A stretch of 64,000 bases of DNA from Basidiobolus ranarum. Taxonomy: Eukaryota. Under the pieces are notes generated by a model. It saw only the letters and a program-made list of their open reading frames with translations, was not told the origin of the DNA and did no database searches. The DNA lies in assembly GCA_040143965.1 (NCBI GenBank), contig JASJQH010006877.1, positions 1 through 64,000 of the forward strand. Direction: 5' to 3'. Position 1 is the stretch's first letter; every line of letters starts with the position of its first letter. Of this stretch, positions 1-64,000 are shown one piece after another. The translations under genes and the position numbers were made by a program.

Positions 1-82
1 CACCAGGGGTCTTAACAATGCGAACACGGTTAGACTTGGTGTTGTAGGAAAGACGACGACGATAGGTTACACGTTGAGCCAT
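1..82 (-). CDS. RPL34: 60S ribosomal protein L34 (eL34), N-terminal part; runs off the window start
   Basis: Reverse complement from ATG at 82 reads [27 protein letters not shown], the conserved eL34 N-terminus. Not in the ORF track. Confidence 0.95.
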
Positions 83-496
83 TATAACAGTTACTACTGG
101 TAGCGAGTGAAGAGTAGTTCAAAGAGAGAAGAGTAAGAAACAAATGGATGGGTTGAATATAAAAAAAGATTGAATTGGAAAATCAGGGGATAAATAGAGA
201 ATCATGTTAGCAAATGCTCAATCAAAGATGGATGTATACATGGTGCGTCATGTATATATATTATTCTAGGTAAAAACCAACGTACCTCACTGAGTTTGTC
301 CAAGTAGGCAAAAGAAGGAAACTGTACCAAACTAGGTTCCTTTTTGTAGGAGAAACTAGTATTTTTTTGAAAAGACCGCGAAGATTTTACGATTAATTAA
401 TCAAAGTTGGGATTAAGCTTGATTTTATTGTTGATTTATTGGCCATTTAAATAGTATATTGATCAATGTTAGGCCCAACTCATAGAGATGGATGGT

Positions 497-2383
497 TTAA
501 ATTCCAGGGACTCCCTTCCGTGCACCCTCATAGTATTTAGCAATAAGGAAAGCTACATCTAAGCTTTGCTCGTAATTCAAACGAGGGTCACAGAAAGTCT
601 GGTAATTTTGAGAAAGATCGGCATGGTCAAGCTCCATGAACCCGCCAACACATTCTGTACAAATAAGAATATTAATTGGTTTTCGATATAGCATAAATGT
701 GAGCATAGATGTGAGCATAAATGTGGTGGATATGGTGATTACCTGTAACGTGGTCTCCAGTCAACTCAAGGTGAATGCCATTCAGTTGACTTCCGTTCTC
801 CTTGTGAATACGGATAGATTTACTAATCTCTTGAATGATGTTTGTGAAGTCGCGAGTCTTCACGCCTGAGGAACTTTGTTCAGTGCTATCAATGAATTAC
901 ATGGTGATGAGCATTGGCATCAAATTACATAGCAATGGACTAGGCAACGTACTTTCCGTGCATTGGGTCACAGGCCCAAACAACAACATGACCAGATTCT
1001 TGTACAGCTTTAATGTGTCCTGGGAGATATTGGTCGATCTATACCAAGGAAAAGGTCAGCTTCGGAGTCAAAAGGTGAATAAATATCAACTGACCTTGGT
1101 GGCGCTGTATCTGGATATCAGAGTCACTTTACCAATCTCTTTTTTGGCATTGACGATGTTTAATAATCTGACAAGCTCCTCATTATCCATGCTCGGGCCA
1201 ACCTTGATTCCGATAGGGTTCTCAATACCAGAAAAGTATTCGACATGAGCACCGTTCAGCTGCCTGGTTCTATCACCAATCCAAAGGAAATGTGAGCTTG
1301 TATTGTACCATTTCTTGCCTCCGTTTACAGGGTCAGGTAAATATCTAGTGAGGGCCTCTTCAAAGGGAAGCATAAGCCCTTCGTGAGACATGAAGAGATC
1401 TACGCTGTTGAGGGTAGAAGGTGTCTGTGGTTGATCGGCTCCAATTATTTGCATGTAATTGAGAGCGTCAGTCAATCGGTTGATGATAGTTTGATACTCT
1501 TCACGAATTGCAGTTGAATTGATGTACTGAATATCCCACTCAGTTGGTCGATGAAGATCGGCAAATCCAGAATTAAGGATAGAACGAACATAGTTCATAG
1601 TAGCAGCAGAATGGAAATAAGCACTGTAATTGTGCGTTAGATCAGTGAGATCAAAGCTAGGATCGGAGAGATTCAACATACCTGACTAATCTCTCTGGGT
1701 CTGGTTTACGATCACTGGGATTAAACCCGTTGATATTATCTCCTCTAATTTTCAAACATTTAGGTAAAGGAATCGAGATATTGCTGTAACAATGCTGTAC
1801 CTGAATGAAGCAATCTCTACCCCTTCGTGCATTTCAGTAGGCTTAGACCGAGGCTTGGCATACTACAACAACACTTGTTAATACGTGGAAGCAAACGATA
1901 GCAACCTGACATTACCTGTCCAGCCATTCTAGCAATTCTAACCACCGGTATTCTAGCTCCCCAGGTGAGTACCAAGCTCATTTGTAGGAGGATTTTGAGT
2001 TTACTCTCGATTGGTTGCTAACATTTTCCGTAAGCTTGGTGATGCTATGGAGAAGGCGAGCTGATTAGAACTAACCTGTGAACAGTAATCAAAAGATTCG
2101 GCACAATCACCGCCTTGCAAGAGGAATGCTTTTCCCAAAGCTACATCCTTGAGCTGCTCTCTAAGTGTTTGAATCTAGTGCAGGATGTTAATGGCGATGT
2201 TACAAATCCGATACCTTGTAGACTTGGCAATACCTCTCGTGGACAAACTAGAGGAGGTAAATGCACTAGCTTGTCCAATACTTGTTCAACCTTCTCTTTG
2301 TCCTCGTATGCAACATCCTGGGTTACTGGTTTCTCTCTCCAGGAAGATGGAGCCCAAGACGTGTTAATATCACCAGAAAGCAT
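497..2383 (-). CDS. Class II DAHP synthase (3-deoxy-D-arabino-heptulosonate-7-phosphate synthase), multi-exon
   Basis: Spliced reading gives LLQGGDCAESF, RIARMAGQYAKPRS, LWIGDRTRQL, NPIGIKVGP, CDPMHGNT, GIHLELTG and YQTFCDPRLNYEQSL, all class II (AroA-II) signatures. Confidence 0.95.
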
Positions 2384-3141
2384 TTAATGAAATAGCAAGG
2401 TTTGTTTGATCAGCTCAAAATGTCTATAACATAACACAAGTTGTAGGCCTCACTTTATATATTTGACTCTTCAATACTTGATCAATTGGCTAAACAATGT
2501 CCACATCTATCCCCGCTCATCCTCACTTTATTAAGCAAATGTAAGTCGATCAGTATTTTTGAGCACAAACGCCTGTGTGATTCATGGTCAACTCAAACCA
2601 CCATGAGGGCTGTTCCTGGCTTCGAATTGATCACGAAATCTATTCATGAATGAGAGTATGCTCCAGTTCCGACTCTTGGATGACTTGTTGTGAGTCGAAG
2701 AAAAAAGTAAATATAAATGGCAGATCTTGCTCCAATTTGCTTAGACATGTTCCTATCGCAATCTAGATTATAACCAGAATATTACTAGAATGAGCATCAT
2801 GCTAAGCCCGTCTAAAATCAACTTTAGATCAAGCCATACTGTCAATTAGAGTTTTATTAGTGGTTGGGCTCAATCCAAGTTCTGTTCGATCTTCGGTACA
2901 AAAGCCTTTTATGTATATGTAGCTTTGTATTAAAAGCCTTTTATGTCGTCTTGTATTTCTACCCTCTGGTCGCTACTATAAACGAATAGGTCATACAATT
3001 CTTTTTGATCAAGTTGAGCTGAGGGGCCTATTTTACCAATCATTTCAAGGATAAGGGTAAGGGTAAGTAAGGGTAAGGATTGCTTTGTATTGTGAATTTT
3101 TTGAGTGAAGAGTTAGGAATCCTACGCTTTAGTTTCTTAAT

Positions 3142-3801
3142 ATGGCCAGTAAAGCTAGTTTTATTGATTCGCCAGCATTTCCAGATGATTCGCCCACTAC
3201 TCTAACTAAAACTCCAACTTATGAATACTACGGCTTTGTGATTTATCTTATTTCTTTCTTTGCTTATGGTAATACTCAAGAGAAAGCACATAGACATGGA
3301 GCATAGACACTTATAAACATTTAATTAGGTGGCTGGTTACTTTGGGCCTACCTCCCAGAGGGAACCTTAGACAAGATTGGCATTACATATTATCCCAATA
3401 GGTTAGTTTTGTATAGAATATGTCAGAAAACCAAAGGAATTAATCTATTATACCGTAATTAACACAGATATTGGGCATTAGCATTTCCGGTATGGATCTT
3501 TGCAATTGGCCTCTATGTGTTTCTTATTTTCATCTCTCACAGTCTCTTAAGTACTGCGCCTTTTGATTCGTTCAATACTTTTACTGGTATGAATACTACT
3601 TTAAACAAATTTGTCACTTAAAGTGTGGCTAACTCGTGAAATGTAATAGATGAATATGCCAATGTAATGAAGGCTGGAGATCAAACTCGAATGACCGAAA
3701 GTACAGTCCCTGAACTACAGGACATACCGATAGGTGTAGTAAACGCGTGTTTGTATCAATCTGACGCTTGGTTAGAAGCTTGGGAGGATGATAACAATTA
3801 A
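3142..3801 (+). CDS. GPI19: GPI-GlcNAc transferase subunit P (PIG-P/Gpi19), 4 exons
   Basis: Spliced reading: MASKASF..KTPTYEYYGFVIYLISFFAY/WLLWAYLPEGTLDKIGITYYPNR/YWALAFPVWIF../..VPELQDIPIGVVNACLY..*. Not in the ORF track. Confidence 0.9.
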
Positions 3802-4659
3802 AGCCAAGTGTCAATGATTATCTAGAGAAAATGTACTTAATAGTACCATTTTCATTCTGTGTATCAAATATTAAATATCATTAGATATATACTTTTCTTT
3901 ATCATCTTGAAATTAATAATTACTTATCTCTGACTTCAACATCTCCCCAATATCCTAACTTGATAAGCATTCTGTTATCTGTAATAGTAATGAATATAAA
4001 GCATACCTATCCTAACACAAGTACAGCCCATGTAACCAGGTGTCATCTTGAGCGCCAAGACATCGATGACTAATTATGAGATGATGTTTACTTGATTATA
4101 TCAAGTAAAGACAAGAAAATGGCGACCTTTAGGTGCAATGTGTTAGCATTAAATTATTGTATATTCTTGGCATGCAAGTGTATTAGATTTTTAGATATAG
4201 GGAGTAGGGTCATTCAATACAGGGCAAATATTGAACATTAAAGCCCTTTCAACAAAACATCTCCAGCTATATATATATATGGCCTTGATGAATTTGGTAT
4301 ACTGTTATAAGCTGCTCTTGGGTGATTGAGTACAATCCACCAGACCATTAGTATATGCATTATCTATGATAAGTCATCAATCCTTTGACATACATAGGCT
4401 CCAGCTTGCCCATCTTGGTTTTGCACTGAATATAGGACATAACATAAATCCAAGAAAATTGACCATATTCACGTAATTTCTTGAAATTAGGATAAGCACA
4501 GATAAGCACAGGTACTTGTTTTACATACAGCTCAAGCAGTATCTCAATACCATAATTTTGCAGTTAAACTGAGTATGATTTGACAGTAATGAATTACTGA
4601 ATACAAATATTAAAGGTAACCATACAATATAATTAGCCTCTACAATTACAACGTACTGC

Positions 4660-4791
4660 TGCTTACTGTCTTGATTAATATATAAATATAAATGCTTACT
4701 GTCTTGATTAATATATAAATATAAATGCTTACTGTCTTGATTAATATATAAATATAAATGCTTACTGTCTTGATTAATATATAAATATAAA
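4660..4791. repeat. Perfect tandem minisatellite, 4 x 33 bp (TGCTTACTGTCTTGATTAATATATAAATATAAA)
   Basis: Units start at 4660, 4693, 4726 and 4759 with no spacers. Confidence 0.97.
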
Positions 4792-5458
4792 TACATGCTA
4801 GATATGTGTTGGTACTGCCGTTGGTATATGGAATATCTATGTTCCATGGCGAAGAATACATATAATATACGATTGCGAAAGTTTATTTAATCGCATCTAA
4901 GCTAATCTAGAGAAGTTATCAAAAGTGATAGGTTAGACGGAAGACTAATCAAATAGGATTATCGACAATCTGGATGAATCAGTTTAGGTTTATCAACTCA
5001 TCCTAAATTCTCAAGTGGCATTACAGAAACAACTCCAGAGTGAGTCCAATTCAGGATGCATGTAACAAATCCAATTCGATACCTCATTGCCAAGTATACC
5101 TTCAAATTGGTTTCACCATTCACTGAGCATACCATATGCGTCTCAGCCCAATATAGGTCAGTGCAGCGGTTGATATCCATGCTAGTATGTGCCAAGTGGT
5201 ACCGTAACGAGGTAGTACTTGTACAAATATTGACTAAACCGTAAGTGGAAGTGGATTTTTAATAAGCTCTAATAATTAGCAAATATGCATTGTAGAATGA
5301 TATATATTTTATCAAAAAAGGGAACAAAACACAAAATGGTAGTAAATTTTACATGGAAAGAAAGAAACGAAATCCAAGCAAAGGTTAACTGTTATTATGG
5401 AACAAATGCAAAATTAACCAAATGTCTATTAAGTATGTATATACGGAGCTAAACTCTT

Positions 5459-6622
5459 TCACTTTTTGTCACCCTGGGGATATTGGGGAATCTTGCCCAT
5501 ATTCGTGCTACCACTCCAGTAGTTGTTTGGCTGCATATACTGGTTAGTTTGGGCAGCGTAAGGATTGATGGGCTGTTGTTGATTGTACTGTGGATACTGT
5601 CCTGGATTCATATAGTTGCCTGAATTTAAGCTGCCTGCGCCAAGGGGCATTTGATTTGACATTTGCGATGACAACTGTGATTGAAGTTGATTGGGCATTT
5701 GACTGGTCATTTGATTAGGCATCTGGTTGGACATTGGATTGGACATTTGACTAGGCATCTGACTTGAGAGCTGGTTTGGCATTTGAGTATTCAACTGACC
5801 AGGCATTTGGCTGGGAATTCCACCATACTGTTGGCCATAGGTAAGACCAGCAAGAGCGGCATTGTATGCATTATGTGGAGCTGGCTGATTATGGAGAAAT
5901 AACGTTAGAACTCTTTGTTCAAAATAAACAATATTAACGGAAAACCAACCTTTCTATCATCTCCATAAATTGAATCGTTGCCTTGATCGACTGGAGAGTT
6001 TTCGTTTCCGTAAATATTGGACGGTTGTGGTGTATGAGGTTGGCTTTGTTGCTAATAAACCAGATGTTAGTGAAAAAAGCCTTGGAGCAGTTTACAGAAA
6101 ACCTCAACTTACAGGTGAAGAATTGTCATCTTTAGCCTGCGCCGGATCGGGAGCATTTAAGCAAGACTGGATTAAGTTTTTCCCCTCAGGTTGAGTAACA
6201 AGCGGCTGTAATTTGGGCGTGGTAAATGTGTAAACGAGGCCAGTCTCAGAGACAACCAAGAGAAGTACTTGCGTTCCTGTAAGTGTACTTAATTCATATG
6301 CCTACAAACAATTATTAGTTAAGAGGATCCCAGGCGAGTGTTAATCAATAATAATATCTACCTTCTTCATGATCCCAGCCTTACGTTTGCTAAAAGTGAT
6401 ATGACGACGGCTCTTATCTTCGATGTATTCAATCTTGATCTTACGACGACCAGCTCTCTTTTCGTTCTTTGGAGTAGGCTCGTCGGAGTCAATATCGTCG
6501 TCTTCGAATTCTCGCTTATTGCCACGTTGTTCGTCTTTAGATAGGGGTGGAGATATCCCGCTATTATTAAAATTTCTGTTTACGACATTATTCATCGCAT
6601 TGACGGTACCAAGATTGTTCAT
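5459..6622 (-). CDS. MCM1: SRF-type MADS-box transcription factor (Mcm1-like) with Q/N/M/P-rich C-terminus
   Basis: RRKIKIEYIEDKSRRHITFSKRKAGIMKK/AYELSTLTGTQVLLLVVSETGLVYTFTTPKLQPLV..EGKNLIQSCLNAPD. Confidence 0.93.
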
Positions 6623-8290
6623 ATTTAATACTGGAGGCGAACAATTAAAGAATGTGTAAGTTGTCAGGAAACTTGCTAGTTTGCGTCACAAAACCTAAAC
6701 GGTGTAAAAACGAGAATAGGGCAATAAACGTTCAAGTTCAAATAAAGGGATAGAGACCAAAATGGGACTTGAGTTGTGAAATATCTGATGAACGAGGTTC
6801 CAAATCAAGGTTTTGGTGGATGGATAGGGTATAAGCTTTTAAACCAAACGAGCCGAAGTGCGTGGTAAAATGGAGGATATAGCAATTCCAAATTAGAAAA
6901 GGTCTTTTATGTAGTTTTATAGTTAGTCCAGTTCAACACCACTTTTTTTCAGTAATGACCCGGAAATTTCATTCGTCCAGAGATCCCCATTTTAGTGACT
7001 CTATCCCTAATTCAGACGTTTGATTGGCCTCCCATCCATCAATAAAATCCACGAATTACAATATAATCATCGAATCCTATTGCGTCTCCGCCGTCTTTCC
7101 ATCAGCCTATTCTCTGCTTGGCTTCCTTGTAACTGTATTGGCTGATTATGCTATTAGTTTAGCTCTTGCTAGACTTTTCTTAAAAGGAACATTAAATTAA
7201 TTCGTTTTGTCAGTGACAATAGTGGTGGTGACGCCTTCTTAACAATTGTGAGTTGCTATATATGTAGCTATTTCCATTTATATACAAATGTGCTCGGCTA
7301 ATTCGGTCATGGGACACACCTAACCCTAGCTTCTACTCCGTTGATTTGCTACTTATGCGGGATCTCACTGACTGCGAAATCCAATTGAAGTCTATACATT
7401 TGGCATTATTGTCTAGACTATACCAGAATGCTCTTCTTTTTAAAGCCAATTATGGAACGAAACAGGATCTTGAGCTTCCATGTTGATGATCCAACATCGA
7501 TCAAGAGCAGGAATGTTTTGCTTTCCCATCCCCATACCCATCAACTACACGACCAATAAGGGCGGTACAGAATGGCATCCACGTTACTTGTCTAGGTAGG
7601 ACAGCATGCAGTCAATGAAGACAAATTGAATTGTTTGTATGGGCCTCTGTATGTCTTCGGTATGGCCTATGGCTATATTCTAAGATTACCTGTTGAACAC
7701 AACTGCAGTAACCTATGCTTGCAGAGGTGGTAGAATCAGTAGACTAATGACGAGATCATGTGGGACGATGGTTAGCTCTCTTATATAGAAGGTTAGTAGT
7801 TTTAGTTTTCGTGCTCGATATACTCTAAATATTGGTCAAGATCAGCGCATATGCACACTTTGCTCATTGAATAAATAAGGGAGGTTTTTTTACAGGTAAA
7901 ATTAAGTTATACCGATAATTAATTAGAAATGAAGATCAGCTCACTGAGAAAGGTCATTGTCACTACGAATATCCCAAAGCAGTAAGTGATGTATTATTTC
8001 TCGTCTGGATCGCCACTACCTTTCTGCGTTGACATGGCTCTATTTAGAAGAAAGACTTATTTTCGGTAAACACGTTGTCAAGTGGTATATGTATATATTT
8101 AGATTTGTATAGTGTGCAGGTAACACAAAAGGAAATTTAGGTCATATTCCGTTTTGTCATTAGCAGATTCATAATGATGGAGGATGCTCTAATTTCATTC
8201 GATTTTAATTGATGGAAGCAAAAACATATATAAAGAAGTTAACAATATAATAATGAAGAGTAGTTCCTTGGTTGCCGCGATGGCCAAGTA

Positions 8291-10279
8291 TTAAATGTAT
8301 TTCTTTCCAGAGTCATCGAATTTCTTCGAGTAAACAGTATAACCTACGGCTAGAGCAACTTGCAGACAGACAAATCCAAGAATATATTTCCAATAGGACC
8401 GTTCTACGGGTGGTTGTGTCGAATTGCCCATTTGATTTTTTGTACTTTTGAACCCCTTGGAGCCAACCTTGGACTAAATTACGGGATTAGTACGACTCAG
8501 AGAATGTAGTAACTAAATCGATTTACCATGATATTCTCAATTTTAGAATCCAAAAGGTCGATAGAGTCGCGAACCTTTTGAAGTTCCTCATTTTCTTTGA
8601 CTGTCTTCATGAATTCTTGAATATCGTCAGCCAGAGTAGTCACCGTCTTCTTGAGACCGCTAATATCCTTCGCCATTTTAGATACTTTTTGACTAGATAC
8701 AATATAAATGTTATTGCTTTAATATGGAAAATGTTGTTTAACACGTACCCCAGCTCAGCATCAACTTTGACGGGTGACCCATCTTGACTTATCATAGCAA
8801 TGGGTGCATCTTCTTTTTCTTTTACAAGTTCTTCAACGGTTGAATGGAGACTCTCGAGTGCCTCCATGATTTTATATTGGGTTTCATGAAGTCCATCTAG
8901 CAATGGCGGCTATACGAATGCAGGGATTAGATGGTGTTTTTGTCGAAACATAAATAGGCACTTACCAATCCAGTCTCTTCAAGCTCTTCCTTCTTTCGGA
9001 GTTTTTCCATCTTACTTTGGATTTCTTCAATTTTCTAAAAATACAAGTCTGGTTGAGAAGGTGCGAGAGAGTGACAAGAAAGTCGAATGATTCATACCTT
9101 CTTATCTTTCTGTTTCAGTTTGAAGGATCCCTCTTTCTTGACTTTCTCTTCTTCATGGGGTCTCTTAGATGTTGCCTATTCAGAGGCTTAGCAAACGTTA
9201 GGTGCGCAATCTAATTTCATTAGAAACTTACTTTCTTGCGACCTGGTGGATTCACTTCGTAGGTCTCAAAAGAAATAATATCGTGATCATCTGTGGGTAT
9301 ATGAATCTCTGGTTAAATAACATCAATATATGGCAATGTTGATGCTAATACGAACCAGCAAGTTCGGAAGTGGAAGCTGAAAAGCCAAAGTAATATCCCG
9401 TTGGAAGTGCGATATTGGGTGCTTCGAAACATTTGGTATAGGCCTTCCCTTTCTCACTGGTATCAATTGAGAGCTGTGAAATCAGGATGAGGATAAATTG
9501 CTTAGGATATATTCGACATGAACGAGTTGAACAAATTCATACATTCAAAGTATTATCATAGTAAGATAGCTTGGCATAAACAGGCCCTTTGGCGTTACGA
9601 TAATCTCTGGGGCAACCGGCAAACATCTTCGAATTTTTCTCTGGAACTTGACTAATCTTTAGCTCACCATCATTGAGGACGGCGGATATAAATGGCGAAT
9701 ATCTCTACATCAAGAAATATTATGTATACAATTAAGTATTGAAGCACATAGAATCGATTCGTAATAGTCTCTTACATTTGCTTTGGGATCAAAAGTGTCA
9801 AAGAAAATAGCGAGACCATCCCATTGGTCACGATTACCGTAAATAGGGCCAGACTTCGCTCTCTCTTTAGTATACCAAAAAGCGATACCATTACCGCCCG
9901 TATAGCCTCTGCCAGTTATTGTGAAGGAAAATTCAACTTCCCATTCTTTATAAGGATTGGACTTTTCTGCCCAAATGGAGCCTTTCAATCCCGGAACACT
10001 TGGTGCTAACCGAATGGAATTCGGGCTAGCAATGGCGTCTATAAAAGCGAATTTTAGAATGGAATACATACATATTAGCGAGTAGACGAGCAAAACTATC
10101 TTACTGTCGTGAAAACTGAAGTATGGAATGGTATCTCCAATAAGATAAGGCTTTTTGAAACTTAGCTTATAGTCATGTCGTGTAAGTAGAGTATCCTCTT
10201 CATTTGAGGTAGTTTCACCAAGAACTGAACGGTACGATAGTAGTCCAAGGAGACAAGAAGCAAGTGTGCAGTATTTCAT
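8291..10279 (-). CDS. L-type lectin cargo receptor (ERGIC-53/LMAN1/Emp47-like), multi-exon
   Basis: Signal peptide; lectin motifs LSFKKP, GNGIAFWY, WDGLAIFFDTFD and GYYFGFSAST; C-terminal TM helix followed by ..DSGKKYI* (di-lysine KKxx signal). Confidence 0.9.
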
Positions 10280-10968
10280 AATCTAAGAGTGAGTGGAATG
10301 TGCTGGTATTGTGAGAGGCTTAGAGCCAAGTAGTTATAGTAGGGTAATCTGGCAACTGAGGCTTGAGTATTAGGCGTAGAATGGAGTATTATTGGAGGGA
10401 CAGTAGCAAGGACAAATCCAGTCCTATAGATATAAATACGCTGATAAATAAAGATTTAGGGCCAGATTTAGCAGTCCATGTAAAATAAGGAGAGCAGTGA
10501 GGGATGAGGATAACGTATGCCTGAAATCAAGCTTGTTTCTGGTTGTTGAAAACGCAGCCAATCTCTTCTCTCGTCTCCTGAAAGTCTTATCCCTGAAAGC
10601 AAATGTTCGTTTCACTTCATTCTTATTTAAATTAATCAAAGTTATAACATCCTATCAAGATCTGTTAGTTTATGGTTGATAGTTCTATTGTGCATGTGTG
10701 TGGAGAATACTAGTAAATTAACAATACATAGAGGCTTGAAGTGTCAAAGCAAAATGAGTTGTTTAAATCTGGAGATTTCGATTAAAAAGTGCGCCTAATT
10801 TTATATGACTGTTTGAAGGAAAATCAGCGAATCAAACATAATTGATTTGTTTACTCATTTGCAAAAACAAACAGAAAAATCTACTTGGATTGTATTGCAA
10901 TGCTTCAAGTGCATTAGCCATCTAAGCACTTTGTACCCTCTACTCTTGTCATTTCCTACCATTCTGCA

Positions 10969-12685
10969 ATGAAGTCTTTCAGGAACAATAATACTACGAA
11001 TTCTTCATTCAGCCTCGACTTCGATTTGAACTCCAGTTATGATGTTCACTTTTCTGATTTGGGAGATTCTAAATCAAACGATATCACTTCACGAAACTCA
11101 AATCAAACTCCTCAACGAACAACACATAACTATTTTATCCCTCCAGAATCCCCACTAGCGGCGTCATTCTTCAAAACTCCCAAACAGCCTTCTCAAACTG
11201 TCAATGGTGACTTATTTGGTGTTAGAACTACGACACCACGTACTCGGCCTTTTGAAAGAAAGCTATTTGGAGCTAGCAACAAGGAAGACACACCTCATAA
11301 AAGTGACCCTGAATTGTTCTCTACTGGCCCGGAGACACCTCAATTCAAGTCCCAAGGACGTAATCTTTTCTCAAGACTCGAAAGTACTAGAACTTTCAAG
11401 CCAGCTTTAAATGATGACTTGTTTGCTGATAACACATCAATATTTAAACTGTCCGAAACCAAACCGCTTTTCAAAGCCCCTGAGCCTGAGATCAAAACTC
11501 GGGCCGCACCAAATGGTCGCGGTGTGTTAGAGGATTCTTTTGGATTAGGTTCTTTTGATGATGTATTCATTACTGAGGAGGACCTGGTATGTTGAAAAAC
11601 TCTACGATAGTTGCGATTCTATTGTACCTTCAAAACTAATTCGTGTAATCATTTATACAGGAAAAAGCTCGTGAAAAGTTAGCAGAGGACCAAGTTAAAA
11701 CTAATGAACAAGTTTGGTTTGAGCATTTGGAAAATCTTCTCACAGTTGGAAAAAATAACACTGAAACACACTTGAACGTTAAGCACTCTTTTGAAGGAGT
11801 TTCTATATGCTCAAACTATGTAAGTATATTTTCTCGAGCACATTACTTACAAACGTAGTTGATAATTTATTCTTGTTTAATTAGATCACTCTTGGTTATG
11901 GTAATTTAAATATCTGTCAAAACGGATTGAAATGGGAGGGAAAATTAATATCTCGGGGTAAAGCTAAAGAATCACAAGTTGATTCTTCGACTCCCACTAG
12001 ACTTGATAATGAGATGTTAACCTTTGGATTCGAAGTTACAACGGATATACGTTATAAAAGTTTACCTGATGATCATCCGACCATTCTATTTACTATTGGA
12101 GAGGACAAATTTTTCCAATTTCTATTCAAGAAAGGAGAAGAGAAGAAGGCGGAGAACTTTGCTGATTTGATCAAAGCAGCTCGCGGAGATTTCAATACGC
12201 GAAATACACCAGCTAGAGTCACCAAAAGCGCCAACTTGAATAGCATGAGTAACAGCGAAGATGCTAAAGGTTCTTCAAACCCCCTTCCTAAATCGCCTCT
12301 TAATCTTAAAACTCTTCTTCAAAATGAGACATACAAAACTTTAGTCGAGGAAGCACAGGCAAGGCGTCAGGAAATGATCCAGCTTGCAGAGACTGAATAC
12401 AAATCTACAATTGCTAGTCTGATGGTCAGTTACGAAAATGAGCAACTTTCGGCTCAAACCCCTTCTGCGAGTTCTTGCCCGTTAGGTATCGTAGATAGTC
12501 CAGTTCGTCCGGCTCATGCTCCTATAGAAGAATGCCAACTATGCTTTTCTGTAGAAGAAAGCAAAGTAATAAAACCATGCGGTCATCGTATGTGCGAAGA
12601 GTGTGCCATCCGTCTGAAAGATATTTCAGATCGCTGCCCATGGGATCGTGTTGTCTATAGCTCGATCGAAGATATTTCAGGATAG
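10969..12685 (+). CDS. RING-finger protein (putative E3 ligase): disordered N-terminus, possible PH-like middle domain, C-terminal RING; 3 exons
   Basis: CQLC..PCGHRMCEEC..CPWD RING motif; introns at about 11587-11660 and 11820-11884 join the ORFs. Confidence 0.75.
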
Positions 12686-12962
12686 ATCAAATTCAAGTTT
12701 ATTAATGTATTTTTATTATTCTCTTGTTCGACATACTAGGTTTCATCATCTTCTAGCCCTATCTAAACCGTCATATACATGTTCACATTCGAAATGAGAC
12801 AATCCAACAATAAATATATCTCGGTAGTGCTTCCGTAATGCAATCAGAGAACACATTTAATTCCTTTATTACGATAGACTTTACGATACATACATATATA
12901 ATCAATCAAAGATAAATGCCAAGAATATGGCAATAGAAAAGGTTCAATTCTCTTTACAATGC

Positions 12963-15296
12963 TTACAAAATTTGGCAATAGGAAACTTCATTCTTGGGGA
13001 ACTGTTTGACCAATTGTCCATTAACCTGCTCTCTGAACACACGAATTACTTGAAATCCAGGTTCATCACATGTCCATTCCAAAAAGCCAATATCCGCATC
13101 CTTCCATTTCCAGGTTCCAGAGCTTATAATTACATGACATTCATTTTCGGGATATTGTAGCCTGGGAACATAAATCAGATTAGTGTTTGTCGAAGCGTTC
13201 TCTTGATGTTCATAGGTAAAGTGGAATTTGCCACTCAATCGATCAAAATCAAGAGATATAGGTTCACCACAAACAGCCATAGGATATGGCCTTATAATTG
13301 CTGAAAGTGCTCTTCCACCATCAGATGTCTGGAATATATTATCAAGCTCCTTCGTAGTGGGGTGAGAAATTTCATTCCGAGTACTATCTTTGAACTTGTT
13401 GGAAGAGTGTTTGCGGCTTTTTAGGGCTTGAGTAGATCGGGAAAATATAGACAAATCCTCTCCATTCCATTGATCTCCCCAGTAATGACAATTATCTGGG
13501 CAATAGGTCCACAAAGTAAAATGTAAAAGATTCTTTTCCAAAGCGTTTAGATTCGCATCCATTGCCAGGATCTGTTGAGAGTAATCGTTGGTACGGTAAG
13601 CCACCTTATCGTCCATATCGAAAGGAATGCCGATTTCGCCGATCAAGCAAGGGTAGTTTCCTAATTTTCAAGTTGATGCTCATCATTACGCTGTAGTACA
13701 TGGTTAAAAATACTCTATATTTACCTATATATCTGGTTCCCTCATCCTTGATGATCCGCAATTGATCTACAAAACATTGTCGAACGGCCTTGGATCCAAA
13801 TCTTAAAGCCTGCAAGATAGTTTTGTAGTGGCCTCGCTTGTATCCAACAAAATCGATGTTCCACCAGCTCCAATGCTTATTAACCAACGTAAGTCCATCA
13901 TAGAAATGAGGAGCAAATACTATATTTTTAGTGTCAGAATCATTCCATTGGGGAGGTATCTCGTTGACCGGAGGCTCTATGAATACAATAGCATTAGGCT
14001 GAGCTGATCTGACTGCGCTTGCGAAACGGTTGACGAAAGGCTTCCAACAATGTTCCTCGAAATCCACCGGAATATCGGTTTCAGGGAAATTACTGAAATA
14101 GTCCGGCTTGAGTAGCTTTCCAGTGGATCTGTCCCATACTCCATGTTCGGCCCATATACAGCCGCCAAAGAAGGTTGCGTCCCATGAATACTCATCGAAT
14201 TTATCGCTCTCAGAATTACTAAATTGATCTTTAGACTTTAACCAAGCTGAATTCCCGTGAGGATCAATTCGTATGCTGCCTTTTCTTCGAGGCCCGAATG
14301 ATCCAACATCCCAAGTCTCAACAGTGCAAGCATGCCCTTCTCCCATCAACATGGTTTGAAAGGGTGTTGGAGTCACTCCCTTCTTTAGCACTTGATCATC
14401 AGAGATGTACTGCAAGTTTTTGGTTCCGATCCAACCTTTAGAGGGTTCATTCAGAGTATCATAGCCGGTCACAACGTCATCCAAGCCTTCGTCGACGATA
14501 CGTTTAGCAAGAACTTTGTAAGCTTGAAAATACTTAGTTTGTAGGTATTCCTGAATATTTACTCCATCGACAATGAATTTTTTCGCGAATATCGATCCAC
14601 CAAAAAATAACGTGAACATTGTGGCTGTAGCTAATTTGTAATAATTTGTCGACCAAATCATTTTTGGAAAGTTTGTTGGTTCAGAATACGTGTTATGAAC
14701 TATAGCTGCTTCAGTATCTTGGAATTGCGTCATGTCCAATCCAGCCAACGTTAATGTCCACCCAGGAGCACCTGAACCGCCAGTAAAGCGAGACCACTGG
14801 ATATTTGGTAAAACTTTAGAGAAAGTTTACATAACAAGAGGCTGACTTTAAGTCAAGACTTACCACATCTTGGTGAGGATCGATGAAACACTTGAACTCG
14901 TATTCACGCGCTTTTTTAAATATTTCCACTAAATAGTCCATATATTCCACATCGTATTCGCCACTTAATTATTTCTTTGTTTAGAGGTTGTCAAAGGGAA
15001 TATACGAAATCAAATACTTACGGGCCAGCATGCTCTAAAGCCTCCCATGGGACTAAGAGTCGTAGGAAATTGAATCCCCAAGCACGAAGTCTTCCGAAAT
15101 GTTCGTCAGCTTCTTCCAAGGGAAAGGGGCGGTTTATAAAGCTTACCGTTCTATGTTGGAAAAAAAGTTTACGTTCATGTGACGGTACTAATGGTGGTGT
15201 TTTACTGGAACCAGCCAGGTTTACTCCTCTCAAAATAACCCTACGCCCTAGGTTATCTTTGAACCAGGGCCCGTCCAAGGAAAAAGTTGTAGACAT
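12963..15296 (-). CDS. GH5 endoglycoceramidase-related glycosidase (EGCrP / Egh1-like steryl-beta-glucosidase)
   Basis: GRRVILRGVNLAG, RPFPLEEADEHF, WEALEHAGP, IDPHQDV, GSGAPGWT, GYDTLNEP (acid/base Glu), APHFYDG, IGEIGIPFDM (nucleophile), WGDQWNGEDLSIF. Confidence 0.92.
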
Positions 15297-15893
15297 ATGC
15301 ACCTCCTAGATGATTTGATACTTTCAAGGTAGTTGGGGAAGATACGATAGCTTTATTTATGAGATAAACTGCCTAATACGTATATATATACATATTTCAA
15401 TATCTCTGTTACTGAACCAAAAAATAAAGGCTATTTGCGCCTCATCAATGGGAATATAATCTCGCCTTTTTACGTAGCTAAATATAGCGCTCTAATAAAG
15501 TATGTCACCCAATGACGTAAATAAATTTTGACCGATGAATGAGCCTCAAAGTTACCAGGATGTTCTTAGCCAAGTGGCTCGAAAGTTAAAATGATGGAGT
15601 ATTTGCTTCATTATTCGCAGGTCAGCACCATTATTAATGGTTTGTTCATGCTCACTTCATTCTGCATGAATTGAATGCCAAAAAATGTTTACTTAATAGG
15701 CGAAGGGAATACAATTTAGCAGTCGCAAATGGGATATCCCAAAGATTTTAAATCTCAATCGAACCCTTAACTGCGGCAGTCGATCGGAAATTCTCATTTG
15801 GAATTGGTAGACTGCTAGATTCAAGTTACAGAATAGACAACGGAGCAATATATCTAGGTAAACTTCTCTTTTCCCTACTCTGCGAGCTTAGTG

Positions 15894-17680
15894 ATGTGGG
15901 AAAAAGGTGAGAAAGTTATTCTGGAATTTCCGGTACATCATAAAAAAAAAGAAGGTACTATATACCTGACTACGAAAAGACTCGCTTGGAGAATGAAAGG
16001 TGCTACTAATCTTGGTGTCTCGTTAGTACATTCGAATTTTAGAGGTACTTTCCTTCTATATCACTCTTCTCTTAGATTTTTAGTAATTTTCACCTCAAAA
16101 GCCCAACATGTCAGTCCAGCCTCGTCGGCGAAAATAATGTTGAAGCTAACAGTTTCTGACAAAGGAGTAGAGCTCTCATACACCTTTAACTTTGTTTCCC
16201 AGAATGCCAGAACTGACCGTGAACAGATAAAAGATAAAATCACCGAGATTTTGGCTAGGGTTCTGACCGCCACTGATCTAAATACACTTCCCAAACCCAC
16301 GGGAGCCTCGGACAGTAGCTCTGCGAGTAGCGTTCAGCCTCAAACTCGTCCTGCTGTTTCAGCGATTGACTTGAAAATTCGGCAAAATCTACTTAGTAGA
16401 AACGAAGAACTTGGGAAATTGCATCAACAATTAGTTGTCTCAGGTCATATTTCACAAGAAGAATTCTGGGAAACGCGACAAGTAAGTCCCCGTATTTACA
16501 AATAATACGCTTGGCTAAGTAAATCATGTTAACACCTATATAGCATTTACTGGAGAATCAAACCGCGAAGATGAATCAAAAGCGCGGCCAATCATCAGCT
16601 TGGGTCAATTTGAAACCCACCCAACAAGAAGGAACAGACCTTCAGTATACCTTAACACCAGAAATCATCCATGGCATATTTCTTCAATACCCGGCAGTTA
16701 AAAGGGCATATGATGACAATGTCCCGGATAAATTGTCAGAAGAGGCTTTCTGGAGACGGTATTTTGCGTCGAAGTTATTTCATCGAGTACGACGATCACG
16801 AAGTACTGCTGACCACAAAGACGATATATTTGACAAATATCTGGAGGAAGATGAAATAGCAATAGCAAACTCTAGCAAGAGCATACGCATCGAAGATCTC
16901 CCTAGTGTCTTGAATTTGGACGCGACTTCTGAAGACCATCCAGAAACTGGAAACAAGCCAAACTTCACTATGGTCCCTGGGAGCAACTCTCAGCCACTCT
17001 CATTGATTAGACGATTTAACTTATTCTCAGAGCAGATTCTGAAGAACGCCGACTCGCACGATCATGTCCGAAGAAAAGAAGATATTGAAAAAGAGATCTT
17101 GTTGCCAGATCTACAGGAGAACCACGACTCAAGCGTGCTATACCTCGATATAAGAGATCAAACAAGATATTTCGAAAACATTGGAGAATATACCCACGAT
17201 AACGTAGGCGTAGATTACCCAAGCATTTTGTCTAGATTTAAGAGAGGTTACGAGGAAGTTGATCTGGGATCAGTGGAGATCGATCCATTTATTCAAACTG
17301 ATGTTTCACGGAGTATAAGTAGAGACATTGTAAACAAGCGGCAAGCCCATAATTATGACATTAGACAGTTGGACATTCCTCCCAACGTTTTACGAGAAAT
17401 CAGCAGTTGTCAGATTAGTGCAAAAGAGCTTCTGAGACACTTTTGGGCATCTATATTACCAGAATTAGACGAGTCCATTGAAACAGCACGAGACAATCCT
17501 AACGAGAAGAAGGCAAAAAGAATGATTGAAGCATTGAAAAAAATAAACGAGAGAATGAGGTCAGCCATGATAGCTGCAGAGGCTGAGCGCTTTGACCTAG
17601 ACAAAGTAGAGAGTATGATGAAGCCTACCATTTTGGCAATTTCAAACGCATTCAGCATTCATGCAACTCGTAATAGTTAA
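15894..17680 (+). CDS. TFB1: TFIIH subunit Tfb1/p62 (PH-like plus BSD domains)
   Basis: N-terminal KKKEGTIYL..SPASSAKIMLKL; BSD motifs LHQQLVVSGHISQEEFWETR and IFLQYPAVKRAYDDNVPDKLSEEAFWRRYF; ELLRHFW. Confidence 0.9.
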
Positions 17681-17912
17681 GCTCTGATTATTTGACCGAG
17701 CTGCAGTCTCCCTCTACCAGTCTCGAATGTTGCTTTTCCTGTTAAGTAAATCAGGCTTGGAGATGTCTGATTCACTCGAATAGAACATATGTTAGATTCA
17801 TTAATGATGTACATATAAACCGAATCTACGGATAAATCCTTCGAATGAATGAATTTATTAAACATGTAAATTGGGCTATTTGGTTTTATGCTATGATTTG
17901 TGGACTACTCAA

Positions 17913-21595
<3,683 letters not shown>

Positions 21596-22100
21596 TATTC
21601 ACTATTTAGTCTTCCTCTCTTTTGGTGAATATCTAACCTTAAGGTACGTCAAACCTTCCTCCACTTAACTACTCATCAGATTGGACTGCTCTCAATTTAT
21701 AAAATTCATTCGAGTATAAATTTTTCCTCTCCATATTAGTACACAATCTTATTGACATTCAATACCACGCTGTACACAACTCAGGTAGCATATAATCACG
21801 TGATTAAGGTTCACTTTCTATTACCGTAATACCAAGTATGGATGTTGGAATATTCCGATGCAAGATTTACTTAGTCATTTGCCGAGTAATAGATGGTTTG
21901 AGTAATGGATGGTTTGAATAATAAGAAGGATAGAGATTCATTATTACACAAACTCGCCAAGTGGAATCCATAAAAGCATCATTTGAAAGACTAACGTGTG
22001 TGTAATAATTTTATTAAGCCATCGAGAAGCGAAATTACATAGTAGAATGAGAGAAACTCCTACTTAATGCGAAATATTCAAAGGGGTTTACTTACCGCAT

Positions 22101-22526
22101 TTAAGCCTTAGCGACTTGAGCACTAATACGATCAAGATCACGTTGACCATCTTGAGTAAGAGAACGACCACCCTTGGCTGACTTTTCGATGATGCTGATC
22201 TTCTCCAAAGCTTGGAGAACTTTACGGGCAACGGAGCCAGATCCATCAGCATGGTGAGAAGGACGACTACCACGGTTCTTGCTGCCACCGTGAAGACGTC
22301 TCAAATGACCTACACCGATGGTCTTGTGGAGATAAATATGACGAGCAATAGAAGCAGCACGAATGTAGAACCAGTCTTGGTCATAAGGACCGAGTTCTTT
22401 GTAAGTAGCGGTCTTTGCTAAATCAACCCACTTGGGAACTTCAAGTTTGCCGGAGCGCTTTAAGTGAGCGGCGTAAGCCTTGATAAAGGCGTGAGAGTTT
22501 ACGTCCTTAACAGTGATACCAGCCAT
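22101..22526 (-). CDS. RPS19: 40S ribosomal protein S19 (eS19); a 5'UTR intron ends immediately before the ATG
   Basis: MAGITVKDV..LKRSGKLEVPKWVD..DWFYIRAASIARHIY..GQRDLDRI; GTCAGT donor near 22661 and TTTAG|ATG acceptor. Confidence 0.97.
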   Translation of the reverse strand: MAGITVKDVNSHAFIKAYAAHLKRSGKLEVPKWVDLAKTATYKELGPYDQDWFYIRAASIARHIYLHKTIGVGHLRRLHGGSKNRGSRPSHHADGSGSVARKVLQALEKISIIEKSAKGGRSLTQDGQRDLDRISAQVAKA

Positions 22527-23229
22527 CTAAAATATTAAACATGAGTACCTCTTGCTATAAGTAATTCCACTTTCCCTCCATAACATCTTTCACCAACCAC
22601 AAAATCAACATTTATCCTTTTCTACTGCGAAATGAGTTGAAGAAATGGTTGCTTTACTGACCTTCAAATGTCGTCCGTGTAAGGGGTGAAAGAGAGCGAA
22701 CGGCTCATACAAGTACTCACTCCTTATACCTCGGCTTTGATTAACTGAATTTGTATTGGCTAAAACTAAGAAATATCTATTCTGATCCAATCAGGTCTGA
22801 AGAATGAAATATCGCCATACTTGGTCTTAACTTGGATCGTAACTAATTTAGAGCTGTTAATAGACAACAAAAACCTTGAACAGTGTTATTTAACAAATTA
22901 CTGCATCAAACCTACTAAATATCGCTATATGCTTAGTGTCTGGGCATCAATCTATCTCTATAGGCTCAATGTCAGGCCAGCAATTCGGTTCAACGATACA
23001 TACTATCACAATATATAATTAAATGCTCAATCATACTATCTATAAAACTTGAGTCTTCCGATGACTGTATTGTAATCTAAACTATCATTGTATGAAATTA
23101 TTGGAGAAAACCCGTAACTGATGCCGTTAACTTGGCTCAAAGTAGTTCATATACTCAGGTGATTTGGTTTAATAAGAGTAGTATAAAATGGGTCAATTAA
23201 TACAAGAGGGATGAGAAGTCATTAACTGA

Positions 23230-23976
23230 TTAAAACTTCATGCCTAGTCTGTGTTCCATAGAAACGTGAACATCCATCATCTGAGTAGACAAGGCAGGAT
23301 CTAGGAAGAGGAGTAACGGATATAAATATCGGAATTTGAATATAACTATTAGATAATAATACTTACCGTTCAAGTAATCTTCAAAATCGATATGTTCATC
23401 TTTACCGGTCAAGATATCGAGACCAAAGTTTGAAGAGGGAAGTACTGGAAGACGACGGTTCTATTTGTACCATTGAAATTATTACTAATGGAAATCATAA
23501 ATTGGAGTATATACAGTTACATACGCGTGAGACGATATCTCTTTCCATAAGGAGTCTGACTGGAGCGTGGATACCATAAAGCTGACGTTGCATATTCAAC
23601 TTAAGATTGGTTTGAGTTTCATCCCACTTTGAAATATCACCCAACAATTAGTAATTCGAAATTATTAATTAAACCTAATATCAAATCTTACGTTTTCTAG
23701 CTTTGATTCTAAAGGATGACCAGCGGTGACATCGCTAGCAACTGATTTGAATCCGTGACGAAGAGTATCATGAACTTTGAAAGAGTTGGTTGTTTCACTG
23801 AAACTATGCTTCTCAGATTCAGAGGAGTAGTTACTAGGAAAGATTCGAAGAGAATTGGAGGCCTAAATATATAGAAGTAATAAAATTCATTACTACGTCG
23901 TATACATTTGTAACAAAAGAGTAACAGATCTACTGAATTTAGAAAAATCCCAAGAAATAAAGTGAATGTTTACCAT
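23230..23976 (-). CDS. UMP1: Proteasome maturation factor Ump1/POMP, 5 exons (first coding exon is the ATG only)
   Basis: Spliced reading: VHDTLRHG..HPLESKLEN/WDETQ..RQLYGIHAPVRLLME..LDILTGKDEHIDFEDYLN/..HVSMEHRLGMKF*. Confidence 0.92.
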
Positions 23977-24362
23977 AATTTATGTGTAAAGTTTGAAAAC
24001 TGATTCAAGTACACCACTGTATATTAGAGTTTACTTTCACTTGTTACTTGGTTATTTTCCGTTGACGCAACCCAATTTGTGATTACGTACACAAATGCTA
24101 ACAAGCTACCTCAAATGATTGAAATTTTTATATGTTGATCAAATCCAGCAGTAAATTCCAATAATTAGTGTAACTACATGAAATGATTAACCAAACCAAA
24201 ACTATTCACTCCAAAATTGCCAATCCACGAAAAATTCACTTAACAATAGCCCCTTGTATAATCTTAACCCCATATATACTCAAGATAAATTTGATTTCAG
24301 TTTAAGATATTCTACAAATTTATTTACTTCTCATTAGTTCTAGCTGGTTATTAAGAAGCAAA

Positions 24363-26851
24363 ATGACTTCAACACGACCAAGTAGAAATTCCGAAGCGCG
24401 TGGTTATAGAAACGCGACTAATGAGCATGATCGTTTGAAACGAGCACTTGTAGAGCCAGTGCAATCATGGTAATACATATTTATTTTACAACAGAGCCTT
24501 TGACTCGACACGTTTATTTGTTTGGGCATCAGGCGTGGTGAAATATTTGATTCAAATACTGGTTGAGTAGCATAAATACTTACTAATCTTCATTTATATT
24601 TTACATTGGCTCTTGTACAAAGGGTGAAAAAATGGACTTTTCCAAATAATAGTAAACATCTACAGATCTACAAATGGGTAAAAGGTAAGAAAGCATTTTT
24701 TCAGTAGATAGATATTTCGATTATCTATATTGACGAAGCTCCCTTTTTCTTACCATTTATTTCTTCGACCGCTTGAATCTTATAGCTGACAGAGAGCACG
24801 ATTTTGAGGACGATTCCTCTGACGATGAGCCCTATCCAATAGCAGCTTCTGAGGTGAGCTATTTGTTTTTTTTGAATAACACTGAAGTTTGGTCTAAAAT
24901 TCTTTTCAATATACTATCCAGACCGAAACCTCTACACTAGCTAAAAAACGAGGTAAAAGCGACGAGGAGATAATTGATGACTCGATAAAGCGACAAAGAT
25001 CAGATGCTGGTGGAGATACAGATGTGGATACACCTAAATTAGATAATTTCAATACGCCACAAGATGATACACCTGGTTCAGTTACAGTGACACATGCTTC
25101 TAGCGTGAATACCCCAGACGTAAACTCAACCATTGACACGCCGATAGATAAGGCTTCTGATATGAATTCTCAGTCATCGGCCAAAACTAGTTCACCAGTT
25201 AACACTACCTCGATTGAAAATACCAATTCACAAATGAACTCACCCATGGAGGAAACTGTTGATTCATCCGTTGAAACACCTTTAGAGAGTACGTACGCAC
25301 CATCAGTGGATAGCCCACCTGATTCCGTTCCTGTATCCAGTGGCAATATGATTGAGAAATCTGGCTTAAACGAATCTTTTGTAACCACTCCTTCAGAAAA
25401 TGCAGAGCTAGAGAATGATTCAGCTGAGCAGCTCGAGGTTGATTCTCAAAAGGACAAGTCAGAGATTGAAACTGAAATTGAACAAAAACCAACACCTAGT
25501 AACTCTAATGACTCAAGTGAGCAGTTACTCGAGAGCAATTCTCAGAAGGATACATCGGAAGTCGAAGACAACAAAACATTAACTAACTCCAATGATTCGG
25601 CTGAATCGCTACTCGAAGGGGGTTCCCAAAAGGATATATCGGAAGCTGAGCAAACCAACACAGAGAATCAAATTGAAGTTTTACCTAGTCAAGAGAGCTC
25701 AAGTGCTGATGTTAACATGGAGGATGCTTTTGTAGAGGAGAAAGATTCACAAGAGGTATCAGTGACAGAACCAGTTAGCCCAACAGGTGTTGAGACTGCT
25801 CAAGAAGAGATAACAACCACGCTAAATGATACCATTTCTCCAATGGAGGAGTCTGAACCAGACCATTCAATTTCGAATGAAGTAGTGGATGAAGTATTGG
25901 CTTCCACTGAATTAGATGAATCTTCAGGACAGTCGAACAACATCAAAACACCACCTGCAGAAATCGCTGAGAGCCGTGAGCTTTCTGAAGATATGACTGT
26001 CGATACTAACAATGAGACTACAGAGGCAGAAAAAGAAAATCGCTCGGATATACAAAGTCAGGCAGTAGTCAATCCCACCAATCCATCTGATGTTGCTCAA
26101 CAAAACCCAGAAGCACCAGACTCTAGTGCTGGAATTGAGTTGCAGAGCGAGCTCCAAGATAATATTGGTGATTAAACACTTTTTGCAAATGTAACCGTGT
26201 AATGCTTACTAAACAGTATTTGGTTTTTTTATAGAATCAGCAGCCCAGGTAGAAGATATTAACGCACCAAACGAGAGTCAATCTTTCGATGAAGTACCAG
26301 AAAATATTGAGATTGAAAAAGAATCTCCAACTTTGGAAGTACAAAGTAATCCTACCGAAGTGGCGAACACTACACAAACAGAGGATTTAAAGCCTGATGC
26401 TCAGAGTGTGTTGTCGAATGCTGATGACAATCAATCAGTTCAGATCACTTTACCAGAAGCAAAAGAAGACGATATTATCACTGACAGTATTGCTGTAGAA
26501 AACTCCAAATTAGCTGATGATACCACGGAACTCCCTGAAGAAATCACACATCAAGTCGCTGAAAATCCACCACAAGATGTCAATGAAGTTGATACCAATG
26601 ATGCAGTGCCTGAGATTTCTCTATCTGAGAATGTCACTCCTCAGCTCTCGACCGATCCGGTAAAACACACTCAAGACGAAATATTGGCCACAGAACCTGA
26701 AGCAGAAGGTTTGGGAAAACCAGCCGAAGAGATCGTCCCTGCGGAGAATGAGACTATTGAGGAGAAACAAGAAAGTCCGCCTAAAGAAAAGCAGAGTTCT
26801 GCTTTAGGAGCTTTGTGCAGTTATTCGGATGACTTATCCGAAAGTGACTAG
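24363..26851 (+). CDS. Long acidic low-complexity protein with a BCL7-like N-terminal domain, 5 exons
   Basis: Spliced N-terminus MTSTRPSRNSEARGYRNATNEHDRLKRALVEPVQSWVKKWTFPNNSKHLQIYKWVK; putative bipartite NLS KKRGKS..KRQR; E/D/S/T-rich remainder. Confidence 0.75.
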
Positions 26852-27292
26852 GTTCCTTTGGACTACTATTTGAGTGAAAAGGGAAGTTTGTGAAAACTCT
26901 CAAGCCACCTAAATCTAGATAATTACTTCACTACGTAATGTATACTAATATATATGAACTCGACAAGTGTTTTTTCAGTTTTTATATCAACACTTTAAAA
27001 TAAAACGAATCTTGAAACATCTTTTGTGTTGGAATCGTGCCATTTTGAATGAAGTAGTCAGCTCTTTTAACAGATCAAGTAACCACAATAGCATTGATAG
27101 TACAACTCAGGGTTACGTTTAGTTTTGATTCAAGGATTTTACTTTGTTTGCTCGAAATACAAGATACTTGGGTTGCAATCTACTACAAATACGAAAGATA
27201 TAGGGGGAAAGATGATCCATCAGGATTATTTCTACTACTTTATAAATATGCGTTGTTCAAAATTTGCTGACTCGATAAAAGTATCAACGAGT

Positions 27293-28913
27293 TTAATGCT
27301 CATGACTATGATTGCTTCCAGCGTGTTCAACAATCTCAATATTGTCTGTTAATGGAGCCGGGCAGCATGCAGATGGGTCGCAAGCTGATGGGCAACGGAT
27401 CAAACATTGCTCCTAAAGAATTCAAATATTTCGGTTAGAATTTGGTGTACATGGTCGAAAGAAATTTCAACACAAACAGTAAGTAAATAGAGCAAACGAG
27501 GAAATCAACGTACAGTAGTATCTTGTGAAGTGGTGTCAGTCACAGTTGCTAATTTGGGAAATTCGGGTTGAATAGTTACGGAGTGAATTCCATAGGCGTG
27601 AAGCAAGTCTTTGACACTGTTGGCAACTCCCATATAAATCTCGCTGTCTGTTACATGAATATGAACCGAGGCAATGGTCTTGATATCGGATAACTGCCAC
27701 ACATGAAGCTCATGAACTGAGATAACGCCAGGTATCTACATGAATGCAAAATATTAATCTATGAATTCTGAAGAATATGGCTGAAGGGTTTTTTACATTT
27801 TGCATCTCATCCTTAAGGATATCGATAGGAATTGAGTTGGGAACACCTTGCAATAAGATAAAGCATGTGCTTTTAACTAAAAAATAATATCAGGATTAAG
27901 ATCTTTAACCACGGAAAATTCCCACATTTTAAAACTTACCCAAGGGAAGTGAGAAAGTTAGAATGAATGCAGTAATCAAAAGACTGATGATAGGATCCAA
28001 TAAGAATCTCTGTTCAAACTCGCATTTCCAGATAACAATAGAACTAACAATTACAGCAACACTACCAAGAGCATCCCCTAAAACATGAAGGAATACACCA
28101 TGCATGTTAAGTCGACCTCCATCTGCCGCTTTATGGTCGTGATCATGATGGTCGGCGGAGTGGTTATTCGAATGAAGAAGCGAAGTATTTTCATTGGGTT
28201 GATGTTGATGTTCCGCATCAGCACAGATGCGACGGACTTCATCGGCAGTTTGAATAATAGACACAGGAGTGTGAAGGGGATTGGAATCCGAGTGAGAGTG
28301 GGAGTGGCTGTGACCATGAGCGTGACCGTGCTCTAAAGTAACTGAGATGAGAATACAGCAACAGAATATATCTAAAAATAAGAAACTAACCGTGGAAAAG
28401 AAGTAACCCAATGATATTTACTAAAAGACCTAAACCACCCACAATAAGGATGAGTTGAGGGTTCTCGATCTCTGTTGGAATATAAATATAAGTATATGAA
28501 CTTGGTAATCATTTTACTACAGTTCATACCTCTAGGTTCAAAGAATCGTTGGATGGCTTCGACAAAGATGGAGAAACAAAGAGCGACCAAGAATACACCA
28601 TTAATTAAGGCACCTAGAATCTCCGCACGCTGCCAACCGTATGTATATTGGGACGAGTGATTTTTGCTCTCTCCAAGCTGTAATAGCAAAATTGTGTAAG
28701 TAAGACTATATACGGTTGTCTCAATACATAGTGATTTTGATAATATACCTTGATGGCGTACAGAGCAACACACAAACTCAACAAATCGCTCAACATATGA
28801 AAGGAATCGGCAACCAGGGCAATAGAGCCCACCGAATAACCAACAATGAGTTCAGCAAAGAAGAACACAGTGGTGAGGAAGAGCAATAGTGAAAGACGAG
28901 TTGTTCTTTCCAT
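27293..28913 (-). CDS. Cation diffusion facilitator, Zrc1/Cot1/ZnT1-like zinc transporter
   Basis: SIALVADSFHMLSD, YTYGWQRAEILGALINGVFL, His-rich loop, LNMHGVFLHVLGDALG, VHELHVWQLSD, HAYGIHSVTIQPEF, Cys-rich tail CLIRCPSACDPSACC. Confidence 0.94.
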
Positions 28914-30000
28914 AGTGTATGTTACAATTAACAAGAGATGTTTGGATTCCTTTTATCCAAGAAAAAAGTCGAATAAGACTTCTATTTAAATAGACAAAAA
29001 TGACGGAAAATTTTATAACGCATCTATGGACATTATTTATTGTGAATAATAATTTCGTAGATGTGTTTAATCCGATTCATTACAACAAATTTCAATACAT
29101 ATTAGGCAACTTCCGTATACTAAAGTCGTCTTGAGTATTTTTACAACCAAATCAATCCAATTTATCACCAAACAACGATACATAGCCTATCAATCGGTGC
29201 AATTGAAACGCAATGTATCTCTGCTACTTATCAGATCGAAAACGCTTTAGTAGAGTGTGGCCAAAGTTTCTACCTAGAGTGAGTGTGAGCCAGTGAACAC
29301 TAACCGCTGACCCTCCGATCTAGACTTCCTGGACCATATATAGCTAGGGGCCAATGGAGAGTCCGATTGATAAGTCAAAGACCCTTGCCACCTTTGAAGT
29401 AAGATAAGAGCTGATTTTCCATTTGCAGTATACTGCCCTTTTATTTGTTACCAGGTTTTGTTATCAGGTACTGATGAATACAAGGCGAAAGTTGGATGAT
29501 GATATTAGACACAAATCACCGCCAATTTGATTCATGTCTGTAGCTATGGCTACTATGTATATCCAAGAACATTGCCATCTAAAGAGGAATCTCCAAGCCT
29601 CAAGTTACCACAGTCACGGAGAATGCTTCTAATTATGGTCTGTTTGTATGGCTCGTATATCCCTGATATTCTAGACTTCCATCTTTTATGGCTTTTTTGC
29701 AATGATTTACAGCTGTTGAACAGTTTGCCAATAAAAAGTGAGTGAAAAGACCCAATATGGAGGAACCATTGGGGAGTATCAAAATACCCCTGTATCTGAT
29801 AACAAACTGCCGGTTTTCTTCCGTTGCTCTTAAAGGACATTTCTTGATAAAGATTTTTGTTTGATAACAACTTTATTTGGGCTGTATATTCCCCCTCCAG
29901 TGTAGAAATATAGCGAAATCTAGTACTCAAGTTGGCGAATATGAACAACAGACTCTGGTTCAACTATACACTTTATGAAGGAGCATCAGTGTTCAAATGG

Positions 30001-30928
30001 TCATAAATTGGATTTATCATCCTCTTCTCCAGATATCTCAAATCCATCAACCATGGGGATTACCCTCTTTGCGCACTCAATAAGCAGTCCTTCATCCTTA
30101 CCAACAAAAGAAATGATTACGTTTACTTTGCTGTTCTTCCATTTTGGGTAACTACCAATCTTCACTTTCTCGCCCAGCTCCTCTTGAACATCACTGAGGA
30201 CTTGGGCTATTTTGCTCTCAGCCCACATCGTACCTATCAGTTTCCTATAAAACTTTTGACCACTAACGAGGGTCTCAAGATGTGATCTATGATCATTGAG
30301 CAGCTGCTGGAATATTCTAGGAACCCCGGGTAAGATATGAACGTTTTTGTTCACTACAGCTAGAGGGACCCAGAAATCATCGCTAGGGAAGAATACCTGT
30401 GATTGACTAGGAAGTAAAGCCATACGCTTGCGAGCTTCTGTTAGTTCTAGTTGTGGAGAAATTCGAACCATACGCTGTAGTGTCGCTTCATGATACTCCA
30501 CTCGATCTCCAAAAGCTGTAGCAATTGAGGAGTAGGTAATATCATCGTGTGTTGGGCCTGGTGTAAACTCAATTATGTAAGTTAAATATGATACGGCTAA
30601 GCAATAACAATATAGAAGTACAACCTACTCCACCACTAGTGAAGACAATGTCATATTTTTTAGACAGCTGTGTAACGCTTTCTATGATATCAGCCTCAAC
30701 ATCAGGTATAACTTCTACTCTACGTAAGTCCACTCCCAATTCAAATAAATATTTTGCTGTTATGAGGTAATGTTAAAAAAAAATGGAAACATTTAGCACA
30801 GGTTAGACAGAATAAGCTCAAACATAGAATCAACCTAAAAAATTGGTGTTGGTGTCCTGAGTTTTCCCACTCAATATTTCGTCACCAATTATACAGGCAG
30901 CAGCAGTTTTAATGCATGGTGTAGTCAT
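30001..30928 (-). CDS. Molybdopterin-binding (MoCF/CinA-like) domain protein, Fpy1-like / FAD synthase MPTb-like
   Basis: TAAACIIGDEILSGKTQDTNTNF..VEVIPD..VFTSGGV/GPTHDDITY..NVHILPGVPRIF..KIGSYP. Confidence 0.88.
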
Positions 30929-33900
30929 AGTATTGTATGTCAAAGAAAAGCAAGAAGACTTGTTTTTGCGAGTGCGGATATACCAGATCTTAAAAAATAT
31001 TTACAAAGCAATAGAATGATGCAATAGTGTTAAACAGCGTCTGATGATTAGACCATCACAATCACACTAGCTCGATCAACAACCTCTCTTACATTTCAGA
31101 TTGAGTCAATTTAGAAGATAATCAGCTCTTTTTATTATGGACCGATAACGAGAAATGGACTGTTTAACTCCAAATCACATTCAAATCATCTTTCACATCC
31201 AAATCACCTCATTGATCAGTACAGGAAATAATCATGCTTCACAAGGCTGTAAAAGGTCAATCGATTAGAAGCAAATGGTTAATCAGACCGACATCTCTTT
31301 TCCAAAACCACTCAAAATGCGTCATACAGAAATCGAGTTTTCGATGGTCTAGACCGTTCGCAAGATAATGTCGCCTCCCCATTGTGGATCGCGATATTAC
31401 AGAGCGTATTTGAGCTAACGTCAAGTCTATGGGAAGTAGCGAACATATATACCTCCAGGAGAAAGTACACCGAAAGCACACTGAAAATATACGCTGCTAA
31501 TTAGCTTGATGGACTATCAATGGTGTGTGAGGGGCAATTTGTCATAATCTGTCTGATTGAGAATACACAGAGAAAATACTTGCCTTACCAAATTAAGTGA
31601 TAACAAATAAAAACCTTTGCCTGATCCACATTCTGGGGATAATCTATCCTTGCAATGTCATACAAGCTCAATTCACTAGTGTTCTTTGATTGCTTTTGAG
31701 TAGCAAATACATAATACTAATTTACCCTTTTTGTCAGTTGATGACAAGGGGCTATCGCGATTAATCTTGGAATTAATGGTTACTTCGAGCGAGAGAGCGT
31801 AATCGTAACTACCGTATAAACTTGGCTCACATGATACTTGCTATGGAAGGTAAACATTACACGAATCGTGTAACTCAAGACTATCTCTGTCAAGATTATC
31901 AAGACCACGCAGCGCAGGGCTCAATAAAAATAGTTAATGATCACCAAATCAAAAGAGGACGTTAAACGATACATAGCATCCCCATTGAGCAGCGTGAGTA
32001 CTTTTGCTGTTATTACTGGCAAATTGGAGATACTTTACTGAAGAGGAAATGGACATTGCAGCGGCTGCACTGATCTTATCTTGAATAGCACACAGTTCAA
32101 TCACTAGATAACATATACTTACAACATTGGTGAGCTATGGAGTCAGAGATTTGCCTGTAGACAAGTTGCGCACATGAATCTGAAAAATCCCATCCAATCT
32201 CCGCAAGTCAATCAAAGTGATAACACATTGAAAACCTGTCATATGAGTATTGTGGCAGTAGGACAGTTATCTATGCGGGATTCAATGGTATCAGTGATGA
32301 GCTTATCTACAACATGGAGATGATCCTAGTATCCGCAAGCTTATTCGTAAGCAGTACATGGCCAATGTTTCATTAAAACAGTCTTGAATGTCCCTAACGT
32401 ACGGTGGATAATCCCTCACGGCGCGCCATCCGGACTATCTCAGTATGTGTGATCAGCAGGTCTGTTGAGGCGAGCTATTAATAATGTGCTTCACAGAATC
32501 CGAAATAAAGAGCACCAAGCTGGAAACGGAAATTGTCTCACATCCAGAACGTACTTGTCTTAGAAGATTCAGACTCTTGCTGGATATTGACAAGGTAGTT
32601 TTTGTGTACTGAGCAAATAGTCTTCGACCAATCATACCTGCAAAGCAAACACGGTGGTGAATCAAGAACATTCGGTCAATAGGAATTTCGCAGCTCCTAT
32701 TTGTCAGTGGTCCAAGATATCAAATCTCTTCCTTTGAACGATCCCCATTTGCTTTTTAAGTAATGAAAAATTGACACCGCCTAATATTCCTTCTTTTGGA
32801 AATATCATATATCTCCGCAGACCAATGATGTTGACTATTGCTAAGAGAAGCTTAATATGATGTATCCATGTTTCATGACCGATCCCATCGGAAGATAATC
32901 TCAAATGTTGATAACTTGGCTGCAGTCGCCTTCTTTGAAACTGATTGAGGATACCTCGGGCTCTATTGCGTAATGGGTTGAGAGGATTCATATTAAGCTA
33001 CAGCCAATATCATTTGACTCTCTGATTACTCCGTTAACATGATTCTCTTTCTTGGGTTGCATATCGTAGCCAGTGACGTTAATCACCCAGATGGTCAAAT
33101 GACTAGAAATTAGTCAGCTTACTAAAATTCCAATCTCCAAAACGTTTCTCACTGGTATCACCTTTTACTCCGAGGGTATTTCACCGCCTAGTACACTATA
33201 GGCAACTTTGCCAGAACTTGAACGTCAGATATCTACGATTCGCTTTCGTATTCGCTTTCGTACTGAGAACATCTTAGGTGATAGTGGTACAGTCTAGATT
33301 AGGTTTTGTTACTGATAGCTCAACAAGATTACTTATCTTTCACACGTACTCTAGAGCTATTACACCTCCAAACCTGCTTAGGCTACAGCCAACTACACAT
33401 ATCTTATGCGAGTACCCGGCTGATTATGCTGAGTAGTATACCCTAGTAATGTAGGTATATAGTAATTAACATTTCTTAGATAGTTTTGATCATTGTAATT
33501 GGGAGACACTTGTGGGACCGGCAGGTATTTCTAGAAAAAGGAAGTAGCAGTTTCTAAATAGAAAGTCCAATGTGACCAGGTTGTATCTATATTGTATTTA
33601 CTAATCACTTGAGCCAATCATTCTCGATTTCAATGTCACAAGTCTAATGTTGTCTCTGGTCACCTTCAATACTCTGCTGACCCATTCCTAACATTATCGT
33701 CAACCAGATACCGTATCAATATAGAAGAGATGTGTCTGATTATAAATGCTAAAGCTACTGCTAAATAACGATATAGTGGGGTATAGGGAAGTCAGATACT
33801 ATAGCTTACCTACGCTCTGTCCTTACTCCTACCCAGGATATGCCAGCTTGACTGACACTTAGGAGTCGGGTTAATATTGTTGCCATCACATAATCACTCC

Positions 33901-34555
33901 TGGTGCCGATTTCCCTTTACTTCATACATGTTGACAGCCTGGATAAATATTCCGTTCCGCATATTTATGCGATTCTTGTGGTACAACAGTCAGATATATA
34001 TCAATGAATTTAGAAATTCTCTTTTCATTTTAAACATAATCAATCTCAGTTGTCCAATGATCTGATGGGCCGTTCAAACCGATTATCAACTGATGTTAAA
34101 CATGTCAATTCCAGTCCTTATACGGATCCTTCATGATCTCATTACTTGACGAACCGGACAAACTCTATAATATTTTGTATTTAAACTCGCCCCTCCACTA
34201 AGGTTGCCCTTCATCTCAGTCTGCTTGTTCATCCATTATTTAGCCATCAGTCTCTATCTTTCCAACATCTCACTATCTACGTGACTTTTTATCATTTCCA
34301 CGGACGACCCTATATTTCTGATAGCTCTGGAGCTGTCCTGTTGAGATCTTTGTCTCTAAAGTAACTGTTGATAACGGCATCTATCGAGCTTTCAACTGAA
34401 ATTCTTGAACCTCCCAACATTCGATGAATCGGAGGCCTATTCTTTCTACATATTCACAACCAGTCACACCGAATCATCTGCTGCCATATCGAGGATCCCC
34501 CTAAGATTTACTCCTACTAGAATCTTACAACATTTTTGCGACAGTGTGAATCAAC

Positions 34556-35801
34556 ATGAGTTTAACTGTTACTCCAGCCGCAGATAATAGTACTAACTTG
34601 AAGACCATCGATGTTGAAATGGAGACATCAGCTTCCCTTGAAGATGGTAAATCCTCACTTTCATGCGCCAATTGTAGTACAAATACTACTCCACTTTGGC
34701 GGAGAGATGAGGTTGGAGCCACGATTTGTAACGCTTGTGGTAAGCCTTTGCTTTGTATATCTTGATGCTACAACAATCGTGAACTAAAAGCAGCACTGTT
34801 GGTTTTTAGGCCTGTATTTTAAATTACACGGTGTACATCGTCCTGTCAGCATGAAGAGAAGTGTCATTAAGCGTCGTAAACGTGCCTCTCGTAGTACTCA
34901 ACGTTCGGACGAGCGTCATACTAGTAATATTAATGACCCGATTAAGCGCAATCAGACCTGTGGATCATCAACACCTGCGCCAGGAACTCTTAGCAATGGT
35001 GTCTCTCGTTTAGTTACATTTAAGCATCAGGGATCATCGAAAGAGTCTAATCTACCTCACACTCCTCTTGATTCCGAAATTTCTCTATTTCCTAGGGATA
35101 TGCATAGCTCGCATGCCACCAGTGAAAAGCATTCCTTTTCTTTTAGTCCTGGGAAACCCGAGAAGCATCGCCGAATTTCTGAGAGTCAAGTTAATATAAA
35201 ACCTTGGTCAACATCCCCTCTTCCTGAACGCGTTCAACCTTCTCCTGTATTTTCTTCATATTCTCGTTCTTCATCCACACAAGCTTCATCCGTCAGAGAT
35301 TCTCACTCCATGTCACCTCAGAGGTTAAACGATGATGATAGTATATACATGCCACCTATAATAGAATCTAAACCGGTAGAGCGTCATTTTTCCTTACCTT
35401 CAATTAATATTGCACCAGGTAACATAATGGGCCATCAAAACAACCGTCCTTTACCTGATCTATTGCCATCGATATCTGATCTTAACCCATCAATATCGTT
35501 GAATTCTCAGCTCTTCGATGGGTCGAAGTTCTACAATGGAAATATCCGTTTAAACGTTTATTGTGACGAGTCACCACTGAAGTCACCTTCAAATCATTCG
35601 ACCGCTTTCACTAATCCAGTTTCAGCATTTTTGCCACACAATCCTACCAAGTTAACTGCCTATCACCTGCATAGCGGGCATTCTCCGAAAGCGATGAAAC
35701 TTTTTTCGGATCCGATTTTACATTCACTAGCATCTATGAGACCAGAAACCAGTAAAATGGAAAGCACCAACTTATTAGCACCCATTCAAAATTTATTCTG
35801 A
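34556..35801 (+). CDS. GATA zinc-finger transcription factor (single C-x2-C-x17-C-x2-C finger), 2 exons
   Basis: [50 protein letters not shown]; intron at about 34740-34810. Confidence 0.93.
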
Positions 35802-36565
35802 TTCATTCCATTTGTACATTCCTTTTGTTTCCTTCATTTCGTGAATTATGGTGGTTGCAATGATTCCTTTCTACTTCACTCTCTCCCTGACCGTCATCTC
35901 TTGCTCTGTGTGGTATTTGAAATGATTTCCTTATTTTTCTTGCTTTCTTTCATGTAACTTTACATTCCCGACTTTTTCTGGTGCTTTTTATTTGACAATA
36001 CAATTTATAGTGGCATTCAAGCAATCCACTGGTAGAATTTTAATCGATTCAATAAATTAGAATTTATGAATTACGGATTATGAACTAATCAACAATCACG
36101 AGATTGCATCATTACTAAACAAACGGTGTCATTGACTCACTTCCATTGAAAGGGGTATGGATGAATCGATTAATTAATGAAATCTATACCATAATCTCAT
36201 AGTAGCCAGTATTGATGTTTAGTAGGAATTTATTCAAGCGCAGAGTGTACAGTTCTTGAATAAATTTGGTTGGACTAAAATAAAATTTCATGGAATCATG
36301 AAAGATTCTATTCGAAATAACCTTGGGACTTGGTATATCTTTGAATATGTAAGGTTGTTGAAAATATCACTGTACAGGTGAATATGAAAGAACAAAGAGT
36401 AACATATGTGCCAGGTAACTCTACAATAATGAGGTTTACCATTTGTATGGGTGCGAAATGAATGAATAGTGTAATAAAGGATGAAAAATGCTACTTCACT
36501 AATGCCGATGTATGACTACTTCCAGAATATGAGGAAAGGGAAATGGACGGTTGATTCGAATGGTT

Positions 36566-37868
36566 TTAGGAGTATGATAAGGAATCGATAGAATTCATTT
36601 CCTCAATCAAGAGTAAAACTTGCTCATAGATCACAAACATCCCCCCTGATTGTAAAGCAGTCCAAAAGACACGAGGTCCAATACCACGAAACAATCCTTT
36701 TATACCCTCTTGACGGTAATTCCATATCAGACCATCCACAATTCCTGTGTAGTATTTGTGTGGTACCCCTTTCTTTGACTGCGTAGGAGTTTTGACTTGA
36801 GTTTGAAGTAAGGTTTTCATCACATCTAACGGGGTAGTTATGGCACCAGCGGCACCACCAGCTAATGCACCAATTCCAATCTCAATCGGTAAAGAGAGTG
36901 GCTTGCTTTTGTTGGAGCGACCATCTAAGGATACTTTTTTAAGTTTTTCATAGAAAGCAAATTGTAGTGCAGAGAATGGAACATCTCGAAGAATAGTTGC
37001 CCTAAATCCATTATAAAGTGCTCTAAATCCATCATATTTAACAATCATTCGCAAGGCGTGTAGGGAGTTCTTATAATTGTATCCACTGGTGAAATTTGGG
37101 TTATTATATCTTCCTTGAAGCTGCATTCTTGTTTTTAAAACCTATATCATCAAGTCCTCATTAGTCATGCATTCTAAAAAATTTATATCGCAGTAACAGC
37201 GTCGCTTTACCTCAGATGGAACATAGATCACTGACGCGGCCAAGTCACCAATAGCCCCTAAGAATACAAGTTATCAGATAAATGTTTCGAAGAAAACTTC
37301 GTTATAAACATACCCGCTGCTAAATGACAGACACTATCAGGAATTCCTTTTTCTATACAGGTTCGTTTGACAAATTCGTAGGTTCCAAAGTAGATAGTTG
37401 TACCAGGGACTAAGAAAATAGGTCAGGAGAATTCTCAAATATGAACCAGTGGGACATTTCAACTTACTTGAGCCAGTCATTGCCGGTCCGATTCCACTAT
37501 AAAGTCCACGAGTAACACCCTCTTCACGTAAGATTGTTCGATATGCGTGAAACATATTTTCGTATTTTGGTGGAAATGGTTGACCTTGAAGTCTTGTTTT
37601 CACAGTATCAACGCTAATATGATCGAGATTAAAAAAATGAAGTAGTATTACTAAAAAGACACGGAAACTTACCTGTGCATGATGAAATCTGCGATGCTTC
37701 CACCCAAACCACCAGCTATTAGTACCTTTTAGAAATTAGTAAAGGTAACAAAGTATAAACAGGTAAGATATATGAAATACTCACATGTAGATAAGGCGGA
37801 TCAACGCTTTGTCCGTTTACACTATTAGTCATAGCTAATGGTTCTGGTACTGTAGATATCTCTGGCAT
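36566..37868 (-). CDS. MME1: Mitochondrial carrier family protein, Mme1-like (Mg2+ exporter)
   Basis: [52 protein letters not shown] and TTPLDVMKT match the Mme1/YMR166C pattern. Confidence 0.82.
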
Positions 37869-38632
37869 GATAAATATAAACGTACAGAAGATTTATAATA
37901 GACCCAATATGAAGTCGGTTTTCGTTGGTTAAGGGGGGGAAGATGCAACTAGAAAGAACAAGGATTTAACGAATATAAAATAGAGCTTTTGCCTGAGTTC
38001 TCGTAAAAAATGGAACTTAAAAACAGTTATCTTACAGGGAAAAATTAAAAGAAAATCCAAATTAAATCTTGCGGTTATATCTAAAAAGGTTCAGTTTGAG
38101 ATAAAAATGATTTCGTCGTTCTAGCAACCGTTTATACCCGCTTCTCAGACAAGTTAACGCCTTTACTACATTTATCAACTCGGTGAAGAAAATGGTAGCA
38201 CCGGGGCCAAAATTTTCATCAGATAATTTCATCATGTATATCGATGGTTTATTTTGGCTTAACTGAATATACCCGAGGTGGATGAGAAAAAAACTACGAT
38301 AGCAGTCCATATAAACCTCATTATATTTCCTCATTCGTCTGTGGCCTTGATGTTAGTGTCATTATGAGCATTCAGGGTGGCACACGTGAAGCTCCATTCT
38401 ATATTGCGGAATATAATGTAATATCGCAATACCTTGATTAACAAAAAAGTCTAGCGAGTTTCCATTCAGGGATCATATGAATCGGATTAAATTAGAGAGT
38501 ATTATATCATCATAAGCTTTGTTGGACACACTTCAAGATCCCTTTATTATCAACATTGAAACATCAAACATGAACTAAGAGAAAGTAAGCTCTGTATTTA
38601 CAGCAGTTTTTCAATATATATGAAAGCGGGAT

Positions 38633-39295
38633 TTAGATTTTAACTGGTTTGATATCTTTTCTAAATGCTTCTATCAGAGTTACGGGTAATTTAGCATATT
38701 TTGGGAAGCCAGGGTAGTCACCTTCTGGGAAAAGAACTCCCTTGACTAAGGCGGGGTAATCACCAGGTCTGAAGTAGGTTTGGGCTACTTTGTATCCTTT
38801 TTCATCTCCATGTTTAGCCTTGATGTTGACTAATGTTCCTGCAGCTAACCAGATACGTCTGCGTACATCCTCGTCAGGGAGACAGTGGGTTGGAAACTCC
38901 TGTAAATATTCCTCCTCCATAGTAGCAAAGTTAGGTGTGTGGAGTGTAGTAACATACTTATTTGATTGAGTTAAAGGAAGGGCCATGGCGAAAACAGAAA
39001 GTTTGGGATCCTTTGGGCATCCCGATGTTCTATCAACTAGGTCTTCAATCTCCTCTGATGGAATCTCTTCACTGTGGAGATAGCTTTCACCAGTCCAAAC
39101 AGCGGAGCTCATAATACCTGACGTATTTTCTTGGGTAGGCATGACAACATCGGAGGCAAAATCGATGGCATCTCTGTGGTCAATATAAAATGCGTAGATC
39201 AAAGTGAATAGAACAATCACTGGAGCTATGGAATAGACAATATTCACATAACTGTTACCACTGGTGCGATGATGGGTCTTTACTGTAGCAGGCAT
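38633..39295 (-). CDS. Hypothetical single-pass (type II-like) membrane protein, intronless, 220 aa
   Basis: Clean ATG-to-TAA ORF with a hydrophobic segment IVYSIAPVIVLFTLIYAFYI; no family recognised. Confidence 0.7.
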   Translation of the reverse strand: MPATVKTHHRTSGNSYVNIVYSIAPVIVLFTLIYAFYIDHRDAIDFASDVVMPTQENTSGIMSSAVWTGESYLHSEEIPSEEIEDLVDRTSGCPKDPKLSVFAMALPLTQSNKYVTTLHTPNFATMEEEYLQEFPTHCLPDEDVRRRIWLAAGTLVNIKAKHGDEKGYKVAQTYFRPGDYPALVKGVLFPEGDYPGFPKYAKLPVTLIEAFRKDIKPVKI

Positions 39296-39777
39296 TGTAT
39301 GTTTACAAAAAAATAAGCAGAATTGATAACAACACTTCGACTCTAATCTGACAATTTATACCTATTCTATAATTTTCTGAAAGACACGTCACATTCAACC
39401 TAAAACTGATTTCGCCTCACTTGGTGCCGTAATTCATACGTTATGTTTTTCTTAAGGTGTCCATTTAATATCCCAACTAATATTCGAACAACAATGACGT
39501 ATATCATGACTCCAAATTAAGTTACTCATTTGTTGACGTAGGGTATCTAACTGATATATTGCTGGTTTATTGACATTGGAATACTAGGCAGCCATAAAGA
39601 GCAGGAGGCCAGCAATCATACTGTAATGTACATAGATATTTTGGCCGCTATCGTCATAAAAAATATGCGCTTATAACATGCAGATGAGTAAAGTCAAACT
39701 ATCGTTTCTTTATGCATAGGAAGCTCTCAATCAAGAGGCTTTGCCAATTTACTCTAATATCTAGAAACACTCAATAT

Positions 39778-42700
39778 TTAATAAGGATGTGCAGGTGTCC
39801 AATCCTTCAAAGAAGGTGGACATATTTCCCTGGCCTTTCGTAGCTCCATTTCCCCAATCTATATTAAAGCAAGGTTTAAGTACGTACTATATATCAAATA
39901 ATAATAATACGTTGATTAGTGGATTACTTCAGTTGCGTCGACATCATGTCTGATACAAATGAGTGCTGCTTCGCGGCATAAATTCTGTAGATCCGCGGCT
40001 ATATGTTTGCAAAATTAGCGACGGTTTCTCAGATGGTAGAGGGTTTATCTTACCTGAAAATCCTTCAGTATCTTTACATAGTTCATCAAAATACTCGTTG
40101 CTTATTTTGATAGGCATCTGACTTGAAAATCCGGAAAGTATCTTCTCCCGCTGTGAGAGATTAGGCGGGCCAATATAGATGTGTTGGTCTAACCGGCCAG
40201 GGCGAAGAATGGCCGGATCTAGTGCATTGGGGCGATTGGTTGCTTGAGAGAGATGCAAAACTATCAGAAAAATGGATTAAAGATGTGATTGTAATAGAGG
40301 GAATACGATACCCGCTATGATCAAAATATCGGTAGTGGATTTGCTAAAAAACCCGTCCATTTCTTTACAAGTTCACCATGTTAATAAAACTACTTCCACA
40401 CAGAATTGACAATTAGGACTGATTCATATTTACCGGTCAATAAACTAGTAACTATTCGGTCTCCACTATTTTCGGATGTAAAAGTAGTTCCCCTGGTCGT
40501 GGCTAAAATATCAATCTATTTCCAGAAATACTTAGTGTTGATTCCGACCATTGTCATAGTTCAATTTTACCTGGTCAATAAATAGAATACATGGCGCGTT
40601 TGCTTTGGCACTGGCAAACATTTTTGCGATGTTCTTCTCAGATTCACCCACGATCATAGACCTAACTTGTGAACTCTAGCAAAATAAAATGCTCAGAACC
40701 CTCTCTTCTGTTCGTGAAGCACCTAGCAAAAATTACCTCAACCAAAATGAAATTTAGCCCTGTTTCAGCTGCTAATGCTGAGCACAACATGGTCTTTCCA
40801 ACACCAGGTGGTCCATAAACCAGCACTCCTCTGGGTGGCGTGATTCCTAGTTTATCAAAATCCTCTGGCTCGTGGAATGGAGAAATCACGGAGGCCTATT
40901 GTACCTGGGTTAGTAACAGGTGCGGAAGAAAGTGCATATGCATATACCACAATATTACCTTGAGATCAGTAATGATATCGTCCATCCCGAATATATCACT
41001 AAATCGGATATCGGGTGTCTAAGGAGGTAGTTCATTTAGAATGATCACAGTAGTGTGTATTTGAGGATAAACATAGACTACCTTGGTTTGAAATTCTCCA
41101 AGATTGGAAGGGTGGATCGTCTTCAGCGCTTCTAAAAATTGATTTAACGTGATTGTAGGCTATTTCATTGTTATTGGCTGAAATAGAATAAGAAGACATG
41201 AAATCAAACGTTGTACCAATTCATCTTCTTTGTTGCGCTGCTTAATGCTTGCAATCATAACATGTGTACATAGCGCACGCAAATCGGAAGGGACAAAGCC
41301 GTGGGTGATCTTACTAACACCCTCTATGATTTCATCTCGATTCTCTCCAAGTGGTAGGTCTAGCGATGTGGAATAAGCATAGGCCATATTACTGAAGTAA
41401 AAGAGGGAGAGGTGCGTACCTTTTGTGATCAGCCTTAAGACACGTTCACGTTGCTCCCACCGCGTATAGTTCAGCTCATAGAGGCAATCAAGTCTACCAG
41501 ATCTCATAAGACTAATGCTGATAGCATGAAGTCGGTTTGTAATGCCTGTACTCACAAAGAGCGTTAGTTCAAGTTCAACATCGGCATCTGCTTCACTTAC
41601 CAATAACGAACAGGTTTCGAGTAACACCGATCGAATCTATCATTCCAATTAATTTCGAAAAAAGTCGGCCTTCAACATCTGGATAATGATAGAGAGCATT
41701 AGACAGTTGTTTTTTCATCTCGTGTCCTAGAACTTACTGGTGGATTTCTTGAATTTGGGACTGGTGATGGTATCCAGTTCATCTAAAACCACAATGCCAA
41801 ACTTCGAATTGGAGATCTCATCGAATAAGCTTTCCAAGTATTTTTCACTTGACCCCTCCTCTAAGGAAATCATTAGAAAAGAAATAAAAAGTCGTAAGGT
41901 ATATTCTAATTACCGCTTTGGAACAACTCAGGACAACTAATAAAAATCGAAGGGAGTTTCGCTGAGTCTGTTCAATAAAAAATTGATCTTTAACATCATA
42001 AAAGTGATAACCGGTATTTTCTGCTTCTCCATTACCAATTATTGCTTGGGCTAGTGCGGTTTTGCCGGTACCAGGTTTCCCGGCTATAATCAGACCTTTT
42101 GATACTCTTTTAGACTCGATGTTTGTGTAAGAGTTTGTTATTAGCTTTACGACTTGTTCAACCGTATCTTCCAAGCCGCCAATGCTTTTTTGAATTTGAT
42201 CAATCCAATTATTAACGGATAAGATGTCACTTTCGTCTTTATCCTCTGCGATAGTACTATGATATAGCTGGGATAGTTCAATATTTGTCTTTTCAGATAT
42301 TGTTGCGAGTGTGTGGTTATCTGTTGGGCTATCGACTTGAATGTCCATAACTTGGCAATACTGTGTTCCATTGTAGTATGGAATTGGCACATATCCGCCT
42401 ACATATACCATGCTACCATATATTACCTCTTTGATTAAGTCAATCTGACATTCTGGAGGAGCAGGGAAGGTTGAATTGTCAGGAACGAAAGTCATTTCGG
42501 CTTCTGAATATCTTATAGGAGCAAGTAGTACAGAAGCTGCGCTCGGGAAAGGTCCTTTCTACAGAGTGAAACATTCATAAGAAATGAACAGTTAATCTTA
42601 GTCACTTGTTTACATAAAACTCCGAAAATTACTTGTAAGGTCCACTCGATTTCGACCATGTCTTCATAAGCATTATATTGAACATGTTCGTTGTTTATAC

Positions 42701-43057
42701 AGATTTGTAATCCAAGTGATGCGGCTGCTAAAGAGGACACGAGCATTTCTTGATTACTCTTCAAGGTTATCTCGGGACATGATCTGAAGAGTAATGAAGA
42801 TCCATTATGTTCCTGACAAGTAACGTTTACAATTTTTTGATTCTTTAGATTCTTAATTTGTAGCCAGGTACCCAATCGAAGTTTATTTTTAGTGATAAAG
42901 CTCCTGGTAACCCATATCTGATTTTGCTTTACACTATTTTCACCTATGATGCATATGTTAATAAGTTGTATTATTCTTCATTTAAGATTCCAGTAGTAAG
43001 TTAAGAACCATTTTCTGTCTCGTCAAAACAAGAAACAATAAAGGCTTTGTTCACCAT
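39778..43057 (-). CDS. Double-ring AAA+ ATPase of the Cdc48/AFG2/SPATA5 type, many exons
   Basis: D1: [33 protein letters not shown]2: [61 protein letters not shown]. Confidence 0.88.
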
Positions 43058-43341
43058 GCCTTTTGTTCTATAAGGTCTATTGCGGGCCAAGTGTGCAGTT
43101 GATATTCACACTGTATGTTTTCGAATACTTGCAGCACGATTTAGGTTAATTTTCAGTTGAATTTCAAAAATTAGGATTGGTTTCGGTAATCTGGAAGTTA
43201 TATTCACTTTCACCAATGATTAAAATTTATTCGATCTCGGAGGCATACATTTGAGAGTTTTACATGAAGACTAGATTATCTGACGACAAGGAAATTTGAG
43301 AAACTTCGTGGCCCAACTTCCTCTTTGCTCTTTTAAAACAG

Positions 43342-44510
43342 ATGAGTAGTAATCTCGAAAGGTACAATTTCACTTATTTTCTCTTCTGACCAAGATCTTT
43401 TTATCTAAAGTATGAGTTTGTTGCCTTACTTTGCTTACCCGAAAATAGACAAGCCATGTATTTGGATCCAGGTAAACTCCACATCAACCATTATATATTT
43501 CACCAAGAGTGTTCTAATTAGAAACGATAGCCATCCGTGACTGGGTCTTGATCCCAATTATGATTGTGATGATTCTCGTTGGTGTCTTAAGACATCAAGT
43601 AACTCTTTTACTCTCTGGAGAACCAAAGAAGCCTGATGTCAAAGCTATTCGAGAAAGGTATTTTTGTGTGAAGTTCTTATCAACTATAGTTTCTACCAAT
43701 ATATCTTTTCTGAACAACGCTGCTCATCTAAAATAGTAAAGCTTTGATGCGTGGCGCGATACTTCGTAATTCTGCCAATTTCATCCCTCAACAAGCCTTC
43801 CTTACTCGTCGAACATTCCTTACCAGTGCCTACGAATCAGGTGCTTATTTGAAGAACCCTGGAGCCACGAGCTCAGGTACCCCAAATCCCATGGCTGACC
43901 CAGCTGGTATGGAGATGATGATGGACGGTATGAAAAAGAACATGGCCATGATCATTCCACAGACAGTTATCATGGGCTGGATTAATTACTTCTTTTCTGG
44001 ATTCGTCTTAGGTATGAGAATATTACTTAAATAGCATCCACTTCGAATTATTTGTGTTAAGCTGATAATCTTTATAGTTCGTATTCCCTTCCCTCTAACC
44101 CTAAGATTTAAAAGCATGTTACAAAGAGGAGTTGAGACAGCAGATATGGATGTCGTGTGGGTATCTTCACTATCATGGTACTTTCTCAATCTGTTCGGTC
44201 TTCGTGGAATTTATACACTTATTCTTGGAGAAGATAATGGTAACTTACAATCCACTGGGTTACACTGTATTCATAGTACTTATCAATTACGTTGAAACTA
44301 GCTGCTGACGGTATGAAAGATATGCAAGCAATGGGTGGTATGAATATGACACCCACTGGACAGCCACAAGATTTCAACAAGCTTTACTTGGCAGAAAAAG
44401 AGAATCTCGAATTGATTCAACATGATTGGAATCTTGAAGATGTCGAGGATAGAGTGTTAAAGAAGTATGGTAGACCAAGCAAGATAGTTGTTCAACCCAA
44501 GAAAATTTAA
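43342..44510 (+). CDS. EMC3: ER membrane protein complex subunit 3
   Basis: [79 protein letters not shown]. Confidence 0.96.
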
Positions 44511-44776
44511 ATATTCTTCATCTTTTCCATTCACTTTTTTAACTGTCAATCTACTTCGCGCCTTTGATTTTTCGTTTCTATATATTCACGCACAATGTCT
44601 GTGTAGACAAAAAACGTAACTGTCACTTTTTTACTTGATATTTCATTTTTAATAAAAGGAAATCCTTTCGCTCAAATAGCTATACATATTGATTGTACAT
44701 TTTGGATGCAAGACAGAAATACAAATTACTGGAATGCTGCAACTAGAGAAAAGAGGCTAAACATGGAATAAAACAA

Positions 44777-45531
44777 CTATGTGTTTTTGACTATGACTAC
44801 AGGACATTTGACATTATGAGTTATATACTCGCTTAACGAGCCCCAGATCAATCTGAATAAAAGATGCCAATTTAGTACAAGTATCCGCTTCGAAGAGATA
44901 AATTTGTCATCATAGTTACTTCTTCATTCCTTCGTTGTTTCGAGTTCCAACTATCACCGCATCAACGTGTGGTAGGGAATTTATGTAATCTTCGATGATA
45001 GGTCCACTTTCTTTGGTTTCCTTTAGAGTTACCCATTCATACTGAACCTATTTAGGAGATTCGTTAATGATTCTTCTAATGTCGGGAATATGTAGGTATA
45101 TTCACCTTCTCTTTGAACTGCTCTAACCATGTTACACTTTCTTCGACAACTCTTTTCCCCTCTTCTTCGATATCATAATTGTTGGCTTTGTCCAAATCGT
45201 CCCTAAATGTTTAGTGATAGAGTTAATATTTATGTAAGAAAGACACAACTTTTCTAGAACTTCTTACAAGAAAGGAAGAGTGCGGGTTGGGTTCAAGCCT
45301 ATCGCGTGTATGAAGTAGAGTTTATAAGGGCATGCTAAACGAGTTACTAGGTCAATGGCGTAAGTAGCCACCTTTTTAGAGAGTTCACCTGAATCCAAGG
45401 CGACTACTAGGGTATAAGGACTTTCAAGAGATTAGCCTTTCATGTTCATAATGTTTCCCGAGTTACTTCTAGAAGTACCTTAGGAAATAGAGAAGAAGAT
45501 TTTCACAAAGTTCCACTTACTTGGTGTCCAT
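44777..45531 (-). CDS. Universal stress protein (USP/UspA domain), 5 exons
   Basis: Spliced reading: MDTNPYTLVVALDSGELSKKVATYAI..LYFIHAI..VDAVIVGTRNNEGMKKLIWGSLSEYITHNVKCPVVIVKNT*. Absent from the ORF track. Confidence 0.88.
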
Positions 45532-45982
45532 TATTCAAACTTGGTTGGTTGATATAAACAAGAGTCAATTTGAAGTTGTTACTAAATGGCATCCATTGCT
45601 TTTATTGAGTTTCATAGAAATGCTACAGTTTTAATCTAAAAGGAGACGAATTAAAAATTAAGGGCTCTGACAAGGTGATTCATAATGGATCGGATTTGGA
45701 CACGACTACGTAAACTTCGAAGATGCAATGTATCACCTTATTTTAATACCTGCCTCAAATATAATGCATACGTACATTCAGGCTCGTTAGAGGTAAATCC
45801 AAGCCACTAGCTCTAGCCAATCCGAATGATTAAATTAACTTATAACGAGCATGGGGCGGAACGTTTGGGTAGAACTACGACTAAATTTAGATGCTGTTTG
45901 CTCAGTCTGGAAGGCTTTCAATTGTGCTTTATTTGTTACCGGTCATATAAATTCCACTACTCCCCTTCTTATCACATAGAAT

Positions 45983-46426
45983 TTGTTCACTGTACACACC
46001 TTAACACTCGTATGGTTGATTCAGCTGATCCTCAACGGCCTTTTATCGAAACTCCTGCTTTTAATAATTCTTCTACTCAAATACCATGTCAGCTGGGCCA
46101 AGGTCCCAAGGAGTTCCGACCTCAATGAAAAATATGTACGACTTTCAGAAACTCATGGAGTACTAAAATCCGATATTTTAAAACCCTACTCAATAATTCC
46201 TTCTCCATTGACCTTTGCTTGCAAGTATCAGACAAAGAAGGTAGATTTACTAAATTTTGTACAACATAGCAGATTGCTATCCACACCGCCGACTTCACCC
46301 ACGGACAATTCTCGTGATATAACTAATAATGTTTCAGATGTTCAGGAGAGTCCCGATACCACATATGTAAGGCTAACTGTCCGGGCTAACTGTCCCGTAC
46401 GTGGAAGCGTTTGCGGAAATTCTTGA
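45983..46426 (+). CDS. Possible small membrane protein; start uncertain
   Basis: 147-codon open frame with a hydrophobic N-terminal stretch and an S/T/P-rich tail. No in-frame ATG; preceded by an acceptor-like CATAG. Confidence 0.3.
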   Translation: MFTVHTLTLVWLIQLILNGLLSKLLLLIILLLKYHVSWAKVPRSSDLNEKYVRLSETHGVLKSDILKPYSIIPSPLTFACKYQTKKVDLLNFVQHSRLLSTPPTSPTDNSRDITNNVSDVQESPDTTYVRLTVRANCPVRGSVCGNS

Positions 46427-47726
46427 ATGAATTTACACGCATGATGATGATGTATGACTTCAATCCTTAAACAAGAATAGTTTTGAAATGGCTATGGCAA
46501 GTGTAGCACGATTGAGGCTAGACCAAGATGCTTATTCACAGCGTTTTAATCTAAAATGAGATGTAAAGTCGCGTTTGTAAATAAACCGATCCAGTGACAC
46601 CTGTGATATGCTGTAGAATGAATACTGTAAATAATTAACTCACTCTGGGACTTGGCTTTCCCGAAGATATAATAAGTTCTTTCCGAATGGGGATCTTCCT
46701 AAAGATAGTACGGTTGAATCTACCTTCACCATGAGAAAAGAATTGCAGCCTAGATCACCAACGACACTTGTATCCGAATTTACTTAATAATTTAAGCTAC
46801 TACTGAGCATTTGCTTTCTCTCCTCTTAACCAAAACGGTGCTTACCCAACCCTAGGCTGGCTGTTGGATTATTTAGTGTTTCATCTTAGCACTCTGTTAC
46901 TCTGATTTATGCGAATTGTTGGCACTTACCGCGGGAAATACGGACGTGGAATACAAGGAATTTGCTACCAGTCGACAGTTACTATTATAGCAGAAATACT
47001 ACTGCTCTGGCCAAGGTAGCAAATGGCACATTGTAATCCAGCATGGCAGTCAATGAATGATTTGTTCACGCTACGATTTTTGATGATCTGTGATTGAGAC
47101 AAGTAGCTCGCAAAGTACTAGTGTTACACATGCTTGTTTCATAAGGACCCTTGAAGGTTGTAATTCTACACATTAATCTTACTTGGCCCCTATGGTTAGG
47201 TATACGACCAGGAATAGAATGAAGTGATCTCTGCATCAACCTATACATTAACCTATGCATTCTACTAAGTTGTCAAAACACTTGGTCAAGCTTGGAGTTG
47301 TGTGGTGTGTAATCAGCCGATGCAGTTGAATTGATTTTCAAACTCGCCATCTTGTTTTTTGTCACATTGCGAAATCAAACTCGCCTGATTAAGCCATTGT
47401 TTGAAATATATGGGTCATGTGCATTTTAGATGGATCCTTCTATACAAGTCGTTTTATATAGTTAATTTGGACTTTTTCAGCTGCTTTTTACTGCTGATAT
47501 GACTGATATGCCGATACTCTCCACTCGATTTCTCGATTGGATCAGTTGCCAGTGACTTTGCTTTATCATTACTTAAACAATTGAAATTTCTTACCCTGCC
47601 TACAAATCAGTTCCCTTACTCTATAAACCTTTTCATTCCTTTACTGGTCATACCTCATAGAAACCTCAACAAGCATCTGCTACTTTTCCAATAGAATAAA
47701 GAAGTAATTCCTCTACCTCTTTAAGT

Positions 47727-49260
47727 ATGGACCAAAGACCACTTACTTCAACTACTCATAACTCTTATGATAGTGTTGATGCTTCCGGTATGTAGAAAGT
47801 TGAGCCTATTTCTATGGCATGTAAGCTGATGGTATATTTTCTAGAAACACGAAAGCCCACTGCTTCCGAACATGAGCTGTTTGATGAAGGGAGCCATGGC
47901 TCTAATCTAGGGGCATATTTCAACTTAGTGTGAGTTATTGATTTTAGCAAAACATATTTTTCATGGCTATTGACTTACAAGTTACAGTTGTATTATGGCA
48001 GGTACAGGAATCCTTCAACTTCCGCTTTGTCTTCAAGAAGGGGGATGGATTGGTGTTTTTAGTATCATACTTTGTGCCGCTATTGTTTACTACACAGGGA
48101 ACCTTTTGATTAAATGTCTCTACGTTGATGGGTATGTTCTTATCCAGAGCTCTATTAAAGTACGCTTCTGACCTCTTTCCCTTTTAGTACTCGATTGAAT
48201 AATTTATCGGAAATTGGTGAAGCGGCCTTTGGCTCGGTGGGGAAAAATGTCGTTACTTTCTTTACATGGACAATCTTATTCGGTTCCTCAGCCCTTTTCC
48301 TTATTTTGGCTGCGGAAAACCTAACAGTCCTTTGTCGTTCTTTCCTTCCAAATTGGAATGAGACCACTTGGTAGTGAATTTTCTGAACCTTAGTTTTAGA
48401 AATGTTTATCTAACTGTATTTTCATGAATAGGGTCATTGTATGTGCTTTGATAACGTGGCCACCCTTTGTCTTAATGAAGACTCTAAAGGAGGTTGCTAT
48501 ACTTAGTTTCTTTGGCGCGTTCTCCACTGCCATTATGGTGGTGGTAATTATCACACTTGGGATTGTTGATTTACCCAATAACTTGACCAACTCACATACC
48601 TTTGCGAATATCGGAGCATTCCCATCGGTACTTGCGGCGATTGGGTTTTCATTTGGAGGAAATTGCGTCTTTCCACATGTAGAACATAGTATGAAGGATC
48701 GTAAAGCTTGGCCAAAAGTCTATGGATACTCTATACTGACCGTAGCTGGAATGTACCTTTCAACAGCGATAGTAGGATATTATGTGTATGGAGATCATAC
48801 ACAATCCCCCATTTTACTGAATTTACCATCTGGAGCGTATTTAACTCTTGCCATAGCAGTTATCACCGCACATGTACTATTGACCAACCCCATTCTATTA
48901 GCCTCACTATCACTAGAAGCAGAGACTAGACTGAAGATCGATTTGGCATATTTATCACCAGCGAGAGAATTCTTGTATCGTGGATTATTCCGAACTCTAT
49001 TGATCGTATCAGCCGCAGTGATCGCTATCAAATTACATTTCTTTTCAGATGTGATGACACTTCTAGGTGCCATCTCCAACTCCATGTTAATCTTTGTTTT
49101 ACCGGTGCTATTCAACGTGAAACTCTTTGGTGTGAGGAATATGACCACCAGAAAACTCATTTGGTCTGGAATTATCATTTTGGTGGGAACACTCTGTTGC
49201 TGCATTGGGACATACCAAGCAATGAACAACCTGATTAGAAAGGTTCGAGAAGATCAATAG
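47727..49260 (+). CDS. Amino acid/auxin permease (AAAP, Avt1-like) transporter
   Basis: GSNLGAYFNLVC..AGTGILQLP..EGGWIG; FSFGGNCVFPHVEHSMK; GYYVYGDHTQSPILLNLP; about 11 hydrophobic segments. Confidence 0.92.
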
Positions 49261-49570
49261 ATAGATTCCACTTATATATAGAAAAGAATTTTGATTATTA
49301 ATCACGTATTTATCGTGTATTTATTTACCTCGCCCTCCCCTCCCCTCCCCTCACTCTCGCTTAGCCTTAGGTTTTAGACATGGCACATAACCAAATATAT
49401 TGATAAAATTCATAACTCTGTACAACAATAATAGATGGGAGGGGGTTCATTGTCAAGTGTGGTAATGTAATGCATTCCGACTCATTCTCTCCATCTCGAT
49501 GGCGACCTCATATCTATAAACAAACCTGTGAGGGATCAAGTCAATGTGGAAGATCAGTTCAACCAAGAGA

Positions 49571-51665
49571 TCATGTAGAACGAGTCCAAGAGCTTAAACA
49601 TAGTGTAGCACGTGCAATTTCAGATTGATCCAATCGAGCTAGCATCTTTGAGTAGTTATCATTCGAGGAATTGAAAAGTTGTTCTGGTGGAGGGACCATA
49701 GCTGAGATACTTAAGAAATCTCGAGCAATCTTTGAAAGAATAGGATATGAGTTTTGATTGGTTTTCCACCATTCTAGTGCACTAGAATCTGGTGGAACCA
49801 CGGGACTAGCAAAATACATTCCTAATTCATTCGAGTCCGAATAGATTCGGCCACGTTTAAGAGGTCGGGAGATATAGTTGTTGAGATTTAAAGAATTCGT
49901 CTCCGGTTCGTGTTTAGAGGATGTATGTGCAGGTCCAATGCCTGATAAGCTGTAGATCTCAATAATTGATACTAAGCATTCTTTTACATGCTCAATATTC
50001 ACATCATCCGAGAAATACTCCAGCTTAACTCGGGGATCCAAGACCACTGGTATAAATTGTAAAGAACTGAAATCATTCCAACTCCAATACTCTAAAAGGG
50101 TATGAAGCATAGAATTAATGGTTTCTACTGAGATCAAAGGGAGCTTCGATGGAACATCTCGTAGAATTGAAGCTAAACCATGGAAGATTGTGTATACTTT
50201 TCCTAGTGTAGATTGACAAGGAACAGTGAGAATCTCAGCTGCTTGATTGAATGGCTGAAGGAGGGCGCTGTATTGCTTTATTCTTTCCCAATCACTGACG
50301 TTCAGGTGGTCCTTTAGGTCAGCATTTTGCTTTAGAATAGTTTGTATCACCTCTTGATGGTTCAGGAAGCACTTCAGCATATTAAAGGTGGAATTCCACT
50401 GAACCGGATTGTCAAGCTCCAAAGGTTGCTGAGGTCTTGCTGCGTTTCGTTGCAACTCCATCAATTGAGAGTAGATCTCATGCGAGTTCTTGATATAAGT
50501 GATAACTGTTCTGACTTTACTCACAACTACGCTTTCATTCTTCAACCCTTCTTGAACAACCAAATTAAGAATCTTAGTGGAACAAGAGTAGAATTTGAGC
50601 TCCACCATTTTCTCCTGAAGTATCGAAGTCAAAATCGGCATTCCTAGAAGATAATGAGAGCGTTTAAATTCCGACTCTCCTGGGAAATAGATGGACGCGT
50701 ACATAGATAAAGTAAAATTAAGAAATATTTAACATACCGGCCATTAGGTTTGGTGCATTGTCCGAAGTTATGGCAATCACCTTTCCAGCGAGATTATAAT
50801 CAATCAGCACGTTGTAAACTATAGCAGCAATCTGGTTGCCATCGCTGCTTGGATCATAATCTTTTACATCTAAAAAATACGTTTTTACGTCCCATTCGTT
50901 ATCAATATACTGGATTGAAAGTGCAAGATACGATCTCAGATCGCCAGATGTCCACAAGTCAACCGACAATGCGACTTTAGATGCCTCCTCGAGTATTTTT
51001 GTCTTAAATAATCCTTTTTCTTTTTGGAATCGGTGAAACGCTAACTGCTCGAGTTTATTCGGATCAGGAAGAACGCAGCCTTGACTTATTTTACCAATGA
51101 AGTTCATGAAAGAGGGTCTCTCCACAACTTGAAATGGTTGAAGGTCACTGATCAACCAGTCTAGTAGTGCTTCTTGCCAATCTTTAGAAGGAGCCCGATA
51201 TTCTTTGAGTGGTGAGCTTGTCTGAAGAAGTTCATTTTTCAGAGTCTCGACACTTTGGGGTGAATTGGGTAAGAACGTATTCCCTTGATTGAGTGGTGAG
51301 CTCGTTGTGTTCATTTGAGAATGCTGCATTTGTTGTGGTAAAGTAGATGTGTTTCGTCCAGGTAAAAGTGAGGGGCTTATGTTACCCATAGGAGAGTATT
51401 GGTTTATTAAACCCGGAGAAATAGAACCTGTATGGTTGGAGCTAGTTTTGAACCTATCGCCAAGAACAGACGCGTGCTGTGACCTCAAATGATATCTCAA
51501 AGGCGTAGTTGCAGTCAGTTTAGAGAAGGTATTTGTGCAATACCGACACTGGTATCTACCCTCTCTAGCCAAGTAAAAATGGTCCCAAACATCGCTTCTT
51601 CTCTTACTTTTGGGCGCGGAATGGTCGTTAGTTCCTTTCGTATCTGGTGTATTAGGAGCCTCCAT
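49571..51665 (-). CDS. hAT transposase-derived protein (BED finger, RNase H-like DDE core, hATC dimerisation domain), 1 intron; likely domesticated
   Basis: RRSDVWDHF..CRYC..LRYHLRSQH (BED); ALSVDLWTS; ITSDNAPN; VVLDPRVKLEYF; ALEWWK..YPILSKIARDFLSI. No TIR or TSD seen. Confidence 0.88.
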
Positions 51666-52209
51666 TGTGAGCCAAAACGCGAATAAACTATTGAGGAAGT
51701 CTGATGAAGTGATGTGTTTCGGTTAATGTGCAGAGTAGCAATCAGTCGATTAAATTGATCTTTTCTCATCGTGGACACAATTTTATTTGAGCGTTTCAAA
51801 CGATTTGTCATGTGAACATTAAATCTGGCTAGATATTGATATAACAGGGGAACCGTAGATTGATCGTCCCCCAAGAAATCGACTCTATTGGCTCTTCTCG
51901 AATCAAGATCGACCTGTATCACTATAGATCACGGTAATAAATATGATCGATAATCTGAGAATGATTGGTTGTTATTAGGGGAGTAATGTCAATCAAATCG
52001 ATCATATTCGCGTACCAAAGATCAATGGAGGATTAGCATTATTGAAATCAAGAATTAAATCAAATTAATTTGGATTGAATTGGGTTTACACTATTTGTGA
52101 TTTACTTCTAATTATTCATATCGTGGACATGCGTAGGGTTAGCATTCCTTAATGTAGTAGATTTGTGAGTGAAGAAAAGTCTATACATAATGGAGATACA
52201 AGAAAATAA

Positions 52210-52955
52210 TCAAGAATCCTGTTCTTCAACGGTAGGGCGAGTCTCAACTGTATTGGCCACATGTTGCTGAATGGTTTGAAGTGGATTTTGTCGAAAATTA
52301 GGATGCTTCAAGATATTTTGGAAACGGACGATCTCTTGTAAACTAGAAATCAAAAATAAGTTATCGAATTCACTTCTAATATCAATAAATGTCAACTAAC
52401 GCAGTATTTTTTCTTCCTTTCTTGGTGGCCACTCGTTTCTTACTCATGTTCTCTTGAGATAATTTATTCTGATCTTTGTTCTGCTTATCAGCCTCAATAT
52501 TAGGTAGAACCTCTTTAAACATAGTCATGTTCAGGCTGGTATCCTTCTTTCTATTCTTCTTCAACTCTTGGTGGGCTGTATGAAGCTCTAGATATATGGT
52601 GTATACATTTAATTATCGATACGAATATATGGGGATATCACTCAGCGTAATCTTACTTGATAGCCAGTTTTCATGTCGTTGTTTTCTTTTTTCTTTCTTG
52701 GAACTATTCAAACCATCGGAGTTGACAGTCTAAATTGAAGTGTTTTTTTTAATGTGCCACCAAGTTAGCTAGCATATCAAAAACCAGAGATTTGTGGATA
52801 TAGCGATTCATTAGTAGTATACCAACACTAACCTCAACTGTATCAGCTAGTTTTTGAACTTGATTTTCGTGAGCGGCAAAAGTACGTTCCGAGACATGTG
52901 GTGTGCCTACGGCTTGATTATGGAGGCGAGTGCGGTTTCTACGTACTTTAGGCAT
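52210..52955 (-). CDS. SLX9: Ribosome biogenesis protein Slx9/FAM207A-like, 4 exons
   Basis: MPKVRRNRTRLH..SKKEKRKQRHENWLSK..EIVRFQNILKHPNFRQNPLQTIQQHVANT. Confidence 0.85.
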
Positions 52956-53364
52956 TGTATAAAGAGGTTTCGTTTACGAAAGTTTGATGAAAAAGGTGAA
53001 AGATATAGTGAAGTACATTGATATTACCACTTCATCGAGATTTTTTTCTTTTTTTAAATCGAATGATAACCGAACTTTTATTCAGGAATGATGTGTTACT
53101 GTACAAGTTCAACATGCTTTTAATGAGATGAATGTAATGCCAATTAGATTCACTTGGATATCTTAATATACTAAACTCCATTTTATAAGTAATTATTCAA
53201 TACAACATTGGCATAATTCATGTGCTTTTATTATCGTTAACTGGATTCAGATATCGAGAGTTTGTTTAAGATATATGCAATAAGCTAAGATCTATGAGCG
53301 ATTGTTCGTTAAGAGAGTAGGTGAGGCCCAAAGAATCATAGTATATGTGGCAGTGAGTGGGGTA

Positions 53365-55375
53365 TCATGAGACCCGAGACTTGAGGTAAGCCATAACTTC
53401 TTGAGTCCCTTTCTGAAGTAATTGATATCTAGGGACTCGGAAAACATTTCCTTCCAATTTTAGACTAGTAATACTGTCAATAAGTCCCAGCTCGCATGGA
53501 ACCTTGGCTATGTTATTATTGGATAGGTCCAGTTGGACTAACCCTTGAAATGCTTCTGGTTGAAATGCGTCAAGCTTATTGGACGAAAGTTCGAGGATAG
53601 AAAGGTTGGGAAATGGAAGTTTGGCCGGGAACGTACCGGCGATTCGGTTGAAATTCAAATAAAGTTCTGCTAATGCAGGAAAGGCGTCGGTTTCTTGTGG
53701 AACAGATGTGATAAGGTTGTGTGAAAGGTCTAGAGATCGAAGGGCGGGTAAAGTGCATGATGGAATGGGGAATTCCGTAATTTTGTTATGGGTTAGAGTT
53801 ATGGTGGTGAGAGTTTCGAAATAAAGGTATATAGTGGCTGGGACAAGTGGGAAGGAGTTGAAGTCCAATTTGATATGTAATGGTGCGAAGTTTAGACCAG
53901 ATAGTGTAGATTCTTCAAGGGTGGTAAGTGAGCTTTTTGTGAGATCAAGGGTACGTGAAGATATCTGCTGTGTGGTAAGACGGGATACAAGAGCGTTAGG
54001 AGTTGTATCAGTAGTCGGTTTGCTGGTTTCAGATTCAGTTGTTTGTCCATTCGGTAGAGGATCGCTACTTTCACCTTTGTTTTGCGCCTTTTCTTGAGCC
54101 ATGAGACGGACCTCCAGGGTATGCAAAAGATCCGCTGTACTTTTGGCTCTAGGAAAGTTCTTTAACGGGTTTCCATCGTAGTAAAGAGTTTGGAGGGTGG
54201 TGAGGCGGCATAGCTCAAAAGGAAGTTGCGTAAAGTAGTTGTTACGAAGATCAAGAACTTTAATTTCTTTAAGCTCAAAGATGTTGGGTGGAAGGCTGTC
54301 GAGACTGTTATTTTGAAGGTCTAGAATATGAAGAGTAGGAACTCCAACAAAAACATTTCCAAGCGATTTAATGTTATTTCCTGCACAAAGCAGTTCTTTC
54401 AGAATAGGAAATTCGAGTCCATCGATGAAGCCTGTCAGTTTATTGCGAGAGAGATCTAGGCGTACCAACTTCGTGAGTGCAACTGGTGTACTGAATATCT
54501 GGGTGAGTTGATTTTCTTTCGCCTCAAGCTCTGAGAGTGAGACTAATTCCCCAAGACTGGTAGGAAGTGATGTTAACTTATTTTTAGTAAGGTTAAGCTT
54601 GCGTAATGACTTCAACTGGCCAATATTCTCAGGGATACTCTCAATATTGTTGTCGGAGAGATCCAGGATTGAAAGCTTTACAAGCCTCTCAAGACCATCC
54701 AAAGATCCCGATAGCTTATTTCGTTGAAGTTGAAGCTCAACAAGAGGAAGGTCAAACAAGAATTCAGGTAACGATTCAAGCTCGTTCCCTGCCAAGTTAA
54801 GTAAGCACAAGCGGTTCAATTTGCTCATTTCTTGAGGTAACTCCTTCAGCTGATTGTTATGTAACTAACGATATGTATATATAATGTTTAGTTATGAGAT
54901 AACAGATACGAGAATGTATAAATCCTGTACTTACGTCCAATACGGTCAAAGCTTCAAAATGCCCAATTCTAGGATCAAGTTCTTGAAGTAGATTATCGTT
55001 GGCAAAGAATTTAGTCAACTCAACTGATTCCCACCATCTATCGCTGTTGTTAAAGTCTAGGTCTACTTTTTTTGGATCAACATTATACATATTCCATACT
55101 TCATCTGGGATATTGTCCAAGAAACGACCAGCAATATTCAGGATTCCTACCGAATAACGTTAGTAATCTATCAAATAGGAAGGAGAATATAAGGTTTACA
55201 TACCAGAAGATCGAGCTTGTTGTGTGACCTTTTCAAAAACCTTTGAGGTATCTTCTGGTCCCGATTGACCTCCAAAAGTATTGCTACGTTGCCAAGGTTT
55301 GTTTCCCGAGTTGGCAAACCGAGAGGTGGAAGATTTGTTTAATAGCGTGCGATTATTTCCCGGTCTAGAAGTCAT
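53365..55375 (-). CDS. Leucine-rich repeat protein, LRRC40-like
   Basis: QARSSG/ILNIAGRFLDNIPDEVW..DRWWESVELTK; many LxxLxLxxNxL repeats; C-terminal LEGNVFRVPRYQLLQKGTQEVMAYLKSR. Confidence 0.85.
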
Positions 55376-55780
55376 GATCTTACACCTTAGTGGTACTTGT
55401 GAAGTAAATAGTTCAGTCAGGAGCTAAAGTCAGGGTCAGGTTTCCTTAATGTTTTTAACATAACAGTGGAATTATACACTATTATGAATACAGGTTACAA
55501 AATCTACGGAGTGCCACAATCTAATTGGTTAAGCCTCATCCATTTGGCCCATATACTTAATATGTCGTATTGACATTTGAGGGATTTATTCAGTGAATGC
55601 TATCAAAAATATGTATGATTGTGTAGTCAAAAAGTAAGAAACAGGCTAAATAAGGAGATCGTCAACCCAATAGATCATTGTTTATAAGAATTTTCTAGTA
55701 TTTAAACAGAGAAAAATAGGAGAAAACGAGTTATTTAACGGTCTCTACATGCGGAATGCTTAAGCAGTTGTATGAAGAAC

Positions 55781-57696
55781 TCAGAATTTGGCATTTTTCA
55801 TAAAGCAATCTAGCACTCTGTCTGCAGCTTGCCCTGAGGCTAATTGGCCGGATATCACTTGTTCTTCAATCTCTTTAACCAAACTTTTAACTTTGGTGTT
55901 TGTATGAAGACTAATGAAGACATGTTAGACTTAGCATAAATGATACATGCTAAAGGAATACTCACTGGTGCAGCAAAGATTCAGTAACCTCCTTCCACAT
56001 CCATGTCTTGCGTTGTTGTGCACGCTTTTGATCAAATTCACCAGAAGTCTAGGAATAGACTCGTTAACAGGCCTGGCTGCATTCAACGTGGACATCAGAC
56101 AGTAGAAAAGTAAATTACAAACCTCCATTGCCTTCTTGAAATCTGACATATGTCTCCAAGCTTTATCGAGGCCGGTTTTTTCACGAGAAGAAACAAGGGT
56201 GGTCTAGTAGAATTGGCACTGGATTAGCAGTTATACTATGATACTAGTTAATGTACCTATACCTTGGGAGCCCAGTTGGGGCTTGAGGGTTGGATAAATG
56301 ACAAACCGCGCTTATATTCTAGCCGGGCATATTTGGCTGCATTCTCTAACTCACCATCTGCTTTGTTAACAATTATAAGGTCTGATAGCTCAATTATACC
56401 ACGTTTCATTCCCTGAAGCTCGTCTCCACCTACATTTCATAAATAGTGACAACCAATAGTTTAGGACACGAGAGATGCTTAGTACACGCGAGTACCAAAT
56501 CACTACAAAGTCTTACCTCCAGGGGGAACCAATAGTACAAACCTGTATTCAAAGCGAAATTACTACGGAGAAATAGTAACAATCGGTAGTTTAAGAAACA
56601 ACTTACATATCCACCATGTTAGCTACCATAGTTTCGGATTGTCCGACTCCAACTGTTTCGACAAGGCATATGTCATATCCGTTTGCTGTAGATTTCCAAT
56701 ATATTGAGGTTAGATTCTACAATAGCCTAGACAATCAAAAACCAATGTTGCTCCATACCCTCACAAAGTACAATGGCATCGTTGGTGTTTCTGGCAACTC
56801 CGCCTGTAGGTGAAACGTAAGTGTCTATGAAAAAGATGATATTTGACTATTGAATATACCCAATGAGCCTCTAGTGGGCGTTGGTCGAATGTATGCATTG
56901 TCTTGAACAGAGAGTTGGTCCATTCTTGTTTTGTCTCCCAATATGGAGCCACCAGTACGTGTGGATGAAGGATCAACCGCCTATATAAAGAGGATCAGTT
57001 GTAGTAAACGGTGAAATATAAAATCTGCAAGAAAACTTACCAAAACAGATACTTTCATTCCTTTGTCAAGTAGAAACATTCCGAAAGCCTCAATAAATGT
57101 CGATTTACCAGTACCAGGTGGACCACTTAACCCAATCCTAAAGGTTCGTTTGTCACTATTCACTTCGTTATTATGACGCATCACATTTGCTAGTATGCTA
57201 TGTGCCTGTTTTTTATGGCATTCTTTTGAAGATTCGACTGAATATTTTTCAAAATTGAATACCTGAATTCAGTATTTCCACCATTAAACAGCTTGATAGT
57301 ACATAGATAAGTTACCTAGAGTAATTGCTTTAGCTAGAGAACGGCGATCACCAGCAATTAACTTCTCGTACAATGCTTTTGTTTGAGGCTCCTACAATTA
57401 TTTGACATATCAAAAAGGCGCCGTTAGCTATGGCAAAAACAACAGCTTAGTTGAGTTGAATATTGGGTACCATTTCTGGAGATATATTTTGTTTAGTACT
57501 GTCGTCTACTGTTGACCCAAAAGTCTGACAACTTGTAGTACGGCTAAAACCCCTTTTGTGAAGGTGCACAAAGGGGATTCGAAATAAGGGTTTTGGTAAC
57601 TACAGGATTCATAAAAGAGAAATCGCTTTTAAAATAAGTCAAAGCATTGAAAATAAAGACAATTGAGCAAACCTTGAAACCTAAGGAAGTCATCAT
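55781..57696 (-). CDS. MMAA: MeaB/MMAA (ArgK-family) G3E GTPase, chaperone of methylmalonyl-CoA mutase, with a mitochondrial presequence
   Basis: [82 protein letters not shown]. Confidence 0.94.
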
Positions 57697-58945
57697 ATGA
57701 TTTTCTCCTTGTAAAAAGTCAAGCAAAAAGGCTAGGTTTTAAGGGAAACTATATAAACACGTATTGATAGGCATATTTAAAGAATTAATAGCACATATAG
57801 CTGGAGTAGAGTCCAAGTAAAACGACCCGAGTCACAAAATGGCTTAGAAAATCGTGGGGACTGTGGATATCCACATTTCATGGAGCAGAATCTCGAAGGA
57901 CCTTCACAAATTTCGTTTACTACGAATTTTGAATTCTATATCCGCTTGTATACAATGTCAAGTGTATGATCTCACCAGCATTATCAAACAAAAATCCAAA
58001 AATGGAGCATTAAGCAACCTTCGGCGAAATTCTGGAATGTAAGTAATGTAAAAAGGCACAACACTGAGATTCTATTCCTAATTCAGATCAAAACCCCGAC
58101 TTGTCTCTTTTTCTTTGTAGCTGTAAACCCTCATGGGAGCTAGAATCCACCAGTTTTCATTTCGAGGAATTAGTTTTTTCCCACCATTAGTCCATAAGCG
58201 CTGCAATAGGCTCAAAATGAACGCTATCCGCAGAATAGGATAGTTTAAGTCCTAAATTGAATTCAAAAAGCTTAAACCCAATTCCATACACATGTCTGGT
58301 AATAAGCCACTCAGTCATGATAGCTCTGTCTTCTTCGAGCCAAAGATCAGTTGCGCATGTTGACAATGGTCAGTTATTGAAAGTCAGACTGAGATTGAGA
58401 GTGTGAATAGTGGCAGTAACGATTAACCGCAACGGTAGCTTAACCGTAGCTGTAACCGAAATATAATATAAAGTAAAGCTGTACTCAAAAAATATAAATG
58501 TGCCGCCTATCGGAGGAATTCTCAGGTAACACACAATGGGCTCTTGTTAAAGTGAATCATAATATGTCAGTTGGCTCCGGTTAGTTCACTATCAATATCC
58601 GATATTTTTCGTGACTTTGATTATCTCATTGAAATTTTGACACTTATGCATCGAGTGTGCGAATCACGCTCGCTAAACTTATCTAACTTTCAACATTTGG
58701 TATATTGTTTCATATTTCTCATCTAAGATTGCTTATATCACGTGTTTGGAATTGTTTGCCAAAACTCCCCAGTTTATGGACAAAGGCACATCAAACTGGA
58801 CTATACTAGTATGACGTACTCCGAAATTTGGAATCTTTGATATTCCCATTCAACTAAAAATATATAAATTGAAGCTTAGTTATTTCTCATGGTGTATCTA
58901 TCCTAAATTCTTGTCCCTTAATTTAATTCAAGGACAAGTTTCACA

Positions 58946-61261
58946 ATGAGCCAATCTCGAACTGAAGCTATCATCAACAGCGTACACAGACCTTCTCGCA
59001 AGGTTGAGTATCCTACAATCAACGGGAAAGGAATTTATCCTTCCGAGTTTTACGGTCAAAATGTTCTTACTCTCAAGGCTCTTTCCAAAGCTTTACCTAA
59101 ACCAATATTCGGTCAATTTCTCAAGCAAGTGAGAGGTCGTCAACATCTTGATAAAGTTACTGCTGACGCGGTTGCTCATGCTGCTCGCGTTTGGGCTATG
59201 GAGCGTGGTGCCACCCATTATTCTCATTGGTTCCAACCTCAGACTGGCACTACAGCGGAGAAGCACGATTCTTTCTTGACTTTGAAAACTGGCCCTGCTG
59301 ATGAGGTAAATACATACGTAGTCAATTGTACTGATTTTCAACGACTAACAGTTCTGTTTTATTAGGTTTATGTTCTTGAAGCTCTGTCTGGTTCTCAACT
59401 TCTTCAATCTGAACCAGATGCTTCCAGCTTTCCTTCTGGTGGTATGAGAACTACCTTTGAAGCTCGTGGATACACTGTATGGGATACCACTAGTCCAATG
59501 TTCATTCAGCCTGGTCCTCATAATACTTTCGTATTGTACATTCCTTCCGTTTTTATTTCCTACAACGGTGATGCGTTAGATGAGAAGACTGTTCTTCTTC
59601 GTTCATGTGAAGCTGTTTCTAAAGCTTCTAGCAGATTATTAAACATTTTACAACCGGTACCTGCTGGTGTTCCTCCTCTCGTTAAGCGTGTTCATACTAC
59701 TCTGGGAACAGAACAGGAGTTTTTCCTCATTGACCGCTCTCTTTACGCGCTTCGCCCTGATTTGAAAACTTGCGGTCGCACTTTGATTGGAAACCTTCCT
59801 CCCAAGCATCAACAAATGGAAGATCATTATTTCGGTAGGATGCCTACTCGTGTATTAGCTGCTATCAGCGAAGTAGAACTTGAGCTTACCAAACTTGGTA
59901 TTCCGATTAAAACTCGTCATAATGAAGCTGCACCCGCCCAATTCGAAGTTGCTCCTATTTTTGAGGAGGCTGTTGTCGCTGTAGACCATAATCTTGTAAC
60001 TATGGAAGTTATTCACAAGGTTGCTCACAAGCACAATTTAAAGGCTTTGTATCACGAGAAGCCATTCAAAGGTGTTAACGGCTCTGGAAAGCATTGTAAT
60101 TGGGCTTTGTCCACTGATCGTGGTGAAAACCTTCTTGATCCTACTGTTAAACCAGAGACAAATTACCGTTTCTTGCTTTTCTTGCTTGCTATTCTTCATG
60201 GTGTTCACAAGCATGGTGGACTTCTTCGTGCATCCATCGCAAGTGCAGCTAATGATCACCGTCTTGGTGCTGCTGAGGCTCCACCTGGTATCATCTCTGT
60301 TTTCCTTGGTGAACATCTCAACGAAGTACTCAACTCTATTGAAGAATCTCGTCCTCTTAAGACATTTTCGCAACCCCATATCCAATCTATTAAGGTTGGT
60401 GGAACTGTCCTCGATGTGAAGGTTGCTTCTCTTCCCAATATCTCCCGTGATCTCACCGATCGTAATCGTACTTCTCCCTTCGCCTTCACTGGTAATAAAT
60501 TTGAGTTCCGTGCAGTTGGATCCAAACAGTCTCCTGCCTTCCCTGTTACGGTTCTTAACGCCGCTATCGCTTCCGCTTTAGAGGATGTTACAAATGCTCT
60601 TTTACAACAAAAGGGAGATAAAGATTTCGTTACTGATGCCGATAAGGTTGCTGTTATCAAACAATTCATTACATCTACCAAGCCCATTCGTTTTGAGGGT
60701 GACAACTATTCTGAAGCATGGGCTCAAGAGGCTGAGAAACGTGGTCTCCCTAATATCCGTGGCTCTGTGGAAGCTTTCAGTCAATTACGCCTGGATTCCC
60801 ACAGAGACATGTTGATCAAGACTACCGGTATTTTCACCGAATCCGAATTAAATTCCAGATATCATATTCTCAACGAAAGATACTCAAAGGATGTCATCGT
60901 CGAGGCCAATACATTACGTACTATGGTTCAACAGCAAGTATTCCCTGCTGCTTACGAATACAGAAGAGAACTAGCTACTTCTGCCGCAGCTTTAGCGGCT
61001 ATTAATGTTTCTAACGCACCCGAAGTTACATTGCTGAATCGTTTGAGTCCTATTTTGACGGATCTTCAATCTAGTAATGAAAACCTCCTTAACGAAATTG
61101 AGAAGGTGATGGAATTGGAGCATGAGGAACAAGCTCAGGCTACATACAATATTATTGTTCCACTCGTAGAACGAGTTCGTGAACTAGCTGATCAGTTGGA
61201 AGATATTGTTGCTGACAAGTACTGGCCTTTACCCAAGAACACCGAGTTGTTATTCTTCTAA
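58946..61261 (+). CDS. Glutamine synthetase type III (GSIII/GlnN), one intron at 59306-59365
   Basis: GATHYSHWFQPQTGTTAEKHDSF, EPDASSFPSGGMRTTFEARGYTVWD, LGTEQEFFLID, KTRHNE, HEKPFKGVNGSGKHCNW, DRNRTSPFAFTGNKFEFRAVGS; about 750 aa. Confidence 0.95.
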
Positions 61262-61535
61262 ATGTAATAACTTAATTTGTATTTTTGTTTCTATTCCCCC
61301 CTCCACTTAAACTCGACAATATTTGTTCATTCCTATACCTTTATCGTAAACAACTCTTTTCTATTCAAGAAGGATTCTTGATCACTGATAAATTAATAGA
61401 ATTCATGAAGATTGATATATCGTATTTCAAAATAAAATGGGTCAGTAACCCGTGAACAGAATTTGGTAAAAATCAAATGTGATAATCTCTATTATGTTGA
61501 CGAGTTTTTCTATTTTTGTACCATAACGTGTAAAC

Positions 61536-62667
61536 ATGAAATACGAAACTGATACTCACAGTAATAGAGGAAAAATGAATGAAGTTACACCTCTTGACTG
61601 GATAGTTGAACATTATTGTACCAGAAATTCCAACGATCTACCTTCGTTTAAGTTAGTTAAAGGTGACTATTTCATTATTATTATTGACTTGGTTTACTGC
61701 TCAAACTTTTATATCCAGGGCTTGTTGAGTACTGTGAAGAAAGTAAGCATGTAGAGAATCCATCGTTACCTCTATTACTATTTACCATTCGGGATAATCT
61801 TTCTGAGAATGAACGCGATTGTAACTGGGAGAATATGCTAGAGATAGTAAAGTATATTCAGCAGATTGAAAGATCTCGTCGAAAACTTAGAGAACAACTT
61901 TCAACAACTACGAAGAAAACTAAGTCCAATCGCTTACTTTCGGATTCTACCTGTTTAGAGATTCTATTTGAACAAAGTATATCCTCTTTGAAGCGCATGG
62001 TATTTACTTAAATAATTTCTACCATTTTCCTATATATTAAACATACGAATTTCACTCTGTAGTTGGTATTGTTGGAGATGAACAAACTACCATTATCCTC
62101 TCCAAACTGTATGGCTCTAATAAATCTGCTGTTTCCTCCTAACTCTCGTCCGTTTAATAGGAATCAAAGAGAGATAGGGAATTTCCCTCTTAAACACATT
62201 CCCAACCCACGTACCCAACTACATGCACTTCTTTACCAGGTAGATATGTTACATTTAAAATCCACTGGAGCCAACAAGAAAAGGAAAGCCAGGTTCGTGT
62301 ATTAAATTAAGGATATTATGCAACATATCTTTCTAACAAGAATTTCACAATCTAGTACCTGTTTCACAGATAGCGAAGTCACCACCAAAACGGATTTACC
62401 AGAGCCTGCTCGCACATTGTCCAAAACTGATTGGACAAAAATTTACCACTCCTTAATTGACTTCTTGAAGCAAGCTGAAAATGAAATCCGTATTCTTGAT
62501 GAAATTCTTAATCCAGCCACCAAGGGCATGCATGACAATGAGATTATGAGCGAATGCACAGTGTTGGAAAAGGTGAGTGCCATTATCTTTTGACACCAAT
62601 GTATGTGTACTAAATCTACATCCTCCATTGCCAGATCGTTAGACATTATATGGCAAAGATTGATTGA
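61536..62667 (+). CDS. Hypothetical, probably helical protein, about 5 exons
   Basis: Canonical GT-AG introns join the ORFs at 61536, about 61720, 62063 and 62318 in frame to a TGA at 62667; basic patch NKKRKAR. Confidence 0.6.
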
Positions 62668-63391
62668 CCTACAACACTATCTCGATGTATTGTAAATAAA
62701 GTGCTCAAGAAAGGGTTAGATATAGCGCTAAACAATGCTATAGCACAAATTAGTAGTTCTGAGGTAATGTGTCACCATAGTAATGTGTCACCATGGGCTA
62801 TTGGCAATTAATATATCTCCATTAAAAGCCAACGAAGGTTATTGAAGAGGTACAAGTCGACGCTCATTTCCTAGTACATTTCCCAGTATTCTATGGTAGC
62901 TGCAACCCAAATGCCCTACTGAAATTGCCCACATGTACTCGTTAAGCATCATGGATTATATGTATTGTTAGGCGGATAATTAATCTCCATATTATTTGCA
63001 TGAGATTTATTGTATTGAAATAGATTCCGCATTTTAGGAAAGCTATCTCGATTTAGAGTTTAATTCAGCCAAGCACCATATTTATATTATAGTAGTGACC
63101 TCCCTTTCCCTGCCAAGAATCGTGTGCTGCTTTCTCCTTTTCTTCTTGAACTGCAACTTGTTATAGTTTGACCTGTGCTTCTATTCTTAATTTTACTATA
63201 TTGCTGTACGCTGATACCTCCTCCCAGTCCTTATCTCCTCCATTCTAGATCTTTAAGGAGTCTTCAATTGCTGTATATAGAAACACCAACCTTGGTTAAT
63301 GGTAAAATACACATTCGTTAATATCTGGTCACTATAGTTCCCTTTCTGTTATAGACATTTGTATCACTATCCCTGCTTCTCCTAAATAGTC

Positions 63392-64000
63392 ATGGTGTTT
63401 AAGAAAAAATCAAAATCCTTGGGCACGCTAGAAGTTAGACCCTGCAAAGGTCGAGACTTGAGAGTAGTTCAAAAAATCGGAAAACAAGATCCTTTCCTTC
63501 AGTTTGAACTAGGAAATGGGCGTCAACGTACCAAAGCAGATAAGAACGGAGGACAAAAGCCAACCTGGAATGAGCGCCTCACTTTCGAAATAGTGGAAGG
63601 TGTACACAAAGTGGTGGTTAAATGTTTCGACCAAAACCTTAGAGAGCATGCTTTTATTGGCGAGGGAGAGATTGATTTCAGTACTGCAATCACATACTAT
63701 CAACTCGACAGTAAGTGTTTATCTTTGTATTGCTCACCAAAACTTTGGGTGTCACTTTTTTATCTTTATTACCAAATACTCAGCAATACTTTTATCAATT
63801 AGATTGGTTTCAGTTGAAAGATAAGGGGGAACCCGCTGGAGAGGTGTACCTAGAGTTTACATTTTTCCCTGTGGTAAGTTCCAAGCACTAATATACTTGA
63901 TTAGTGAAAGTTCATTTATAGAGGGAAAAGAGAATACGAAGAGTTTATCATTACATAGTCATTATTCGACACTACTATAGATTACAGTTACTCTCCAAAT
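63392..64000 (+). CDS. C2-domain protein, Inn1/Fic1-like; 3' end probably beyond the window
   Basis: LGTLEV..KIGKQDPF..RTKADKNGGQKPTWNE..IGEGEID../WFQLKDKGEPAGEVYLEFTFFP. Confidence 0.78.

Follow-up and report, generated by a model that had tools for sequence, protein, structure and literature searches.

Between positions 24363 and 26851 of the window, by which we mean the whole 64,000-nt stretch of Basidiobolus ranarum DNA analysed here, lies a gene of five exons on the + strand. Read from the window sequence and by script, all four of its introns are GT...AG with compatible phases. The features of the gene are as follows.

24363-24469, + strand: exon 1, residues 1-35 and two bases of the Trp36 codon
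24470-24622, + strand: intron 1, 153 nt, GT...AG, phase 2, within the Trp36 codon
24623-24684, + strand: exon 2, the last base of the Trp36 codon, residues 37-56 and the first base of codon 57
24685-24785, + strand: intron 2, 101 nt, GT...AG, phase 1
24786-24853, + strand: exon 3, residues 57-79, a conserved D-R-x3-F segment and then an acidic run
24854-24921, + strand: intron 3, 68 nt, GT...AG, phase 0
24922-26167, + strand: exon 4, residues 80-494 and the first base of codon 495
24943-24999, + strand: bipartite-NLS-like segment within exon 4, residues 87-105 (KKR, a 12-residue spacer, KRQR)
26168-26234, + strand: intron 4, 67 nt, GT...AG, phase 1
26235-26851, + strand: exon 5, the last two bases of codon 495, residues 496-699 and the stop

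No other ATG precedes the start codon at 24363 within its stop-to-stop frame, and the joined CDS of 2100 nt encodes 699 aa with one terminal stop. This product is identical, letter for letter, to the NCBI hypothetical protein K7432_000075 of Basidiobolus ranarum (P0001 below), and the gene was therefore not missed by annotators; its small exons escape only a plain ORF track. The preliminary description of this DNA had proposed that two such exons are spliced together, and the GT-AG intron joining 24363-24469 to 24623-24684 does give exactly the peptide it quoted. The exon 1/2 junction is likely to be real because the peptide that spans it is unbroken in the homologues of other fungi. A branch-point-like TACTAAT word occurs in intron 1 at 24581-24587. 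The public gene model may be purely computational, and one could imagine an artefact in which splicing never connects exons 1 and 2 with the long acidic ORF, so that the protein actually made would not contain the BCL7-like module described below. Such an artefact is highly improbable given four canonical introns whose phases fit, and given that the junction peptide and the KWVK-x-DR-x3-F-acidic segment run unbroken through many independently annotated fungi. In addition, some homologues lie on contigs that scarcely exceed their CDS (for instance P0044, 349 aa on 1190 nt, and P0072, 316 aa on 1029 nt), which would fit transcript-derived sequence.

The spliced product begins with an Arg-rich N-terminus encoded by exon 1 (R5, R8, R13 and R16). 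An AF2 model places a helix at residues 11-28 and strands at 36-41 and 51-56, which together form a beta-hairpin. This hairpin corresponds to exon 2, with W36-x3-W40 (W36-VKK-W40) on strand 1 and I51-x2-W54 (I51-YK-W54) on strand 2. Confidence in the model as a whole is only moderate (mean pLDDT 69.2, pTM 0.33), with pLDDT of 72-83 across residues 21-60 and block values of 81, 77 and 83 for residues 31-60; the location of the WxxxW and hydrophobic-xxW motifs on two strands of one beta-hairpin is a prediction only. When the model was compared by Foldseek with 350,542 PDB chains, ranks 1 and 2 were BCL7A chains from ncBAF structures (9wbz_O at probability 0.87; 9wc1_C with an rmsd of 1.3 A over 27 columns at 44% identity). 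Both are non-significant, since no match in that set reached E<=1e-3 and the best stood at 0.19, and VIA-align, applied to Foldseek's chains, aligned 46 of them with none at Z>=2. The Foldseek result and the profile searches presented below are not fully independent because they depend on one and the same short motif in the sequence. Comparisons with the ESM Atlas returned feature scores of 0.83-0.86 and TM values of <=0.47, all below the bar of the tool and to be taken as leads only. They include a BCL7A cluster (TM 0.39) with a SANT_DAMP1_like cluster nearby (TM 0.44), a Basidiomycota cluster with Rtt102p in 12% of members, and small Basidiomycota and Ascomycota clusters of hypothetical proteins.

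The module is shared by a fungal family. A phmmer search with residues 1-60 against 1.84 billion representatives found 25 proteins at E<=1e-3, a follow-on profile search found 71 at E<=1, and the family comprises at least 80 fungal proteins. All of its named members are fungal and are annotated as 'hypothetical' or 'uncharacterized'; they come from Mucorales, Mortierellaceae, Glomeromycotina, Syncephalis, Dimargaris, Spiromyces, Entomophthora and Basidiobolus, with one from Termitomyces (Basidiomycota). The preliminary description had seen here a single animal-like ortholog, of which the BCL7-like character stands and the singularity does not. In two alignments of family N-termini, A1 and A3, W36 and W54 never vary and W40 is conserved to at least 90%; R5 and R8 are each kept by 90% or more of the 81 homologues. 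Following the hairpin the homologues share the consensus KWVKSDRxxxF(E/D). A regular expression for the paired motifs matched 49 of 85 proteins, with a loop of 9-13 residues; the other 36 mostly carry a non-hydrophobic residue, usually Thr, that the pattern disallowed, and Thr at the hydrophobic position of hydrophobic-xxW is found in many Mucorales. One protein (P0022; 3037 aa, an unrelated Pfam mix, matching query residues 13-43 only) was dropped from all alignments, and two whose models continue past KWVK in apparent intron read-through (P0004 and P0006) were dropped from A1 and A3.

Several sequence comparisons relate this module to BCL7. The sole Pfam family matched by the 699-aa P0001 at E<=10 is BCL_N (PF04714; 15.4 bits, E 0.018), with residues 22-55 aligned to profile positions 13-47 of 49. 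The gathering score of BCL_N is 25 bits, which is an operational threshold and not a biological feature. Among the 81 family members, 64 match BCL_N at E<=1, all sub-threshold, the next commonest family being found in 5 of 81; none of the 81 reached the gathering score, the best E being 4.8e-4 at 20.4 bits. In the opposite direction, profile A3, made from 21 diverse fungal N-termini and searched against 177,635 PDB sequences, returned human BCL7A (E 8.4e-4 and 8.5e-4) and BCL7B (E 3e-3) as its top three matches, with unrelated chains only from E 1.8. The match to BCL7A spans BCL7A residues 7-49, and the earlier profile A1 had found the identical top three at E 0.015-0.03. At the level of sequence, then, the similarity to BCL7 is present in both search directions. 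The trimmed N-terminal profiles alone succeeded in this respect: neither phmmer with the whole protein nor the full-length family profile A2 gave a PDB match at E<=10. Likewise, Pfam searches with the exons taken separately (exons 1 and 2 alone, the exon 2 frame, and exons 4 and 5) yielded no family at E<=10, and a word-indexed search with residues 1-80 among shorter proteins produced 2 candidates, none scored. The BCL7-like N-terminus proposed beforehand is largely supported for the first ~56 residues, with modest statistics.

The residues that carry this similarity can be compared with those known to matter in BCL7A. BCL7, Rtt102, Snf70 and Tam8 were united by structure as SMARCJ in September 2026, and the paper that did so describes an ARP-binding signature consisting of WxxxW on strand 1 and hydrophobic-xxW on strand 2, together with weakened BCL7A-ARP binding upon mutation of W31, W35, I45 and W48 (PMC13580576). 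These four positions correspond to W36, W40, I51 and W54 in P0001, in which the signature is present and coincides with the most conserved columns of the family; the loop between the two motifs measures 10 residues in P0001 and 9 in BCL7A in the A3 alignment. The earlier suggestion of a basic helix and Trp hairpin like those of BCL7 is in keeping with these correspondences, with the AF2 helix and hairpin, and with BCL7A as the best Foldseek match. The gene structure offers a further comparison: the W36 codon is split by intron 1, and its counterpart in the alignment, W31, ends exon 1 of human BCL7A, for which a figure legend in PMC9942420 lists amino acids 1-31. The N-terminal arginines are less readily matched. 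R7 and R11 of BCL7A form an arginine anchor to the H2A-H2B acidic patch (PMC12708618), and R8 of P0001 aligns with R7 in the A1 alignment, but the alignment of this segment shifts between A1 and A3, and the anchor residues cannot be equated one to one with fungal arginines.

These observations can be weighed against chance or convergence, in which the gene would encode an acidic nuclear protein that is confined to fungi and has an unrelated function, for example histone-binding or chaperone-like, with a short Trp-rich N-terminus that merely resembles BCL7. The similarity covers only ~45 residues of a protein that is mostly acidic and disordered, all BCL_N scores fall under the Pfam threshold, and the structural scores are non-significant. 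Nevertheless, the best match is two-way, at E 8.4e-4 with a >2000-fold gap to the next, and 64 of 81 members show the BCL_N match. Conservation within the family is also highest at the positions that experiments have shown to contact ARPs, and the intron position coincides with that of BCL7A. We therefore regard a fortuitous resemblance as unlikely and favor a relationship by descent to BCL7.

Relative to human BCL7A, BCL7B and BCL7C, the fungal proteins are alike in having the module at the extreme N-terminus, with an Arg-rich start, a helix and a short hairpin bearing WxxxW and (I/V)-x-x-W, and in having a disordered tail and a first intron at the first Trp of the hairpin. They differ in that the Pfam score of P0001 is sub-threshold, and in two conserved stretches peculiar to the fungal family, Q-P-V-Q ahead of the first Trp and K-S-D-R-x3-F with an acidic run past the hairpin. 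The fungal tail is also much longer, at ~640 residues, whereas BCL7 chains in the PDB total 203-216 residues. The short loop of P0001 and the N-terminal site of its hairpin after the predicted helix fit the BCL7 type within SMARCJ. Plant BDH1 and BDH2 are likewise non-animal BCL-domain proteins; according to PMC11761322 they are related to BCL7 only via the hairpin-containing BCL domain and use conserved tryptophans to bind ARP7, and unlike the fungal proteins they have an N domain, specific to plants, in front of the hairpin.

Yeast Rtt102, Chaetomium Snf70 and S. pombe Tam8 share the WxxxW / hydrophobic-xxW hairpin and a proposed ARP-module role, but their loops are much longer by the residue numbers given in PMC13580576 (W29 to Y60 in Rtt102, W38 to F121 in Snf70). 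The authors of that paper also describe the SMARCJ motif as undetectable by ordinary alignment, and Rtt102 is reported to be without the arginine anchor of BCL7A (PMC12708618). The preliminary description had regarded the gene as a bridge between BCL7 and Rtt102 and had named the profiles of both as a check of its N-terminus. The former profile matches sub-threshold (15.4 against 25 bits), and the bridge finds no support from the latter: no Rtt102 chain appeared in the A1 and A3 searches of the PDB at E<=10, and Pfam Rtt102p (PF09510) had no match in the 35 proteins examined. Rtt102p is also absent from the 25 most frequent families of the 81 members, there being 18 further families, each presumably with a single member. 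At Foldseek rank 16 (E 7.6) there is a 53-residue chain of the yeast SWI/SNF entry 7c4j.

Taken together, the gene probably encodes a BCL7-type member of SMARCJ, that is, a small subunit on the actin/ARP module of SWI/SNF-type chromatin remodellers. Membership in a SWI/SNF complex is a point we infer entirely by homology, and the 64,000-nt window contains no ARP or actin gene. It bears on this assignment that YY1, Ies4 and Swc4 also place Trp-bearing beta-hairpins on ARP/actin heterodimers, as PMC11761322 describes, and that among the ESM Atlas leads the SANT_DAMP1_like cluster (TM 0.44) lies near the BCL7A cluster (TM 0.39). The hairpin could in principle bind actin or ARPs within another complex, INO80 (Ies4/YY1-type) or SWR1/NuA4 (Swc4/DMAP1-type), and not within SWI/SNF. 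We judge this to have a low probability. The YY1, Ies4 and Swc4 hairpins show no sequence match with the fungal family in the Pfam or PDB profile searches; A1 and A3 match only BCL7A and BCL7B in the PDB, with no YY1, Ies4, Swc4 or DMAP1 at E<=10, and Pfam yields BCL_N and no INO80 or SANT family. The N-terminal position of the module, the helix that precedes it and the position of the intron all agree with BCL7 as well.

As a BCL7-type subunit of SWI/SNF, the protein would use its hairpin to insert W36 and W40 of strand 1 and I51 and W54 of strand 2 into the hydrophobic pocket where the two actin-related proteins on the Snf2 HSA helix meet. Insertion would stiffen the ARP module and tune the coupling of ATP hydrolysis to nucleosome sliding. 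We infer this mode of action from work on BCL7A, Rtt102, Snf70 and Tam8. More speculatively, the Arg-rich start of the protein, before the helix, may contact the acidic patch of H2A-H2B in the manner of BCL7A R7 and R11.

The distribution of the family has consequences for the history of this subunit. In PMC9170682 and PMC11761322 (2022 and 2025), fungi are stated to have no BCL7/BDH orthologue, and a loss in an early fungal ancestor is inferred. PMC13580576 reports that homologues were found in fungi by a motif search, and some of the proteins described here may already be listed there. Our searches of the literature for BCL7 with Mucor found none, and those for BCL7 with Rhizophagus found only PMC9170682. 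At the sequence level a BCL7-type N-terminal module can be recognised in Basidiobolus, in one protein of Basidiomycota and in ~80 unannotated proteins from Mucoromycota and Zoopagomycota; its presence in these fungi would place any loss of the BCL7-type form, or its divergence, within Dikarya. The family might even represent the missing sequence-level intermediate, fungi having inherited the arginine anchor together with the ARP-binding hairpin, with Rtt102, Snf70 and Tam8 of Ascomycota as descendants that have since lost the anchor and now have an expanded hairpin loop, and not independent inventions. We hold this reading only tentatively and think it doubtful; if true, BCL7-mediated nucleosome engagement would predate the animal-fungal split. 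More immediately, the 'hypothetical proteins' of the family gain a testable annotation, and the genetically tractable Mucorales are possible systems in which to study the subunit.

The greater part of the protein lies beyond the module. Residues 87-105 resemble a bipartite NLS. The product of exon 4 is acidic and rich in Ser, Thr, Asn and Pro, and exon 5 encodes an acidic tail; neither exon gives a Pfam family at E<=10. D+E make up 23.0% of the whole protein and K+R 6.3%, and the ESM Atlas model of the entire chain has a mean pLDDT of 0.36. An NLS-like segment followed by long acidic disorder, as originally described, fits these values. The tail contains only one array of tandem repeats, a 24-nt unit in two copies.

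Reading of the sequence from 23800 to 27200, with exons assembled by script, yielded a BCL7-like gene of five exons on the forward strand:

24363-24469, +, exon 1 (script assembly)
24623-24684, +, exon 2 (script assembly)
24786-24853, +, exon 3 (script assembly)
24922-26167, +, exon 4 (script assembly)
26235-26851, +, exon 5 (script assembly)

GT...AG bounds each of the four introns, which measure 153, 101, 68 and 67 nt and have compatible phases; the spliced coding sequence of 2100 nt encodes 699 residues and a single terminal stop, and the ATG at 24363 is the earliest in its stop-to-stop frame. Exons 1 and 2 translate exactly to the peptide quoted in the preliminary description, and its placement at 24363-24684 is therefore right. 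With the exon 1 frame as query a single protein was retrieved, P0001 (699 aa; NCBI "hypothetical protein K7432_000075 [Basidiobolus ranarum]"), which is identical to the assembled model over its full length. The public annotation thus already contains the gene model, without a function and without a precomputed Pfam domain.

B. ranarum belongs to the Basidiobolomycota, outside Dikarya (NCBI taxonomy), and the protein has relatives across several fungal lineages. When residues 1-60 were run by phmmer against a set of 1.84 billion representatives, 25 proteins passed E<=1e-3 and seven also passed E<=1e-10; one of the 25, P0022 (3037 aa, an unrelated domain mix), was left out. Profile A1, built from 22 N-termini, was scored on 8000 candidates and matched 71 of them at E<=1. 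Every homologue with a source name is fungal and is called "hypothetical", "uncharacterized" or "unnamed":

Mucorales: many homologues, Mucor, Rhizopus, Absidia, Lichtheimia and Backusella among them
Mortierellaceae: homologues present
Glomeromycotina: Paraglomus, Cetraspora, Acaulospora, Entrophospora
Calcarisporiella: homologue present
Syncephalis, Dimargaris, Spiromyces, Entomophthora: homologues present
Basidiomycetes: one, Termitomyces (P0085, E 2.8e-6)

The BCL7-like module is N-terminal throughout the family, the exceptions being a handful of gene models that are evidently faulty. In the alignment of 81 full-length members W54 never varies, and conservation reaches 90% or more at R5, R8, R24, L25, R27, Q31, P32, V33, Q34, W36, K38, W40, K53 and K56; mean column identity of this alignment is just 12%, and conservation is therefore confined to the N-terminal module. 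Several Mucorales carry two distinct copies (Radiomyces spectabilis P0025/P0080, Blakeslea trispora P0065/P0074, Parasitella parasitica P0052/P0059), compatible with the genome duplications known in that order. In the Mortierellaceae homologues P0004 and P0006, KWVK-C-K and then unrelated sequence stand in place of the conserved KWVK-S-D-R, which would fit read-through of a phase-1 GTAAG intron and suggests that these genes have an intron at the place and phase of Basidiobolus intron 2 (24685-24785) and are mis-annotated in those genomes. P0053 (Rhizopus arrhizus, 496 aa) has additional WD40 propeller families, and P0062 (Mucor ambiguus, 467 aa) bears the UniRef name 'C2H2-type domain'; both cases probably reflect annotation fusions of adjacent genes and not true architectures.

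The kinship of the module with BCL7 is argued by several concordant lines, each single statistic being modest. Searched singly, the exons had no Pfam match; the spliced protein matched one family, BCL_N (PF04714), at E 0.018 and 15.4 bits, below the gathering score of 25 bits, with residues 22-55 aligned to profile positions 13-47 of 49. Taken alone, this match of a single protein is suggestive and not sufficient. Family-wide, BCL_N appears at E<=1 in 64 of the 81 members (16 of 24 in the first homologue batch), with a best E of 4.8e-4, and the second commonest family in only five; the 25-bit gathering score was reached by none of the 81. In reverse searches of 177,635 distinct PDB sequences, A1 gave four matches at E<=10, comprising two constructs of human BCL7A (E 0.015 and 0.016), BCL7B (0.03) and an unrelated chain (0.96). 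Profile A3, which draws on 21 N-termini of greater diversity, those of the Termitomyces and Spiromyces proteins among them, matched BCL7A at E 8.4e-4 and 8.5e-4 (22.6 bits) and BCL7B at 3e-3, with unrelated chains beginning at E 1.8, and its match spans BCL7A residues 7-49, the entire N-terminal module of that protein. The full-length family profile A2 and a phmmer search with the whole 699-aa protein found no match in the PDB. The proposal of a BCL7-like N-terminus is thus largely supported, at modest statistical strength, with BCL_N as sole, sub-threshold Pfam family and BCL7A and BCL7B as the best PDB matches of both N-terminal profiles. The further proposal of a bridge to Rtt102 found no link in the Pfam tables of the 35 proteins inspected, and chains of Rtt102, YY1, Ies4 and Swc4 were absent from the A1 and A3 matches in the PDB at E<=10; the sole hint was an ESM Atlas Basidiomycota cluster with Rtt102p in 12% of members (TM 0.41, below the tool's bar).

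AlphaFold2 modeling of residues 1-64 with A1 (mean pLDDT 69.2, pTM 0.33; ten-residue block means 50, 54, 72, 81, 77, 83 and 64) predicted a helix spanning residues 11-28, then one strand over 36-41 and another over 51-56. Foldseek against 350,542 PDB chains gave none at E<=1e-3 and 47 matches at E<=10, of which the first two are BCL7A chains of ncBAF structures: 9wbz_O (E 0.19, probability 0.87, identity 38%) and 9wc1_C (E 1.9, rmsd 1.3 A across 27 columns, identity 44%). A 53-residue chain of the yeast SWI/SNF entry 7c4j ranked 16th (E 7.6). A second alignment with VIA-align, covering 46 of the Foldseek chains, gave no Z>=2, unsurprising because only about 45 residues are ordered. The structural matches are weak; they point the same way as the sequence matches and are not fully independent of the motif found there.

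In BCL7A, Rtt102, Snf70 and Tam8 the ARP-binding motif is a beta-hairpin with WxxxW on strand 1 and hydrophobic-xxW on strand 2, and W31A/W35A and I45A/W48A weaken binding of BCL7A to the BRG1-ACTB-ACTL6A trimer (PMC13580576). The A3-PDB alignment equates W31, W35, I45 and W48 with Basidiobolus W36, W40, I51 and W54, which lie on both predicted strands and include the most conserved residues of the family. The inter-motif loop has 10 residues in the Basidiobolus protein versus 9 in BCL7A, and 9-13 in 49 of the 85 proteins collected, those matched by a regular expression that demanded a hydrophobic residue at the hydrophobic position of strand 2; most of the 36 unmatched proteins are members with a non-hydrophobic one there, usually Thr. 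Intron 1 splits the codon of W36, and human BCL7A exon 1, given as amino acids 1-31 in a figure legend of PMC9942420, ends at the aligned W31. By a rough estimate, an intron in a module of ~56 codons would come to lie no more than one codon from a given aligned position by chance about 1 time in 20; compared at codon level, the shared position offers modest independent support for BCL7 kinship.

By analogy with BCL7A, Rtt102, Snf70 and Tam8, the hairpin aromatics would insert where the two actin-related proteins meet on the Snf2 HSA helix, and this insertion would stabilise the ARP module and tune how ATP hydrolysis is coupled to translocation along DNA. According to PMC12708618, BCL7A is anchored through R7 and R11 to the acidic patch of H2A-H2B, and Rtt102 lacks this anchor. 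The fungal family starts Arg-rich, with R5 and R8 each at least 90% conserved and a residue pairing with BCL7A that shifts between the A1 and A3 alignments; speculatively, this N-terminus might touch the acidic patch.

The long acidic tail proposed to follow the module is present. The whole protein is 23.0% D+E and 6.3% K+R with plentiful Ser, Thr, Asn and Pro, exons 4 and 5 contain no Pfam family at E<=10, and the whole-protein ESM Atlas model has a mean pLDDT of 0.36. No notable tandem repeat was found in the DNA encoding the tail. Residues 87-105 (24943-24999) comprise KKR, a 12-residue spacer and KRQR, which we take to be a putative bipartite NLS.

A 2022 survey that took in Rhizophagus irregularis (PMC9170682) and a 2025 paper proposing Rtt102 as structural homologue (PMC11761322) report no fungal BCL7 orthologue. 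Literature on BCL7 together with Mucor was not found, nor with Rhizophagus beyond the 2022 paper. The idea that a universal subunit binds ARPs by a hairpin is already in print: PMC13580576 (September 2026) names the SMARCJ family and reports homologues in fungi from a motif search. The present analysis adds a fungal BCL7-type form that can be detected by sequence, is common among zygomycetes and occurs in one basidiomycete or more. Figure S18H-I of that paper may already show some of these proteins; its readable supplementary tables lack Basidiobolus, Rhizopus, Mucor, Mortierella, SMARCJ and BCL7.

The gene's neighbours are unrelated housekeeping genes with no evident link, as is usual for a fungus:

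15858-17680, +, TFIIH p62 gene (PH_TFIIH and BSD domain matches)
19440-21598, -, alanyl-tRNA synthetase gene (domain matches)
27505-28851, -, cation-efflux (CDF) transporter gene with His-rich loop (domain matches)

Elsewhere in the window, two adjacent open frames at 49571-51722 (-) encode a BED zinc finger and a hAT-family C-terminal dimerisation domain and therefore probably represent a hAT transposase gene. A 631-aa open frame at 59366-61261 (+) with GSIII_N, Gln-synt_C and Gln-synt_C-ter domains encodes a type III glutamine synthetase, a mostly bacterial type. Basidiobolus has reportedly been connected, in the title of PMC7466969, to horizontal gene transfer. An exon-sized frame at 1086-1685 (-) matches the class-II DAHP synthetase family (E 1e-67), the plant and bacterial type, the usual fungal enzyme being class I.
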